Source: an uncultured Candidatus Saccharibacteria bacterium
GTDB lineage: Bacteria; Patescibacteriota; Saccharimonadia; Saccharimonadales; AWTP1-31
Length of the DNA stretch: 64,000 nt
Reading direction: 5' to 3'
Assembly: GCA_964643545.1 (NCBI GenBank)
Contig: CAZXTE010000003.1
Span: 52,463 to 116,462 of the forward strand
The notes below the pieces were generated by a model that had not been told where the DNA came from, searched no databases, and was given only the letters and a program-made list of their open reading frames with translations. Position 1 is the first letter of the stretch. Each line of letters opens with the position of its first letter. Positions 1-64,000 of the stretch are shown in pieces. Both the position numbers and the translations under genes were made by a program.

Positions 1-531
1 ACGCTAACCCTCGAAAAGTTTGCGATTCTCAAGAACCCAAACCATCAACTAACGTGCAGCATTAACCCCCTCTTAAGTTGTGGGCCAATTATCACCTCCG
101 ACGAAGCAAGTGCGTTCGGGTTTCCAAATACCCTTATTGGTATTTTTGCCTTTAGTGTCCTTATTGCCGTTGCATTAAATATGTTGGCCGGTGCCACGGT
201 GAAGAAAGAGCAAAAATGGTACTGGAAGACTTTTGTGGCTGTGCATGTATTTGGTCTGGGATTTGTAGCATGGCTTATGAGGGAGGCGTTATACGAGCTC
301 AAAGCGCTCTGTATTTACTGCATGGTCGCCTGGGCAGTAACAATTGTTCTAAATTGGTATGGCTTTTTGTGGCTCTCCAGTACGGGGAGGCTCGGTACGT
401 CCAGTAAAGTCGCCAAGATTAGAGACTGGGGGCTGAAGAATCACTGGGGTGTCGTTCTGCTTGCGTACCTGTTGGTTTTTGGCCTGATATTTGTGCAGTT
501 TCGTGATTATTTTCATAGCGTTTGGTTCTAG
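1..531 (+). CDS. Vitamin K epoxide reductase (VKOR) family membrane protein, 5' end cut by window edge
   Basis: Frame 1 is open from nt 1. The translation has the VKOR loop Cys pair (LTCSINPLLSCG) and the CxxC redox motif (CIYC) within hydrophobic helices. Confidence 0.7.
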   Translation, partial: TLTLEKFAILKNPNHQLTCSINPLLSCGPIITSDEASAFGFPNTLIGIFAFSVLIAVALNMLAGATVKKEQKWYWKTFVAVHVFGLGFVAWLMREALYELKALCIYCMVAWAVTIVLNWYGFLWLSSTGRLGTSSKVAKIRDWGLKNHWGVVLLAYLLVFGLIFVQFRDYFHSVWF

Positions 532-564
532 CACTCAAGGGCCCGAAGTGCTAAAATATAGGGC

Positions 565-1191
565 ATGTTAAGTCAACTATTTTTTGTAGCGGGTATACAC
601 CTCTTGGCTGTTATGAGCCCGGGGCCAGATTTTGCAATGGTAATGCGAAACTCACTCGTATACTCTCGGCGTACGGGGGTCTTGGCGGCTTTAGGTTTAT
701 CTTTAGGAATTGCTCTGCACGTGACATATTCATTGCTTGGTATAGGCTTGCTTATTTCTCGTTCAATTCTGCTCTTTAACACCATCAAGTGGATTGGGGC
801 GCTGTATTTAATCTTTATAGGTGTGCGCTCTCTGATTTCTCGTCGACCAAAAGATGATAAACAGCTACTGAGTGTCGAGAAGCAAGATCTAACCACCGGT
901 CAAGCGCTTCGTATGGGATTCCTGACCAACGCGCTTAACCCAAAAGCAACCTTATTCTTTCTTGCATTATTTACGACAGTAGTGAGCCCAAGTACGCCCG
1001 TTGCTTATAAGCTGGTATATGGCGTAGAGATGGTTATTGCTACATTTGCATGGTTTGCTTTTGTGGCCGTCATTCTATCGCACAGTAAGATTAACAGTTT
1101 ATTTGCCCGTGTAAAGCATCGTATAGAGAAAGTATTTGGTGTTGTCCTGATTGCGTTTGGGCTTAAAGTTGCGCTGGGGAGTCATAGATGA
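565..1191 (+). CDS. LysE/RhtB family amino-acid exporter
   Basis: 208 aa with about 6 TM segments. N-terminus ...[12 protein letters not shown]... and [11 protein letters not shown] are typical of LysE-type translocators. Its TGA stop overlaps the dnaJ ATG. Confidence 0.8.
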
Positions 1192-2288
1192 GCAAGCGAG
1201 ACTACTACGAAGTTCTTGGTGTCGGCAAGACAGCGAGTGACGATGAGATTAAAAAAGCCTTTCGGCGTAAGGCAGTCGAGCATCACCCAGACCGGGGAGG
1301 TGACGAAGCAAAGTTCAAGGAATTGAACGAAGCCTATGAAGTACTGAAGGATGATAAGAAGCGACAGCGTTACGATCAATTTGGTCATGCAGGTGTTGGT
1401 AGCAGCGCTGCCAGCGATGGCGGCAATCCATATGCAGGCTTTGGTGGGCAAGGGCAAAACATCAATTTTGATTTTGGTGATCTGGGCCTCGGAGATATAT
1501 TGGGGAGTTTCTTTGGTGGTGGCCAGCAACGACAGAGTAGCCAGCGGTCACGTGGTCGCGATGTAGAAACCGGCGTAGATATTACATTCGAACAAGCCGT
1601 TTTTGGCACCGATGTCGATATTCGGATGAATTTGGAGGATAACTGTGAGCACTGCAAAGGGACAACGGTAGAACCGGGGCACGACTTAAAAACGTGCGAA
1701 ACCTGCAAAGGTTCGGGTCAGACAGTACGGGTTGCCCAGACTATCTTTGGTAATATCCAGCAAGCAACAGTTTGCAATACGTGTAAAGGCAAGGGAAAAA
1801 TTCCCGAAAAGGTTTGTAGTGTTTGCCGCGGCAAAGGCACGCAACAGAAAGCACAAGACATTAGCCTAAAAGTCCCTGCCGGTATAGACGATGGGGCCAC
1901 GATCCGACTGCGTGAGCGTGGCGAGGCGGTAGCAAATGGGCCAAAAGGTGATCTGTACGTCAATATTCGAGTCAAACCGCACAAACACTTTACGAGGGAA
2001 GGTGACCTTATTTTGAGCGAAGAACACGTCACTATGGTTGACGCCGCCCTGGGCACCGAAATTGAGGTAGCTACCGTTGATGGTCCGGTTCGCATGAAAG
2101 TTCCAGCCGGGACACAAAGCGGCACAGACTTTAAGTTATCAAATCACGGTGTGCACCACTTGCGAGGCTCGAGCCGTGGCGCACACATCGTTACGGTTGT
2201 TGTGGACACTCCTACAAAACTAACCAAACATCAACAAGAGCTACTTCAACGATTTAACGACAAAACAGAACGTCGCTTCTTCGGCTAA
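1188..2288 (+). CDS. dnaJ: Molecular chaperone DnaJ
   Basis: J-domain (DYYEVLGV...HPD), a G/F-rich linker, and four CxxCxGxG zinc-finger repeats. Confidence 0.97.
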
Positions 2289-3001
2289 CGATAACTACCC
2301 TGTTCAGTAGCCTGTATAGCTTTGTCTTTGAACATCGCTTGGTCGGCTGCTTCCAAAATATCAACGGGTGCTATGCCTGGCTGCCAGACCGAACCGCCGA
2401 TGGACATACTGACGCCATTTTTAAGTAGCTCAGGATCTTGATGGATATCATTCTTCAATCGTTCAATTACGCTATCAAGTGTTTCTTGGTTTTTTATGCC
2501 CTGTAGTATTACAGAGAACTCGTCCCCGCCGAATCTTCCCGTGCCTTCCTCGTCCATGGTATAGAATGGTTCATTTGAAATTATGTCCGTCTCGCGTGGT
2601 TCACGATCTTTGCCGGCTTCTGTGCGCAACGAAGTAGTTAACTTCTGTGCAAATGCCTTTATGAAGTTATCGCCTGCCACATGCCCCTGTTCGTCGTTCA
2701 CTCTTTTGAAGTCCTTTAGGTCTATAAAGAGAACAGCTAAACCCTCTCCAGATTTTTCTGCTTCTTCCACCCTTTTCGTAAGCTCTTCTCTCCAAGCTTC
2801 CTTGGTTAGAAGTCCAGTCAGCGGATCTCTGCGGGCATTTTCGACTATTTCCTCGCCTTCTATTGCAAGACGAATCGTGTGTGCCATAAACGTAGCCAAT
2901 TTTTGTTGCTCGGGCGTAAGTTTGTCGAATGGAATCAAGCCAAATGCCCCGAAGGCTTCGCTGTCGCTTCTGTTGGTGTTCCTTGCGTTTAGTGAGCTCA
3001 T
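2285..3001 (-). CDS. GGDEF-domain diguanylate cyclase
   Basis: [12 protein letters not shown]..., [16 protein letters not shown] and the active-site motif [12 protein letters not shown]. Confidence 0.85.
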
Positions 3002-3083
3002 TGACCTAAATTATATCACAAATTAGTCTATATTGCGAACAACGCTTGTGTTTAAACCTCCGACTGCCTACAATAAAAATACA

Positions 3084-3194
3084 ATGTCGAAACTGCAAAA
3101 AGATCAGCAGGGTTTTGTCCCAATGATGATCGCCCTTGTGTTAGTCCTAGGAGCAGTGATTGTATTTGCCTTTCTCCGTGTCGCGCATCGTTAG
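3084..3194 (+). CDS. Possible 36-aa single-TM peptide (hypothetical)
   Basis: ATG-to-TAG ORF MSKLQKDQQGFVPMMIALVLVLGAVIVFAFLRVAHR in an otherwise empty 250-bp gap. There is no homology evidence. Confidence 0.3.
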   Translation: MSKLQKDQQGFVPMMIALVLVLGAVIVFAFLRVAHR

Positions 3195-3254
3195 GGTATT
3201 GAAAAATAACAAATAATCTTGTATAATCTCCTCAATTTATAAAAGGCAGTCCAG

Positions 3255-3668
3255 ATGGCAGAAGAACAGCAGACGATAGGTACATTTGAGCAGGTGAGTT
3301 TCCCATTGCTCAAGGCGAGCAGCCACCTCATTGCAAAAATAGACACCGGTGCCTATACGGGGGCTTTGCATTGTACAGAAGCACGCGAGGAGAAAACACC
3401 CGAAGGAACACTGCTTTATTTTGTGCCGTTTGGTAAACAAAAATATGCACAGTACACAAATGACTATTCTAGGAAACACGTAAAGAGTTCAAATGGGCAT
3501 CGACAGGAACGATTCGTAATCACTACCCAGATAGTAGTTCGTGGCAGGGCGTACAGCATTAGGCTGACCTTGACCGATCGAAGCGAGATGAAGTACCCAG
3601 TTTTGATTGGTAGACGGTTCCTAAGGATGCACAAATTAATGGTTGACCCAGCCCAGTATAAGAAGTAA
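3255..3668 (+). CDS. RimK-associated retropepsin-like peptidase (DUF785 / 'ATP-dependent zinc protease' family)
   Basis: AKIDTGAYTGALH aspartic-peptidase-like motif and YPVLIGRRFL. It lies directly upstream of rimK, as in many genomes. Confidence 0.7.
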   Translation: MAEEQQTIGTFEQVSFPLLKASSHLIAKIDTGAYTGALHCTEAREEKTPEGTLLYFVPFGKQKYAQYTNDYSRKHVKSSNGHRQERFVITTQIVVRGRAYSIRLTLTDRSEMKYPVLIGRRFLRMHKLMVDPAQYKK

Positions 3669-3677
3669 AGTGCGGCT

Positions 3678-4580
3678 ATGAATATTGTAATTTTATCAAA
3701 AGGACCAGGCAATTATTCGACTCGTCGACTCCGCGAAGTCGCACTAGAACGTGGCCATAATGTTCGTGTTGTCAACCACGCAGAGTGCTACGTTACCGTC
3801 GAAAAAAGTAAGCCAGTCGTTCGTTACCGTGGAGAAGACCTGGTAGATGTAGACGTCATTATTCCGCGTGTGGGGCAGAGTCTTACCAAGTACGGTACAG
3901 CCGTAGTTCGTCAGTTTGAAATGCAGGGCGTCTATACGACTGCAAGCTCAATTGCCATTAACCGTTCTCGTGACAAATTGCGCACTATGCAAATATTGGC
4001 GCGTGCAGACGTGGGTATACCAAAGACGGTGTTTGCCCGTGAAACTGGTGACCTAGAAGACGTTATCGAGCAGGCCGGTGGGACACCGCTCATTATCAAG
4101 GTTGCTCGTGGTACGCATGGTAATGGTGTTGTGTTGGCAGAGACCAGAAAAGCTGCACAAGCGGTAATGCAGGCATTCTATGTCGAGGGCGTGAACTTTG
4201 TCGTACAAGAATTCGTAGCAGAATCTGCCGGTGAGGATATTCGTGCGTTTGTCGTTGGCGGAAAAGTTGTGGCAAGTATGAAGCGACAAAGTCTCGACGA
4301 CGATTTTCGTTCTAATTTACACCAGGGTGGCGAAGGTACTCCCGTAAAGTTGACAGACGAAGAACGAAAGACGGCCGTTAAGGCTGCACGAACTATGGGG
4401 CTGCCAATCTGTGGTGTCGATATGATGCGTAGCGATCGGGGTCCGTTAGTACTCGAAGTAAACCCGAGCCCTGGTTTTGGGATAGAAAAAGTAACAAATC
4501 GTGGTGTCGCAGAAAAAATCATTGAATATATCGAACAAAATGCCAAAGGAAGACGTCGAAAAGACCGCGTCGGCGCGTAA
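3678..4580 (+). CDS. rimK: RimK-family alpha-L-glutamate ligase (ATP-grasp)
   Basis: 300 aa. ATP-grasp motifs (PLIIKVARGTHGNGVVL, EDIRAFVVGGKVV, GVDMMRSDRGPLVLEVNPSPG) and overall RimK architecture. Confidence 0.92.
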   Translation: MNIVILSKGPGNYSTRRLREVALERGHNVRVVNHAECYVTVEKSKPVVRYRGEDLVDVDVIIPRVGQSLTKYGTAVVRQFEMQGVYTTASSIAINRSRDKLRTMQILARADVGIPKTVFARETGDLEDVIEQAGGTPLIIKVARGTHGNGVVLAETRKAAQAVMQAFYVEGVNFVVQEFVAESAGEDIRAFVVGGKVVASMKRQSLDDDFRSNLHQGGEGTPVKLTDEERKTAVKAARTMGLPICGVDMMRSDRGPLVLEVNPSPGFGIEKVTNRGVAEKIIEYIEQNAKGRRRKDRVGA

Positions 4581-5001
4581 GTTCATCCTATTTGGGGTGG
4601 CGAGTGCAGTACTTGCTTTTGTGTGGTTTAGTTACAGCAATCTCAACAAAGGACAGGTTGCTTTGCTTGGTTTCAGGAAATTTCACTACGAGATAGCGGC
4701 AAACGACATCGCTCGCCAAAAGGGTTTAAGCGGTCGACCATTTATAAAGAGTAACCAGGCCATGCTGTTTGTTTTTCAGAAATCAGATGTCTACTGTTTC
4801 TGGATGAAGGATATGCGCTTCCCTATTGACATCATCTGGGTAGATTCTAGCAAGACTATAGTTGGCACAACTGAACAAGTTTTGCCGAGCAGTTACCCAA
4901 AAACATTTTGTTCCCCAAATCCCGTGCAGTATGTATTTGAAATTTCTGCTGGGCAAGTGTCGGCGGCGAGTGTTAGGCCTGGCCAACGCATCAACTTCTA
5001 G
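4540..5001 (+). CDS. DUF192-domain protein with N-terminal TM anchor
   Basis: MLFVF...CFWMKDMRFPIDIIWVD... is a typical DUF192 core. The start is uncertain (GTG 4501 or ATG 4540), and both candidates overlap the rimK 3' end. Confidence 0.65.
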   Translation: MPKEDVEKTASARKFILFGVASAVLAFVWFSYSNLNKGQVALLGFRKFHYEIAANDIARQKGLSGRPFIKSNQAMLFVFQKSDVYCFWMKDMRFPIDIIWVDSSKTIVGTTEQVLPSSYPKTFCSPNPVQYVFEISAGQVSAASVRPGQRINF

Positions 5002-5018
5002 CGTGCTATTATGAATGC

Positions 5019-5513
5019 ATGAATCCGCTTATTGTTATCGGTCTATTAAGTTTAATACCAGTGGCGCTTATTATTCTTATGCGCGTCAATGCTGCAATGG
5101 TTTTTTTAAGTCTTTGCGTGGGCAGCATAACGGCACAATACCTAGGTGATGATACCGACCGTATCTTTAACTCGTTTCTGCCAAATAGCAGTGTCGCTAT
5201 TCAAGCAGCTGTCCGCATTGGTTTGTTCTTGTTGCCCGCATTTTTGACCATTATTTTCTTGCGGCGCAGCGTACATGGGCACAAATACGTATTTAATATT
5301 CTCCCAGCAGTATTAACGGGAGCGGTTACGGCCATATTAGTGGTGCCACTACTGCCGGACGGTACTAAGTATGCAATCACCACAAGCTCGCTTTGGACCA
5401 GCACTCAGCAATTCCAAAGTACCATTGTGGGGGCGGCTGTCCTGATTTGTTTGTTGCAGCTTTGGACAACGCACCCAACCGGACCGCGTGGTGGTCGTCT
5501 CCGACATAAGTAG
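5019..5513 (+). CDS. Hypothetical integral membrane protein
   Basis: 164 aa with 4-5 hydrophobic helices. No recognisable family. Confidence 0.6.
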   Translation: MNPLIVIGLLSLIPVALIILMRVNAAMVFLSLCVGSITAQYLGDDTDRIFNSFLPNSSVAIQAAVRIGLFLLPAFLTIIFLRRSVHGHKYVFNILPAVLTGAVTAILVVPLLPDGTKYAITTSSLWTSTQQFQSTIVGAAVLICLLQLWTTHPTGPRGGRLRHK

Positions 5514-7212
5514 GGTAGGACCCTACATTGACTTTTTGCCAAAAAAAGAGATAATGTAATCTGTTATTTCCCCGTATTGGACATACGGGCCCATAGCTCA
5601 GTAGGTTAGAGCAGTGGCCTTTTAAGCCACGTGTCCTGGGTTCGAATCCCAGTGGGCCCTCCAGTCTAGTAAAATCAGCCTCTTCGGGGGCTTTTTTGTT
5701 ACTACCGTATCTGTAAATAGCACTAATTTCTGGTATATAAACTTTTTTGTCTGGGGAAAGCTGTATTCCCGCAGGGAAAAGCATTTGTTTATATATAAGC
5801 ATCGTAGCCTTGTCTTGCTCCCACCATTTCGTGCTCAGGTTGTCCATGATGTCGAAAGCGTAGCCGATGAACTCACCGAAGTCTTTTTCATAGTCTTGGG
5901 CTTCTGAGGCGGCCTTTTCGGCCTCACCGATTTGTAGCTTTAGTGTGTCGATTTTGTCTTTGATGTCCTGCTTCATTTCAGGGTCTTGCTCAGACAGGTA
6001 GCTGTCCATAGCTGAGTCCTTTTTGTTTCTCAGTAGCTGCACCTTACCTAAGGCGATCCTAGCCCTCTCCATACGCTCAACCTCGTAAGACGACCACACT
6101 TTACGCATGTGGCTCTTGAGCTTTTCACGCTGCTCTTGCGTCATGAGTAGGTCTGAAAGTTCGGTTGTAATTTCTCCATGCACAGCTTCAATACGAGCCT
6201 CTAAGTTACAGGCACGACAGCGGTAGCGTTTGTAGGTGTGATTTTTATTTCTCCCACCTTGCGTCTGCGTTGCACTGGTAAAGCGAGGGTGTTTGAAGCC
6301 AGACAGTGCACACCGCAGACACTCCATCTCATTGGCAAGCGGGTAGTCAGGATTATCCTTGTTGATAGTAAAACGTTTGCCTTTATTCTTAGCTATCGCA
6401 ACCAGTATTTCGTGTTCCTCAGGTGTAATCATAGGTTTATGTAAGCCGTTCTTATTGACCTCAGGCCAATCGGCTAATTTCACGACACCGCAGAAGTAGG
6501 GATCGCACATAAGGTCTTTCCAGCGATACATATCTATTGTCTTGCCACCGACTGCTTTTGGTCCGTAATTCTTTGTACGAAGACCGTCGGCTGTTGCACG
6601 TTTAAGACCCTCACGAATATCACACTCTCCAGCAATCATGGCTTTGAAAGCGTTACGCATAGCTGACCAGTTAGGCTCATCGGGTAGATGTAAGCCAGGC
6701 ACATCAGAGGTTTTATAACCCGTATGAGGGTTGCTTGGGTAATAACCAGCACGAATTTTTGCCATCATCTTCTCAGGTGTCTTATGTATACGTTCGTTGT
6801 TGCTTTGCTCGGCACGGTACACGTCGATCAGCTCATCGAATACAGCACGATCATCATCGGGGTTAATGTCTGGACGGTTAGCGTGTACGAGACGAACACC
6901 GATTTTTTTGAACTCCATCTTCCACCAGTAATATTCTTCGATTGAACGCATGAAGCGGTCTACTTCATCTACAATCAGATACTTCACCGATTTGTAACGC
7001 TTGCAGTAATCAAGCATCTCAATCAAGTCTTTACGCTTTAGGTTCTTGCCCTTGCGACTTGAAACCGCCAAAGCCCAGACTTTTACGAGGTCTACGCCTA
7101 AAATGTCGGCTGCACGTTGTACATTTTCTTGTTGTGGGACTAGGTTGCCCTCGTTTGCTTGGCCTTGAGTTGATACACGGCATAGTGCGATTGCTTTTTC
7201 TTTTGTTGTCAT
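5377..7212 (-). CDS. Large serine recombinase (integrase); 3' part of the ORF is antisense to host tRNA-Lys and neighbouring sequence
   Basis: N-terminal resolvase catalytic domain (AIALCRVSTQGQ..., VDEVDRFMRS), a recombinase domain, a Zn-ribbon (CLRC...CRAC) and a coiled coil. SD GGAGAA precedes the ATG at 7212. The ORF stays open through 5587-5698 (tRNA plus terminator) down to 5377. Confidence 0.85.
   Translation of the reverse strand: MTTKEKAIALCRVSTQGQANEGNLVPQQENVQRAADILGVDLVKVWALAVSSRKGKNLKRKDLIEMLDYCKRYKSVKYLIVDEVDRFMRSIEEYYWWKMEFKKIGVRLVHANRPDINPDDDRAVFDELIDVYRAEQSNNERIHKTPEKMMAKIRAGYYPSNPHTGYKTSDVPGLHLPDEPNWSAMRNAFKAMIAGECDIREGLKRATADGLRTKNYGPKAVGGKTIDMYRWKDLMCDPYFCGVVKLADWPEVNKNGLHKPMITPEEHEILVAIAKNKGKRFTINKDNPDYPLANEMECLRCALSGFKHPRFTSATQTQGGRNKNHTYKRYRCRACNLEARIEAVHGEITTELSDLLMTQEQREKLKSHMRKVWSSYEVERMERARIALGKVQLLRNKKDSAMDSYLSEQDPEMKQDIKDKIDTLKLQIGEAEKAASEAQDYEKDFGEFIGYAFDIMDNLSTKWWEQDKATMLIYKQMLFPAGIQLSPDKKVYIPEISAIYRYGSNKKAPEEADFTRLEGPLGFEPRTRGLKGHCSNLLSYGPVCPIRGNNRLHYLFFWQKVNVGSYPTYVGDDHHAVRLGALSKAATNKSGQPPPQWYFGIAECWSKASLW
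5528..5555 (+). promoter_or_regulatory. Sigma70-like promoter for tRNA-Lys(UUU)
   Basis: TTGACT (5528-5533), a 16-nt spacer, then GATAAT (5550-5555), about 30 nt upstream of the tRNA 5' end. Confidence 0.5.
5587..5663 (+). tRNA. tRNA-Lys (anticodon UUU), CCA encoded
   Basis: Cloverleaf drawn by hand: acceptor GGGCCCA/TGGGCCC, anticodon arm GTGGC-CTTTTAA-GCCAC, T arm CTGGG-TTCGAAT-CCCAG. Confidence 0.93.
5677..5698 (+). terminator. Rho-independent terminator after tRNA-Lys(UUU)
   Basis: Hairpin AGCCTC-TTCG-GGGGCT followed by TTTTTT. Confidence 0.75.
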
Positions 7213-7481
7213 GGTATTCTCCTCTGTTAAGTATATATCTATGAAATATTATTAGCAATCTGTCCAATATTTGTGTTCGGTTCACTGGTCAGGTCTGCTT
7301 GCTTCTTTTTCTTGTATTGAGCGAGAAGAAAAGCAGCCAGCTCATCGAAAGCCCTTTCGTACTCCTTTTTAGTTGTTGGCTGCTGAGTTTCGCTCATGCC
7401 CTAATAATATGGCGAAATAGCCTAGAATCTTAGGGAGAATCACCCACTATAACAGGGGTGATAATGACGTTATTCGGGATA

Positions 7482-8246
7482 TTACTTCGGCAGCTTTTTA
7501 GGGCGTATTTGTTGGTTGCCGTAGGTATTCTGGAATAGCTGAAATGATAGTGGGAAAACCTTGGCGTTTAACCTGTAGCCACCCACTTGAGTAATAACTT
7601 TATTGTCTACACCACCACAAGCCTTACGCAATGCACTGATTGCGTCGTTAATGGCGTACTTTATTGGGTCGTCCTTATGGTCAATTTTTGCTATTACTTC
7701 CATCGTTGCTCTGTCGATCACATTTGGTGCGGCGAGAAACAATGCCTTGAATAGTCTCTTGTTTCTTCCTTTAAGATAGACAGCATGTCCATTGACTAAG
7801 CCACGACCTGAATTGAGGTCGTAATAAGCAAGATTTGGAACGGATTCATCTTCAATAGATTCCTCGTAGCCGTCGTAATTGGTTAGTCTTGCATCTGTTT
7901 TCTGTAGTGTTAGCAATAGCTCCTCAAAAGCGTAGCGGTTAATGATCGTTACCATGTAGTCGTCACCGCTACTGCCAGCAGCTACATACTTATAATCTTC
8001 CATGAACTTCAATTCGATTATCGCTGCACCCTCTGCCAACCACTTGAGGCACATGAGCCTACTCCATACAAAACTAGTGTTGTCTGGATTATTGTGCTCG
8101 TCGAAATCACCAACGAATACAGGGTGGTTGTCGGCGAGTCCACCAAGTTGATAGGTAACGGCGTACATCGTATCAAGCAAAGCCCTACAGACCGCTTCAC
8201 GCTTACCCTCGTCCATAGCTTCTAGTTGTTCAAGATATGTGCTCAT
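7482..8246 (-). CDS. Hypothetical protein with C-terminal OmpR/PhoB-type winged-helix DNA-binding domain
   Basis: C-terminus ...RLFKALFLAAPNVIDRATMEVI...AISALRKACGG...VITQVGGYRLN resembles Trans_reg_C. The N-terminal 150 aa are unassigned. Confidence 0.6.
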   Translation of the reverse strand: MSTYLEQLEAMDEGKREAVCRALLDTMYAVTYQLGGLADNHPVFVGDFDEHNNPDNTSFVWSRLMCLKWLAEGAAIIELKFMEDYKYVAAGSSGDDYMVTIINRYAFEELLLTLQKTDARLTNYDGYEESIEDESVPNLAYYDLNSGRGLVNGHAVYLKGRNKRLFKALFLAAPNVIDRATMEVIAKIDHKDDPIKYAINDAISALRKACGGVDNKVITQVGGYRLNAKVFPLSFQLFQNTYGNQQIRPKKLPK

Positions 8247-8312
8247 CTACAGCCATTTTACGTCAAATGTCATACTTATAAGAGAGGGTTACGCAAAAAC
8301 AAAGGAGCTATT

Positions 8313-8546
8313 ATGGCAATAAGAAAAGCCATCGGAAGACCAAATAAAATAAATCGTCGGGTAATGATAAAGTTGGCTGACGCAATACAACACAACGCCA
8401 ACATCACCGATGCGTGTAGGTACGCTGGCATTAGTCGCCAGACTTATTATTACTATTTGAGTAACGAAGCAGTATTCGCCGAAACAATGACTACGGCCAA
8501 AAATAATCAAGACAAGCTGGTGATGAGTTTTCTGACAGTCTGGTGA
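8313..8546 (+). CDS. Small helix-turn-helix protein (77 aa)
   Basis: AAGGAG SD lies 6 nt before ATG 8313. GRPNKI...ITDACRYAGISRQTYYYYL is a classic HTH of the resolvase or terminase-small-subunit N-terminal type. Confidence 0.65.
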   Translation: MAIRKAIGRPNKINRRVMIKLADAIQHNANITDACRYAGISRQTYYYYLSNEAVFAETMTTAKNNQDKLVMSFLTVW

Positions 8547-8726
8547 AAACACGCATGTTTTCGCTAGGTTTTTATAAAATTTGATGTCAGTAAAGTCGGA
8601 TTCTGGGAAAAAAATTTGGGAGCAGTTGCTCTCTGTTCTAGTTAAGTAAAAGATGAACGACTTGATTAACCCTCTAGGACGCTCCTTGGGGTCGTAGGAC
8701 AGGTTTTAGAGCACAATATGGGTAAT

Positions 8727-9164
8727 TTATTGCTCTTGTTTGAGCCATTGCTCAAAGGCTTCAACAGTCGGGAATATGTGATCAAAAATATTGTAAAGCG
8801 TTTCGGTTTTTTCTAGCTTGCCGATAGCAATACAACGCTTGCCAAGTCCGTAGGCAACGCCAGCTTCAATGTGTGCAGCAATGCCAGCGGGAAACACTAG
8901 TAAAAAGGTATCGGCTTCACGCTCGGCTTTCATGTCAATATCAAATATCTTTTCTATAAAAGGGTGGTCTTGGGGCAGGTCTTCAAGCTGTGCCATGAAT
9001 ACTTCTGGTTCGCCGTCCATCTTTAGTTCGATTATCTCGCCCTTGTAGTCGTTTTCTAGAAAGCAGTAAGCAGTCTTGCCGTTTGCTCGTACTAGGTCAA
9101 GTACGGGCTTAATATTGTCTTTGTTTCGCCAGCGTCCAGCAATAAAGTAATCTGTTTTAGCCAT
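8727..9164 (-). CDS. Nucleoside 2-deoxyribosyltransferase-like protein
   Basis: N-terminal YFIAGRW and C-terminal FPAGIAAHIEAGVAYGLGKRCIAIG match the NDT-family Rossmann-like pattern (hYhAGP ... E.G.A.alGKP). Start taken at MAKTDYF. Confidence 0.6.
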   Translation of the reverse strand: MAKTDYFIAGRWRNKDNIKPVLDLVRANGKTAYCFLENDYKGEIIELKMDGEPEVFMAQLEDLPQDHPFIEKIFDIDMKAEREADTFLLVFPAGIAAHIEAGVAYGLGKRCIAIGKLEKTETLYNIFDHIFPTVEAFEQWLKQEQ

Positions 9165-9252
9165 AGGTAGATTGTAGCAGAAACGAGACTTGTAAAGCGG
9201 TGTTAAAGCTATAATGATTGACATGTATATATCTAACAAAATCAGGTACTAA

Positions 9253-10491
9253 ATGAGTGTTGCCGAAAAAAAGTGGCAAGAGCAGAACAAAAGCTGGGAA
9301 AAGCGTTACTCTGTTTTAGCGGAAGAAACAATGGTCGACGAGGCTTTAATTAAGATGAGCCGTGAACAACTTATTGCATATTTCGGAGAAGAATGGCTAA
9401 AGGATGCATACTCTAGGCAAAAGGCGTACTCACCAGGAGACCCTACTGGGATTGTCGGCGTGATAACTAATCCTATGGACAATCATGGCGTTGAGGTTGT
9501 AGAGCTGGCTAAGTACCTGAGTGCAGTAGAGGGTCAAGATAACTTTTCGGAAATCATTACAAAATTAAAAAGTACGTCTGACTATGAAGCTATAAGACTT
9601 AATCTAGCTGTGGCATATAGACTGATGCACTCTGACTGGGAAAATGTGTATGTTGAGCCAGCGGTTGGAGATGTTGAGGGTACACTCTACGGTAAAAAAT
9701 ATGTAGTTGAGTGTTCAGTGATAATGCCACCAAACCCATCAAGTAAATATACTAATGAGATATTTAGAAGTGTCTACAAGACACTAAAGCAAAATAAGAT
9801 ACCAGTATGGATTCACCTTAAATTCAATGTGGATTTCAAGACAATACCGCTAAAAAATGTTATTGAAGCCGTCAAAGAACTTAACAAACGATTTTTGGTT
9901 GAAAACAAACCAGTTGAAACACAAACGAAAGAATTTAGTATGACTGCTTGTTTGCTCGATGGTCGTGTTAAGCAAATTCTAGAAGAACAACGAAGCAAAG
10001 AAGATGGTATTACAGAAATCGGTTTTCGTATTGCCACTGCTAAGCCTAAAATACCAGGTGATGTTCATAGTGTTGACCCAGACGATCCTAACCAAATTGA
10101 AGACGGCACAATAACGTTTGGCGGACTGAGCGATTATATAAAAGATAAAACCACCAGCGAGCGGCTAAGAACTAAGATTCGAGATAAAAAAGAACAAACG
10201 TCTGACTTGCCGAGAGGTACAAAAAGATTATTCGTATTTATGGCAAATGGAAAAGTTGAAGATGATGACTGGCGGGAATTGGGCCAGGTAGTTAGGAAAT
10301 CCACTAGCCTCAGCGACAATATAGACGCTGTTTTGTTTATAGATAGAAGAAGGCAAGAATTTGAAGGTAAAATACGGTTTCCGTCAGGCCAAGTACACAT
10401 ATTTACAAAGCCATATCGTCTAACAGCCCTTGAGACTTCGTTTAGAAAAATGAAAGCATTTGAAGAGAGTGACTGGATTAACGAACCTTAG
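9253..10491 (+). CDS. Hypothetical protein (412 aa), no recognisable domain
   Basis: Long uninterrupted ORF, divergent from the NDT-like gene across an 88-bp gap, with coding-like composition. Confidence 0.7.
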   Translation: MSVAEKKWQEQNKSWEKRYSVLAEETMVDEALIKMSREQLIAYFGEEWLKDAYSRQKAYSPGDPTGIVGVITNPMDNHGVEVVELAKYLSAVEGQDNFSEIITKLKSTSDYEAIRLNLAVAYRLMHSDWENVYVEPAVGDVEGTLYGKKYVVECSVIMPPNPSSKYTNEIFRSVYKTLKQNKIPVWIHLKFNVDFKTIPLKNVIEAVKELNKRFLVENKPVETQTKEFSMTACLLDGRVKQILEEQRSKEDGITEIGFRIATAKPKIPGDVHSVDPDDPNQIEDGTITFGGLSDYIKDKTTSERLRTKIRDKKEQTSDLPRGTKRLFVFMANGKVEDDDWRELGQVVRKSTSLSDNIDAVLFIDRRRQEFEGKIRFPSGQVHIFTKPYRLTALETSFRKMKAFEESDWINEP

Positions 10492-10518
10492 CTAACACAG
10501 TATCTATATGTATAACTG

Positions 10519-10794
10519 CTACAGGGAATATAATTCTTTTCTACGGCGATTACTAAGCTGATACTGCTTGAACCTGTTATCTAATAGCTCACGCCAACGT
10601 ATCAGTTCGTCAACCAAATATATAAATTTGTTCCTTGGTCGACCTCCAAACAAAATGCCTCAGCAACGCTGGGGTTTTTTGTTTGGTTCGTTCGCCCGGG
10701 AAGGGATGCAGGATGTAGATTTTGCGTTGCAGAAAATGATGCTAGTCTTCTGTTCGGTCAGCCCAAGCCGGGTGTAGAAACTAGCTTCGAGCAT
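10519..10794 (-). pseudogene. Possible disrupted small HTH-like gene (one in-frame TGA at 10660-10662)
   Basis: From ATG 10794 the frame reads MLEASFYTRLGLTEQ...PQRC-TGA-GILFGGRPRNKFIYLVDELIRWRELLD... to TAG 10519. It is a single frame with one opal codon. Confidence 0.3.
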
Positions 10795-10830
10795 AGCCGC
10801 AGGCGTGTAACAAGCAGGGGCTCACAAATA

Positions 10831-10859
10831 TTGACAGTGAGTACTATTAGTCGTATAAT
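10831..10859 (+). promoter_or_regulatory. Perfect consensus sigma70 promoter
   Basis: TTGACA (10831-10836), exactly 17 nt of spacer, then TATAAT (10854-10859). The ATG of the downstream ORF is 10 nt after the -10 element. Confidence 0.75.
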
Positions 10860-10868
10860 ATCTATATT

Positions 10869-11396
10869 ATGGATGATATTCCTGTTTCGGAGCAACTGAG
10901 ATTAGTACCCCCAGAATATGACCATGCTTTGCATGAATTGGACTCTTTAGTAGCGTCTTTCCTGGATCGGTTTCCAGATGATATTGAGTATTATCGCAAT
11001 GGTTGTGGTTTGTCGTTACGCTCTGAGGGTATGGCGCCTAATACGTACTACGTTGTGTCTAAATCTCTACCGTTTCCGTACCCAGAAGCCCCCGACTGGA
11101 GCACTATAAAGGCTACGCTAGGGCATACGACAGAGCATGGCAAGAATTCCGGATATACGGTTCATTATGAGATGGACGGAGGGCTGCTAACTGCCACGAG
11201 CGCCGCATACGACAATAACGAGTTTCTAGACGAAGACTGGCCTTCACCACAAGAACTTTCTGAGGCAGACATCCGAAGAATCATCGATGAATTGTCGGCT
11301 GCTGAACCAGTCCACCCCGATGCAATTGAGCAGGGAAAAATTGGAAAAATCGCCAGAGTAAGTTCATTTATCAAGCGGGTGCTTTTTCGCAAATAA
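10869..11396 (+). CDS. Hypothetical acidic protein (175 aa)
   Basis: ORF immediately downstream of the consensus promoter. About 30 D/E against about 16 K/R by hand count. No recognisable family. Confidence 0.65.
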   Translation: MDDIPVSEQLRLVPPEYDHALHELDSLVASFLDRFPDDIEYYRNGCGLSLRSEGMAPNTYYVVSKSLPFPYPEAPDWSTIKATLGHTTEHGKNSGYTVHYEMDGGLLTATSAAYDNNEFLDEDWPSPQELSEADIRRIIDELSAAEPVHPDAIEQGKIGKIARVSSFIKRVLFRK

Positions 11397-11422
11397 GCTT
11401 GCAGCATTTTGTAGATACGTTT

Positions 11423-12226
11423 ATGGCACAAGCAAACCAAGATAACCCGTTACGACAAGATGGCGGTTTACCACCTCTGTTTTTGGCGGAAATTGATCCA
11501 CGTTTAGATTGGGAGGGTAAGTCGGTCGAACGAATCAGTGACCCAGTGGCGAGGCTTGTAGTGCTTTGGACGATAATAGGTCAATACGACAATGTTGCCC
11601 GGATGAACGGAGGGGGGCCAGACGGCGAGCCAACCGTGGCTGATGCACAAAGGTACCAGTTGATGTCAACGTGGGCTCACGAAAGTCGCCGAGTAATGCC
11701 GTGTCAACGTCTTGAGCCGACTGAGCGGTCCGCACAGCAAAGGGTGTTAGACAAACTTGGGGAAACCCCCCTTGGAGCATATGTAGAGGTTGTTGAAATT
11801 AGAGATTGGATGCCCGAAATGATGCACCCAGACGTGCGTTTTGATCTGCTCTATAGAATTTGGGCGAACTCTACTGATTTGAATGAAACGGATAGCTTCA
11901 GAGACATTATCGCCAGAGATATGATTAGCGAGACTTTGCCCGGAGGTGAGGGGTACTGCGATAATCCTGAACGACTTCGAAGATACAATGTACTATCCAG
12001 AGTAGACCCAAAATTTCAGCAAGTAGTAGACGGTTATCTTGCTAGCTGTATGGCGAGCGGAGATCTAGAGCAACATGGTTATTACGACGACAAACCTATG
12101 TCGATAACAGAAGTTTGCCGCATTGCAGTCGAAAGAAGATATACCGAATTAGCGCAGTACATGCTGGATGCGGGCGTACTAGAGCTAGATGACGAACATG
12201 TGCTACTAACGTTACTGGCTGATTGA
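11423..12226 (+). CDS. Hypothetical protein (267 aa)
   Basis: ORF 27 nt after the previous stop (ATG 11423; the ORF track uses TTG 11399). No recognisable family. Confidence 0.65.
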   Translation: MAQANQDNPLRQDGGLPPLFLAEIDPRLDWEGKSVERISDPVARLVVLWTIIGQYDNVARMNGGGPDGEPTVADAQRYQLMSTWAHESRRVMPCQRLEPTERSAQQRVLDKLGETPLGAYVEVVEIRDWMPEMMHPDVRFDLLYRIWANSTDLNETDSFRDIIARDMISETLPGGEGYCDNPERLRRYNVLSRVDPKFQQVVDGYLASCMASGDLEQHGYYDDKPMSITEVCRIAVERRYTELAQYMLDAGVLELDDEHVLLTLLAD

Positions 12227-12312
12227 TATAGGCTGCGTTCTCTCGCAGCTCCGGTAGCCTGATATGATTAAACAATGGCCATAAACAACGTGTGAATTTT
12301 GTGGCAAAGAGC

Positions 12313-13443
12313 TTAATAACCCGCTACGTACTGGGCTAGAAACGGTACCGCATACTCTACAAGTGGCGTTTGATAGAATTCTTGTTGATGGCCTGACCCT
12401 GGGTAGGTGACTGATGTGCACGTATGGCCTATCGAATTCAGATATGCACAATCCGCAACGTGGTCATTGGGCGTACCGCCGTAACCCGTGTCATCATCGT
12501 AGCTTGCAAACATGTGAGTAGGGCTATAGTTGGTACTAAATGTTTTAAGTCCCCCCACCAATACATCGAGGTCTGCTAAGAATGAAGAAAAGTTACTTGA
12601 TGCTCCCAGCACTGCTTTGAGTCCGTACGGCGTAGGCAGTGCGGCCATATTTGCTAGCGAGCTACTAATGAGACCCCCGGCTGACCAGCCGGCAAACCCT
12701 ATTCTGGTTGTATCAACCCCATATTCTTGGCTGTGTGCCAGAGCGTACTGGTAAGCATCATACAGGTCAGTGCTGCTTTTCTTGATCATTCTTGTATATA
12801 CGGAGAAGTCCTCTGTTGGCACTGGCGCGGGAGCATCAGCGGGCAGCATTGAATAATCGATTGTCATCGTAACGTACCCCATACGTGCATAATATTCTGC
12901 GCTTGCTTCTTGCTGATACCTATCTCCAAAAACCCATCCACCTCCGTAGACAAAAATAATAAGCGGACGTTTTAAGACCGGGTCGTTCTCGGGCTGGTAT
13001 AGGTTGAGTTTTAAATCTACCTGAGTGTTCGTATCGTCAGCTAGGATAAAGTTTGTCGGACTCTCTTCAATCAGCATGGTTGCATTTCTTGTCGCATAAC
13101 GAATATCCTTGCTGGACTTAATCAGGCTAAACACCTGACTCCTATACCTGCCATTTGGCATTTTGCTTTCGTCTAATGGGCTAGAGACAGATGACGTAGT
13201 TGTTTTTGAATTACTGCGCCATGTTGTTGGTGATGGCGCATTTGAAGGAGCTGGTGCTTGGCTGCTTTGCTCATCCCCATCATCATTCTTTTCGCCATTG
13301 TACTTTTCTGAGTTTGAAGTGTTCGGCTTTTCGCTTGGTGCTGGTCTTGACGGGGGGTTCGCTTGAGTCGCGAGATATGCCCCGGTACATGCCGCAACCG
13401 CTACGACTACAAATAAAACGGGCTTTCTAATAATACTCTTCAT
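12313..13443 (-). CDS. Secreted/lipoprotein alpha/beta-hydrolase (esterase/lipase)
   Basis: Signal peptide with a lipobox-like VAAC, a low-complexity S/P/T linker, an oxyanion region (FVYGGGW) and the nucleophile elbow GWSAGG. Confidence 0.75.
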   Translation of the reverse strand: MKSIIRKPVLFVVVAVAACTGAYLATQANPPSRPAPSEKPNTSNSEKYNGEKNDDGDEQSSQAPAPSNAPSPTTWRSNSKTTTSSVSSPLDESKMPNGRYRSQVFSLIKSSKDIRYATRNATMLIEESPTNFILADDTNTQVDLKLNLYQPENDPVLKRPLIIFVYGGGWVFGDRYQQEASAEYYARMGYVTMTIDYSMLPADAPAPVPTEDFSVYTRMIKKSSTDLYDAYQYALAHSQEYGVDTTRIGFAGWSAGGLISSSLANMAALPTPYGLKAVLGASSNFSSFLADLDVLVGGLKTFSTNYSPTHMFASYDDDTGYGGTPNDHVADCAYLNSIGHTCTSVTYPGSGHQQEFYQTPLVEYAVPFLAQYVAGY

Positions 13444-13560
13444 AAGCTCTATGCTGTTGAGTATAACACCGCTAATGCTAACTGATGTAGTGAAATTTCC
13501 ATGCTTCTAGAATTAGTGTGCTTTTGTTTATCGACTGGTGGGCGGGTATGATTCAAGACA

Positions 13561-15021
13561 ATGAAATTGTATGGCTGTCAGCTTAGACGAACAACAGGTA
13601 TCGCCATTGTATTGACATGCTTTCTGCTGGGCCTCGGTGCAGCCCGGCGTTTGCAGTGTGATGCTTTGGTGTGTGCAGTTCTCGGTGTCCTCGTTCTAGT
13701 AACGGCTAGAAAGAAAAATACGTTAAGCATATTAAGCATTGCGATGTTTTCCTTTGCACTTGGCTGTTGGCGCGGTACGGCTTTTCTGCAAAAGGTTGTT
13801 GTATATCAACAATTCGCAAAAACACCAGTTATTGTGCAGGGTATTGTCGACAGTGACGCGGTCTATGCTGATAAGTCCCAACTTTACTTTGATGTTGCAC
13901 AATTAAGGATTCTAGATCCAGTTGAGCAGCCACTGGTGGGTAAAATTGGTGTTAAGGGCTATGGCGAGACGATGGTATACAAGGGCGATATGGTGCAGGT
14001 CGAAGGTAAGTTATTCCCCACGCGTGGTTCCAAGCAGGCAAGTATAGGGTTCGCAGAAATAAAAGTTTTGCAACGCGGATCGGCTTCGATAGACAAAGTA
14101 CGGCGGAATTTTGCGAGCGGCATGACGTCTGCCTTACCAGAACCGCAAACGTCATTTGGCTTAGGCTTATTGATCGGCCAGCGAACGACGTTGCCTAAAA
14201 GTCTTACCGACCAACTATCTACTGTTGGGTTGACACACATTGTTGCTGTGTCTGGTTATAATCTTACGATCATCATGTTAGTGGTGCATCGTTTAACAGC
14301 AAAGCGGTCGAAGTATCAGTCCGCGATTTTAAGCCTAGCGCTCATCCTCGTTTTCTTATTATTGACAGGAACGGGTGCAAGCATTGTGCGGGCGGCAATT
14401 GTCAGTGCTCTGGGTCTTGCTGCTTGGTATTATGGCAGAACATTCCGTCCTATCGTTCTTATACTAATCGCCGCAACCCTGACTGCTGGGTGGTACCCGA
14501 TATATCTGTGGTCAGATCTAGGCTGGTACTTATCGTTTCTGGCATTCTTTGGCATATTGGTCGTCGGTCCACTATTTAGTAAACGTTACTTTAAAAAGCA
14601 GCCTAGACTTGTTCTGCAAATACTTGTAGAGACATCGGCTGCTCAGATAATGACATTACCGCTCATCCTGTACATCTTTGGCAGGTTATCGGTTGTGTCA
14701 CTCATGGCGAATGCATTGGTTGTACCACTGGTGCCTTTGGCTATGCTACTAAGTCTTGTCGCTGGATTGGGGGGCATGCTTGCCCCGGCAACTGCGGGTT
14801 GGCTTGCATGGCCGGCACACATACTCCTTGCATATATGATTGAAATCGTTAGGCTGCTGGCTGGTTTGCCACATGCTGCAATTGCTCAGTCGGTGAGCCT
14901 TAGCCAGATGCTTTTCTTATATTGTCTTATCGGTCTGTTGACAGCACTGCTCTGGAAAAAGACCAAGCAGAATGGTAAGATTACAGATAGAAAACAAGCT
15001 TTATCATCGGAGAACTCATGA
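13561..15021 (+). CDS. comEC: ComEC/Rec2 family competence DNA-uptake channel (no MBL domain)
   Basis: Polytopic membrane protein with the competence-domain motif GLTHIVAVSGYNLTII. Confidence 0.85.
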   Translation: MKLYGCQLRRTTGIAIVLTCFLLGLGAARRLQCDALVCAVLGVLVLVTARKKNTLSILSIAMFSFALGCWRGTAFLQKVVVYQQFAKTPVIVQGIVDSDAVYADKSQLYFDVAQLRILDPVEQPLVGKIGVKGYGETMVYKGDMVQVEGKLFPTRGSKQASIGFAEIKVLQRGSASIDKVRRNFASGMTSALPEPQTSFGLGLLIGQRTTLPKSLTDQLSTVGLTHIVAVSGYNLTIIMLVVHRLTAKRSKYQSAILSLALILVFLLLTGTGASIVRAAIVSALGLAAWYYGRTFRPIVLILIAATLTAGWYPIYLWSDLGWYLSFLAFFGILVVGPLFSKRYFKKQPRLVLQILVETSAAQIMTLPLILYIFGRLSVVSLMANALVVPLVPLAMLLSLVAGLGGMLAPATAGWLAWPAHILLAYMIEIVRLLAGLPHAAIAQSVSLSQMLFLYCLIGLLTALLWKKTKQNGKITDRKQALSSENS

Positions 15022-15746
15022 GCGGTCACTCAAAATGGTCAACCATAAAACGGCAGAAAGGTGCAAAAGACGCAGCGCGTGGTGCCGTCTTTACCAAGTT
15101 AGGTAACGCCATAGCGATTGCAGCGAGAGGTGGCGCTGACCCAGACATGAATTTCTCTTTGCGCTTGGCTATCGACAAGGCAAAATCGGCAAATATGCCC
15201 CTAGCCAACATACAACGATCCGTTGATAGGGGGAGTGGCAAGCTTGGTGGTGAGCAGATCCAGGAGCTTTTGTACGAGGGCTACGGACCGGGCGGCGTGG
15301 CGATATTGGTAGAGTGCGCGACAGATAACATCAACCGTACGTATCCTGAAGTAAAGTTGGCATTTAGTAAACACGGTGGCAACATCGCTGAGAAGGGGGC
15401 TGTTGCCTTCCAGTTTGACCACAAAGGTATGATCCGTATCAAAGGATCAGGTGATGAACTTATGTTGCAAGCACTCGATGCAGGGGCAGAAGATGTAGAA
15501 GAAGAGGGCGGCGAGACTGTTGTATATACGGGGCCTAAAGAATTAGCGAAAGTGCGCGATACGCTAAAAGCTGCCGACCTAGAAATTACAGAGGCAGAGT
15601 TAACATATGTGCCCAACAACACCGTTGCAGTAACCGATGCAGCTACTGCAGGTAAGATCATGCGCCTGATGGATGCGCTTGATGATATAGACGACGTAAC
15701 CAATACGCACGTCAACTTCGATATCCCCGAAGAGTTAGTTGGCTAA
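15018..15746 (+). CDS. YebC/PmpR family DNA-binding regulator
   Basis: MSGHSKWSTIKRQKGAKDAARG... is the hallmark N-terminus. ATGA overlap with comEC. Confidence 0.95.
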   Translation: MSGHSKWSTIKRQKGAKDAARGAVFTKLGNAIAIAARGGADPDMNFSLRLAIDKAKSANMPLANIQRSVDRGSGKLGGEQIQELLYEGYGPGGVAILVECATDNINRTYPEVKLAFSKHGGNIAEKGAVAFQFDHKGMIRIKGSGDELMLQALDAGAEDVEEEGGETVVYTGPKELAKVRDTLKAADLEITEAELTYVPNNTVAVTDAATAGKIMRLMDALDDIDDVTNTHVNFDIPEELVG

Positions 15747-15750
15747 CGCT

Positions 15751-16224
15751 ATGCGTATCATCGGGATTGATCCTGGCACAGGGATCCTAGGCTTTGGAGT
15801 GATAGATGTTGACTCACGTGGAAGCATTTCATTGGTAGATGCCGGTGTTATTCGAACGCCGGTCAAAGAAGACGATGCTGTTCGGCTGGAAACAATTTTT
15901 GACGAACTGGCAGATATTATTATGCAAAATAAACCAACAGTAATGTCGGTGGAAAAGTTATTCTTTGCACAAAATGTCACCACGGCTATGACGGTGGCGC
16001 AGGCTAGGGGGGTTGTGCTGCTGCTGGGCCAACAAAATAAACTTGACCTGCATGAATATACGCCGTTACAAATAAAACAGGCAATAACTGGCTATGGGAA
16101 AGCAGATAAGAAGCAAATGCAGGAAATGGTCAAAGTTCTCTTGGGGTTGAAAGAAGTACCAAAACCAGATGACGCGGCCGATGCGCTAGCAGCAGCTATA
16201 TGTTGCTCAATGACTGTGCGATAA
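15751..16224 (+). CDS. ruvC: Holliday junction resolvase RuvC
   Basis: MRIIGIDPGT..., EKLFF and DAADALA motifs. An alternative TTG start lies at 15739. Confidence 0.93.
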   Translation: MRIIGIDPGTGILGFGVIDVDSRGSISLVDAGVIRTPVKEDDAVRLETIFDELADIIMQNKPTVMSVEKLFFAQNVTTAMTVAQARGVVLLLGQQNKLDLHEYTPLQIKQAITGYGKADKKQMQEMVKVLLGLKEVPKPDDAADALAAAICCSMTVR

Positions 16225-16231
16225 TAGCAAT

Positions 16232-16807
16232 ATGATTGCAACGCTTAGGGGTATCGTTTCTGAAAAGCAGCACAACGGTGTTGTTTTAGAGGTTGGCGGC
16301 GTTGGCTATGGTGTGCTTACGACAACCGCAGATGGCGGAAGCTTGCGAACGGGTCACGATGCAAAAGTATATATTTATGAAAACATAAAAGAAGACACGC
16401 ACGACTTATATGGTTTTTGCTCGATCGAAACGAAACAACTCTTTGAACAGCTTATAAGTGTAAAGAACGTAGGCCCAAAAGTCGCTCTGGCAGTGCTCGA
16501 TACTGGCTCAATCGAAGATGTACGTACGGCAATTGCGGGCGGTAATGTAAAATTTTTGCAAACAGCAAAAGGCGTTGGTAAGCGCGCAGCAGAACAGATT
16601 GTCGTAGAATTGCGGGACAAGGTTGGTTCGCCGATAGGCGAAGCCGCCGAGAACGTCATAGGTAGGGCTGGTGTGAATAGCAAGGATGAGGCTGTGCAAG
16701 CACTTATTGCACTTGGTTATAGTGATATTGATGCGCAGGCGGCACTAACCAATATTGACAAGACGCTCCCAACCGAAGAGCGGATTAAACAGGCTCTACG
16801 ACGCTAA
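16232..16807 (+). CDS. ruvA: Holliday junction branch migration protein RuvA
   Basis: MIATLRG...GVGYGV OB domain, HhH motifs (VKNVGPKVALAVL, GVGKRAAEQIV), and position between ruvC and ruvB. Confidence 0.93.
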   Translation: MIATLRGIVSEKQHNGVVLEVGGVGYGVLTTTADGGSLRTGHDAKVYIYENIKEDTHDLYGFCSIETKQLFEQLISVKNVGPKVALAVLDTGSIEDVRTAIAGGNVKFLQTAKGVGKRAAEQIVVELRDKVGSPIGEAAENVIGRAGVNSKDEAVQALIALGYSDIDAQAALTNIDKTLPTEERIKQALRR

Positions 16808-16823
16808 CTGGTAGGATGAATAT

Positions 16824-17849
16824 ATGGCAATAGAACGAATCGTAGATACCAGCCCCGAAGAAGAAGTAGTTGAACTAGAGCTTGAAAATACTATTCGCCC
16901 CAAGGATTTTGTGAACTACATTGGTCAGGAACGACTGAAGGATAATCTAAAGCTTTCAATCGCTGCCGCCAAGAAGCGTGGCGAGCCGCTGGATCATGTC
17001 TTGCTGTATGGTCCTCCAGGTCTTGGCAAGACCACCATGGCAAGCGTCATTGCTAATGAAATGGGTGCCCAAATTCGCATAACCAGTGGGCCGGCTATAG
17101 AGCGTGCTGGTGATCTGGCAAGCTTACTCACCAACCTGCAAGATGGCGATATCTTATTTATTGATGAGATTCATAGACTGCACCGAACTGTCGAAGAGGT
17201 ACTGTATAGTGCCATGGAAGATTTCCGGTTAGATATTGTGCTCGGGAAGGGCCCAAGCGCACGAAGCTTACGCCTAGATTTGCCCAAGTTCACCATTATC
17301 GGCGCAACTACCCGTACCGGATCTTTGGCGGCACCGTTGCGCGATCGCTTTGGTATGATCCATCGCCTAGAATTCTATAAGCCAGACGAGATAACCAAGA
17401 TCATCCAGCGTTCTGCCAAAATTTTGGACATACATATTGATAAGGTGGCAGCTCAGGAGCTTGCTGAGCGTGCTCGTTTAACACCGAGAATTGCGAATCG
17501 TTTATTGCGTCGCGTGCGAGATTACGCAGACGTCAATGGCGATGGCATTATCGACACTACTATTACAGCACAAGCACTTAACCTTCTGGAGGTCGATAGT
17601 CTTGGCTTGGATCCAGGCGATAGGATGCTTCTCAACGCGATTATTGATCATCATCGAGGTGGCCCTGTTGGGGTGGAAACGCTAGCTGCACTCACCGCAG
17701 AAGAGCGTTCAACCATCGAAGACTTTTATGAGCCGTACCTTATGCAGATAGGCCTTATGGAGAGAACGCCACGTGGTCGAAAAGTTACGTCAAAAGCATA
17801 TAAGCATTTAGGGAAGAAGCCAGACTCGGACCAAGCTGCTCTGCTCTAG
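16824..17849 (+). CDS. ruvB: Holliday junction DNA helicase RuvB
   Basis: Walker [10 protein letters not shown], Walker B FIDEIHRL, sensor and arginine-finger regions, and a C-terminal winged helix. Confidence 0.97.
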
Positions 17850-17872
17850 AGAATGCTATACTAAGGGCAAGT

Positions 17873-18784
17873 ATGCCATTTACAAAAGAAAAGAATATGA
17901 CCGAGCCAAGTCTTGAGCGACAAGATGCAAACACGAAAGTTGTTGCAATAGTGCACCGACACCCGTTTGGCATATTAGTCATCTATCTTCAAATGTTTGT
18001 TGGGCTTGCTGCTGCGGGGCTACTTATCTACTTACTGATGCCGAGTTTAGTTAATCGCGAGGACAATCCGGGTGCATACGTTTTGGTGGGCGTTGTCATG
18101 TTGATTCTAGCGGCATTTATGGTGGTTGTTATGTTAGTAGCAACTGTTATATATCGACAAAGCAAGCTAATCATGACAGATAAAGACATAACTGAAGTCA
18201 CGCAGGAGGGCCTTTTTAATCGCCGCATTGCACAGCTTAATGTGTCGAACATAGAAGATGCCACTGCGGATCGGCGCGGTGTATTTCAGACGCTACTAAA
18301 CTTCGGTATTCTTAATATAGAAACTGCTGGAGAAACCGATAACTTCTATTTTCACTATTGTCCAGAACCCGATAAATATGCCAAGGTTGTTTTGCAGCTT
18401 AGGGAAAATTTCTTATCCAACAGGGAACGAGACAATGTAGAAGCAGGCATGCGCTATGCAAGCGCTGGTTTGCAGCAAGCAATGACGAATTCAGCACAAG
18501 CGGCTGGTTCACCTCCACCACCGCAACAAAACTATCAACCACAGCAGTCATATCAGCAACAACAAACTGATCCTGCGACTACCGAAGGCTCTTTGCAAAA
18601 CGACCATCCCAGTGTTGACCCGTATGCTCAACCTGTCGTAAGTCAGCAAACGCAGCGCGATTATAGCAACAACAACGCACCACTAGATTACGGACAGTCG
18701 GTTAGTGGTCAGGATGACAATGCAGTGCCGCCATACCCAACACCCCTAGAAGATAACCAGCGTCAATACCCCCCGCAACAGTAG
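17873..18784 (+). CDS. Membrane protein with bacterial PH (YdbT/DUF304-like) domain and Q/P-rich tail
   Basis: Two TM helices after VVAIVHRHPFG, then a bPH-like segment (LIMTDKDITEVTQEG...LNIETAG) and a low-complexity PPPPQQNYQPQQSYQQQQ C-terminus. Confidence 0.6.
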   Translation: MPFTKEKNMTEPSLERQDANTKVVAIVHRHPFGILVIYLQMFVGLAAAGLLIYLLMPSLVNREDNPGAYVLVGVVMLILAAFMVVVMLVATVIYRQSKLIMTDKDITEVTQEGLFNRRIAQLNVSNIEDATADRRGVFQTLLNFGILNIETAGETDNFYFHYCPEPDKYAKVVLQLRENFLSNRERDNVEAGMRYASAGLQQAMTNSAQAAGSPPPPQQNYQPQQSYQQQQTDPATTEGSLQNDHPSVDPYAQPVVSQQTQRDYSNNNAPLDYGQSVSGQDDNAVPPYPTPLEDNQRQYPPQQ

Positions 18785-18821
18785 ACCAGAGTTATTGCAG
18801 ACTGGGTTATGTCTAAAGGAA

Positions 18822-19265
18822 CTAGTTCAGGTTGCTTTTTGTGAATACGCCGCCGCTCTCGTAGGTCGCTGATAGGGTGTATTTTGTGCAGTCTTTTGCG
18901 TTGTTGTCGCAGTCGGTGTCATCGCTCGCTTTTACGGCGTAGCTGTAGACGTTCTTTGCAGGTTTATCTGCCAGCGCTTGCAATAATGCCTGCGGATCAC
19001 GCAGTACATCTGCGTCGAGACCCTTCATGCTAGTAGCCCGCCACTTCTCATCGTTTAGGTTCGCGAGGGTAGGATACTTTCCGGCTTGCGCAAAGTAAGA
19101 CTCTACCTGCGCATGAAGTGTTTTGATGTCATTCTGACGTTCGTTGTCACGATCTTTCTGCTTGAGACTAGAAAAGGAGGCAATCACCAAGCCAGTAAGA
19201 CCACCTACAACCAAGATCACGATGATTAACTCGATAATGGTGAAACCGCTTTGTCTTGTTTTCAT
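18822..19265 (-). CDS. Type IV pilin (prepilin-type N-terminal cleavage/methylation domain)
   Basis: GGAGGA SD lies 7 nt before ATG 19265. MKTRQSGFTIIELIIVILVVG is the class III signal (G/FTxxE). Confidence 0.9.
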   Translation of the reverse strand: MKTRQSGFTIIELIIVILVVGGLTGLVIASFSSLKQKDRDNERQNDIKTLHAQVESYFAQAGKYPTLANLNDEKWRATSMKGLDADVLRDPQALLQALADKPAKNVYSYAVKASDDTDCDNNAKDCTKYTLSATYESGGVFTKSNLN

Positions 19266-19390
19266 CAAGAAATCCTCCAAATATATTTCTTCACGTGTAC
19301 CCTATGATTATAAGCGTAAGCAAACAATGGTCAAGTTACTTTGAGTGCATACTAATAACTGCTAAAGTACTAGGGTATAAGCACGAGCAT

Positions 19391-19638
19391 TCTATGAGGG
19401 TACAAAAACACATCTACACACTTCTGTCTGTTGTTCTGCTGCTGGCTTCAGCGGTGTATATTGTATTGCCTAGACACGCACAAGCTGCCACTACATTTAC
19501 GGTAACATCTACGGGTGATCAGTCCGACACTGATTTAGGAGACAACCTTTGTGATGTTGGGGGTGGCGTCTGTACGTTACGGGCTGCTATAGAGCAGGCA
19601 AATGCTACAGCGGGTGCCGATACAATCGAGTTTAATAT
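19391..19638 (+). repeat. 248-bp perfect direct repeat, copy 1 (5' end of surface-protein gene)
   Basis: Compared base by base with 22240..22487 and found identical. Identity starts 3 nt before the ATG and stops abruptly after GAGTTTAATAT. Confidence 0.9.
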
Positions 19639-22186
19639 TGTTGGGCTGGGACTGCATACAATTCAGCCACTTACTGCTCTGCCCAATATTACAGATACGG
19701 TTATCATTGATGGCTACACTGAGCCTGGTTCTACGGCGAATTCGGCAGCATTTCCATTGCCTATGAACGGTACTCTGACAGTAGAACTGGACGGCAGTAA
19801 CTTACCACTAGATAGCAGTACCTGGGGGCTTAGGGTCAATGCAGATGATTCTGTAGTCAGGGGGCTTATTATCAATAACTTCGGCAATAGTGGCATCATT
19901 GTGGACGCCAATGGTTGTGTTGTGCAGGGTAACTACGTGGGGACTGATGAAACAGGTATGTTTGATGAAGGCAATGGACGTGGGTATGCATTGGGTTCAA
20001 TTGCCAACGGCATATTTACTGTGGCGGGTGCGAACGGTATGGTCCTGGGGGGCGTGAACCCTGAAGACAGAAACATTATTGCGGGCAACCAAGCAGGAGA
20101 CATATTTATGGGTGCAGATAATGGGACCGCACTTAATCATAGTGTGATACAGGGGAACTACATCGGTGTTGGTGCTAATGGCGTTAAGCCACTACCCTCG
20201 GGGTATGCTTTGGGTCTAGGAAATGCAATCCTGATGGAAGGTACACACTATACCCTCATAGGTGGGACTGATTCTGGAGCGGGGAATATAATTGGCAGCT
20301 CTTCTGAATACGGTATTGGTTTTCGTGAAGGAGTAACTAATACAACCATTCAGGGTAATAAAATCGGCACGGACTACACAGGTTCGCAGCTCATGACACA
20401 CACTTTAGGTACTGGCAATGCCCAGGCAGGAATACATGTCGGTATTGTTTCTAATGCCGGTTATACGCTGAAATCACACGACATACTTATAGGCGGGACG
20501 ACTGCTTCCGCGCGAAATATTATTAGTGGCAATAACAACGCGGACTCTAGTTACATTGCCGGAATAAGCCTTAACGATGGGGCGTACAACGTTACAGTCC
20601 AAGGGAATTACATTGGCACTACAAGCAGCGGATTAAGCACTTTGCCAAACGGAACAGGCGTATTATTGGATACATCTGACCCAGCTTCTTATCAACAGGC
20701 ATACGATAATACGATTGGTGGCAGTTCAGCTGGTGCTCGTAATGTCATTTCTGGTAATAAGGGATGTGGGGTTTACCTAAATGGGCCGGGTGTGACTAAC
20801 AATACGTTCAGGGGAAATTATATAGGCTTAGGGGCTGATGGTAGCACGATGGTGTCGAACGGGGAAGATGGCGTGCGGATATTGGACGGTCCTCAGAACA
20901 ATATGTTCGGGGGTGACGCAGTAGGTGAGGGTAACACCATCGTTTCTTCGACGGGCAATGATAGCTCCGCGGGTGCGGGAATTATTGCCTACGGCAGTAC
21001 TAGCAAGAATTCCTTTATCGGGAATTCAATTTACGCGAACGCTGGCCTTGGTATAGACCTGAGCCCTAAGGGTCTAACCACTAACGATTTATATGATGCT
21101 GATTCTGGCCCGAACGATCTATTAAACTACCCAGAATATACACAAGTGAACGAAGTTGGCGGTGACACAGTAATTAAGTATAGGGTTGATGTCCCTGCTG
21201 GCCAGTATAGGGTTGAATTCTTCTCTAACACGTTGGCCGACCCGAGCGGTAATGGTGAGGGGCAAACGTATTTGGGTTACGAGAACATTCTTTCAAGTGG
21301 ACCTGGATATGTAGCTCATGAGTATACGCTTGTTGGTCTCACAGGAGCCGTCAACCTAGCCTTGACTGCTACAAAAATAGATGAAGGATCCCCGACAGGC
21401 TTTGGTGTCACGAGTGAGTTTGGCGGTTTTGCAGCTCCTATTGCGGACATATCCATCGCAAAGGACATAATAAATCCTAGTGAAGTGGCGCGTGGGGCGG
21501 TTATTGACTATGGTTTAACCATGACGAATAACGGGCCAGACACCTTTGACTTAACACAGCACAGTACCCTGTTTGGTAGTCCTCCTCTGATTGTTGACTT
21601 TGCGCCACCCGACCTAGTTGCAGCCAACCGCTTGAGCGCCGGGCCGTTACAGGACAGTTTCTTTATAGACGTTGGCAACTCCGATCTTACGTGTCTTTGG
21701 GCGGGCCCGGCTTCAGCTGGTCAATATTCTGGAATAATTACATCTACCAACTATTCAGTCACACTCTGTTGGTATACGGGTACATCAACCACTGAGCTGA
21801 TCAGCGGTAGCTCTATTTTCGCTAGCATCTCATTCACCGTTTCTAACGAGTCCTCACTGGTGTTTACGAACTACGCTGTTACAGGAACGCAAAGTAGTGA
21901 TCCAGATTACGCAGCAATAACGGACATATTCAACTCGGGGAATGATATTCTGGAGGAGTATATTGCATCGAATGGCTCCATCAACAACTTTGCATCAGCT
22001 GTCTACCCTGTCCCCGTCACGCCGACACAAACCACGCAAGCCAACGCCAGCAATAACGGCGCTCTGGGCACCACTGGCCAAATTATGTACTCCTGGCAGA
22101 TGCTCGGTGTCTTCCTGGTCTCCACCGGTCTGCTTGTCCGCCAGTGGCGCAGGAAACGCTATGCTGTCTACTCTCTAAGAGCATAG
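19394..22186 (+). CDS. Giant surface protein: signal peptide, CSLREA-type N-domain, parallel beta-helix repeats, DUF11 domain, C-terminal sorting signal
   Basis: Signal peptide ...RHAQA/ATT and CTLRAAIEQAN (CSLREA motif). Many GN.IG..... beta-helix turns (IQGNYIGV, VQGNYIGT, FRGNYIGL), TNNGPD (DUF11), and a terminal LGTTGQ plus TM plus RRKR. Confidence 0.85.
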   Translation: MRVQKHIYTLLSVVLLLASAVYIVLPRHAQAATTFTVTSTGDQSDTDLGDNLCDVGGGVCTLRAAIEQANATAGADTIEFNIVGLGLHTIQPLTALPNITDTVIIDGYTEPGSTANSAAFPLPMNGTLTVELDGSNLPLDSSTWGLRVNADDSVVRGLIINNFGNSGIIVDANGCVVQGNYVGTDETGMFDEGNGRGYALGSIANGIFTVAGANGMVLGGVNPEDRNIIAGNQAGDIFMGADNGTALNHSVIQGNYIGVGANGVKPLPSGYALGLGNAILMEGTHYTLIGGTDSGAGNIIGSSSEYGIGFREGVTNTTIQGNKIGTDYTGSQLMTHTLGTGNAQAGIHVGIVSNAGYTLKSHDILIGGTTASARNIISGNNNADSSYIAGISLNDGAYNVTVQGNYIGTTSSGLSTLPNGTGVLLDTSDPASYQQAYDNTIGGSSAGARNVISGNKGCGVYLNGPGVTNNTFRGNYIGLGADGSTMVSNGEDGVRILDGPQNNMFGGDAVGEGNTIVSSTGNDSSAGAGIIAYGSTSKNSFIGNSIYANAGLGIDLSPKGLTTNDLYDADSGPNDLLNYPEYTQVNEVGGDTVIKYRVDVPAGQYRVEFFSNTLADPSGNGEGQTYLGYENILSSGPGYVAHEYTLVGLTGAVNLALTATKIDEGSPTGFGVTSEFGGFAAPIADISIAKDIINPSEVARGAVIDYGLTMTNNGPDTFDLTQHSTLFGSPPLIVDFAPPDLVAANRLSAGPLQDSFFIDVGNSDLTCLWAGPASAGQYSGIITSTNYSVTLCWYTGTSTTELISGSSIFASISFTVSNESSLVFTNYAVTGTQSSDPDYAAITDIFNSGNDILEEYIASNGSINNFASAVYPVPVTPTQTTQANASNNGALGTTGQIMYSWQMLGVFLVSTGLLVRQWRRKRYAVYSLRA

Positions 22187-22239
22187 TTCCATCACTCGAA
22201 CGTATCTGTTAAAATACAATAGACATAACGCTTATGTTG

Positions 22240-22487
22240 TCTATGAGGGTACAAAAACACATCTACACACTTCTGTCTGTTGTTCTGCTGCTGGCTTCAG
22301 CGGTGTATATTGTATTGCCTAGACACGCACAAGCTGCCACTACATTTACGGTAACATCTACGGGTGATCAGTCCGACACTGATTTAGGAGACAACCTTTG
22401 TGATGTTGGGGGTGGCGTCTGTACGTTACGGGCTGCTATAGAGCAGGCAAATGCTACAGCGGGTGCCGATACAATCGAGTTTAATAT
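22240..22487 (+). repeat. 248-bp perfect direct repeat, copy 2
   Basis: See copy 1. Confidence 0.9.
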
Positions 22488-24591
22488 AGCCCCACTCGAT
22501 GGGGGCGTGAAGACGATCGTACTTGATAACTCAGTCTTGCCAGACATTACCTCTGAAATCACTATAGACGGCTATACCCAAGACCCTACAGTAAGTGAGC
22601 CAAACTCTGCTGTTGCACCTAATCCATTTAATGGAACGTTGCTAATTGAACTTAATGGGCAGAATACGCCAGATAACGATGCTTCGGCAGGGCTTTTGCT
22701 AAACACAGGTTCGGATAATAGTGTAATAAAGGGTCTTGTCATAAATCGCTTCCCAGGGTCTGGTATAGGGATTAACCCTGGAGTAGATGGAGTAATAATT
22801 CGGGGAAATTATGTTGGAACAGACCCAACTGGAATGATCGCGCGACCAAATAAAAGAACGGCTATTAATACATTCAGTTTAGCTGTTGATAGTGGCGGGC
22901 CAACTAATGGACTGCTTGGTGGTAGTCAACCGGCTGACCGTAATATACTGTCGGGTAATTCGTGCAGTTGTGCTGACCCAGCTAAGTACCCGCAAGGTAT
23001 TTCGATTGCAGGCGGTGCAAATAACTGGGTTATTAAAGGCAATTATGTTGGTGTTGCTTCAGATGGCGTAACTGCTATGGGCAACGATGCAGGGGGTATA
23101 ACGGTCGATTATGTTAATGGTCTTGTGCTCGGTGGATCCGAAACAGGGGCGGCGAATATATTTTCTGGCAATGGAGATGGTGGGATCCAGCCTGACTACA
23201 CAACGAACATGGTTATTCAGGGCAACTACATAGGGACTGATTATACCGGTACAGTGCCCGTTCCGAATGCGTCAAAAGGTATATCGGTAGCATATGGCAG
23301 CAACAATATACTAATTGGTGGTGATCAGCCCGGGGCAGGTAATATAATTGCAAATGCACCTAATGGATTCCCTGGGGTGTATACAACGTCTGCCATGTTT
23401 GGCCAGCCAGATACGGACAACATTTCTATAATCGGGAACTCAATATTTAATAATGACTCATTGGGGATAGACGTTAACCTCGATGGCTTAACACTAAATG
23501 ATCCCCTAGACTCCGATTCTGGTTCAAATGGCCTTCTTAACTACCCAGAATACTCTTCTGTTACTGAGTCTGCCGGCAATACCACAGTTGAGTACCGCCT
23601 GGATGTGCCTGCGGGTAATTATCGCATAGAATTCTTCTCTAACACTGCCGCAGACCCTTCTGGTAAAGGCGAGGGCGAGACATACCTCGGGTTCCAAAAC
23701 ATCAGCCATGCCGGCGGTGGTGCAGAGTTCCGTACCCACGTATTAACCGGTGTCACTGGGGTAACGAATTTGGCAATGACAGCAACGCAACGAGATAATT
23801 CGGCAGATGGCTTTGGTGCAACCAGTGAGTTCGGTGGCCAATATACTCCTGTTGCGGACGTATCCGCCACAAAGACCCTTCTAAACCCTCAAGATGTAGC
23901 GCAGGGTGCAACAGTTAACTATGATGTCGCCATAACTAATAATGGGCCAGATAACCTAGACCTTACAGAATTCACAAACGTAGGCGCTGGTCCACCACTT
24001 ATTGTGGATTACGCGCCGCCAGACCTAACTGCTGCTAACCAGCTGGCTGCAGGTCCAGCACCGGATAGCTTCTTCATTGACGTTGGTAATCCTGACCTTG
24101 CATGTCTTTGGGCCGGCCCTAACTCAGGCGGCCTATATATAGGCCTTACTACATATGCCGACTATTCTCTAACGTCCTGTTGGTATACAGGCGCTCTTAC
24201 TGAGCTTGCTCCTGGCAGCTCCATATCATCCACTATTTCTTTTACAATAGCTAATGACTCATCTTTGGTCTTCACAAACTATGTCGTTGGAGGAAATCCT
24301 GCTACAGATCCAGACAGCGCTGCGATTGGTGCGATATTCACGACTGGGGATGATGTTCTGGAGATGTTAATAGCTTCGAGTGGCACCATAAACAACTTCG
24401 CCTCTGCAGCCTACCCTGTCCCTGTCGCGCCCACACAAACCACTCAACCCACCGCTAACAATGGTGCTCTTGGCACCACCGGCCAGATTGTGTACTCGTG
24501 GCAGATGCTAGTTGTCTTTTCTATATCCACCGCATTGCTAATCCATAAATGGCGAACAACAAAAACTAATACATATAAGATAATTCGCTAA
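22243..24591 (+). CDS. Paralogous giant surface protein (CSLREA / beta-helix / DUF11 / sorting signal)
   Basis: Same architecture as 19394..22186, and the first 82 codons are identical at the nucleotide level. An alternative ATG lies at 22234. Confidence 0.85.
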   Translation: MRVQKHIYTLLSVVLLLASAVYIVLPRHAQAATTFTVTSTGDQSDTDLGDNLCDVGGGVCTLRAAIEQANATAGADTIEFNIAPLDGGVKTIVLDNSVLPDITSEITIDGYTQDPTVSEPNSAVAPNPFNGTLLIELNGQNTPDNDASAGLLLNTGSDNSVIKGLVINRFPGSGIGINPGVDGVIIRGNYVGTDPTGMIARPNKRTAINTFSLAVDSGGPTNGLLGGSQPADRNILSGNSCSCADPAKYPQGISIAGGANNWVIKGNYVGVASDGVTAMGNDAGGITVDYVNGLVLGGSETGAANIFSGNGDGGIQPDYTTNMVIQGNYIGTDYTGTVPVPNASKGISVAYGSNNILIGGDQPGAGNIIANAPNGFPGVYTTSAMFGQPDTDNISIIGNSIFNNDSLGIDVNLDGLTLNDPLDSDSGSNGLLNYPEYSSVTESAGNTTVEYRLDVPAGNYRIEFFSNTAADPSGKGEGETYLGFQNISHAGGGAEFRTHVLTGVTGVTNLAMTATQRDNSADGFGATSEFGGQYTPVADVSATKTLLNPQDVAQGATVNYDVAITNNGPDNLDLTEFTNVGAGPPLIVDYAPPDLTAANQLAAGPAPDSFFIDVGNPDLACLWAGPNSGGLYIGLTTYADYSLTSCWYTGALTELAPGSSISSTISFTIANDSSLVFTNYVVGGNPATDPDSAAIGAIFTTGDDVLEMLIASSGTINNFASAAYPVPVAPTQTTQPTANNGALGTTGQIVYSWQMLVVFSISTALLIHKWRTTKTNTYKIIR

Positions 24592-24683
24592 CATTTTGTA
24601 CATAAGCAGTTAACTTGTTGCCGGACTTGCTATACTATCTGAACACAGAGAGAACTAAGCTAAGGGTAGCAAAGGGGTAGAGG

Positions 24684-25715
24684 ATGGCTGACAAGAAAAC
24701 GGACAATGCTAAAAGCAACAACGCCGAGTCTGACGGCAAGAGTAAGGCGCTCGGTTTGGCGCTAGACAGTATTGAGAAACAGTTTGGCAAGGGCTCCATT
24801 ATGAAGATGGGTGACTCGTATGCGACTAAAGTAGAATGTATTCCGACAGGCAGTTTATCGCTCGATCTTGCGCTTGGCGGTGGTATACCCAAAGGAAGAA
24901 TCATAGAAATTTATGGCCCGGAATCGTCAGGGAAAACGACTCTAACCCTTCATGCTATTGCCGAAATACAAAAACAAGGCGGTACGGCAGCGTTCATTGA
25001 CGCAGAGCATGCGCTTGATCCAGCGTATGCAAAACGAATCGGCGTAGACGTAGAAAACCTCTTGCTTAGCCAGCCCGACAACGGCGAACAGGCACTCGAA
25101 ATTGCCGAGACCTTGGTGCGCAGCAATGCGGTTGACCTGATTGTGGTTGACTCGGTTGCAGCCCTGGTGCCACGTGCCGAGATCGAGGGAGATATGGGCG
25201 ATAGTCATATGGGCCTGCAGGCTCGGCTTATGAGCCAAGCACTTCGTAAGCTAACGGGCGTTATTTCACGTTCAAACGCTACGGTTGTATTTATCAACCA
25301 GATTCGTATGAAGATTGGGGTGATGTTTGGTAACCCAGAAACCACCACAGGTGGTAACGCACTCAAGTTCTATGCATCAGTTCGCATGGACATCCGTCGT
25401 ATTGCGCAGATCAAGCAAGGCGAAAGTATTATTGGCAACCGAACTCGTGTAAAAGTTGTTAAGAACAAAATTGCTCCGCCGTTTCGGCAGGCAGAGTTCG
25501 ACATTATGTATAACGAAGGAATATCCAAGGCAGGTGATGTGTTGGACCTTGCGGTAACACACGAGATTGTCGAAAAGTCCGGCGCGTGGTTTGCGTATAA
25601 AGGCGAGAAGATTTCCCAAGGGCGAGAGGCCGCCAAGGTGTACCTGGTTGCAAATCCAAAAGTGCTCGAAGAGATTGCAAAAAAAGTTACAGAAGCCGCC
25701 GCAAAAGAAGCATAA
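24684..25715 (+). CDS. recA: Recombinase RecA
   Basis: KQFGKGSIM, Walker [10 protein letters not shown], and the L1/L2 loop regions ([30 protein letters not shown]). Confidence 0.98.
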
Positions 25716-25770
25716 GAACTACTTGCATTCTTGTAGCAAAGTCGTATAGTACGTCCATAGATCTAATGCT

Positions 25771-26112
25771 ATGAGCGGAATCCTTCATCCTAATCAACAA
25801 CCAAACGCACATTTACTCATCGGGCGACAACCGCATGGGTTGGTGCCTGACGCAATGCTCGCACATCTAATAGGCGTTCCGCTGCCGGTCTTTGGCGATG
25901 CGAGGCATGAACGTGGGGCTGAGTTATATGAATATGCAGTTGGCGCACCGCTTGCGGAGCTTGATGTTGTGCGTGTCGAAACGTTTGACATTATAGAGGC
26001 TCTTTCTCACCGTAGCCATGCGGCAGCTGAACGCTTTGAGCGTGAGGTATTGGGGCATGGACAGATGTTGCTACGCGTCTCACTTGGTCTGGGTTCTTAC
26101 GAAGTGCATTGA
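25771..26112 (+). CDS. Hypothetical protein (113 aa)
   Basis: The only sizeable ORF in the recA-downstream gap. No motif recognised. Confidence 0.4.
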   Translation: MSGILHPNQQPNAHLLIGRQPHGLVPDAMLAHLIGVPLPVFGDARHERGAELYEYAVGAPLAELDVVRVETFDIIEALSHRSHAAAERFEREVLGHGQMLLRVSLGLGSYEVH

Positions 26113-26136
26113 TACAAATACGCTATACTGTCCTGT

Positions 26137-26706
26137 ATGAAACGAGCAGTAATCTTGCACGCTATGGAACAAAATTCTCAGGGCCACTGGTACCCATGGC
26201 TTAAGGCTGAGTTAGAGAAACGTGGGTACGAAGTTTTTGTGCCGAATTTACCCAGCCCGAAACTGCCAAGTACGGAGGAGATGACTGCTTACTTACTCGA
26301 TCAAACAGACTGGGATTTTTCAGACAATCTCGTTATTGGGCATTCCTCTGGCGCGGTTGAAGTTTTATATTTGCTGCAAGCTCTGGGCCCAAGGGTAAAG
26401 ATCAACTGCGGTGTGCTGGTCGGGTCTTTTGAAAAGCCAGTAACTGGTATGGAAGCGCAACATGCCAAGATGTTTAACACACCACTTAATTTTCAAGAAG
26501 CCAAGCTGCACGCGACAAGATTGCTTTTTGTTCATGGAGATGATGATCCGTGGTGTCCGCTCGAGGGCGCAAAACACCTAGCGGAGTTAACAGATGCTGA
26601 GTTGGTTGTAGTGCCTAGAGGTAAACATTTTAGTACCAGTCTAGACCCCGCCTATACTGAATTCCCGAAACTACTGCAAATTTTAGAAGAGCGAGACCTG
26701 GTTTGA
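26137..26706 (+). CDS. RBBP9/YdeN-family serine hydrolase (alpha/beta fold)
   Basis: ILHAMEQNSQGHWYPWL, nucleophile GHSSGA and VHGDDDPWCP match the PF06821-type pattern. Confidence 0.75.
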   Translation: MKRAVILHAMEQNSQGHWYPWLKAELEKRGYEVFVPNLPSPKLPSTEEMTAYLLDQTDWDFSDNLVIGHSSGAVEVLYLLQALGPRVKINCGVLVGSFEKPVTGMEAQHAKMFNTPLNFQEAKLHATRLLFVHGDDDPWCPLEGAKHLAELTDAELVVVPRGKHFSTSLDPAYTEFPKLLQILEERDLV

Positions 26707-27152
26707 CGGGTTTTAATCACGCCGCAACGGGAGCTATTTTAGCGTTGACCATAAAACAGCCAGCGCTTGTTTTGCCTCTGGCGTTTGTTTCGCACCTTGT
26801 GTTGGATTCTGTACCGCACTTTGGCGTGGGTGAGAATCAAAGAGAGGTCTCCAAATCTGCCGAGCGGATGTTATGGTCGGATATTATTCTTGTGCCCAGT
26901 TTTTTTATTGCCATGTTGCTTATTACGCAAAACTGGCTAGTTATAGCGGCAATGCTGATGGCAATTTTGCCAGATCTTATCTGGTTTCCTTCTTTTGCTG
27001 CAAATCATTTCTTTGGAAAATCATTCAAGAAACCAGCCGATCCGTTCACGCGTTTCCATAGTTGGATCCAATGGGGTGAGCGACCGTGGGGCTGGATCAT
27101 CGAAATTCCGTACAGTTTTGTTGCAATTTTTGTGCTGACAGCGCTACGCTAG
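26703..27152 (+). CDS. Membrane-bound metal-dependent hydrolase-like protein (DUF457/YdjM-like)
   Basis: TTGA overlap start. N-terminus GFNHAATGA...SHLVLDSVPH and 3-4 TM helices. Confidence 0.5.
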   Translation: MTGFNHAATGAILALTIKQPALVLPLAFVSHLVLDSVPHFGVGENQREVSKSAERMLWSDIILVPSFFIAMLLITQNWLVIAAMLMAILPDLIWFPSFAANHFFGKSFKKPADPFTRFHSWIQWGERPWGWIIEIPYSFVAIFVLTALR

Positions 27153-27157
27153 ACCAT

Positions 27158-27763
27158 ATGAAAATTACTGCAATAAAACAACAGGTTAAGCGGCCGGACA
27201 GGTACTCCATCTTTGTGGAAGGAAAATTTGTGTTTGGCCTGAGCGAATCAGCGCTGCTGCAGAGCAAGGTTTACCTTGGTCAAGAGATAGATGCGAACGA
27301 ACTAGAGAGCCTCAAAGACGGGGCGACTTTAGACAAGGCGTATCAAGCATGCTTAGGGCTGATTGCGCGACGGCAGCGAAGCCACTGGGAAATGGAGACG
27401 TATCTACGTAGGAAAGGATACGAAATAGAATTGATAGAAAAGGTGATGAAGAAGCTCATCGCAAAGGGCTATGTTGACGATACTGCATTCGCTAAGGCAT
27501 GGCTAGACAACAGGCGACTGCTGAAACACATCAGTAAACAACGGTTGATTCAGGAGTTGCGGCAGAAACGAGTGGCCGATAGCATCATTGACACTGTTGT
27601 AGCGGCAGACACGGAAGAAGACGCGCACGTTCTTGCGGCATTGGTGTTACGCAAGCGCCAACAGTCGCGGTACAAGGATAACGTCAAGCTCATGCAGTAT
27701 CTTGTTCGACAAGGGTTCCGCTATGAAGATGTAAAGGCGGCGGTCCAGGACACGATTAGCTAG
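27158..27763 (+). CDS. recX: Regulatory protein RecX
   Basis: KRPDRYSIFVEGKFVFGLSE... N-terminus and three-helix repeats (RRKGYEIELIEKVMKKLIAKGYVDDTAFA). Confidence 0.85.
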   Translation: MKITAIKQQVKRPDRYSIFVEGKFVFGLSESALLQSKVYLGQEIDANELESLKDGATLDKAYQACLGLIARRQRSHWEMETYLRRKGYEIELIEKVMKKLIAKGYVDDTAFAKAWLDNRRLLKHISKQRLIQELRQKRVADSIIDTVVAADTEEDAHVLAALVLRKRQQSRYKDNVKLMQYLVRQGFRYEDVKAAVQDTIS

Positions 27764-28283
27764 CAACCGCGGGTGCGGGCATCCCAGCAGGAACTGGCTG
27801 AAGTGGATCCTGAATAACAATTTTCCGGTTTGTGATTTCGACAATCTGATTACGATCAACGCCTAAATTCCCACCGGTGACGCTCTTGATAATTGATTGT
27901 GACACGTAGATCTTTTGGATATATAGATCACCTAACTCGGTAGAAAAGTCACTCACTTTTCCGAGCCGTTGTTTGCTGGTGGTTACGACAGTTTTGCCGA
28001 GTAGTTCAAAATTAACACGCAAAGTTTCGCGTAAACGAATCAAATCCTCTGGATGAGCTAGTACATCGTGATCATTCACTACGATACCTACGGGAAGAAT
28101 ATCGCGAATATCCTGAGAAAGTAATATCAGTTGCAGCTTCTTGTCGACGGAGTCTTGGCAATAGAAGCCCTCTATCTTAAGGTTGTTTGGGTTAATGATT
28201 GGCTGCGTGACGGTGCCTATACGCCCACCAGTTCGGAGACTCATGACGGGCTTATTAAGGAGACTCTGGCTTAGTACTTGCAT
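27756..28283 (-). CDS. PRC-barrel domain protein (two PRC-like repeats)
   Basis: LLNKPVMSLRTGGRIGTV and LLGKTVVTTSKQRLGKVSDF are PRC-barrel-like beginnings. Start taken at MQVLSQS. Confidence 0.5.
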   Translation of the reverse strand: MQVLSQSLLNKPVMSLRTGGRIGTVTQPIINPNNLKIEGFYCQDSVDKKLQLILLSQDIRDILPVGIVVNDHDVLAHPEDLIRLRETLRVNFELLGKTVVTTSKQRLGKVSDFSTELGDLYIQKIYVSQSIIKSVTGGNLGVDRNQIVEITNRKIVIQDPLQPVPAGMPAPAVAS

Positions 28284-28398
28284 AGCTACAGTATAGCAAC
28301 CAGAGAAGCAGAGAACCAAAAAGCTTGTGTTTACAATAAAAATGTTTTGCAATATAAAAATTTAGTAGTATATTTTTCTTACATACGAGGGTAACAGT

Positions 28399-29748
28399 AT
28401 GACGAGATTCTATGGAACTGTCGGCGTTGCGAGCCTATTATTAATCAGCACAGTGCTGCCAAATGCAAAGTTGGGCGCTGTACCAGCTGTGTCTTCCGAT
28501 GTTCTGATCTCTGAGATCCAAACAGGATCAGATGCGTCTGCCAGCCAAGAATTTATAGAGCTGGCCAACATCAGCCAGAAGAATATTGATATTTCTGAGT
28601 GGCGCGTGGAGTATTTTTCTGCAAGCCCAAAGAACTTTGATACGCCAACGCGCGTTATGCCGTTGCGGGGTGTCTTGCCTGCTGGGCAGCGGTACCTTCT
28701 TGCAAGTAGCGGATATCTTGTGGGTATCGCCAACGATTCGTTTAGCGCAGGTTTGTCGGCAGCCGGTGGCCATCTAAGAATCATTGTCCCAAACATCGAA
28801 AAACCAACTGAACCGGTGGTTAATGATTTGGTTGGGTGGGGTTCGGCGACGTATCCTCTTGGTGCAGCGGCAGTTGCACCCAAAGTAGGCGTTAGTTTGG
28901 AGCGCAAGACGCTTGACGGTCAGCTGCAAAATACGCAGAGCAATGCGGCAGACTTTCAAGAAGCAACGCCAACTCCGCAGGGATTTGTCGCTTCGGATGA
29001 TACCGAAGACCCACTTCCAATAGAAGATTCGGGCCCGGGAATTACATTGCAGATAACCGAGTTGCTGCCAAACCCTGCAGCGCCTCAGACCGATGCGGCG
29101 GATGAGTACGTCGAACTCTATAACCCAAACTCAATGAGAGTAGAGCTAAGAGGTTATAAGCTACAAACCGGAACAACATACAGCCATACCTACACTTTTA
29201 CCACCCAAGCAATTGAACCCAATGCGTACAGCGCATTTTACATATCAGACACCGGGGTCGTGTTGGCCAATTCGGCCGGCAAGGCAAGATTAGTGGATGC
29301 CTCCGGTGTAATCGTGAGTGAGACTGCCGATTATACTGACGCCCCAGATGGCCAAGCCTGGGCTTGGGATGGTTCGAGCTGGCAGTGGACAACCGAGCCG
29401 TCTCCTAACATGCAAAATACAATTGTGACCCCAGATAAAGCTAATGATACGACTGCATCTGCCAGCGCAACCTCCAAGAAAACGGCAACAGCGAAAAAGC
29501 CAAAAACAGCAGCAAGTTCGAACGCAAAAAAAGTAAAAGCTGCCAGTACAGCAGCAGACGGACAGCAAAAAATAGGCGGCTCTATAGCAGCCGAACCAAA
29601 ACCGGCAACTCGCTCTCTGATTCTTGCGGTTATAGGCGGTCTCGCGGTACTATACGGAGCGTATGAATACCGACAAGACATTAAGAATTACTACCATCGA
29701 CTCATCAGAGACAGAAAAAATGGCAGAACTGCTCGGGCAAAGGCTTAG
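28399..29748 (+). CDS. Membrane-anchored surface protein with two lamin-tail (LTD) domains
   Basis: Signal peptide, LISEIQTG...EFIELANIS...ISEWRVEY and ITELLPNPA...EYVELYNPN...LRGYKL (LTD signatures), a K/A/T-rich linker, and a C-terminal TM helix. Confidence 0.8.
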   Translation: MTRFYGTVGVASLLLISTVLPNAKLGAVPAVSSDVLISEIQTGSDASASQEFIELANISQKNIDISEWRVEYFSASPKNFDTPTRVMPLRGVLPAGQRYLLASSGYLVGIANDSFSAGLSAAGGHLRIIVPNIEKPTEPVVNDLVGWGSATYPLGAAAVAPKVGVSLERKTLDGQLQNTQSNAADFQEATPTPQGFVASDDTEDPLPIEDSGPGITLQITELLPNPAAPQTDAADEYVELYNPNSMRVELRGYKLQTGTTYSHTYTFTTQAIEPNAYSAFYISDTGVVLANSAGKARLVDASGVIVSETADYTDAPDGQAWAWDGSSWQWTTEPSPNMQNTIVTPDKANDTTASASATSKKTATAKKPKTAASSNAKKVKAASTAADGQQKIGGSIAAEPKPATRSLILAVIGGLAVLYGAYEYRQDIKNYYHRLIRDRKNGRTARAKA

Positions 29749-30130
29749 GGGCGGTGAAGTTATTGAGCTTATAAGCGATCTGGGTGGTGGCAAAACGACG
29801 TTTGTACGTGGCTTGGCCAAAGGTTTAGGTTGCAAAGATCGCGTTACGAGCCCGACATTCAAGATAAGTAATGAGTATAAAGGAGAGGCACTTACCCTGT
29901 TGCATTACGACTTCTATCGGCTCACCGAACCAGGCCTCATGAAACACGAATTGGCTGATGTGTTAGGCGATGATGCGGTCGTTATTGCGGTAGAATGGGC
30001 TGGCGTCGTTGATGACGTTTTACCTGCAGAGAGAATTAGTGTCCATATAAAAACAAAAGACGAGCATAGCAGAGATATTTCACTGCATGCCCCCAATGGG
30101 CTCGCATACTCACTCGGAGGTCTGGTGTAA
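29663..30130 (+). CDS. tsaE: tRNA t6A biosynthesis ATPase TsaE
   Basis: P-loop GDLGGGKTTFVRGLAKGLG, SPTF and YHYDFYRL. Overlaps the LTD gene by 86 nt if ATG 29663 is used. Confidence 0.85.
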   Translation: MNTDKTLRITTIDSSETEKMAELLGQRLRGGEVIELISDLGGGKTTFVRGLAKGLGCKDRVTSPTFKISNEYKGEALTLLHYDFYRLTEPGLMKHELADVLGDDAVVIAVEWAGVVDDVLPAERISVHIKTKDEHSRDISLHAPNGLAYSLGGLV

Positions 30131-30525
30131 TGACGATCCTTACCCTCAGGACAGAAAAACCAGAAGCAGAACTTGCTCTCTTAGACGGTCAAACAGTTTT
30201 GGAACATGTTTCTTGGCAGGCTCACCGCCAATTATCCGAAACGCTACACAACAGAATAAATGATCTTCTCCAACACAATAATAAAGACTGGAGAGATATA
30301 GATGGGATTGTTTGTTACGAGGGGCCAGGCAGCTTTACTGGCTTACGCATAGGCTGCAGTGTTGCCAATGCATTATCGCTTAGTCTGGGTATCCCCGTTG
30401 TAGGTACGACGGGTGACAACTGGATAGTGGAGGGCGCTCAGCAGATCGAGCTGGGGAAAGTGGGCCAGAAACCAATTATCCCCGAGTACGGAGCTCCGGT
30501 TCACATTACACAGCAGCGTAAGTAA
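30130..30525 (+). CDS. tsaB: tRNA t6A biosynthesis protein TsaB (short form)
   Basis: ATGA overlap with tsaE. GPGSFTGLRIG motif. Confidence 0.8.
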   Translation: MTILTLRTEKPEAELALLDGQTVLEHVSWQAHRQLSETLHNRINDLLQHNNKDWRDIDGIVCYEGPGSFTGLRIGCSVANALSLSLGIPVVGTTGDNWIVEGAQQIELGKVGQKPIIPEYGAPVHITQQRK

Positions 30526-30678
30526 ATTTGTTATTTTGCCTCCCCAAAGGTATTATTAGATTGGATTTTCGCAGTTTTGGGAGCAAAGTCCGAAACATTT
30601 TTATTTGATTATTCAGAGATTGTTTGGCTAATGAAGTGATAGTGATTGCCACACGTGATCTGAGAAGAGGAGACAAGT

Positions 30679-32193
30679 ATGGAACCAATAACTATTATTT
30701 TGGCTTTGATTGGTGTTGGCGCTGGTTTTGGTGCCAGCACCGCAGTAACCAAGCGTAAACTTGGAACAGCACAAGATGCCGTCGAGAAAGAACTAAAAAA
30801 AGCAAAGAGAGAAGCAGAAAAGCAGGTTGCCGATGCCCGTGAAGAAGCGCTGAAAGTTGCAGAAAATGCACGCAAAGAGGAACAGACAAGGCGCAAAGAA
30901 TTAAAAGACATCGAACAGCGCTTGTTGGATAGGGAAGAAGCACTCGATAAAAAACTAGATCAGCTAGACAAACGTGGTGAGTCACTTCGCAAAGGCGAGG
31001 ATGAGGTAGAAGCGCTCAAAGATGAAATCCGAACTATCCGAACCAAGCAGCAAGACAAACTTGAGAAGATAGCTAAACTTACCAAGCAAGATGCAGCAGA
31101 GAAGCTTATGGCGATGACCGAACGCGACATCCGTAATGATTTAACAGGTCTCATAACTAAGCTACAAAATGAAGCAAAAGAAAATGCCGAAGAAAAAGCG
31201 GCCGTTGTTATCGTGAGCGCTATGGAGCGAATGGCCAGTGAAGTGACTGCGGAACGCACAGTGACTGCAATGAAATTGAGCGACGAAGAGATGAAGGGAA
31301 GAATCATCGGAAAAGAAGGCCGTAACATTCAGGCCCTGCAACGAGCAACGGGCGTCGACATTATGGTAGACGACACTCCAGGAATGATTATCTTTAGCTC
31401 ATTCGACCCAGTACGCCGCGAGGTTGCCAGGCAGACACTTGAGATGCTTATGAAAGATGGCCGCATCCATCCAGGACGCATCGAAGAAGTTGTCGAGAAA
31501 GCCCAAAAGAATGTGCAAAAAGATGTCATGCATGCGGCCGAAGATGCGGCTAGAGAAGTCGGTGTCATTGGTATTCCAAAAGAAGTCTTACAGCTACTTG
31601 GTGAGCTAAAATACCGAACCAGTTATGGCCAGAATGTACTAAAACACTCTACCGAGATGGCGCATATGGCAGGTATTATGGCAGAGGAATTAGGCGCAGA
31701 TGTTCGCATAACCAAGTACGCAGCGTTGGTGCACGATCTTGGCAAAGCGCTAACACACAAGATGGAAGGCAAGCACCACCACATTAGTGGAGAGATGCTT
31801 CGCAAATATGGAGCTCCAGAAGAGGTTGCTGTTGCAGCAGAACAACACCACGATGATGTTGAGGCAACAACCGTCGAAGCACTTATTGTTCGCGTTGTCG
31901 ATGCTATTAGTGCTTCGCGCCCAGGTGCACGAAACATAAGTGCCGAGAACTTTGCAGAACGCATGAAAGATCTAGAGAACGTTGCTAATAGCTTCCCCGG
32001 TATTGATAAGTCCTACGCAATTAGTGCTGGTCGTGAAGTCAGAGTGTTCGTTAAGCCAAACCAGATAGACGATCTTAGCGCGATTAAACTGGCACGAGAC
32101 ATAGCTACAAAAATCGAGTCGAGCATGCAATATCCCGGGACTATTAAGGTCAACGTGATCCGCGAAACTCGGGCTATTGAATTTGCAAAATAG
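30679..32193 (+). CDS. rny: Ribonuclease Y
   Basis: N-terminal TM helix, a long E/K coiled coil, a KH domain (GRIIGKEGRNIQAL) and an HD domain (HSTEMAHMAG...VHDLGKA). Confidence 0.96.
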   Translation: MEPITIILALIGVGAGFGASTAVTKRKLGTAQDAVEKELKKAKREAEKQVADAREEALKVAENARKEEQTRRKELKDIEQRLLDREEALDKKLDQLDKRGESLRKGEDEVEALKDEIRTIRTKQQDKLEKIAKLTKQDAAEKLMAMTERDIRNDLTGLITKLQNEAKENAEEKAAVVIVSAMERMASEVTAERTVTAMKLSDEEMKGRIIGKEGRNIQALQRATGVDIMVDDTPGMIIFSSFDPVRREVARQTLEMLMKDGRIHPGRIEEVVEKAQKNVQKDVMHAAEDAAREVGVIGIPKEVLQLLGELKYRTSYGQNVLKHSTEMAHMAGIMAEELGADVRITKYAALVHDLGKALTHKMEGKHHHISGEMLRKYGAPEEVAVAAEQHHDDVEATTVEALIVRVVDAISASRPGARNISAENFAERMKDLENVANSFPGIDKSYAISAGREVRVFVKPNQIDDLSAIKLARDIATKIESSMQYPGTIKVNVIRETRAIEFAK

Positions 32194-32208
32194 TTCTATA
32201 CTGTAGCC

Positions 32209-32397
32209 ATGAGTCAGGTCCAACCTCCAAAAGTTCAAAGCTTTCAGCAGCAGCTTTTTCGGTCGGCATTACTGCTGGTTATAGCTGGTGTCTTCGTCAT
32301 CCTATTTGCAAAAGTATTTGTCGGCGTGATTCTGGCACTTCTTGGAATTATTGCAGGCATTGGTAGCCGGCTGACCAGAAATAAGCCACTCGAATAA
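32209..32397 (+). CDS. Small membrane protein (62 aa)
   Basis: Two hydrophobic helices, tightly packed after rny. Confidence 0.5.
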   Translation: MSQVQPPKVQSFQQQLFRSALLLVIAGVFVILFAKVFVGVILALLGIIAGIGSRLTRNKPLE

Positions 32398-32425
32398 AAG
32401 ACCGAGGATTGCTACAATACGTGTA

Positions 32426-33148
32426 ATGCAAGAATTGCTCCTCAAGAAAATCCGCCTCAGCTGGTACTTTGTCATATTCTTTGTATTCTATGCATTCCTG
32501 GCAGTCCTGTTGCCTCGCCAACAATTCGAAGGTGGTGCACTCACGCTATTTTCGGTTAACTCGTTCCTTTACGGTTTCTATATCTCACCCATTCTCAGTG
32601 CTCAAAAAGGAAGAATTGAAGACCTGCATAAGATTGTTCGCGAGGAAGCCAACGCGCTTTTTGCTATGGTCTTAGCAACGAAGAACTTACCCGAAGAACT
32701 ACGAAACAAACTACAAGAGATGTTCAGAATCTATATACGCAATAATATCAACTATCGTCACGCAGCAGCAGAGAAAGACTACGAATCGCTCATTACCTTT
32801 TGTCTTGACTACAAAGGGCCAGAGAAAAAAGCAGTAGACAGCATGTTAGATAAGTTAGTCGCCAACCAAAAGAATCGCACCATGTTTAGTATGCAGATTG
32901 CAAATAAGGTCTTTAGTAACGAGTGGATGATTATGTTAATGCTGTTTAGCATCACCCTGACATTTATCTTAATACTCGATACCGGCAGCGGTCTGATCTT
33001 GCGTTTTGTGACTGCCCTTTTGTGTACTGGTCTGACAATGCTGCTTGTTATCTTGGTGAAGCTGAGCACCCTAACCCACAAAAAAGCAAAGCAAGTCTGG
33101 CTGCCCCTTCAGAAACTTGCCGACAGTCATTTCTATCGGATAGATTAG
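32426..33148 (+). CDS. Hypothetical membrane protein (possibly DUF4239-like)
   Basis: Two TM helices at the N-terminus and two at the C-terminus flank a soluble helical region. Confidence 0.6.
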   Translation: MQELLLKKIRLSWYFVIFFVFYAFLAVLLPRQQFEGGALTLFSVNSFLYGFYISPILSAQKGRIEDLHKIVREEANALFAMVLATKNLPEELRNKLQEMFRIYIRNNINYRHAAAEKDYESLITFCLDYKGPEKKAVDSMLDKLVANQKNRTMFSMQIANKVFSNEWMIMLMLFSITLTFILILDTGSGLILRFVTALLCTGLTMLLVILVKLSTLTHKKAKQVWLPLQKLADSHFYRID

Positions 33149-33151
33149 TCG

Positions 33152-33790
33152 ATGAAAATTACTAAACTTGTTCATTCTTGTGTCTTGGTAGAGGATGGAG
33201 GTAACGTAGTTTTGTTTGACCCCGGTGTATTTAGTTGGCAGTCCGGCTTGGTTGACGTGGCAGCGTTACCAAAACTCAATTCGGTGGTTGTAACGCACAA
33301 ACACCCAGATCATCTGGGGCCAGAATTTGTCCAGGCACTCGTTATATCTCAGCCAGACGCACAGTGGTTTGCACCAGCCGATGCGCATGCAGACCTGCGG
33401 GCGTTGGGGGTAAAGCTGGTAACGGATAAATCTATTGGCGACGTACAAATTGTCCCGGGCAATCATGCACCGGTAGAGCCATTTGGGGTGCAAGTACAAA
33501 ACTTACTTGTCAATTGGGGCAATAAGCTAACAAACCCGGGCGACACTCACGATATTCAGCAGACCAGAGACCTATTGTTGCTTCCGGTGCAGGCTCCCTG
33601 GGGAACGACTGTAAGAGCCATGGAATTAGCAGCTTCCTTAAAACCAAAGTTTGTTTTGCCAATTCACGATTGGATGTGGAATGAACAGTGGCGCAATATC
33701 TGCTATGATCGTTTTTCCGATGTTTTTTCGTCAGTCGGCATACGGTTCATACGTCCGGTGGACGGGGAAGTAGTCGAGTTAGACGCATGA
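33152..33790 (+). CDS. MBL-fold metallo-hydrolase
   Basis: The VTHKHPDH (HxHxDH) motif. Confidence 0.8.
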   Translation: MKITKLVHSCVLVEDGGNVVLFDPGVFSWQSGLVDVAALPKLNSVVVTHKHPDHLGPEFVQALVISQPDAQWFAPADAHADLRALGVKLVTDKSIGDVQIVPGNHAPVEPFGVQVQNLLVNWGNKLTNPGDTHDIQQTRDLLLLPVQAPWGTTVRAMELAASLKPKFVLPIHDWMWNEQWRNICYDRFSDVFSSVGIRFIRPVDGEVVELDA

Positions 33791-34200
33791 GTAGTGGTAG
33801 CGAGGGAACGGAGACAATAAAAGTTGAAGTCATTGCCGGGGTTGTCATCGAAAAAGACGGCAAGTATGTCTTGGTGCAAGAGTCAATACCAAAGGCCTAC
33901 GGAACGTGGAATCTGCCTGCGGGCAAGGTTGATGAGGGAGAGACTATAGAACAGGCTGCCGTGCGCGAGTGCAAAGAAGAGTGTGGCCTAAACGTTTCGC
34001 TGATAAAACATGTGTTAGTGCTGCATGAAGCCGCAACAGCACCAGTGAAGCATGCATTCTTGACAAAAATTATTGGTGGCGAACTTCAAAAAGAGGAAGG
34101 GCTTCTGGATGTTGGTTGGTTTACGTTAGAAGAGATCAAGAAGCTCCCGCTTAGGAATGCAGCGTATATTCTAGAAGCGATCGAAGCTTCGCGCCATTAA
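33787..34200 (+). CDS. NUDIX hydrolase
   Basis: Nudix box GKVDEGETIEQAAVRECKEECGL. Confidence 0.9.
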   Translation: MSSGSEGTETIKVEVIAGVVIEKDGKYVLVQESIPKAYGTWNLPAGKVDEGETIEQAAVRECKEECGLNVSLIKHVLVLHEAATAPVKHAFLTKIIGGELQKEEGLLDVGWFTLEEIKKLPLRNAAYILEAIEASRH

Positions 34201-34274
34201 CTATACTTTGCCGCCCTTTCCGGATTATATCTTTGCGTACCGAAGTTAAAAGGGTATAATAGCCTGGTTGATGT

Positions 34275-34351
34275 CGGGGTGTGGCGCAGTTGGCTAGCGC
34301 GCCTGGTTTGGGACCAGGAGGTCGGAGGTTCGAGTCCTCTCACCCCGACCA
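34275..34351 (+). tRNA. tRNA-Pro (anticodon UGG), CCA encoded
   Basis: Acceptor CGGGGTG/CACCCCG, anticodon arm CCTGG-TTTGGGA-CCAGG, T loop TTCGAGT. Confidence 0.92.
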
Positions 34352-34389
34352 TTTATTTGGGGGCACAGGTGCCTCCATTTTTATATACT

Positions 34390-35049
34390 ATGAATAGAAA
34401 CATTTTAGATGTATCTGGTAGGTCAGAATTGGTTGGCGCATGTGAGCAAGTGCTAACCAATAGACGTCTTGATCTTGTTGTTGTGCGAAACTGCGTAACT
34501 GTTGTTGAGCTTGATGAAATACATATGCTTCCTGGTAATGATGCTGGAAGCGAACGACTACGCGATATAGTGCCGGAAGTTGACGAGGTAGATGCCCTTG
34601 TAGACGACTACTGGCGGGCTGAGGGGTATTCCGACTATTCAATTGACCCAAAGTTGCGACCATCTTACTATAAATCCAAAGATGACTCCTCGATTCCGCA
34701 TTTAGACGAACTAAGTTTAAAACATGGCTCATACGATGGCATCGCTGCAGGACTATCTATGAGCGTAGCGGGAGGGCAGGAGGCCGCCTCTGCTATGTAT
34801 AGGGCGAAGCGCCCCAAGAAATCGTTCAGAGCCCCAGATGGATATTTTGATAGAGCCCGCTATGAACGAGATTGTAGAAGGGCAAGTGCTATACGTATGT
34901 TTGGTGGAGCAACGATAATCCAGAGGCCGACTGATTTTGTGATCTTCCCACAGCATCCGTATGCAACAATGCACGCAGTAGAGAGTCGCCATGGTCGGTG
35001 GGCAAAGATGCTCGACTACTTTGCCCGAGAGCGCGTTCCATTTGTGTAG
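34390..35049 (+). CDS. Hypothetical protein (219 aa)
   Basis: ORF starts at ATG 34390; the upstream part of the track ORF is the tRNA-Pro gene. No family recognised. Confidence 0.6.
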   Translation: MNRNILDVSGRSELVGACEQVLTNRRLDLVVVRNCVTVVELDEIHMLPGNDAGSERLRDIVPEVDEVDALVDDYWRAEGYSDYSIDPKLRPSYYKSKDDSSIPHLDELSLKHGSYDGIAAGLSMSVAGGQEAASAMYRAKRPKKSFRAPDGYFDRARYERDCRRASAIRMFGGATIIQRPTDFVIFPQHPYATMHAVESRHGRWAKMLDYFARERVPFV

Positions 35050-35076
35050 ATTTTAAAAAGAGTACTCCTTGACTGG

Positions 35077-35745
35077 GTGGTGCAGTTGGCGATGCTGCAC
35101 TATACTAATTGCAACATGCTAGCAACGATCATTGGTTTTATTTTTGGCTGTGCCTATATAGGTTTTGTAGAATATCTGTACAGAAAAAAGCGCATAAATG
35201 CTGAACTGTCTCGAAAAATGATTCACGTTGCACACGGACTCATAATAGTAGCTCTGTCGTTCCATATTAATTACTCAGCAATTATCCTGCTTGAGATGGC
35301 CACCTTGGTCCTCGTGATTTTGGCGCGTCGGTACCGTTGGTTTGGTGACCAGTATTATATGGTTGAACGCCAAAGTTGGGGTGAGCTATTCTTTCCAGCG
35401 GGGATTATCTTTATTGCCTTTTTAGAGCCCATTCACTGGCTTTTTGTTGTCTCTATATTGCATCTTGCTTTGGCTGATTCAGCTGCCGCTCTGGTGGGGA
35501 TTAAGTATGGCAGACGTACAAGTTATAACGTGTTTGGCCAGAAAAAGTCCGTAGCTGGCAGTGCTGCATTCTTTGCGGTATCTGTCCTGATTATGCTGGT
35601 AGCACTGCCGACGCTGCCCGTTGGCATGGGTATTGCTGAAAGCTTCTTCCTGGTACCATTGGTTGCAACAATTGCAGAGAACGTTGGCGTGTACGGAGTC
35701 GATAATTTCTTGATCCCACTTGCCGTTATGCTGCTACTGCGCTAA
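35077..35745 (+). CDS. Polyprenol/dolichol kinase-like membrane protein (CTP_transf_1 superfamily)
   Basis: SRKMIHVAHG, ADSAAALVGIKYGR and KSVAGSAAFF motifs. The start is uncertain (35077, 35092 or 35116). Confidence 0.65.
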   Translation: MVQLAMLHYTNCNMLATIIGFIFGCAYIGFVEYLYRKKRINAELSRKMIHVAHGLIIVALSFHINYSAIILLEMATLVLVILARRYRWFGDQYYMVERQSWGELFFPAGIIFIAFLEPIHWLFVVSILHLALADSAAALVGIKYGRRTSYNVFGQKKSVAGSAAFFAVSVLIMLVALPTLPVGMGIAESFFLVPLVATIAENVGVYGVDNFLIPLAVMLLLR

Positions 35746-37603
35746 CGAAAGACTTCTTTTTGCGCCACGAACCGTGGGCGCGTAGTGCGTTAAGAATGAC
35801 TACTACGTCAACAACTTCCTGAACTGCTGCACCGTAGACTGGCTTAAAGCGTCCTGTTGAAAATACAAACATAAGGATCACGCTCAGGAATATACCCGTT
35901 AAGATGCTTTGTTTTGCAATAAAGAAGGTTCGGCGAGCGATAGCGACGCCGTCTGCAACACGTTCGATATTATCCACCATAATAACGATGTCTGCTGACT
36001 CGCTGGCGGCGGTTGAACCGCGTGCGCCGAGTGCTATGCCAACATCTGCGGCGGCAAGTACGGGTGCATCGTTAACACCGTCGCCCACAAATGCAACAGG
36101 GCGATGAACCAAGGACTCAACCGCCTTTAACTTATCGGCCGGTAATGCCTCTGCGGTTACTTGGTCTATGCCAAGCTGTTTTGCAATTTTTGCAGCAGTC
36201 ACTTTATTGTCGCCAGTAACCATGAGCATATGTTTGATGCCCAGTTTTTTCAGCCTCTGCAAAGTAGCTTTGCTGTTTGATCGTAGTTCGTCTTCAAAGG
36301 TTATCGCGCCAGCAAGCACGCCATCGATCGCCACAAATGCAGCGGTTTGGGCAAAAGATGTGGGTTTAAAGCTCTTTGGTATTTCAACGGATTCCTGTTG
36401 CATTAAAGTAAGTCGCCCCACAAAAATCTCTTTCCCACCAATGTGCGCCTTAAGCCCCTTGCCGGATATTTCAATAACATGCTTTGCGCGAGGAGCCTTG
36501 ATGCGTTTTTCTTCTGCATAGTCTACAACTGTTTGTGCGAGGACATGGTTAGAACTTTGTTCCAGGCTCGCAGCTGCAGACACAACCTCGGTACTTGAAA
36601 ATGTGCCAAAGGTTGAGACTTGCTTAACAATTGGTTTCCCCATGGTCAGCGTGCCGGTCTTGTCGAATCCAATCGTCTTTGCAGCGGCAAGCTGCTCTAG
36701 TGCAGATCCGGTTTTTATAATAATTCCGTGCTTGGCTGCACGACTCATTCCAGAAATGAGAGCAATTGGCGCCCCAAGTATTAGTGGGCAGGGTGTTGCC
36801 ACAACTAGAACCTCAAGAAAACGCATGGAATCACCACTAAGCGCCCACGCCCCAAGCGCAATACTAAAGGCTAACAACGTAAAGGGAATGCTATACCGAT
36901 CGGCCATGCGCACGAAGGGGGCTTTACTGGCCTCGGCAGACTTAACAAGTTTAATGATCTGTTCATATTGGCTGTCAGCAGCTGAATGTAATGCCTTTGC
37001 AGTAATCGACCCGTCAAGGTTTATACTACCGCTCAAAACGTCTTGGTTGACCGTTTTGACTACAGGTAAACTTTCGCCGGTAAGGCTAGACTCATCAAAG
37101 TTAGCGGTACCAGTAAGTATAATGGCATCAACCGGTACAACCTCACCTGGCTTTATGAGTATTTTGTCGCCAGCACGCACTTCGGCCACCGGCACATCTA
37201 TTTCTTTTCGGCCACGAAATACATGGGCTTTTGTGGGTGCGCGATTTAGTAGGTCGCTCAGTTCTGCTTTCGCTCGAGTTTCAGCGTAGTCCTCGAGTGC
37301 CTCGCCACCCGTCAGCATGAATACAATGACAATGCCCGCCCAGTACTCGCGGAAAAGGACGGCGCTCACAATTGCAGTTGCTGCCAGGATGTCTACACCG
37401 TAAATCCCCATGCGCAAGTTCTGGATCATCCCCCAGACCAGCGGGATGACGTTAACAAGTGCGCTAAAGATTAGAACAATATGGGCAGCTGATTTATAGC
37501 CGAGCGCATACAGGACAAGGGCGTCTATAATCGTAAACAGCACGAATCCAAATTGGCGATACTCTTTAAAGAATGTTACAAATTTTCTCAAGACGCTCCT
37601 CAT
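35726..37603 (-). CDS. Heavy-metal translocating P-type ATPase (P1B, no N-terminal HMA domain)
   Basis: TGES, the TM6 sequence ATPCPLILG, the phosphorylation site DKTGTLT, and the hinge GDGVNDAP. Confidence 0.93.
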   Translation of the reverse strand: MRSVLRKFVTFFKEYRQFGFVLFTIIDALVLYALGYKSAAHIVLIFSALVNVIPLVWGMIQNLRMGIYGVDILAATAIVSAVLFREYWAGIVIVFMLTGGEALEDYAETRAKAELSDLLNRAPTKAHVFRGRKEIDVPVAEVRAGDKILIKPGEVVPVDAIILTGTANFDESSLTGESLPVVKTVNQDVLSGSINLDGSITAKALHSAADSQYEQIIKLVKSAEASKAPFVRMADRYSIPFTLLAFSIALGAWALSGDSMRFLEVLVVATPCPLILGAPIALISGMSRAAKHGIIIKTGSALEQLAAAKTIGFDKTGTLTMGKPIVKQVSTFGTFSSTEVVSAAASLEQSSNHVLAQTVVDYAEEKRIKAPRAKHVIEISGKGLKAHIGGKEIFVGRLTLMQQESVEIPKSFKPTSFAQTAAFVAIDGVLAGAITFEDELRSNSKATLQRLKKLGIKHMLMVTGDNKVTAAKIAKQLGIDQVTAEALPADKLKAVESLVHRPVAFVGDGVNDAPVLAAADVGIALGARGSTAASESADIVIMVDNIERVADGVAIARRTFFIAKQSILTGIFLSVILMFVFSTGRFKPVYGAAVQEVVDVVVILNALRAHGSWRKKKSFVSAVAA

Positions 37604-37634
37604 TACTATCTATTATAACAGAGATGATCCAGGT

Positions 37635-38063
37635 TTATTTCTTAGAAGGGAAGGTGAAATATTTCTTGCCAGTTTTGTGTGATTCTACATAGGCCGTAAA
37701 ACACCCAAACAGATTCTTTGGCAGCGCGTCCAGATTGTACCACTCCCAACTCTCGAGCTTCTCTGGCTCAAGTACTTCGGGTTCGCCATTGTCCCATTCT
37801 GCGTAGAAGCCGATGTCCACATAGTGTTTCGGGGAGTACTTTAAAAGGTCAGACACACATAGCATCCGCAGATTTTTGATAGTAATGCCGCACTCTTCTT
37901 TTGTCTCGCGTATGGCGGTCTGCTCTAGGGTCTCGCCATATTCTAAGTGACCACCGGGGCCACCATATTCATCAGCACCGTGGCTACCTTTCCGTTTACC
38001 AAGGAGAACTTTGCCTTCTTTGAAGATGAGTACTCCAACCCCAACTTTCGTTTCTCTATCCAT
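37635..38063 (-). CDS. NUDIX hydrolase
   Basis: Nudix box GGHLEYGETLEQTAIRETKEECGI. Confidence 0.9.
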   Translation of the reverse strand: MDRETKVGVGVLIFKEGKVLLGKRKGSHGADEYGGPGGHLEYGETLEQTAIRETKEECGITIKNLRMLCVSDLLKYSPKHYVDIGFYAEWDNGEPEVLEPEKLESWEWYNLDALPKNLFGCFTAYVESHKTGKKYFTFPSKK

Positions 38064-38080
38064 AGTTTCACTGTAGCAGG

Positions 38081-39430
38081 TTAGACCACTTTTCGAGACT
38101 GATGACCAATGTCTTTTCTGTATTGCATACCATCAAAGTGAACCCCACCGTTTGCTTGGCCAATTGCTGCGTATGCATTAGCTGCTGCAGTATCAGTGTC
38201 TTGTCCAAATCCTGTCAAATACAGCACGCGTCCGCCCGCAGTTACGTATCTATCCCCGTTTTTACCAACACCTGCGTAGTGGACAACGGCATCTGTATAA
38301 TCGTTGTCTAGGCCAAATATCTCGTCCCCTTTTCTTGGGTTGTCTGGGTACCCCGTGGCAGCCAAGCAAACGGATAAAGCAGCACTGCTAAGTACTTTTG
38401 AGTCAGGAATCGCATAGTCCTCTGGCCGAAGACTGCCGTCTGCGGCAGAACGAAATAGATCGTATGCATCAACGCTTGCCCGGCCAAGCAAAGGGATGAC
38501 CGGCTGGGCTTCCGGATCACCAAAGCGGATGTTGTACTCAATTAAGGCCGGGTCATCTGCCTCAAATCCTGGTACTTCACCAGCTTCTTCGGCCAGCATG
38601 TAGCTGAAGTACAGAAGGCCTTTTGCGTTGAGGCCTCGTTTGTTCAGCCCATTGTATGTTCTATCGATCGACTCGTATATTTTTTTGTATTGTCTCGGGG
38701 TAAGATTCATATATGGAGCATAGGCACCCATGCCACCAGTGTTCGGTCCTTCGTCCCCATCAAGTAGTCGCTTGTGGTCTTGTGAAAAGAAGGGAATAAC
38801 ATAATAGTTTTTGCCGTCGCTTACTGCAAAAACTGATACTTCTGGGCCATGCCATCGATCTTGCACCTGAAAGCGTTCTTGCCCAGCTCCACCAAATAGC
38901 TTACCAGAAAGCATGCCATGCATAATTTCTTCTGCCTCTTGTTGATCATGCGGCAGCACAACACCCTTACCTTGGGCGGGCTTGTCTGCTTTTAGAACGT
39001 AGCTTTTTGGATCGCGATTTGCTGTGGCTGCAATCGCCTCGTCCCAAGTAGTTACCACCCTTGAAGGTGGTCGCAAAATACCGAATTCTTCCATAAACTT
39101 GTCGGCTTCAACTTTGCTGCCTTCCAGGAAGGCTGTCTCTTGCCGAATGCCGAGTACCCGCTTGCGAAAACCGGCAGCATCGAGCTCATCCGCGAGCCCG
39201 GCTATGAGCGGTGCTTCGGGCCCCACAAAGACAAGATCTGGGTCGAGCGCAGTAATTGCGCCAACTAGATTCTTTTCATTAATATTGAAGCCACCCGGTA
39301 TAGCTACACCATCAGTCCCTGCATTACCGGGCAGAAACGCAATTTCTGAAACACTCTGTGAAGCTGCAAGGGCCTCTCCAACTACAAATTCACGCCCACC
39401 TCCACCAACTACAGCTGCAATACCCGACAT
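38081..39430 (-). CDS. purD: Phosphoribosylamine-glycine ligase
   Basis: GGAGG SD before ATG 39430. VVGGGGREF, ATP-grasp core and C-terminal GGRVL... are typical of PurD. Confidence 0.88.
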   Translation of the reverse strand: MSGIAAVVGGGGREFVVGEALAASQSVSEIAFLPGNAGTDGVAIPGGFNINEKNLVGAITALDPDLVFVGPEAPLIAGLADELDAAGFRKRVLGIRQETAFLEGSKVEADKFMEEFGILRPPSRVVTTWDEAIAATANRDPKSYVLKADKPAQGKGVVLPHDQQEAEEIMHGMLSGKLFGGAGQERFQVQDRWHGPEVSVFAVSDGKNYYVIPFFSQDHKRLLDGDEGPNTGGMGAYAPYMNLTPRQYKKIYESIDRTYNGLNKRGLNAKGLLYFSYMLAEEAGEVPGFEADDPALIEYNIRFGDPEAQPVIPLLGRASVDAYDLFRSAADGSLRPEDYAIPDSKVLSSAALSVCLAATGYPDNPRKGDEIFGLDNDYTDAVVHYAGVGKNGDRYVTAGGRVLYLTGFGQDTDTAAANAYAAIGQANGGVHFDGMQYRKDIGHQSRKVV

Positions 39431-39490
39431 CTTTCTACCTCCATTTATGCAGTAATTCTGCCTGCAGTTACGTATATTAGCAAGCATAAG

Positions 39491-39522
39491 TAAAAAGAAA
39501 AGTCGCCTACATTCAGGCGACT
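39491..39522 (-). terminator. Rho-independent terminator after the 39547.. gene
   Basis: On the minus strand: AGTCGCCT-GAATGT-AGGCGACT followed by TTTCTTTTT. Confidence 0.7.
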
Positions 39523-39546
39523 TTTCTGGCCAACTCACACCTCCGT

Positions 39547-40035
39547 TTAGTCTGTGTGCGGGCCGCCTTCGCCACGCATCTTGCCGTGGTGCCCAGGGCC
39601 TCCCGTGGGTCGAGCAATCTCTTCTGGGATTTTATTGTCACTCAACCATTTTTGAAACTCATCCATCTTTGCCTTGTGGGCATCTCGTTCTGCCTGCGTT
39701 GCTTGTTTTAGCTCCTTCCGATCGGCTTGTAGCTCCTTAAGTTTCGCGATTAACTTGTCCTCTTGTTCTTGTGTAATCTTCTTGTCTTTGACAGCCTGAT
39801 CCAATCGCTCCTTTATCTTCTGTTCTCGAGCTGCCGCGTGTTCTTGTCGATTCTCATCGATCACTTTCTGAACATCGCTCTTGTTCAAGTTGAACTTCGA
39901 GACAAGCTTATCGACCAGTGTATCTGGTGGGTTGCTAGTCGTTGCCGCTGAAGCAAAACCCATGCTCAGCACACTTGCCGCGCCAATTGACGTTATTGCA
40001 CCACCAATGAGCAGTGTTCGCTTTAATGCTTTAAT
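39547..40035 (-). CDS. Secreted coiled-coil protein; probable non-canonical AUU start (conservative GTG start at 39972)
   Basis: In-frame upstream extension (I)KALKRTLLIGGAITSIGAASVLSMGFASA/ATT gives a complete signal peptide. AAGGAGG lies 5 nt before ATT 40035. There is no ATG, GTG or TTG between the upstream TAG and 39972. Confidence 0.6.
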   Translation of the reverse strand: MKALKRTLLIGGAITSIGAASVLSMGFASAATTSNPPDTLVDKLVSKFNLNKSDVQKVIDENRQEHAAAREQKIKERLDQAVKDKKITQEQEDKLIAKLKELQADRKELKQATQAERDAHKAKMDEFQKWLSDNKIPEEIARPTGGPGHHGKMRGEGGPHTD

Positions 40036-40165
40036 GTGAACCTCCTTTGTTATTGTTTGTCGCTATCCTATGCGATAACAAGCATTAGACTATGCTGCCA
40101 ATATGAAAAAATGCTGAGAAAATAGAAAAGAGACACAGGAATGTGCCTCTTTTGGTTGCGGAATA

Positions 40166-40243
40166 TGGGGCGAGCTATGGGGATCGAACCCACGACCTTC
40201 GGAACCACAACCCGACGCTCTAACCAACTGAGCTAAGCTCGCC
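40166..40243 (-). tRNA. tRNA-His (anticodon GUG) with encoded G-1 and CCA
   Basis: Reverse complement G-GCGAGCT...TCGGG-TTGTGGT-TCCGA...AGCTCGC-C-CCA. Confidence 0.92.
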
Positions 40244-40310
40244 AAACAGAGGTGATTATACCGCAGTTGCAAAACAATAACAACATGTCAAAATATGTTA
40301 TAATAAGCGT

Positions 40311-41087
40311 ATGAGCAGGCCAAAAGTTGAACTACCTAATTATGTGGAAGTCTATAAGTATTATCGTGAACGGGATCCGAACCCACGTGTTGCACGTGCT
40401 GCGCATTATTTAGTTTCAAAAAAACTAAAACCGCATGTTGCTTTTGCTCCTGGCGCCCAAGAACAAATTGTCGATCATCTTAAAAACGGCAAGAAGCTAC
40501 TAACTGCGACCAATCATGTGCATGCACTTGATCCATTTCATATTGCATCTGCAATGCAAACAGAACATGTCTTTGCTCCAATGATCGCACGGACGGTAAT
40601 CGCAGCGCGTCCGGATTTGTTTAGCGCAGGACTAAATAATGGTCTTGGTCTTGGTCGTAGAGCCCTTGATGGTGTCGGTGGCTTTCCCGCCTTCAGATCA
40701 AAGGACCTTGGCGAAGATGCAGACGAGACAGAAAGGCTCCTACAACATGGTGCGGCAGATGCAATGATTGATACCGCAGTCGCAAAGGTTGATCGTGGCT
40801 TTAATCTCACTATGTTTGGCGAAGGAGAACGCAATAAAGTTGATCCAAAAGTGGTGCGACCCATTCTTCGAGGTATAGGTATTATTTTTTCTGAAGTACA
40901 ACAGGCTCAAGGTTTGGCGATGTTGCCAGGAGGTCTTTACTATCCACCAGGAGGTACTTCCTACGATCCAGTATTATACATCGGTCGCCCCATGCTAGAA
41001 GGCGCAAAAGACCCGACTGAGGTAAGGGGAGAAGCACATAGTGCAATACAGCATGCTGTGGATCAGGCTGTCCAAATAGCCGCATAA
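40311..41087 (+). CDS. Lysophospholipid (1-acyl-sn-glycerol-3-phosphate) acyltransferase family protein
   Basis: H(X4)D motif NHVHALD and FGEGERN block. Confidence 0.75.
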   Translation: MSRPKVELPNYVEVYKYYRERDPNPRVARAAHYLVSKKLKPHVAFAPGAQEQIVDHLKNGKKLLTATNHVHALDPFHIASAMQTEHVFAPMIARTVIAARPDLFSAGLNNGLGLGRRALDGVGGFPAFRSKDLGEDADETERLLQHGAADAMIDTAVAKVDRGFNLTMFGEGERNKVDPKVVRPILRGIGIIFSEVQQAQGLAMLPGGLYYPPGGTSYDPVLYIGRPMLEGAKDPTEVRGEAHSAIQHAVDQAVQIAA

Positions 41088-41095
41088 CTATATAT

Positions 41096-41611
41096 CTATA
41101 GTGATCTTGAGTCGTAAGCCCAGTGTAACAATGCCTGGCGTTGTCTAGGACGACAAGACAAGTCTCCAGGCAGGCAGGCCTTCTGAATTTGGCTAGCGTG
41201 TCGTTTTATATCAATCCAGCGTTTAATCTGGCGGTCATCTTCTTCGGGAATGCGCCGACCCATATAGTAGCGACAATACCAAAGAAACCAACCCTTTGGG
41301 TCTTCTTCGTAAATCCATCCCTTTTTCTTCCATATGGCTAACGGCTGGCTAGCATTAACTCCGAAAAAGTTCAGCCGTTTATCAGCGCCGCTTTTTGAAA
41401 GTTGCACACCTTCAAACCAGTTAGCAGGGAATTCGGATGGAACCTCATTGAAGTAATCTCCTCCGAAGACGCCCAGCTTGAGCATTTGCTCTGGGCTGAG
41501 TTGTGGCTTAAAGTCACTGCGAAAGTTTTCTCCTTGTGCTTCAACAAGGGTGTACTCATAGCCCTGTTGGTATTGTTCGTTAACGACAATGTGTCTAGTG
41601 CTCTTGCCCAT
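41096..41611 (-). CDS. Conserved hypothetical protein (171 aa)
   Basis: Clean ORF with a conserved-looking core (GWFLWYCRYYMGRR...IKRW). Family not recognised with certainty. Confidence 0.65.
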   Translation of the reverse strand: MGKSTRHIVVNEQYQQGYEYTLVEAQGENFRSDFKPQLSPEQMLKLGVFGGDYFNEVPSEFPANWFEGVQLSKSGADKRLNFFGVNASQPLAIWKKKGWIYEEDPKGWFLWYCRYYMGRRIPEEDDRQIKRWIDIKRHASQIQKACLPGDLSCRPRQRQALLHWAYDSRSL

Positions 41612-41673
41612 ACTTCATACCCATCATACCAAAGAAAAAGACTCCTTAAAGAAGTCTTGACACGAAACCGGCA

Positions 41674-41750
41674 TGGTACCCCGGGAGGGACTCGAACCCC
41701 CAACCTAATGGTTAGAACCCACTTGCTCTATCCAATTGAGCTACCGGGGC
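41674..41750 (-). tRNA. tRNA-Arg (anticodon UCU), CCA encoded
   Basis: Reverse complement GCCCCGG...AGTGG-GTTCTAA-CCATT...TTCGAGT...CCGGGGT-A-CCA. Confidence 0.9.
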
Positions 41751-41836
41751 ATACCAAGATTATACAGTACACTACCCCTTGTGAGTTGCAAAAATATTCT
41801 ACGAGGTTCATACTTCCGTAAAAGAACATAAGCAAT

Positions 41837-43216
41837 ATGGCACAAGAAGAAACACCAGAGTTCCCTACGCAGAGCAACCCGCAAGGTAATCCGGGCGAGA
41901 CGCTTCCTGTAGTGTCTTCAAAAGAAGAGCAGGATCTGCAAGACGTGTCTCAGCATATCAACGATCCCCAAGATGGAACGCAGCCTACCGAACCAAGTGC
42001 GGGAGCCAGTAAACAAAAAAAGCCTCGTAGTAAGAAAAAGATACTGCTCATCACTTCATTCCTCGTGTTATTGATTGTCGTTGGGCTTGTACTTGTGTTG
42101 GTTCTTGGCAAAAAAACAAAAACCAACCCCAGTGCTAACGATACGATATCTGGGCAGCCATCTGGTGGTGCGAGTGGGCAAGTGCAGAAGAGCTACCAGC
42201 CAAATACGGTTGCCTATGCGTTCAAGGTGACCAGTACAGACCCACTATCGGCCTTTTGGCGTCCCGCAGCCGGCGGCAACAGAACAGAAGTTCAGAAATT
42301 GCCAAAAGAATACTTCCCCGCAAACAAAGACACTACGGGTACGAAGGTTGTGTTTAGTGACGACAAAACAGTCTACGCAAGCACGGACGCAGGTAAAAGC
42401 TACAAGAAAGTGTACGAGACCACTGGCGGGGAGATGATAACAAGCATAAAGCTGTCTAGTACGGGCGCAAAAATTGCGGTCAGTACAGTAGCGGCAAACT
42501 ACACCTCTGGCGCAAAAGTAACCGTTATGGACATGGATGGTGGCAACAAAACAGACACAGTTTCCATAAAAGAATTCGCGATATACATAATTGGCTGGAA
42601 CGACAAGCAGACTATCTATGCCGAAGGGTGCTATGGCTGTGACGGAGGCCGAAAAGCCTATAAGGTATACGATCAAAAAACCAAAGAATCAAAAGATTTG
42701 TTGCCTGGTGTTGATGTACGGACAATCGAGTCTGGTATGGCTGTCTCGGAAGACTTCACAAAGATGGTGTACGTACAGTCAACGGTTGACCCGAATATTA
42801 AGGACGCTGGTCCTCCCGGGTACCATGCCGCTGCACCGTACGAGGTGCTGCTTGTAGATCTCGCGACAGGAAAATCGGTCAAGTTGGCAACGGTTGGTTC
42901 GAAGGGCGAAAAGAATACCAACGACACCTACAAATACCGCCAGTTCTCTGTTGGCTTTGTTGCAGGAACGGACACGGCATACTACGCTGAAGGGACCACG
43001 CTCTACACAGCACCAAACAATAAGCTGAGCCTCTTATACACCGCCGACAAGCCCATTCTGTCTGTCTCTCATGTGGGCAGTAAGTCCGTCATTTTGTCGA
43101 CAGGTTTTGATACAAACGACTTTACACTCAGTAACTACAACTTAGCTGATAAAAAAGCCGTGGCAATCTTTCAAGGTGATAATAATACGGTAATCTTTGG
43201 GGTTACAACACAGTAA
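41837..43216 (+). CDS. Membrane-anchored extracellular protein, beta-propeller-like
   Basis: Disordered N-terminus, one TM helix (LLITSFLVLLIVVGLVLVLVLG), then repetitive beta-strand-rich sequence. Confidence 0.65.
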   Translation: MAQEETPEFPTQSNPQGNPGETLPVVSSKEEQDLQDVSQHINDPQDGTQPTEPSAGASKQKKPRSKKKILLITSFLVLLIVVGLVLVLVLGKKTKTNPSANDTISGQPSGGASGQVQKSYQPNTVAYAFKVTSTDPLSAFWRPAAGGNRTEVQKLPKEYFPANKDTTGTKVVFSDDKTVYASTDAGKSYKKVYETTGGEMITSIKLSSTGAKIAVSTVAANYTSGAKVTVMDMDGGNKTDTVSIKEFAIYIIGWNDKQTIYAEGCYGCDGGRKAYKVYDQKTKESKDLLPGVDVRTIESGMAVSEDFTKMVYVQSTVDPNIKDAGPPGYHAAAPYEVLLVDLATGKSVKLATVGSKGEKNTNDTYKYRQFSVGFVAGTDTAYYAEGTTLYTAPNNKLSLLYTADKPILSVSHVGSKSVILSTGFDTNDFTLSNYNLADKKAVAIFQGDNNTVIFGVTTQ

Positions 43217-43220
43217 GTAT

Positions 43221-43295
43221 TGGTGCGGGATACCAGAGTCGAACTGGTCTCCTCAGTTTGGAAAACTGATATATTAACCGATATACGAATCCCGC
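43221..43295 (-). tRNA. tRNA-Gly (anticodon UCC), CCA encoded
   Basis: Reverse complement GCGGGAT...TCAGT-TTTCCAA-ACTGA...TTCGACT...ATCCCGC-A-CCA. Confidence 0.9.
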
Positions 43296-43412
43296 TCGAA
43301 CAGGGGTCATTATATCACGGGTACGCCAAGATCTATAACGGCATAGTTTGTTTAGGACAGGTACCACGAGGGCTCTTAAAGAGCCATCCCGTGGTAACGG
43401 AGGACTGCTGTC

Positions 43413-46400
43413 TTATCTTTGACTTTTTTTACGGGGTGCCAAAGTTACTGCTAAGGCTAGTGTAGAACCGACAAACAGGAGTGCGGCCGCAATAGTTGGG
43501 TAGGCTTGCCCCGTTACTACGAGCGGCGGTGTACTTGTTGTTTCTCCAAGGACCTGTGGAATGCTTAGACTGTGGCTGTCCTGGTTGCAGGCTTGCACGC
43601 CCTTACTGTTGTTGATAGCAAGGAAACGGACGCCATCTACTGCAGCCTCTTCCTCGTTGTATTGTGCTGCATCGTAGCCACATGCTGTCACCGTGTTTAC
43701 AACGTCTGCTTTCTGGGATGACGGTATGACATAGTCTGCCGTGTAAACCCAGGTCTCGGCAAGGTCGAGTTTGTCATCGAGGTCTGTGTCACCGGAAACG
43801 TACGTGCCACTTCCTGTGAGTGAGTCAACAACAGTTAAGCTATTGAGAGCAACATCTCCAGTATTGGTGACGGTAAAGGTGTAGGTGACTGTAGAGCCAG
43901 CAGAGGCGGTGCTTGGGCCAGTCTTAACTACATTGATCGAAGGGTGGAGCACATCAAGAGTATGCTCGTCGGTTGCAGTTACTGTGGTTTCTGATGATGA
44001 GTCGGTCCCGCTTGCCACAACGTGATTGACAACATCTGCAACTTGCGGCGAAGGAATGGTGTAGCTGGCAGTGCACCAAGTAGACTCACCAACAGATAGT
44101 GTTGTTTTATTGCAGGTTTCTCCGGTAGCGATGTCATCGGCGATGCCTACATTATCGAGGTCTGTGTCACCGGTATTTGTAACCTGAAAATTGTAGGTTA
44201 CAGTGTCACCCTCGTGTGCTGTACTTGGGCCGTACTTAACTACGTTGATCGAAGGGTGGGGGATATCGTCGTTTGTAACGATACATGTCTTAGTTTCACC
44301 AACGGCTATTGTGCCGCTACAGTCTGGGCTAAGAGACATGGCGTAGCCACTATCGGCAAGTTCTCCAACAGTATAGCTACCTTCATTTAGGCCAATAGTT
44401 ACACCATCCTCGTTCCCGGCAAAGTTCGCTACTGTGGCTGTATTGCCACTGACTGTCATAGTAAAGTCACTGGGCTGTTTGCCTCCGCTGTTGTTGTTGA
44501 CCACAACTTTTTTGACTATGAGCTTGGGCTGAACTGCTGTGTTTGTAAGAGTACATGTTGCGTCATCAGCAAGACCCAATAGGACGCTAATAATGTCGTT
44601 ATTCATCGTACAGTCGCCAGAGACACCAGTAAAGATGTACCCGCTTTGAGATGTTTCGCTGACCGTATGAGCCCCCGCGTTGAACTGTGTTTTTACACCG
44701 CTGACAATGGGCGTGCCATCAACAAATAGCGGAAATGATGATGCTGCACGTGGAGGGCCGTAAGGGTTTACGACTACTTTTGTAACTGTCAATTTTGGTG
44801 CAATATCGTCATTGGTAATGGTGCAGACAACATTCTGGTTGTTAGCAAGTACAACAGGGTTGGCAACGACCTGTAGGTTAGCTTGATCAACACACTTGAG
44901 CTCGGTCTGAGTATAGCCGGCTTTTGCGTCTTCACTAATGAGGTATGTATTTGTCGGCAGTGTATATGTTGTCCCAGATGCTGAACCTACTGCAGGGCTA
45001 CCAGATACATCCACTCCTGATTGTTTGACGCGTAAGGTAAAGTCACTTGCTTGTGCTGTGCCGCCGTTGTTGTTCACCACGTTTTTGACAACCTTTAGTG
45101 TGCCCGTGTTCCGTGCGTTACATAGGGTGATCTGGCGTACTTGATTGCTTGTGACCGTCAGTGCAACCGGCAAAGACGTACCTTGCGGATTTGAACATGA
45201 ATAGTCAGTATTTGAGGTCGTGTACCATCCAGTAAAGTGGTAGCCACTTACGTTGTTCTCGCCAATCATATGACTGCCAGTGCTCACTTCTGAAACAGTG
45301 CTACCCATAGAGTTTGACCCACTGCCATCGATGCTCCATGTGAACCCGAGCCCATTCGCTACGGCATTGTCGCCGTCGTAGGTACCATTGCCATCAGTAT
45401 CTACTTTTTTATTAACTTTAATTGAACCCTTGCTGGGCGTATTGACGAATATACATGAAACGATATTTTCGTTGGCAACGGTAATGCCTATCACGCTACT
45501 TCCTTGCAGCGAGCCATTAACGGATGCGCCCGTACAGCTTGCAGAGACAAGCTGATATCCGTTCTGGGCAACCTCGTTAACACTATACGTTCCAGCATCA
45601 ACTTTGACGGCGACAGTTTGTCCATTGGCGCCAGTTACAGTTGCGGCAGGATTGCTTGGTGAGCCATTAATATCGAAAGACCAGCCTTGACCTGGCGTTT
45701 GATCATTCACCGTATTGAGGTTGCCGTCTTGATCGATGATCTTCTGTGTCGTGATCGTGCCACCACAAGTTTGTCTTGCAAACGTGGCAAGCTCTGCAGC
45801 TAGATTTGAGAAATCGGTTGTAATGACGTCAGAAGTCAGCACATTGCCCGTGTTAACATTTGGGCCAGAAATAGCCTGCAATCTTGAGACGGTTGGGCTG
45901 CCGATGCCTAGGGCAAGTATTCGGCTCCCACCTGTTTTGATGCTGTCAGCTACAGTTACGGCAGGGGCAAGATGTACGTTTGGCTGAGATGTATCATCGG
46001 GGCCAGCGCTACTGGCGGTAGGATCACCGTCAGAAGCAAACAGAACGAGATTTGGGTTAGTTCGATTTGGTAGCGTGCTCGCAGCTTTTGTCAGGCCATC
46101 TTGCCAGTTCGTATAACCGCCACCGACGGGGACGCCATTAATTGCAGTATTAACGTTCGCGATGTTGCTTGTAAAAGGCTGTATGACAGATGCCGAAGAG
46201 GCGAAACGAGTAACCGAAAACTGCGTTGGTGTTCCGGCGAGCGCATTTGTAAACGTAGTCATGGCAGTTTTCATCTGTCCCATCTCCGAACTGCTAATAC
46301 TGGTCGAGTTGTCTATAACAATAGCGATGTCTAGACCGCATGACTGTGGCAAGCTGGGGTTTGCCACGGGCTGTACGACGGCCGCTTGAGCAGCGACAGG

Positions 46401-46508
46401 TTGTGTCAGCAGAACAAATGCAGAAACAGGGCCAGCAACCTGTATTGCACTAAATAGTGTGGCTACAAATCCATTTGTAAGCCGTTTAATAATTTGATGG
46501 GTTGCCAT
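43413..46508 (-). CDS. 1031-aa surface protein: vWA domain, multiple prealbumin/SpaA-like fold domains, two DUF11 repeats, C-terminal sorting signal
   Basis: Signal peptide, MIDAS motif DNSTSIS, repeated KL.V.K.VVN...SDF modules, two HPSINVVK.GPST...VTNTGD repeats, and a terminal LVVTGQ plus TM plus PRKKSQR. Confidence 0.85.
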   Translation of the reverse strand: MATHQIIKRLTNGFVATLFSAIQVAGPVSAFVLLTQPVAAQAAVVQPVANPSLPQSCGLDIAIVIDNSTSISSSEMGQMKTAMTTFTNALAGTPTQFSVTRFASSASVIQPFTSNIANVNTAINGVPVGGGYTNWQDGLTKAASTLPNRTNPNLVLFASDGDPTASSAGPDDTSQPNVHLAPAVTVADSIKTGGSRILALGIGSPTVSRLQAISGPNVNTGNVLTSDVITTDFSNLAAELATFARQTCGGTITTQKIIDQDGNLNTVNDQTPGQGWSFDINGSPSNPAATVTGANGQTVAVKVDAGTYSVNEVAQNGYQLVSASCTGASVNGSLQGSSVIGITVANENIVSCIFVNTPSKGSIKVNKKVDTDGNGTYDGDNAVANGLGFTWSIDGSGSNSMGSTVSEVSTGSHMIGENNVSGYHFTGWYTTSNTDYSCSNPQGTSLPVALTVTSNQVRQITLCNARNTGTLKVVKNVVNNNGGTAQASDFTLRVKQSGVDVSGSPAVGSASGTTYTLPTNTYLISEDAKAGYTQTELKCVDQANLQVVANPVVLANNQNVVCTITNDDIAPKLTVTKVVVNPYGPPRAASSFPLFVDGTPIVSGVKTQFNAGAHTVSETSQSGYIFTGVSGDCTMNNDIISVLLGLADDATCTLTNTAVQPKLIVKKVVVNNNSGGKQPSDFTMTVSGNTATVANFAGNEDGVTIGLNEGSYTVGELADSGYAMSLSPDCSGTIAVGETKTCIVTNDDIPHPSINVVKYGPSTAHEGDTVTYNFQVTNTGDTDLDNVGIADDIATGETCNKTTLSVGESTWCTASYTIPSPQVADVVNHVVASGTDSSSETTVTATDEHTLDVLHPSINVVKTGPSTASAGSTVTYTFTVTNTGDVALNSLTVVDSLTGSGTYVSGDTDLDDKLDLAETWVYTADYVIPSSQKADVVNTVTACGYDAAQYNEEEAAVDGVRFLAINNSKGVQACNQDSHSLSIPQVLGETTSTPPLVVTGQAYPTIAAALLFVGSTLALAVTLAPRKKSQR

Positions 46509-46592
46509 ACATTCCTCCTCGTTAGTAAGAACTCTTCATAATCAAATATCCCACTTAGTTGATTAGAATGCAAGTAGTATGTATGCTTGTGC

Positions 46593-48113
46593 TTAAATTT
46601 CGTGCATCAACGTTATTTTTGCGCCAATGCTGTTGAGTCGTGCTGCCAAATCTTCATAGCCTCGATTGATTGAATAGACATTGCGCAGAATAGATATGCC
46701 TGGGGCAGCGAGCATTGCAATAAGCAAAAGTACTGCCGGGCGCAAAGCTGGCGGGCAAACCACATCTGCCGCACTGAATTTGGTTGGTCCATCGACAAAT
46801 GCTCGGTGGGGGTCAGCTAACGTTACATTGACATTAAGTTTTCTAAGCTCTGTATAGTACAGGGCACGTTCTTCGTAAACCCAATCATGAATCAGGGTGC
46901 GTCCTTTTGCGACGGCACAGATGGGCACAAAATAGGGTAAGTTATCGATGTTGAGGCCAGGAAAAGTGTTGGGGTGAATCTTTTCATCCAACGCGACCAA
47001 TTGCCCATTATGCTTATGGATAAGGATATCAACCAGGTCTGTTTGCCCATTTTCAGCTTTGTACTTGGAGCTCACTTTAAATGTAAGCCCCATTTTCTTT
47101 AGTTTAAGTAGCTCAAGCTCAAGAAATTCTATGGGGCAACGTCGAACGGTAATTGATGAGTTTGTAACTACGGCTGCTGCGATAAACGTCATGGATTCTA
47201 TGGGGTCTTCTGCCGGAGCATAGGTGACATTTTTTCGGATGTCCCGAACGCCACGAACACGTAGGGTGCTAGTGCCTATCCCCTCGATCTTTACCCCTAG
47301 ACGACGCAAGAAAAAGCACACATCCTGAACCATATAGTTGGCACTGGCCATTTTTATAACCGTCTCTTCCTCAAAGCGTGCGGCTGCCATTAACAAGTTT
47401 TCGGTGGTAGTATCACCAGATTCGTACAACACAATTTCGGGCGTGTGCTTTTTGTTGACTGTGACGTGGTAATGCCCGGTTTTTGCCACTATGTCGACAC
47501 CAAGCTCTTCCAAGGCAAACAAATGTGGCTGAACAGTGCGCGTGCCCAATTTGCACCCCCCAGCATAAGGTATCTGAAAGGTGTCGAATAAGTGCATGAG
47601 CGGCCCCAGCATCATGATGACACTTCGTGTTTTACGAGCAGCAGCTTTATTCATTTTGCTGAGGTCTAGCTGAGCCGGAGGTCGAATTTCGATATCTCCA
47701 CCAGGTAGCCATTTAACTTGGACGCCAATACTCATTAAGACTTCGATGATGCGATTTACTTCCTCGATCTTGGGCATTTGTTTTAGGCGAGTTGTGCCTT
47801 TATTGAGTAACGCTGCGAAGAGCAGTGCCACGGCGGCATTTTTGGAAACTTTTGTGTCAATGCTACCACTTAGCTCTTGGCCGCCCTCAACACGGAAATT
47901 GAGCGAACTGCCCGAAATACTGATGATTGGTTTGTTCAGGACCTCGCTAATACGGCCGAGCGTTTCTAGACTGAGGTTCTGTTTGCCATGTTCTATACGG
48001 TTAACCGCCGACTGGCTGGTGTGAAGAAGACTGGCGAAGGAAGCCTGAGTAAGACCTCTTTCTTGTCGTATCTGGTAAATAAGTTGCCCTATTTTTTCGT
48101 TAGTAGTCGACAT
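46593..48113 (-). CDS. murA: UDP-N-acetylglucosamine 1-carboxyvinyltransferase fused to an N-terminal XRE-type HTH domain
   Basis: Residues 1-65 are a Cro/C1 HTH (IRQERGLTQASFASLLHTSQSAVNRIEHGKQNLSLETL). The rest is MurA (SKNAAVALLFAALL, active-site loop GGCKLGTRTV with the Cys retained). Confidence 0.88.
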   Translation of the reverse strand: MSTTNEKIGQLIYQIRQERGLTQASFASLLHTSQSAVNRIEHGKQNLSLETLGRISEVLNKPIISISGSSLNFRVEGGQELSGSIDTKVSKNAAVALLFAALLNKGTTRLKQMPKIEEVNRIIEVLMSIGVQVKWLPGGDIEIRPPAQLDLSKMNKAAARKTRSVIMMLGPLMHLFDTFQIPYAGGCKLGTRTVQPHLFALEELGVDIVAKTGHYHVTVNKKHTPEIVLYESGDTTTENLLMAAARFEEETVIKMASANYMVQDVCFFLRRLGVKIEGIGTSTLRVRGVRDIRKNVTYAPAEDPIESMTFIAAAVVTNSSITVRRCPIEFLELELLKLKKMGLTFKVSSKYKAENGQTDLVDILIHKHNGQLVALDEKIHPNTFPGLNIDNLPYFVPICAVAKGRTLIHDWVYEERALYYTELRKLNVNVTLADPHRAFVDGPTKFSAADVVCPPALRPAVLLLIAMLAAPGISILRNVYSINRGYEDLAARLNSIGAKITLMHEI

Positions 48114-48123
48114 TGGTACACCT

Positions 48124-48143
48124 AGTATACCGCCTACGGTATA
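48124..48143. promoter_or_regulatory. Perfect 8-4-8 palindrome GTATACCG-CCTA-CGGTATAC in the murA/glyA divergent region
   Basis: Read directly. It lies 11-30 nt upstream of the HTH-murA ATG (minus strand) and about 75 nt upstream of glyA. Confidence 0.5.
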
Positions 48144-48217
48144 CAGGTCAAGATTGTGTACAATAGATATATGCTGTAACACCACATGACATTCTGCAAA
48201 CAAAGGGGAGAGACATA

Positions 48218-49477
48218 ATGAAAGATAAAGACATTGCTCGGTTGATCAAAGCCGAGACGGCCCGGCAGCTTGAGGGACTAGAAATGATACCAAGTGAAAA
48301 TCATACATCAACGAGTGTATTGGCTGCATTGGGCTCACGATTAACGGATAAATATTCTGAAGGTTACCCGGGCATGAGGTACTACGGTGGTTGTGAGTTT
48401 GTAGACCAAGTAGAGAATATCGCACGAGACCGAGCCAAAAAACTCTTTGGCGTAGATCACGCCAACGTGCAACCATATTCGGGCTCGCCAGCCAATTTGG
48501 CTGTATATTTTGCACTGGTAGATCCGGGAGAAACTATTATGGGTCTGGATCTGTACTTTGGTGGCCATTTAACGCATGGACTAAAAGTGAACGTCTCTGG
48601 GCGTTGGTTCCATTCGGTTCAGTACAAAACGGGCAAGGATGGCTACCTCGACTATGATGCGATGGCGGAACTTGTCGATAAAGAAAAGCCAAAACTAATT
48701 TTTGTTGGCGCAACCGTGTATCCAAGAGTCTTTGACTGGAAGCGGCTCAGAAAAATTGCAGACCAGTGTGGCGCCTATCTTGTTGCTGATATTTCGCACA
48801 TTGCTGGTTTGGTCGCAGGTGGCGCCCACCCATCGCCAGCGGGTATTGCAGATGTTATTACAACGACGACCCACAAAACGCTTCGTGGCCCACGTGGTGC
48901 AATGATTCTTTGCAATGGTAAACCATCAACACCGCTAAAAAAGGTTGAACGAAGTCGCGAGAACTTGCCAAGTTTGATTGACCGCGCCATATTCCCGGGC
49001 CTTCAGGGTGGCCCACACAATCATCAGACCGCCGGTATCGCCGTCGCGTTAGGTGAAGCGTCTACGCCAGAATTCAAGGTGTATGCTCATCAGGTTGTCA
49101 AGAACGCGCAAACACTTGCAGGAGAACTCAGCAATAAGGGCTACCAGCTCGTTACGGGCGGAACCGATAATCACCTCATGTTGATTGACTTGAATAACAA
49201 GAAGGTTCGCGGGGCAGAAGCTGAGGATGCGCTTGGAAAAGCAGGGATTACCGTTAACAAAAACACCGTACCTTTTGATCCTCGTCCACCATTCGATCCA
49301 AGTGGTATCCGGCTTGGGACGCCCGCTCTTACAACTCGCGGCATGAAAGAAGCAGATATGTTACAGGTTGCAGAATGGATCGACCAGGCAATTAGGCACC
49401 ATCGTGACGATACGTATCTGGCCACTTTGCGTAAGCAAATCAAACAGTTTGCTATAGACTTTCCATTGCCGAGCTAA
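48218..49477 (+). CDS. glyA: Serine hydroxymethyltransferase
   Basis: SENHTS, the PLP site TTTTHKTLRGPRG, and overall length. Confidence 0.97.
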   Translation: MKDKDIARLIKAETARQLEGLEMIPSENHTSTSVLAALGSRLTDKYSEGYPGMRYYGGCEFVDQVENIARDRAKKLFGVDHANVQPYSGSPANLAVYFALVDPGETIMGLDLYFGGHLTHGLKVNVSGRWFHSVQYKTGKDGYLDYDAMAELVDKEKPKLIFVGATVYPRVFDWKRLRKIADQCGAYLVADISHIAGLVAGGAHPSPAGIADVITTTTHKTLRGPRGAMILCNGKPSTPLKKVERSRENLPSLIDRAIFPGLQGGPHNHQTAGIAVALGEASTPEFKVYAHQVVKNAQTLAGELSNKGYQLVTGGTDNHLMLIDLNNKKVRGAEAEDALGKAGITVNKNTVPFDPRPPFDPSGIRLGTPALTTRGMKEADMLQVAEWIDQAIRHHRDDTYLATLRKQIKQFAIDFPLPS

Positions 49478-49698
49478 GACCAGCGAAGCAATAATACAAT
49501 CAAAGCAATAATAGACAGGGGTAGCGACGCCAGCCAGCAGGCAAGAAACCACAGGGTTCTTGGTTTCATTCGAATTTCGTGTGAGTCGCCAAAAAAAAGT
49601 TTGCCACTAAAAATAAAACGCCGGACGCTTCGCTTTGCTTCTAGTAGCATCAAAAAGGGTGCAACAACAAACGCAATAAGTAAGATGTCAACAATCAT
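49474..49698 (-). CDS. Small membrane protein (74 aa)
   Basis: Two TM helices, overlapping stop/start junctions with murB and glyA. Confidence 0.5.
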   Translation of the reverse strand: MIVDILLIAFVVAPFLMLLEAKRSVRRFIFSGKLFFGDSHEIRMKPRTLWFLACWLASLPLSIIALIVLLLRWS

Positions 49699-50723
49699 CC
49701 AATAAGCTCCGGTTCTTGTACAAGCTGTACGTCAAATTTCTTGTGCACGGCCGTTATGATAGTGTCGCGGAATTTCAGTAAATCCTTAGTGGTTTTGGCG
49801 TGCTTATTTACAAGCACCAAGGGCTGAGATGGCCACGTTGCCATGCCTGTTTCTTTATCGCTAACGTTCTTAAATCCAGCATGTTCTATCAGCCATGCTG
49901 CCGATAATTTGATCTTAGTTTTGTCTACTTTCCAGTGAGGCATGTCGGGATATTTCTTTGCCAAGGCCTTGTACGATAATGTGCTGACAATTGGGTTCGC
50001 AAAAAAGGAACCATTATTTGCCATCTTTGCCGGGTCTGGCAGTTTGCTCGAGCGAATTGCAATAACTGCTTTCCGCAGTGTCCTAGGTGTTACTACATTA
50101 ATACGATGTTCGCGCAGGTAGTTTGCGACGGCAGGGTAATGAGGCGGTCGGGGGTTGATATGGCGCAACCGAAAGGTGAGCCCGACAATAACAAAACGCC
50201 CCTTGTCTCCAGTCTTAAAGCGGCTTGTTCGATAGCCAAAAGCACAGTTTTCGTTTGGTATTGTGACAAATTGTTTGTGGGTGGTGTCATATGCTTCGAC
50301 ACTCACTAAGCAGTCTGCTATTTCCTGACCATACGCACCAACATTCTGAACAGGTGTCGCGCCGCTAGTGCCTGGGATAAGGCTCAGTGCCTCAATGCCA
50401 TGCAACCCCGCAGCGACTGTTCTTTTTACGACACCATCCCAGTTCTCGCCAGCACCAACGCTGACGTAAGAGAACTCTTTGTCTTCCGGGTGAATTTTAA
50501 AGCCGAGTATATGGTTGACGATCACGAGCCCGTTATAGCCTTTATCGCCCCACACGATATTGCTACCACCCCCAATGACGATGGTTTTAAGCCTGTGTTC
50601 CTCTGCCCACGTTAACGCGTCGACCAAAGCATGTTTGTCGGAAATATGTACTAAATTGCGTGCCTTACCGCCGAGTCGCATGGTTGAGTAGTCTGCCAGT
50701 GCTATATCATTCTGAATGTCCAT
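49695..50723 (-). CDS. murB: UDP-N-acetylenolpyruvoylglucosamine reductase
   Basis: FAD-binding domain (TMRLGGKA, IGGGSNIV), GAGENW, and a C-terminal GSFFANP. Confidence 0.92.
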   Translation of the reverse strand: MDIQNDIALADYSTMRLGGKARNLVHISDKHALVDALTWAEEHRLKTIVIGGGSNIVWGDKGYNGLVIVNHILGFKIHPEDKEFSYVSVGAGENWDGVVKRTVAAGLHGIEALSLIPGTSGATPVQNVGAYGQEIADCLVSVEAYDTTHKQFVTIPNENCAFGYRTSRFKTGDKGRFVIVGLTFRLRHINPRPPHYPAVANYLREHRINVVTPRTLRKAVIAIRSSKLPDPAKMANNGSFFANPIVSTLSYKALAKKYPDMPHWKVDKTKIKLSAAWLIEHAGFKNVSDKETGMATWPSQPLVLVNKHAKTTKDLLKFRDTIITAVHKKFDVQLVQEPELIG

Positions 50724-50849
50724 TAGCTTTATTATACGGTAAGGCCTTTACACATAGGCACTTTAATTGTTCATTGCTATTCATTCTGCCTATACTATAA
50801 AGTAGCTACATAAATGAGAATCAGTACTTCTCATTAAAATATAAACACC

Positions 50850-52403
50850 ATGCTAAAAAATAAGCACTCAGAATCACTCAGACGTAGTTTGGTCACCATT
50901 GCCACCGCTGGGATGCTCGCAGTACCATTCGTGCTTACTCGTTTTGCGGGCTTGAGCATACTGAGTTTTTTGCTGGTACTGTTCGTGTTACAGAAAGCGA
51001 GCAAGCTAACCACGAGGCAATTCATTCGCCAGAGTTATCTGTTTGGCTTGGTCTACTTCGCCATTGTAATGGCCTGGATCTACAAAATTCATGCCACCGA
51101 TCTAATCCCTAACAATACGCTGGCTATTATGTTCAAAACACTCACTTTCTTGTTGATCATGAGCTCTATGGGCACCGGATTCTTATTGGCTGGGCTGCTA
51201 TACCGCAAGCTTAAGATCGATATCAATGGCCGAACAGCACTCTATATTCCGGCAATTTGGGTTGTTGGCGAATACTTTCGCAGTGTGTTCTTCTCGGTCT
51301 TTACGACTGGGCAAGGGGGCTCAATCGGACCGTATTGGAGCTTTGGCACCCTTGGCCTAACGCTCACTAATACGCCGTTAAAATATGCCAGCAGATTTGT
51401 GGGTATGTACGGCATGAGTCTGCTAGTGATCGTAATTTCTCTAGTGCTTTTTCGTCTGTACCAGCGGCGGTTCAAGTGGTTGTGGCTATTAGTTTTACCG
51501 ATGACTCTTTCCTTTGGTGGTTGGCTGGTATATCACCAATCCACGGGTCATCAGCTCCAGGTTCGGGCTGTTGGGCTTGGGCCCAAAACCGAAGATGGTT
51601 ATGAACCGGCCTTGACGCATTCACTTACCAACAGAACGCCAGCAGACTTAACCGTATTGCCGGAATATTCAAACTTCTATGGGTCCGAAAAACGCAACGA
51701 TAACAAACTGCCCGATTCCAGCGGTTTAGTGGTCGACAGCCGACTCGGAACCTCTGCGCAGGGCCGCAAAAATATCACGACATTCTACCAGCCGGATGGC
51801 ACTATATTGGCCGAACGCCAAAAGAGTTTTTTGATACCAGGCGGTGAATTTGTGCCTTTTATATACGCAGGTATTTTAGTTGCCTCCGGCAATAACGAAA
51901 TATTGCTCAGCATTCGTAAGGACAGAAGTGTTTATCAGTCCATTGAGAAAGAAAAACCCTTTACTTATAAAGAGGTTAGTTATGGGGCGCTAGCCTGCTC
52001 TGGCGCCATAGCACCAAACTTGTATTCACGCCTAGCTAAACAAGGTGCCGAAGTGTTAGTTAACAGCGCATCTATATCTAGTCTCGGCGTGTCCGATCTT
52101 TACTACAAGCAAGCCTCGCAGATGTCTGCATTTATCGCCAATAGCAATGCTCGGCCGTTTGTGCAGGCGGCCCGCGGCGGCCCGAGTTATATACTCAACA
52201 AAGACGGCCACGCCCAAACCTATGCAAGTAGCCCCGAGCAACTGACGGTTCTAAGCAGCGAAATACACTCTAACTCGACTAAGACAATCTATTCTCGTTT
52301 TGGTGAATTTTTTGCGGGTCTCAGCATGGTTGCGGTGCTGGTGCGGGCTTTCTTGGTTTTTCGACAAGAGCGGAAGCTAAAATACGCAAGAAAACGAAGG
52401 TAG
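50850..52403 (+). CDS. lnt: Apolipoprotein N-acyltransferase-like protein (polytopic N-domain plus CN-hydrolase domain)
   Basis: Six to eight TM helices, then VLPEYSNF (Glu), KSFLIPGGEFVPF (Lys block) and ALACSGAI (Cys) resembling the Lnt E-K-C triad. Confidence 0.65.
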   Translation: MLKNKHSESLRRSLVTIATAGMLAVPFVLTRFAGLSILSFLLVLFVLQKASKLTTRQFIRQSYLFGLVYFAIVMAWIYKIHATDLIPNNTLAIMFKTLTFLLIMSSMGTGFLLAGLLYRKLKIDINGRTALYIPAIWVVGEYFRSVFFSVFTTGQGGSIGPYWSFGTLGLTLTNTPLKYASRFVGMYGMSLLVIVISLVLFRLYQRRFKWLWLLVLPMTLSFGGWLVYHQSTGHQLQVRAVGLGPKTEDGYEPALTHSLTNRTPADLTVLPEYSNFYGSEKRNDNKLPDSSGLVVDSRLGTSAQGRKNITTFYQPDGTILAERQKSFLIPGGEFVPFIYAGILVASGNNEILLSIRKDRSVYQSIEKEKPFTYKEVSYGALACSGAIAPNLYSRLAKQGAEVLVNSASISSLGVSDLYYKQASQMSAFIANSNARPFVQAARGGPSYILNKDGHAQTYASSPEQLTVLSSEIHSNSTKTIYSRFGEFFAGLSMVAVLVRAFLVFRQERKLKYARKRR

Positions 52404-52404
52404 C

Positions 52405-52632
52405 ATGGCATTTATATTTCGCTTATGCTATAAAGTAAATAATACATTAAATAAAAGGCAGCCTCTTTATGAAAATAAAAACACTCTTAAAAAACTAAAC
52501 CAGCGTGGTTTTAGTCATCACATACTTATGCCGGTTGCGGTCCTCGTTGCGGTAACTGCCATTGGTGTAAAGGTTCTAACCCAGAGCCATGCGGCAACAA
52601 ACTACAGGTTCGTACATTATGCCACCAGATGA
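52405..52632 (+). CDS. Hypothetical signal-peptide-bearing fragment (75 aa)
   Basis: Contains a TM/signal segment (MPVAVLVAVTAIGVKVLTQSHAA) and stops at a TGA that overlaps the next ATG. Confidence 0.4.
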   Translation: MAFIFRLCYKVNNTLNKRQPLYENKNTLKKLNQRGFSHHILMPVAVLVAVTAIGVKVLTQSHAATNYRFVHYATR

Positions 52633-52997
52633 CCGGTGGTACATTGGTAACTAAAAGTGGTGGGACAAGTTATAGGGCGCTAGACTGCGGCACCAACACC
52701 CGGGTCGTTTGTAATACGGGAAAGGACTCCCTGTATACATTTGTTAGTAAGTCCGAGATGACCAATACAAAACAAATATGCACTCACTATTTGGGAGGGG
52801 CTGGGTTTATAAATATTCGGCATAGTAGCGGGAAGCAGGTTACTGGTGTTATTCCTGGATCATCCGGCAATCTTTGCATGACAGTAGATGCTTCAACATG
52901 GACCGATGGAGCGATATATGTTTCCGTGTTGTCCGACGGTAATCCCTCCAATCCTATTAGCAAAGCTCAGATTGATACCATCTACGGCAAACCGTAG
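52629..52997 (+). CDS. Hypothetical Cys-containing protein (122 aa), possibly the mature part of a frameshifted secreted protein
   Basis: Four Cys residues and no signal peptide of its own. ATGA junction with the preceding signal-peptide ORF. Confidence 0.5.
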   Translation: MTGGTLVTKSGGTSYRALDCGTNTRVVCNTGKDSLYTFVSKSEMTNTKQICTHYLGGAGFINIRHSSGKQVTGVIPGSSGNLCMTVDASTWTDGAIYVSVLSDGNPSNPISKAQIDTIYGKP

Positions 52998-53067
52998 CAA
53001 AAGTTCACACATTTAGATGAGTACTAATGCTTGCACTGGCGCGCGGTGCCAAGTACCATAGACACCA

Positions 53068-53625
53068 ATGGGAGATCAAAAACCAACCGAACCATATTGG
53101 GCGTTAGGAATAGAGCTGAAGCGTGCGCGAGAAACACGTAGCCAGACGTTGGCAGAGGTATCTGGTGCAGTTGAGATTGATGAGGCCATGCTTACGAGTA
53201 TCGAACAGGGTGTTGAGCGACCGAGCGAAGACATCTTAATGCTTTTAATTAGCTACTTTGACCTACACGAAGAAAAGGCTGCAAAGCTATGGGAACTTGC
53301 TGATTATATCGACAACCAAAAGACCCAGCAAAAGACGGCACAGAGCAATATTTTTGAGCTTGCCCAACCGGTGGCAATGCTTATGTCTATGGATACAAGG
53401 GTTGTATATACAGATATGGTGCATGTTGTCTCGAACGACTTCGGCATTGTTATGAATTTTATGCAGGCTGGTGGTACAAACGGTCAGCCACTAGCTGTTG
53501 CTCGGGTAGGCATGAGCAAAGAACATGCTAACAAAGTTGTCCAGGTTCTAAGCCAGGCTTTAACGCCGACGAACAAGCCTATAAAAGCATTGCAAAAAGG
53601 CAATAAACCAAAAGAAAAACCATAG
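53068..53625 (+). CDS. XRE-family HTH protein with uncharacterised C-terminal domain
   Basis: LKRARETRSQTLAEVSGAVEIDEAMLTSIEQGVERPSEDIL is a Cro/C1-type HTH. Confidence 0.75.
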   Translation: MGDQKPTEPYWALGIELKRARETRSQTLAEVSGAVEIDEAMLTSIEQGVERPSEDILMLLISYFDLHEEKAAKLWELADYIDNQKTQQKTAQSNIFELAQPVAMLMSMDTRVVYTDMVHVVSNDFGIVMNFMQAGGTNGQPLAVARVGMSKEHANKVVQVLSQALTPTNKPIKALQKGNKPKEKP

Positions 53626-53914
53626 TGCTACGGCGTGTACAAAAACACGAGCTAGAGGTAGAGCCCAGAACTTAAGGCGCTACGGTTATTGTGCGCGAGC
53701 GTCTTTCCCGGAGCGAATTTGCCCTACATCTTGGCATGATCTAGGTTTGGACCGGCCCCCACAACCAGCGAGCACTAACACTACCTTGCCACCAAATGGC
53801 CTTGCTGCTGTCTCGACAACAACTACCACTACCACAGCCACTGTTGCTCCATCTGCACCACTCGTAACGACACCATAGTCGAAACAGGCCGCATCTGTTA
53901 TAATCGTGACCTAC

Positions 53915-53991
53915 GCACCGGTAGCTCAGTGGATTAGAGCATCTGTCTTCGGAACAGAGGGTCGGGGGTTCGAATCCCTCCCGGTGTACCA
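53915..53991 (+). tRNA. tRNA-Arg (anticodon UCG), CCA encoded
   Basis: GCACCGG...TCTGT-CTTCGGA-ACAGA...TTCGAAT...CCGGTGT-A-CCA. A TATAAT box sits at 53900-53905. Confidence 0.9.
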
Positions 53992-53999
53992 ATTCATGG

Positions 54000-54021
54000 G
54001 CCTCGCGAAAGCGAGGCTTTT
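54000..54021 (+). terminator. Rho-independent terminator after tRNA-Arg(UCG)
   Basis: GCCTCGC-GAAA-GCGAGGC followed by TTTT. Confidence 0.75.
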
Positions 54022-54120
54022 GAATTGGTTAATAAAAGTGAGATTCGAACGGTGAGATCAGTACAGCTCAGCCGTCTGAACTCCCCCTAGGAACTGTTAG
54101 TTGCTGCTACAATAACACTT

Positions 54121-55398
54121 ATGGAGATAACTAGCTTTGCTCAGGCCGAACAAGTTCTTGCCGGCTTTGTGCCTCCAGCACGAAAGTTTCGTGATGCGTA
54201 TACGCTCAACAGCATGCAGAACTTGATGGGAGCACTTGGCAACCCGCAGGATAGCTATAGGGTAATTCACATAGCTGGCACCTCTGGGAAAACATCCACC
54301 GCCTATTACGTTGCTGCGTTGTTGAAGCAAACAGGCAAGAAGGTAGGGTTGACGGTCTCTCCGCATATAGATCAACTCAATGAGCGTTTGCAGATCAATC
54401 TTGAACCATTGCCCGAAAGCATCTATTGCCGAGAGTTGAACGAGTTTTTAGAGATACTTAACAAGTTAAACATTAAGCCCACGTATTTTGAGCTACTTGT
54501 TGCATTCGCATATTGGCAGTTTGCAAAACAGAAGGTAGATTACGCGGTGATTGAAGTTGGCCTTGGCGGTTTACTGGATGGCACTAACGTTGTTACTCGA
54601 CCAGATAAAGTTTGTGTAATCACTGACATTGGCTTAGATCATACGCATGTTCTGGGAATGACATTGCCCGAAATCGCTTTTCAGAAAGCGGGTATCATAC
54701 ACCAGGGTAATAACGTGTTTTGCTATAAGCAGAGCGCAGAAGTTAACAAGGTTATTGCAAAAGCATGCACAGAAAAAGGTGCAAACCTGCATCAGGTTGA
54801 GAATGCGGAAATGACACCTGAGCTTGCGTTATTGCCACTATTCCAGCAGAGGAACTGGGGTCTGGCGAAAGTCGTTGCCGACTTTGTGGTCGATAGGGAC
54901 GGTTTGCAGACACCTAGCACCGATCAAGTTATCGATACACTCGCTACGTACGTACCGGGCAGGATAGAGGTTATGGCGATACGCAATAAAACGATAGTAA
55001 TGGATGGTGCACATAATGCCCAGAAGATGCACGCACTAAGAGAAAGCTTAGAAGAGAAATACCCTAAGCAAAAATTTGAAGTGGTTCTTGGCATCGGCAT
55101 GACAAATGACGAGAAAACGGGAAACGTGCTCGACGAGTTATTGCCCGTAGCAAGCCGGGTTATTGTGACACCCTTCTATGCACAGCAGGACTTTCGTAAG
55201 CACGCAACCAGCCGCAAAAAAATTGTTAACCAATGTTTAGCGCGTGGATTTACGGACGCATATGAGGCAAAAGACGTGAAAGATGCTTATGGTCAAATGA
55301 TGAAAAGTAACGAACCGCATGTACTTATATGCGGTTCCTTCTATCTGTTGAATAAAATTAGACCAATACTATTTAATGATAGAAGGGGAAGAATATGA
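54121..55398 (+). CDS. folC: Bifunctional folylpolyglutamate synthase/dihydrofolate synthase
   Basis: Mur-ligase P-loop HIAGTSGKTST, EVGLGG, and a C-terminal DGAHN. Confidence 0.9.
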   Translation: MEITSFAQAEQVLAGFVPPARKFRDAYTLNSMQNLMGALGNPQDSYRVIHIAGTSGKTSTAYYVAALLKQTGKKVGLTVSPHIDQLNERLQINLEPLPESIYCRELNEFLEILNKLNIKPTYFELLVAFAYWQFAKQKVDYAVIEVGLGGLLDGTNVVTRPDKVCVITDIGLDHTHVLGMTLPEIAFQKAGIIHQGNNVFCYKQSAEVNKVIAKACTEKGANLHQVENAEMTPELALLPLFQQRNWGLAKVVADFVVDRDGLQTPSTDQVIDTLATYVPGRIEVMAIRNKTIVMDGAHNAQKMHALRESLEEKYPKQKFEVVLGIGMTNDEKTGNVLDELLPVASRVIVTPFYAQQDFRKHATSRKKIVNQCLARGFTDAYEAKDVKDAYGQMMKSNEPHVLICGSFYLLNKIRPILFNDRRGRI

Positions 55399-55877
55399 TT
55401 CGATTTATCGCAGCACTGGATAACAAGCGGGGTATTGCAAATGAGCATGGTATCCCGTGGCAGGGCAAAATACCCACCGATGTTGCTCATTTCCGAAAGT
55501 CTACACTCCATGGAATTGTGATGATGGGGTATGGCTGGTACGTGGAGCAAAAAATGCCACTGCCCGAACGACGCAATCTAGTTGCTACCACCAAGCCCGA
55601 AGAGTTACGTGCAGGGTTCGAGAGGGTAACGGATGCACGTACATTCTTGCAGGAAACCAAGGACGATGTTTGGGTTGGTGGCGGTGCAGGCCTTTTTGCC
55701 AGCACCATTGATCTTGCGGACGAACTCGTCCTCACGCTAATAGAAGCAGATTTTCGGTGTACCAAATTTTTCCCACCTTACGAGGACGCTTTTGAATTAG
55801 CTGAGTCGAGTGATGTGATTGTAGAGAGTGGTATTTCGTATCGATTTACAAGATGGTCTCGTCGCAAAAACATATAA
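55395..55877 (+). CDS. folA: Dihydrofolate reductase
   Basis: MIRFIAALDNKRGIANEHGIPW and VWVGGGAGLF. ATGA overlap with folC. Confidence 0.88.
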   Translation: MIRFIAALDNKRGIANEHGIPWQGKIPTDVAHFRKSTLHGIVMMGYGWYVEQKMPLPERRNLVATTKPEELRAGFERVTDARTFLQETKDDVWVGGGAGLFASTIDLADELVLTLIEADFRCTKFFPPYEDAFELAESSDVIVESGISYRFTRWSRRKNI

Positions 55878-55935
55878 ACGTATCCAGCTTATGGCTACTT
55901 TGCTACACTGTGTGTAACTAAAAAAGGAACCAGCT

Positions 55936-57105
55936 ATGCCTCCACAAGCACCAAATCAAACCTCAGCAATGCCCGAGATGCAAAAACCAAAAGTAATTCT
56001 CAACCCGTTCAAACACTTAATTAGTGGCGCTAAAAATATGTTTGCGACCAACGCTCTTGTTGCTTTGTTGACCATGGTGATTGCGAGTGTATTCTATTTT
56101 GTCGTCTTGTTTGGGTTTAGCAGACTTGTGGCAAAAGTTATCTCCGATTACCTGGCTGGCGGTTCGTTCCCTGTTGTTCGGTTTGTTATGGGAACTGTTG
56201 CGCTGCTCGCAATTCTTATTGTGGCCGCAAGTATTGTCAATCAGATCGTAATGCGCACCGTCGTTACAGGTTCGCGCAAACAAAAAGTAACTATCAAAGA
56301 GGCATTCACCCTTGTGTTGGGTAGGCTTGGCTTGTCGATACTTACGTTTCTTATTGTCTTTGGTGCAATTTTTGGCGTAGAGCTCTTTGTCATACTGACA
56401 GCTTTCCTTAAAGTGCCCGTACTAACCGCTCTGCTTGCCATCGCTGCAGCCGTACTCATCATTAAGGCAGTTCTAAATCTTTCTTTCATCGCATTTGTTT
56501 TAGTGGATGACGAAAAGCCAGACGGGGCAGTTGCGGCAATGAAACAAAGTTCACATCTTTGGAAAAGGAGCCGAGGCGCGCTGCTTATGTACTGGTTTCT
56601 TTGGTTTGGTATTAGCATTGTTTTCTCCCTGCTGACGGGCTTCGGATCGTACAAGGTAAGTACTTCAACTACATACTCAACAAGGGCAACTAGCTACACC
56701 ACGCCACAGACATATAATTCTTCAGAAGAGATTACAGTGGATGCAAATGACACATCACCAGATTGGGTTTTACCTCCGCCGTCACCCGACCGAAACGAAA
56801 AACGAGCAACTATCACTACGATGCCTGTAGCCTCTATGCTTCTGACCAGCGTGCTGAGCGGATTATTCAGTATCGTTCTATTCTCTGGGCTTGGTAAGAT
56901 CTATAACGATGCAAAAGTACTTGAGGGTTTGCCAGGGCAGCAGCTGGTGGGCGGTTCGCCTCCCAAATCTCCCGAGCAGCCATCAGCCATGCCAAACACA
57001 GAGCCACAATTACAAGCTACGCCAACTACTGCGATGCCTCCCGCACCCGAGGCAACCCCAGTCCCGGTTGAACAACCCCCAGCAGATCAACCGAAAGACC
57101 AATAG
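55936..57105 (+). CDS. Hypothetical polytopic membrane protein with S/T- and P-rich C-terminal regions
   Basis: Five to six TM helices and low-complexity C-terminal tails. Confidence 0.65.
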   Translation: MPPQAPNQTSAMPEMQKPKVILNPFKHLISGAKNMFATNALVALLTMVIASVFYFVVLFGFSRLVAKVISDYLAGGSFPVVRFVMGTVALLAILIVAASIVNQIVMRTVVTGSRKQKVTIKEAFTLVLGRLGLSILTFLIVFGAIFGVELFVILTAFLKVPVLTALLAIAAAVLIIKAVLNLSFIAFVLVDDEKPDGAVAAMKQSSHLWKRSRGALLMYWFLWFGISIVFSLLTGFGSYKVSTSTTYSTRATSYTTPQTYNSSEEITVDANDTSPDWVLPPPSPDRNEKRATITTMPVASMLLTSVLSGLFSIVLFSGLGKIYNDAKVLEGLPGQQLVGGSPPKSPEQPSAMPNTEPQLQATPTTAMPPAPEATPVPVEQPPADQPKDQ

Positions 57106-57155
57106 AGTACAGTGTTTACCTTCGCCGGCTAATCTGTTAGAATTGGCCGGTTAAT

Positions 57156-57232
57156 GGGCCAGTAGCTCAGCTGGTTAGAGCGTCTGCCTCTTAAGCAGAA
57201 TGTCGAGGGTTCGAGTCCCTCCTGGCCCTCCA
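57156..57232 (+). tRNA. tRNA-Lys (anticodon CUU), CCA encoded
   Basis: GGGCCAG...TCTGC-CTCTTAA-GCAGA...GAGGG-TTCGAGT-CCCTC-CTGGCCC-T-CCA. Confidence 0.93.
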
Positions 57233-57241
57233 ACTAAGAAC

Positions 57242-57264
57242 GCCATCCACCGGATGGCTTTTTT
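57242..57264 (+). terminator. Rho-independent terminator after tRNA-Lys(CUU)
   Basis: GCCATCC-ACC-GGATGGC followed by TTTTTT. Confidence 0.75.
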
Positions 57265-57392
57265 AGTTGGTCGGTTCAGTATGGATCCCGAACCCGAATG
57301 AGTGAGCACAGCGAACGGAGGGTTCGGTGTAGCGAGGCTACTCACAGGTGCTTGCACCGAGAACAACCGAGCGGAAAAGGACGAAGTCCGCT

Positions 57393-57411
57393 GTCCCTCC
57401 TGGCCCTCCAA
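57393..57411 (+). repeat. Exact 19-bp duplicate of the tRNA-Lys(CUU) 3' end (att-like copy 2)
   Basis: GTCCCTCCTGGCCCTCCAA occurs at 57215-57233 (inside and just past the tRNA) and again at 57393-57411. Confidence 0.9.
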
Positions 57412-57437
57412 GCATAAGTGTTATGAAATTTCTGTAG

Positions 57438-58808
57438 TTACTGAGCTGCGGTGTAAAGATTCCGCTTGAGTTGATAACCAGGCTTATCAGCATTTGCGAC
57501 CATTTCTACGACAACTTTGCCTCTAGCTACTAGTAAAACCAGCACATTGCGCATTGTTTCGCTCTTGATCGGCCTGCCTACCATTTCTCTGTATGCGTCT
57601 GTTAGTTCATGAAGCGTCCCCTGTCCACGCTCTGCAACAAGTGTCTCCACCTCAACTGCAGTGGCGAGAGTGCTTTTCTTTTGTGCATAGGGGGAAAACG
57701 CAAACGCTTTACTCATAATCTGAGCACGTTGTGCAGGATCTTGCTTTACTTCTTGCAAAAGCCCCAAGCCCTCTCTACGCATCCTTTCATCATCATCCTC
57801 TAGAATCTTTAGGATACTAAGGAACTCTTCTACAGCATCGTTGTGATCATCTTTGACACGAAAACGAGTTAGAGCACCATCGTTAAATCGCGCTGGATCG
57901 GCCTTTGTTATGCCCTTATAAAATCGCTGACTAAAATATGCGTTGTGGATTGCTCTTCGTACCTTCATTGGATCGACTTGCAAACCTTGATCGGATAATC
58001 TATTCAAGGTTAGCACTACTGCGTCATTGTAACCTATTGCTAGGGGAGCATCTCTGTCCGTTCTTTTAGCATCTAAGACAGCAATGACCTCGTACAGGGC
58101 CCGAGCAACTTCATAGCGAGGCTGGTTTGCAACGTTATCGGGCATGTGAGGGTCGACAATTAACAATTCTCTATCATCATCAAATTCCACAGTTTCTGCA
58201 CACAAAATACCTGCTACGGCAAGAGCGTTGACGGCTTTTGATATGCGCGTTCGCTCCTGCTTGTATTCAAGTGACTCCCAGTCTGGGTCAATAACGTCAG
58301 CAAAAGCTGCACGCACACTAAGGCCACCAATGGCGGGTGCGCTTATAGCATCTTCTAGCACCCGGCTTCTGGTTTCACCCGCACGAAACTTACCGCTAGA
58401 ATTAGTATTACCCAACAAATCCTGCAACGACACATTTGGGTAGCGTAAACTCCAGTCCAGTAAGAACCCGGCGGCTGGTACGGCTAACCTCTCTCCATAA
58501 TCTGTTAACCTATGCGCGCGAGCCTCAATCTGCCTTGCAATAACCAACTCCTCTGATACGGTACCTGCTGGAACGAGGCTCTGCCGACAATAACTATAGG
58601 CGGCCATAGAATTGGGCACCCAAGTCGGGTACTCCTGCTGTGGTTCGTTCATTGCCCTGTGTAACTGGCTAGCCGTAAGTGCAGTAGGTTGACAATCGAG
58701 AGCCATAAACACCATCAATTTCGCCTCGTGATTAAATGCCCGCGAGGCTAGCTCGGGTATAGACTGTGGCGTATCAATAGTCGTTGCAGACATTAGTATA
58801 TTATACAA
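57438..58808 (-). CDS. Hypothetical protein (456 aa), possibly with winged-helix-like segments
   Basis: Long clean ORF. wHTH-like stretches at the N- and C-termini (judged by eye, weak). No family recognised. Confidence 0.65.
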   Translation of the reverse strand: MYNILMSATTIDTPQSIPELASRAFNHEAKLMVFMALDCQPTALTASQLHRAMNEPQQEYPTWVPNSMAAYSYCRQSLVPAGTVSEELVIARQIEARAHRLTDYGERLAVPAAGFLLDWSLRYPNVSLQDLLGNTNSSGKFRAGETRSRVLEDAISAPAIGGLSVRAAFADVIDPDWESLEYKQERTRISKAVNALAVAGILCAETVEFDDDRELLIVDPHMPDNVANQPRYEVARALYEVIAVLDAKRTDRDAPLAIGYNDAVVLTLNRLSDQGLQVDPMKVRRAIHNAYFSQRFYKGITKADPARFNDGALTRFRVKDDHNDAVEEFLSILKILEDDDERMRREGLGLLQEVKQDPAQRAQIMSKAFAFSPYAQKKSTLATAVEVETLVAERGQGTLHELTDAYREMVGRPIKSETMRNVLVLLVARGKVVVEMVANADKPGYQLKRNLYTAAQ

Positions 58809-58888
58809 TAAAGTATGAAAATATACTACTATTGGGCTTCTGAGAGAACTATCAGATGATTTAAGTCGTATAGTTTAGTTGCAATTAG

Positions 58889-58908
58889 CTCTACGATGGC
58901 CCTCCAAT
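58889..58908 (+). repeat. att-like copy 3: CTCTACGATGGCCCTCCAAT
   Basis: An 11-nt match (TGGCCCTCCAA) to the tRNA 3' end, and 17/20 identity to copy 5, including the non-tRNA arm CTCTACGA. Confidence 0.7.
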
Positions 58909-59016
58909 CCTGATTTTATTTTAAATCCTCAGCCCGACGAGTTTCTCTTTGCTTGCAATTGATTAATAAAGTGATACACTTCACACGATTATTAAGGGTG
59001 GTGAGTTAAGGAACGT

Positions 59017-59583
59017 ATGGCCGATATTATTGAGTGCGTTGAACCTACAGGATTTGAAGCGGTTGACGGCACCTGGCAGTTTGACCTCGACTTTTACCGA
59101 GAAATAGGTTTGAATCTTGCACCCCTTGAAGATCCGAGCGAAACTGCAGCAATGCCAAGACTTCGAAGGGCTGCTGGACTTTTTGTGGCCACAGAAACCA
59201 GCACAAAGGCGAGTCCCGATCAGCAGGAGCGAGCTAGGACCTTACTCCTTGATGCACACTCAGCTGTTGGCCAGCTTATGCGCCAAGCACTACGCGGCAT
59301 TAGCTATGACGGGATAGATGAAGATCATCCTGCTGTTGTTGCATGGAAAGAGCGAGACCCGGAAGCTGCAAGAAGACAATGTCAACCGAACGGACCAATG
59401 TTTAATCAGCTGGACTGGATTTATCTTGGGCTCGTACGAGAACGAATGCCAGACATCGATTCTGATACTGGAACGGCAAAGTACGTTCCCATAGTCATCC
59501 CCGGCACGAATCATTATCGCACTCCCACTGAAGTTGCTAGTCAGCTCACGCTTGCACGTGCAGGCGTTTGGTGGGATATATAA
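59017..59583 (+). CDS. Hypothetical protein (188 aa)
   Basis: ORF with an upstream GGTGGTGAG purine-rich stretch. No family recognised. Confidence 0.6.
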   Translation: MADIIECVEPTGFEAVDGTWQFDLDFYREIGLNLAPLEDPSETAAMPRLRRAAGLFVATETSTKASPDQQERARTLLLDAHSAVGQLMRQALRGISYDGIDEDHPAVVAWKERDPEAARRQCQPNGPMFNQLDWIYLGLVRERMPDIDSDTGTAKYVPIVIPGTNHYRTPTEVASQLTLARAGVWWDI

Positions 59584-59601
59584 GTTGCAATAGGTAGCAC
59601 T

Positions 59602-59614
59602 ATGACCCTCCAAT
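59602..59614 (+). repeat. att-like copy 4 (degenerate): ATGACCCTCCAAT
   Basis: Matches copy 3 (ATGGCCCTCCAAT) at 12/13 positions. It lies in the 59583/59661 intergenic gap. Confidence 0.5.
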
Positions 59615-59660
59615 GCGCTTATGATTGCAAGTTTATCCATGCTAGTTTACTGTAAGTGAT

Positions 59661-59951
59661 ATGCCTGAAACAGAAGCAGTATCCGCTCAAGCATCTCCGA
59701 ACGGAACACCCCTTATAACACGTCGACATTTAATAGGCGGTGGCTTAGCCGTCGGCCTGTTTGCTGCTGCCGGAGGGATCGGAATATATTTAGGTAGAGA
59801 TGGCGGACCGACACCAACTGAGAGGGATATTATTGAAGGAATTGAGAGTGAGTGGCAAAATGTAGCTGTTTTTGCAGGTGGCCTTGTGTTGGGCTCAGAG
59901 ACGAAATTAAACAGAAGCCCTGACTTCGGGGAAGACCAAGAGGTCGAATGA
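59661..59951 (+). CDS. Tat-signal-like N-terminal part of a gene interrupted by in-frame TGA
   Basis: TRRHLIGGGLAVGLFAAAGG looks like a twin-arginine signal. It ends at TGA 59949-59951 in the same frame as 59967..61085. Confidence 0.55.
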   Translation: MPETEAVSAQASPNGTPLITRRHLIGGGLAVGLFAAAGGIGIYLGRDGGPTPTERDIIEGIESEWQNVAVFAGGLVLGSETKLNRSPDFGEDQEVE

Positions 59952-59966
59952 CCTGCTCAGGGAAAA

Positions 59967-61085
59967 GTGCTTGGCGTAAGAAGACCAGTAATGGTCGCTC
60001 AGTCCACTGATATGAATGGATACGATAGCGGAGAGATTGACCCTAATGTTATGGGCCTGTGGCTTCCTGGCTCATCCGATCAACTAGTATTCGCGCGGTA
60101 TAATCGTAGCGACTCATTTTGGCCCATCTACAGAGGAAGGGACACTGGCTATACTAAAGATCTTGGGCAGATGACGGGTGAAACTGTCAAGCTCGAACCA
60201 GGTGGTAGTCCTCGTCATTTTATTGTAGAACGTCCAGAGTATAAGGATAAGGAGTCTCGTACTCGCCGCAAAGACGTGGGGCGGTCGGCTGCTATAAGTC
60301 CTACAGAAGTGCGTGCATTCGTGAGAAGCCTAGAAGAAACGTATGGAGGATTTGAAATAAGAGACTGGGTAGAGTACTCAGGGCTTGGCCAAGATTTTCA
60401 GCAAGTTGACGAAGGGTATTTTGACGACACATCTGAAATTTCGGATAAGCTGACTGATAAGATTTCTCGAGGGCTTGAGTCTGATTGGAGCGATATTAAT
60501 GTCTTCGGTGGGGTTGTGGGTATTAACAAGACTTCTTCGGTATTTAGCGACCCAAGGCTTGTCAAAGGCAGTGAAGTCGAATGGCCGAAAGACTACCCCC
60601 ATGCAGTGGTAGTTCGACCTATGTTCGTAGTTGGCTCTAGCAGAATAAATATAGATGGTGAAGAACTAGAACAAGTTGAAAAGGCCATCAGGCGTACAAC
60701 TATAGGTTTCTGGCTGCCTGGTCCAAATCGATTTGTTTATATGGATACACAAACCAATTCAGGCAACATGATACCTATAGCGAGAGGATTCTATCCTGAC
60801 CAAGTAAAGGCTAATGGGCTCTTAGGATATGACGTATCTCTAGACGGCAGAGAAGCAAAAGGAGGCGTTTCCTTCCCTTACTTTAATGATGAATATAGCG
60901 AGCAAATTGCTGAAGGGGGATATGATGAGGAGACCTCCAGTTATACGCGACCTCAGTACGAACGGAGAATCCGACGAGCATTAGTGGGGCATAGTCTAGG
61001 GTTCTCTAGCGGTGCTGATGCTGTAGCCACTCTCGACGCTTTTTCTACGGGTGACATGGCCCAACCTCTAATACTAGAAGACTAA
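59967..61085 (+). CDS. Hypothetical protein, downstream part of the same reading frame (internal tandem domain duplication)
   Basis: Same frame as 59661..59951. The sequence spanning the TGA aligns with an internal repeat (ESDWSDINVFGG...SEVEWP...VVRPMFVVGS...GFWLPGPNRFVY). Confidence 0.6.
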   Translation: MLGVRRPVMVAQSTDMNGYDSGEIDPNVMGLWLPGSSDQLVFARYNRSDSFWPIYRGRDTGYTKDLGQMTGETVKLEPGGSPRHFIVERPEYKDKESRTRRKDVGRSAAISPTEVRAFVRSLEETYGGFEIRDWVEYSGLGQDFQQVDEGYFDDTSEISDKLTDKISRGLESDWSDINVFGGVVGINKTSSVFSDPRLVKGSEVEWPKDYPHAVVVRPMFVVGSSRINIDGEELEQVEKAIRRTTIGFWLPGPNRFVYMDTQTNSGNMIPIARGFYPDQVKANGLLGYDVSLDGREAKGGVSFPYFNDEYSEQIAEGGYDEETSSYTRPQYERRIRRALVGHSLGFSSGADAVATLDAFSTGDMAQPLILED

Positions 61086-61122
61086 CATTTGTACTAACCC
61101 TAGGAATCTTAGTTGTAACGGA

Positions 61123-61143
61123 CTCTACGAAGGCCCTTCAACT
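61123..61143 (+). repeat. att-like copy 5: CTCTACGAAGGCCCTTCAACT
   Basis: GGCCCTTCAACT against the tRNA end plus flank GGCCCTCCAACT (11/12). It shares the CTCTACGA arm with copy 3 and lies in the 61085/61165 gap. Confidence 0.65.
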
Positions 61144-61164
61144 CGGTTATGCTACGATTATTGC

Positions 61165-61587
61165 ATGGCGAAGAGAGACAAAAGAGTAGACTGGGGACTA
61201 ACATTCCTTCTGATCCCATCTCAGATTATTCGGCATATATACTACAAATATTTTTTGAACCGCTTAAGTCGAGAGAGTCAGCTTCTCCCACTTAGATCCC
61301 CGGGAAGAAGTTTTAATGTAGATTCATTGTTAGTAGCTAAATTACCGATGCGTATCTTCGCAATAATTTTGTCCATTCTCTCGACAGCTTTAGTTAGCTT
61401 AGTGTCGCTACCATTGTTAATTAGGACAGACCGTCTAGATAGGTACCGGGGCAGGAGCTTGCCAGAAACAATTGGCGTTCTGTTAGCAACCTGGCTATTT
61501 GTATGGGGCATTCGCAACACGATATGGATGGTGCGCCATTTCAAGTTCACACTAGCAGAATTTAAAGTAAGGTATGGCGCAAAATAA
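61165..61587 (+). CDS. Hypothetical membrane protein (140 aa)
   Basis: Two to three TM helices. No family recognised. Confidence 0.55.
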   Translation: MAKRDKRVDWGLTFLLIPSQIIRHIYYKYFLNRLSRESQLLPLRSPGRSFNVDSLLVAKLPMRIFAIILSILSTALVSLVSLPLLIRTDRLDRYRGRSLPETIGVLLATWLFVWGIRNTIWMVRHFKFTLAEFKVRYGAK

Positions 61588-61792
61588 ATCTACGCGAGCC
61601 TTAGTGCAGCAAGCTCTCCAATACGTAACAAGAATACATGACTTTGAAGACGGATTTATCTTACTCGCAGAAGCGTGACGAATAATCTTGGAAATGATCA
61701 CCGGTATCGTTTATTGTCAGTCGCGGTATTAAAGTTTTGTGTTTTGGTGTATAAATTGGCTACAGAATAACACAGGAATCAAGGAGCGATCT

Positions 61793-62161
61793 ATGAATCT
61801 AAATGGTGTCCAGATGGGTGCTGAGAACGCAAAGGAACTAGCAAAATTTTATGCAAAATCATTTGGTGAGCCAAAATGGGCAATGCCGGGAGATTGGTAT
61901 GGATGGGATATCGGTGGAGGTCATATATTTTTTGGACCTCATAGCGAAGTAAAAGGTATGGCATCCGAACCGCAGAGAATTATGATAGCGCTTGAGGCGA
62001 AAGATGTTCAGAAATCTTACGACAAATTAATAGCTGCTGGCGGTAAAGAAGTGGCCAAGCCATACAATCCCGACCCAAAAAATGAGCAATTCATGCAAGC
62101 TACGGTAGCCGACCCAGAGGGTAATTATTTGCAGCTTGCCAGCCCTTGGGGCGATATGTAA
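61793..62161 (+). CDS. VOC/glyoxalase-family protein
   Basis: AAGGAG SD before ATG 61793. Small beta-alpha-beta-beta-beta-like protein ending ...VADPEGNYLQL, typical of the glyoxalase/bleomycin-resistance fold. Confidence 0.65.
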   Translation: MNLNGVQMGAENAKELAKFYAKSFGEPKWAMPGDWYGWDIGGGHIFFGPHSEVKGMASEPQRIMIALEAKDVQKSYDKLIAAGGKEVAKPYNPDPKNEQFMQATVADPEGNYLQLASPWGDM

Positions 62162-62279
62162 TCCTGGCATCGTCTCATCGTTTGCTTTATGGCGACGATT
62201 TTTAAGACGTCGCATCTTACTTTAAGTGCTGTTTCCATAGCTAATAGAGAAAGTACTGATTTATACTTAGATACGGCAT

Positions 62280-62726
62280 ATGGCTGAAGTAATGATCTTT
62301 GACTGGAAGCGTACGCTCTACGACCCCGAGCATAGAGTCTTAATGAATGGTTCCATGGATGTTTTGCAGCACTTGGCGACCAGAGGCCTAAAGATGTATC
62401 TTGTTGGTAAAGACTCATTCGGAGACATGCCAATTGAGACGCAGCGCCTCGGCGTTGCCGGTTTTTTTCACAAGATTCATTTTGTTCCGGGAGCCAAGAC
62501 CGATGATGACATTGGTCAGTTTATAAATCATGACTTTCCCGAGGGGTCTGTAGTGGTCGGGGATAGAGTTCGCTCTGAGATTGCAGTGGGGAATCGCCTT
62601 GGTGCAAAAACAGTTTGGCTAGAGAAGGGTAGGTTTGCCAGTGAGCGTCCGTTACTACCCGACCAAGTGCCCGATTATACAATTGCGGATATTATTGAGT
62701 TAATCCCTCTCAGTGAAACTTTGTAA
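62280..62726 (+). CDS. HAD-superfamily hydrolase-like protein
   Basis: N-terminal IFDWKRTL in place of the canonical DxDGTL motif, with a late VVGDRVRSEI (motif IV-like). Confidence 0.55.
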   Translation: MAEVMIFDWKRTLYDPEHRVLMNGSMDVLQHLATRGLKMYLVGKDSFGDMPIETQRLGVAGFFHKIHFVPGAKTDDDIGQFINHDFPEGSVVVGDRVRSEIAVGNRLGAKTVWLEKGRFASERPLLPDQVPDYTIADIIELIPLSETL

Positions 62727-62748
62727 AAAAGCAGCACTGGCTAGATAG

Positions 62749-63309
62749 TTAACGGCCTCCACTTGTGGGTTTGTAATTCTGGAAGGTATCTCGAATTGCG
62801 AAAAAAGCTTGCTTTGGCGTATAGTCACTTCTGAAAAGTAACGGGTCAGCATCGTCTAAACCGATTCCGTTATACCAACTTTGGCGATCGATAAGCCCAA
62901 GAAAGCCAAAGTTGCGGCAAATTTTCGGCCCCACCTGCAAACAGGCTTTTAGCATATCGGCATAAATCCCTGCCTGCCGTTGCTCTTTCTCTTTATCGCT
63001 TCCTTTGGAGTCGTGCATGTTTACGTCAAATTCAGTGATGTATACTTTTAATCCCAGATCGGCGAATCTACGCATGTTGGAGACTACTTTTTCTGTTGAT
63101 GGGTTGTTGACGCTACTGATGTGCATCTGCATACCGATTGCATCTATTGGTATGCCACGAGACTTGGCGCCTTTAATGTAGTCGTACATCAAATTCGAAA
63201 TATCGCTCTCAGTTTCATTGCCAAAATCGTTTAAAATTAATACAGCATTCGGATCGGCTTCTCTTGCCCAAATAAAGGCATTGTCGATGCCGGTAGAATT
63301 AATCGCTCC
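62749..63309 (-). pseudogene. Glycoside hydrolase family 10 (xylanase-like) C-terminal fragment, N-terminal half missing
   Basis: The frame is open without a start from 63324. ...AREADPNAVLILNDFGNE...PIDAIGMQMHI...VYITEFDV (nucleophile Glu motif) are present, but the N-terminal ~150 aa of the GH10 barrel, including the acid/base Glu, are absent. Confidence 0.6.
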
Positions 63310-63697
63310 AACGGACGAATATGGTCAGCGGTTGCTGAGTAGACAAGTAAAATCGGCTGACGCCGAAAATGTGATGGGAATAACGAACAACCAAACTAAA
63401 CGAGAGATTAGCCGCTTGGCGGAACGTGCTTTTATTGCCCTTGGTGCTCGTGACTACGGTCGTATTGATGTTCGAATGGATGCAGGGGGAAACGCAAACT
63501 TCCTAGAGGCAAATCTTATCCCAAGCCTCATTGCCGATTACGGCAGTTTCCCAAAAGCATGTTCGCTTAATAATCAAATTGATTACGAGTCGATGATTTT
63601 GCGCATTGTTCGGTTGGGTTTTGCGCGTAATGTTGGTGCTAGCGAAGACGTTCGCGAATCATTCACACCAAATACTACCAGTCCCGCGTACTTCTGA
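63300..63697 (+). pseudogene. D-alanine-D-alanine ligase-like (ATP-grasp) C-terminal fragment
   Basis: ...REISRLAERAFIALGARDYGRIDVRMDAGGNANFLEANLIPSL...SFPKAC...YESMILRIVRLG matches only the last ~110 aa of Ddl-type ligases. The upstream part of the ORF is antisense to the GH10 fragment. Confidence 0.55.
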
Positions 63698-63699
63698 TA

Positions 63700-63906
63700 C
63701 TACTTTTTGCTTGTGTTTGAAGCTTTGCCCAGTTGATTCGTCCAAATAAGCGCATCAACGAGCCACCAAACACCAAAACCACCCAGGGTGAGTAGCTTAA
63801 AGATCCCTAGGCCAATGTCACCTTTATAAATGCGATCTGCACCTAAAAAGCCGATAGACCAACTGATGATTGTCCCCACTAATAGCCATGTGTATTCTTT
63901 GTTCAT
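63700..63906 (-). CDS. TM2 domain-containing membrane protein
   Basis: GADRIYKGDIGLGIFKLLTLGGFGVWWLVD is the TM2-domain signature. Confidence 0.8.
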   Translation of the reverse strand: MNKEYTWLLVGTIISWSIGFLGADRIYKGDIGLGIFKLLTLGGFGVWWLVDALIWTNQLGKASNTSKK

Positions 63907-64000
63907 AGCGTCTCCTCTCTAACACTATTATATACCCGCTACACTAACTTTTGGGGCGCGGGAAGGTGTATACTTTTGGTATAAAAGGAGGGTATATGAG

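Follow-up and report, generated by a model that had tools for sequence, protein, structure and literature searches.

The window analysed here, a 64,000-nt stretch of a Saccharibacteria contig, carries two tRNA-Lys genes, one of which, tRNA-Lys(CUU), has housekeeping genes on its 5′ side (FolC, DHFR, FolD, and MurI) and an island of orphan genes on its 3′ side, the features of which are the following:

57156..57232, + strand: tRNA-Lys(CUU), the anchor of the array (ARAGORN; Rfam tRNA, 74 bits)
57234..57392, + strand: unit X, gene-less; a hairpin terminator at 57230-57270 (terminator scan), then GAGGGTTCG...GTCCCTCC
57393..57432, + strand: junction with an exact 19-nt copy of the tRNA 3′ end (57393-57411; exact repeat), then the trailer GCATAAGTGTTATGAAA
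57438..58793, - strand: cargo of cassette 1, a 451-aa orphan protein; leaderless, TATAAT 6 nt before the ATG
58877..58908, + strand: site c3, AGTTGCAATTAGCTCTACGATGGCCCTCCAAT (profile HMM match 58874-58923, E = 4e-12)
59017..59583, + strand: cargo of cassette 2, a 188-aa orphan protein (ORF)
59583..59614, + strand: site c4, AGTTGCAATAGGTAGCACTATGACCCTCCAAT, then the trailer GCGCTTATGATTGCAAG (profile HMM match 59582-59631, E = 3e-11)
59661..61085, + strand: cargo of cassette 3, a 474-codon ORF with a twin-arginine-like N-terminus and a TGA interruption at 59949-59951
61111..61142, + strand: site c5, AGTTGTAACGGACTCTACGAAGGCCCTTCAAC, then TCGGTTATGC-TACGAT-N6-ATG (profile HMM match 61108-61158, E = 1e-9)
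61165..61587, + strand: cargo of cassette 4, a 140-aa predicted membrane protein (ORF)
61588..61725, + strand: island's right end, where alignment with L004, the empty-site relative, resumes at about 61706 (ATCGTTTATTGTCAGTCG versus ATCCCTGTTGTACTTAAGTCGG in L004)

As proposed in the first-pass annotation, the copies of the tRNA end lie in the gaps between orphan genes, the four island ORFs having no match in Pfam, PHROGs, PADLOC, or NCBIfam, and no segment encodes an integrase, these ORFs having no recombinase domain. Among 5.8 billion proteins the cassette-1 protein has only three homologues, at 67-68% identity, which all lie in other contexts and without the site, and the cassette-2 family is small, with 21 representatives in 1.84 billion proteins; the TAA stop of cassette 2 (59581-59583) overlaps the first base of c4. 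The TGA of cassette 3 aligns with a conserved Trp of the full-length homologues P0126 and P0127, and where homologues of this cassette occur elsewhere the flanking sites are absent. The cassette-4 gene is apparently leaderless, its ATG being preceded, at 6 nt, by TGcTACGAT.

The 19-nt tRNA 3′ end, GTCCCTCCTGGCCCTCCAA, is found exactly at 57215-57233 and, as had been reported, again at 57393-57411; it is restricted to the island, with no further copy in the 64-kb window even at 3 mismatches (0.02 expected). The three shorter copies are likewise present, as TGGCCCTCCAA at 58897-58907, ATGACCCTCCAAT at 59602-59614, and GGCCCTTCAACT at 61132-61143. A non-tRNA left arm had been ascribed to the third and fifth copies, and their 17/20 identity stands, with the restriction to these two being lifted: the fourth copy belongs too, and c3, c4, and c5 are members of one 44-nt repeat family. 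The resulting 32-nt site, AGTTGYAA-N13-GRCCCTYCAAY, joins a conserved non-tRNA arm to the last 9-11 nt of the tRNA-Lys, the core common to every site being the last 9-10 nt of tRNA-Lys(CUU) (57224-57233, GGCCCTCCA plus A); the 32-mer at c3 has an identical counterpart in the metagenome contig L017. The earlier picture of repeated integration leaving progressively decayed cores is therefore abandoned, the short copies being well-conserved sites of 32-50 nt with a tRNA match of 9-11 nt. The pattern TTGYAA-N18-TYCAAY matches only c3, c4, and c5 in 64 kb (0.12 expected), and a profile HMM, the training set of which consists in part of the window copies themselves, recovers from the window only c3-c5 and the two tRNA-end copies, with zero matches outside the island.

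By its sequence, the 57393 junction is attB-like, with a tRNA-type left arm and a native-looking trailer, and differs in kind from the short sites; the tRNA end with this trailer is also found after an intact tRNA-Lys in L019 and L049 (94-97% over 34-36 nt). The two segments that follow the terminator of unit X are T-arm-like halves about 75 nt apart, and the fold of the unit has a stability above that of shuffles (z = -3.5). An analogous unit is present in L051/L052, and window positions 57318-57414 align with L043 positions 754-850 at 86% identity, the L043 stretch also lying just 3′ of a tRNA-Lys. The window array is atypical, its distal junction having no site, c3 having no usual trailer, and c3-c5 having no terminator hairpin. 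No site or tRNA-end repeat precedes the right boundary of the island at about 61705; a suspected decayed extra copy at 61600-61626 was indistinguishable from background and not significant. The proposal that the region is an island is borne out by L004, a relative with approximately 90% nucleotide identity, from which the island is absent and in which the site is empty, with homology stopping at 57233, at the CCAA of the tRNA.

A search pattern built from the three window copies matches 36 metagenome contigs, none of them viral, a number that reflects recruitment of the loci by the motif itself and is no measure of array frequency in Saccharibacteria. The matches are conserved also at the free positions of the pattern and for about 17 nt past it. 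A tRNA-Lys is co-oriented with the site in 21/36 loci; it lies upstream of the site, at 0.6-6.7 kb, in 20 loci (CUU in 17, UUU in 3), whereas in L038 it lies downstream, with L051, a longer locus from the same contig as L038, showing a tRNA-Lys(CUU) approximately 0.7 kb upstream of the L038 site. Up to 14 copies per locus are detected by the profile HMM, at a median spacing of 736 nt, and all 116 sites at E < 0.01 are on the tRNA strand (116/116, 0 opposite). In the 64-kb window and the 21-kb L051, matches are located only downstream of tRNA-Lys, with zero profile HMM matches in L051 outside its array; there the motif is confined to the tRNA-Lys locus and does not show the similar density throughout that a generic sequence would have. 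As proposed in the first-pass annotation, the copies are recombination-site-like and not chance matches to the tRNA. Dispersed REP or MITE-like repeats, which are scattered genome-wide in either orientation and often have terminal inverted repeats, do not fit the matches in the window and L051, which occur only downstream of tRNA-Lys and in one orientation.

The full site of approximately 50 nt consists of a left arm, a core, and a right arm, and the cassettes built around it have a compact anatomy. The conserved left arm, AGTTGCAAYAG-nn-TCYACGAT, is cassette-borne, is not tRNA sequence, and is kept across genomes of 35-53% GC; the core of 9-11 nt, GRCCCTCCA(AT), is identical to the tRNA-Lys end; and the right arm resembles the tRNA's own trailer, often reading A-T-n-CG-n-TTATG-n-TTAAAC. 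In most family members the right arm is followed by a terminator hairpin and then by an extended -10 promoter, TGnTAnnnT, 6 nt before a leaderless ATG, with the next ORF usually starting 47-61 nt past the core, and in 12/57 the TAG of the site is the stop codon of the upstream ORF. Because the site forms part of each cassette's 3′ UTR, it may have a role at the RNA level; for 37 aligned sites, RNAalifold gave no consensus structure on either strand, and no covarying column pairs were found in the alignment, the conservation being of primary sequence.

A purely regulatory motif (promoter, operator, or terminator), with a coincidental likeness to the tRNA end, would be in keeping with the + strand gene after every copy and with the promoter-like spacing of TTGCAA-N18-TCCAAT. 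Sigma-70 promoters have -35 and -10 hexamers 16-18 nt apart, the second base of the -10 being A and the sixth T, whereas the putative -10 TCCAAT is without the near-invariant A at position 2, the sites are not picked by a consensus promoter scan, and the promoter-like TGnTAnnnT of the family lies downstream of the terminator that follows the site. This reading, which would also leave the tRNA-Lys anchoring and the breakpoints at the core unexplained, is considered highly improbable.

The cargo was surveyed in 123 selected non-redundant ORFs, which are mostly singletons on clustering and of which 95/123 are co-oriented with the array. It is highly diverse, with PIN, YafQ/ParE, APH, GNAT, NUDIX, GDSL, S66 peptidase, and ABC transporter domains in the sampled ORFs and toxin-antitoxin genes included. 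No recombinase genes or integrase fragments were found within the arrays, the sampled cargo has no recombinase domain, and the box II pattern of tyrosine recombinases gave nothing in the window or any locus. Such arrays might have arisen by erosion, with integrase-bearing islands inserting repeatedly at tRNA-Lys and then losing their integrases and most of their content to leave attL/attR scars of declining quality. The exact 19-nt repeat around the 159-nt unit X is scar-like, tRNA-Lys(UUU) of a relative (L055) is the site of an element that bears an integrase and has an 18-nt tRNA-end repeat, and tycheposon islands have been shown to contain tandem integrations and their remnants (10.1101/2020.12.28.424599). 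However, in more than 10 independent loci the units are 0.6-0.8 kb long and have one gene each, their sites are intact and highly conserved, and terminator and promoter follow a stereotyped layout, which random erosion would not yield; the left arm, moreover, is not tRNA sequence and is conserved over the GC range given above, and the arrays have no integrase fragments. We regard erosion as very unlikely, and of the alternatives raised in the first-pass annotation the comparative data favour cassette-like units mobilised in trans.

Comparison of related genomes, which that annotation had suggested, reveals variable content between conserved sites, with cassettes differing in presence and in kind and with approximately five informative breakpoints, which fall at the core. 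Over 17,815 nt, L051 and L052 show 99.93% identity, and they are unrelated from ...CTGG[G/A]CCCTCCA|A on (break at the vertical bar); on their right sides only the core of about 10 nt is common, the trailers are unrelated, and the left arm is a tRNA fragment. L023 and L038 are 100% identical as far as GGCCCTCCAAT and unrelated beyond, and a cassette common to L046 and L049 begins at GCCCTCCA, with trailer, terminator, and promoter moving along. In c3, the Logan contig L014 breaks off on the final CCAA base, 58907, one base short of the 3′ end of the site.

If Saccharibacteria are taken to be naturally competent, the same exchanges could be envisaged as homologous recombination, in which a module kept for expression or RNA reasons provides short homology arms and RecA swaps cassettes without a dedicated recombinase. 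Arrays with different neighbouring genes (L018, L030, L031, and L033) can be near-identical over as much as about 85 nt of the module, the L035 and L038 copies of one cassette already differ within the left arm of the site, a gene with a Competence domain is present in L055, and the breakpoints at which both partners have the whole conserved site are compatible with it. The L051/L052 versions, however, share only the core of about 10 nt, which is too little homology for RecA, and neither the identity of the core with the tRNA-Lys end, nor the start of the arrays at tRNA-Lys, nor the one-way orientation of 116/116 sites would be explained; a module kept as RNA is also at odds with the lack of conserved RNA structure or covariation. 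We judge this reading unlikely.

All of the evidence being computational, the arrays are probably best explained by site-specific integration of cassettes at the tRNA-Lys 3′ end by a trans-acting recombinase, with the window, which would hold four cassettes and the gene-less unit X, being one of a family of Saccharibacteria arrays. In this model a circular cassette with one site would recombine with the tRNA-Lys 3′ end, the crossover lying within the core or at its 5′ edge, at a resolution no finer than about 9 nt. The last bases of the tRNA would thereby be rebuilt from the cassette's own core, with the displaced original tRNA end becoming the junction at the far side of the cassette. As the right arm of the cassette resembles the native trailer, the tRNA-adjacent site would stay competent, allowing further cassettes to stack in a single orientation, the recombinase being supplied in trans. 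A candidate for this enzyme lies at the other tRNA-Lys of the window:

5587-5663, + strand: tRNA-Lys(UUU), the 3′ end of which has the GGCCCTCCA core (ARAGORN)
5683-7212, - strand: conserved large serine recombinase gene, convergent with tRNA-Lys(UUU); the ORF continues to 5377

There are 578 homologues of the recombinase, the pairing of which with tRNA-Lys(UUU) recurs in L051-L055; the recombinase element of L055 is flanked by the 18-nt tRNA-end repeat, and in L051 the recombinase is 7 kb from a cassette array. The case for it as the trans-acting enzyme of the arrays is circumstantial. More tentatively still, and with considerable doubt, one may think of a gene-capture platform of Saccharibacteria convergent with integrons, in which the tRNA-Lys 3′ end would take the part of attI, the 50-nt double-stranded site that of attC, and the serine recombinase beside tRNA-Lys(UUU) that of the integrase, with self-expressing cassettes circulating between strains, perhaps via natural transformation. 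If true, bacteria of ultra-small genome size, in which, to our knowledge, integrons have not been found, would possess a cassette system that depends on a serine recombinase. A widespread single-gene cassette system behind tRNA-Lys in Saccharibacteria is apparently undescribed so far, no earlier description of such arrays having been found in the literature searched.

Like integrons and CALINs, the latter being clusters of attC sites without an integron integrase (PMC4889954), the arrays are one-directional, with small, mostly single-gene cassettes, a recurring recombination site between them, a fixed insertion point at the array head, very diverse and largely unknown cargo with toxin-antitoxin modules, and cassette content that varies between close strains; as in CALINs, the integrase is absent nearby. 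The attC sites, however, are imperfect palindromes folding through R″-L″...L′-R′ boxes with extrahelical bases, their structure and not their sequence being conserved (PMC4889954), whereas the Saccharibacteria sites are conserved in sequence, and no palindromic R/L-box hairpin or covariation was found. Their ends also read GTT...AAC, whereas attC has the opposite order, RYYYAAC...GTTRRRY; the array head is a tRNA 3′ end rather than attI beside intI; most cassettes have their own terminator and promoter, whereas integron cassettes use a common Pc promoter; and no IntI or tyrosine-recombinase signature was seen in window or loci. The array layout is that of an integron, without attC sites or an adjacent IntI, and identity with CALINs, which need no integrase, fails because attC sites are required.

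With the tycheposons of Prochlorococcus (10.1101/2020.12.28.424599) the arrays share an island growing from a specific tRNA 3′ end, successive integrations that shift older material outward, tRNA-end repeats between units, and high strain heterogeneity beside the tRNA. Insertion at a tRNA 3′ end with a direct repeat of tRNA sequence on the far side, typical of tRNA-integrating islands, is seen here too, the core GRCCCTCCA recurring at every junction except the outermost one of the window. Tycheposons, in contrast, have their own integrase, usually a replication module, and a length of many kb, whereas the units here, of 0.4-1.5 kb, have neither, and their separators are a conserved non-tRNA arm with only 9-11 nt of tRNA instead of partial tRNAs of about 40 nt. 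No integrase of the kind that a tycheposon-like element encodes was found, there being no recombinase domain in the four island ORFs or the sampled cargo.

The Xer dif modules of Acinetobacter plasmids (PMC11705084) and Xer-exploiting elements (PMC6449649) are similarly small, recombinase-less accessory modules with short flanking sites, their movement being attributed to a trans-acting host recombinase. A dif-like site has two 11-bp arms around a central region of 6-8 bp, with the signature ATAA-central region-TTAT (PMC11705084). The Saccharibacteria site can be parsed as 11 + 6-7 + 11 nt, but the main site type is without this signature, having TTAT(G) on its right side and a left arm that ends ...CTCCA, and the variant trailer CATAA-GYR-TTATG has a spacer of only 3 nt. 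The right arm, TTATG-n-TTAAA, presumably recalls the XerD arm of dif. The sites here are all direct, whereas those of dif modules mostly alternate, and the arrays are chromosomal and tRNA-anchored; with ...CCTCCA instead of ATAA in the left arm, they are not dif-like Xer sites.

The attP and attB sites of large serine recombinases are 40-50 bp long, with imperfect dyad symmetry and a central crossover dinucleotide. The elements of these enzymes differ from the cassette arrays, which are without a recombinase gene, and the 18-19 nt tRNA-end repeat of the element considered here starts from the T-loop, with an arm that does not resemble the 32-nt cassette arm. The likenesses are that the target is a tRNA-Lys 3′ end with the same core and that the cassette site of about 50 nt is about as long as a serine-integrase attP. 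The site length of about 49 nt and a weak end symmetry (GTTGCAA... / ...TTAAAC) are compatible with such a pair, with a crossover resolution of about 9 nt at best, and the distance between the core and the GTT-containing outer motif is greater by about 6 nt in cassette sites than in the tRNA, a shift that we take to recall the difference in spacing between attP and attB of large serine recombinases.

The empty-site relative L004 (DAISWP010000006), at ~90% nucleotide identity, is collinear with the window up to the ...CCAA of tRNA-Lys(CUU), and homology resumes at ~61706; the intervening 57234-61705 (4.47 kb) is missing from L004, and this comparison marks it as an island, sharply bounded on the left. 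At the right edge neither a tRNA copy nor a site is present, and the resuming flank, ATCGTTTATTGTC..., is the counterpart of the tRNA trailer (the sequence 3' of the tRNA end) of L004, ATCCCTGTTGTAC.... GC content does not distinguish the island from its surroundings, and the flanking genes of the window show up to 89% protein identity to GTDB Saccharibacteria assemblies. The layout is as follows.

57156-57232: tRNA-Lys(CUU), the anchor of the array
57234-57392: unit X, without a gene
57393-57432: 19-nt tRNA-type junction with trailer, matching the tRNA end in L019 and L049
to 58876: cassette 1, 451 aa, minus strand
58877-58908: site c3
to 59582: cassette 2, 188 aa
59583-59614: site c4
to 61110: cassette 3, 474 codons, with a probable nonsense TGA
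61111-61142: site c5
to about 61705: cassette 4, 140 aa
about 61705: distal junction without a site, where the flank resumes

The last 18 nt of the tRNA plus one base, GTCCCTCCTGGCCCTCCAA, have an exact second copy at 57393-57411 and no further copy in the window with up to three mismatches allowed (0.02 expected). The three shorter copies of the tRNA end that the first-pass annotation had placed between the island genes were confirmed at their positions, all three being members of a single 44-nt repeat family and each sitting in the gap 5' of a plus-strand ORF; the pattern TTGYAA-N18-TYCAAY matches these three alone in the 64 kb (0.12 expected). Their 32-nt site joins a non-tRNA left arm to the core GRCCCTCCA, nine bases common to both tRNA-Lys isoacceptors. 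A sixth, decayed copy at 61600-61626 was rejected, as it is indistinguishable from background.

A search pattern derived from the three window copies, AGTTGYAA-N8-AC-N-A-N-GRCCCTYCAAY, matched 36 metagenome contigs, a number that gives no prevalence since the loci were recruited through the motif itself, and had no match in the viral contigs of IMG/VR. The matches agree far beyond the specified bases (consensus tttAGTTGCAAYAGc-TCyACGATGGCCCTCCAAT), and most go on with n-CG-n-TTATG-y-TTAAAC, a hairpin, a T-run and TGnTAnnnT, with an ATG ~6 nt further on. A co-oriented tRNA-Lys is found in 21 of the 36 loci, and in 20 loci it lies upstream of the site at a distance of 0.6-6.7 kb (CUU in 17, UUU in 3); in locus L038 the tRNA-Lys found is 3' of the site, and L051, the longer version of that contig, has a tRNA-Lys(CUU) ~0.7 kb 5' of the same site. 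A profile HMM built from the sites, in which the window copies were part of the training set and thus receive flattering E-values, detects many weaker copies, with up to 14 in L025, 13 in L048 and 11 in L049. At E < 0.01 the HMM gives 116 matches, every one of them on the strand of the tRNA, at a median site spacing of 736 nt. Of 57 upstream ORFs, 12 have the site's own TAG as stop codon; the start of the following ORF is usually 47-61 nt 3' of the core, and in array L035 five of seven terminator-like hairpins come directly after sites. The first-pass annotation had named a similar density of the motif throughout the genome as the mark of a generic sequence; HMM matches are confined to the region downstream of tRNA-Lys, both in the window and in the 21 kb that surround a second array, and the motif is therefore no generic genomic element.

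Genes that look leaderless are frequent in these arrays (window 58794-58810 and 61146-61167; L018, L035, L040, L042, L049 and others): they have no Shine-Dalgarno sequence, and ~6 nt 5' of the ATG stands an extended -10 (TGnTAnnnT) that in many cases merges with the T-run of the terminator before it. Two complete tRNA-Lys(CUU) genes (1475-1551 and 5294-5370) occur within the single array L035, with four cassettes between them.

No consensus secondary structure was found for the site on either strand, no covariation was detected, and Rfam returned only tRNAs. A tRNA-like or other structured RNA was rejected on these grounds, which point to conservation at the level of primary sequence, and the simplest reading is that of a putative double-stranded protein-binding site. 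An attC-like site was likewise rejected, given the missing consensus fold and covariation and end motifs in the wrong order. The canonical Xer site signature is ATAA-central region-TTAT (PMC11705084); the TTAT(G) of the right arm is suggestive of a dif/Xer site, but the left arm ends in CTCCA rather than ATAA, and a canonical Xer site was rejected. Reading TTGCAA-N18-TCCAAT as a promoter was also rejected, as the -10 is poor, the consensus scan is silent and the promoter-like element of the family lies elsewhere. A purely regulatory motif does not fit either, being at odds with this promoter geometry and with the structural polymorphism of the arrays.

That polymorphism is seen between L051 (JGI) and L052 (ENA), which are 99.93% identical over 17,815 nt, a stretch that takes in tRNA-Lys(CUU) and the first cassette, and unrelated from ...GCCTCGCTGG[G/A]CCCTCCA|A on (AGCATAAGCAC... 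versus ATACGCTTATGCTTAAAAC...). This breakpoint has a piece of tRNA as its left arm and dissimilar right arms, and the partners in the event therefore had only the ~10-nt core in common. The G/A difference within the core travels with the right-hand side, which puts the putative exchange at the core's 5' edge, the crossover being resolved no more finely than the core itself. The main rival explanation, homologous recombination through a conserved module, fails at this breakpoint, and it leaves the identity of the tRNA, the anchoring and the strict polarity unexplained. Other informative breakpoints, few in all, include L023/L038, whose sequences match at 100% across one cassette plus its site as far as GGCCCTCCAAT and show no relation past that point; the cassette common to L046 and L049 (89% identical), which begins at GCCCTCCA and brings its trailer, terminator and promoter along; and the cassette common to L035 and L038, whose end falls inside the site. 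The Logan contig L014, from the window's source samples, spans exactly 57204-58907 and ends at the last base of c3's CCAA, which suggests an assembly branch at that point. With the breakpoints at the core, a cassette runs from one core to the next: first the trailer, which contains terminator and promoter, then one or more genes, and last the conserved left arm. In the proposed mechanism of site-specific insertion, the last bases of the tRNA would be replaced by the core of the incoming cassette, which would account for the GRCCCTCCA kept in every cassette.

The array of the window is somewhat degenerate, with the terminator hairpin missing at c3-c5 and c3 additionally without the usual trailer. 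In L019 and L049, the end of the intact tRNA-Lys and the trailer after it are 94-97% identical to the junction and trailer at 57393-57432, which look like the displaced original end of the tRNA. Erosion of ordinary integrase-carrying islands may account for unit X and its 19-nt repeat, but leaves the stereotyped single-gene units unaccounted for. Gene-less units of this type, of about 160-185 nt, recur in the window (57234-57392) and in L043 (754-850; 86% identity over 98 nt), and an analogous one lies downstream of the first cassette in L051/L052. Unit X opens with a long terminator hairpin, in which the CCAACT of the tRNA is paired, and closes with a tRNA-Lys 3' fragment, the T-arm sequence seemingly split by an insert; its fold is more stable than that of shuffled sequences (z = -3.5).

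The four island ORFs have no match in Pfam, PHROGs, PADLOC or NCBIfam. Homologues of the 451-aa and 474-codon cargo (cassettes 1 and 3) occur in other contexts without flanking sites; they were rejected as independent cassette copies and are thus uninformative on the mobility of these particular cassettes. The ORF of cassette 3 (59661-61085) is interrupted by an in-frame TGA at 59949-59951; the two full-length homologues (480 and 464 aa) show a conserved Trp at this position, which makes a TGG-to-TGA nonsense mutation, and with it a pseudogene, probable. L009 (522-2820) encodes a homologue of the 451-aa protein, at 68% identity, divergently from an HTH_3/SocA_Panacea (antitoxin-type) gene, a neighbor that hints at a toxin-antitoxin or defense-related role for this orphan family. 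Outside the island, two divergent genes at 62749-63697, one for a GH10 protein (147 aa) and one for a D-Ala-D-Ala ligase (159 aa), are both 5'-truncated relative to L004 (380 and 362 aa), ~1.6 kb of which (14695-16287) is missing from the window here.

Across the arrays, 123 non-redundant cargo ORFs were selected, which are mostly singletons on clustering and are co-oriented with the array in 95 cases. The sampled cargo includes toxin and antitoxin domains (PIN, YafQ/ParE toxins, PhdYeFM antitoxin), enzymes (APH phosphotransferase, GNAT acetyltransferases, NUDIX, GDSL lipase, LD-carboxypeptidase), an ABC transporter and an ArsR regulator. No viral signature was seen, the PHROGs search and the IMG/VR motif search both being empty, and a viral origin was rejected on that basis; a defense system was rejected since PADLOC gave no match.

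No recombinase was found within the arrays. The tyrosine-recombinase box II pattern has no match in the window or in any locus, the window's serine recombinase matches nothing in array loci except tRNA-Lys translated in antisense, and the array flanks are housekeeping, with FolD as the recurrent family; a recombinase in cis was therefore rejected. The window encodes a single recombinase, of the large serine type and with a Resolvase domain (5683-7212, minus strand; 578 homologues). Its gene is convergent with tRNA-Lys(UUU), which likewise carries GGCCCTCCA at its 3' end. The order RimK, DUF192, tRNA-Lys(UUU), recombinase recurs in L051-L055, and in L055 the tRNA end is repeated over 18 nt at the borders of a recombinase element of roughly 5.7 kb, which makes it very probable that the enzyme acts at tRNA-Lys 3' ends. 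It lies 7 kb from a cassette array in L051 and 51 kb away in the window. These findings lend circumstantial support to the hint of the first-pass annotation that it also serves the cassettes in trans, a role that is possible though rather unlikely: the arm of its element is unlike the cassette arm, and the element's repeat begins deeper in the tRNA. A host tyrosine recombinase encoded elsewhere in the genome is an equally possible enzyme. The recombinase ORF, taken as 5377-7212 (minus strand), reads antisense through the whole of tRNA-Lys(UUU) (5587-5663) and ~200 nt further; in L055 the gene is called with this overlap too, and homologue lengths from 437 to 626 aa make the C-terminus provisional. 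Inside the L055 element, the region 7440-8483 carries an LD-carboxypeptidase gene, and its counterpart in the window (8247-9252) a different ORF of 170 aa. Arrays L015 and L025 have this peptidase family as a cassette, but beside the L055 gene no site was detected.

With genomes of about 1 Mb, the episymbiotic Saccharibacteria acquire and reshuffle accessory genes in ways that are, to our knowledge, poorly understood. A dedicated tRNA-Lys hotspot that stacks self-expressing single-gene cassettes, with toxin-antitoxin pairs, phosphotransferases, acetyltransferases and cell-wall enzymes among the cargo, would, if true, be a main route of gene flux in the lineage and an independent answer to the problem solved by integrons. 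As the site is short and well defined, the idea is directly testable, and the site could potentially be used as a landing pad for genetics in Saccharibacteria. Such arrays were not found described for Saccharibacteria in the literature covered, which is incomplete and makes this weak evidence. In function and layout, the nearest known systems are chromosomal integrons and CALINs (PMC4889954), from which the arrays differ in having no folded attC and no IntI. In anchoring, they are closest to tRNA-seeded islands such as those formed by tycheposons (10.1101/2020.12.28.424599), whereas the units described here carry neither an integrase nor a replication module; in their reliance on a recombinase in trans they are closest to Xer-dependent modules, whose ATAA-central region-TTAT signature is absent here. 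The arrays are thus best read, on the sequence comparisons, as site-specific gene-cassette arrays that lack the defining features of integrons, tycheposons and Xer modules.
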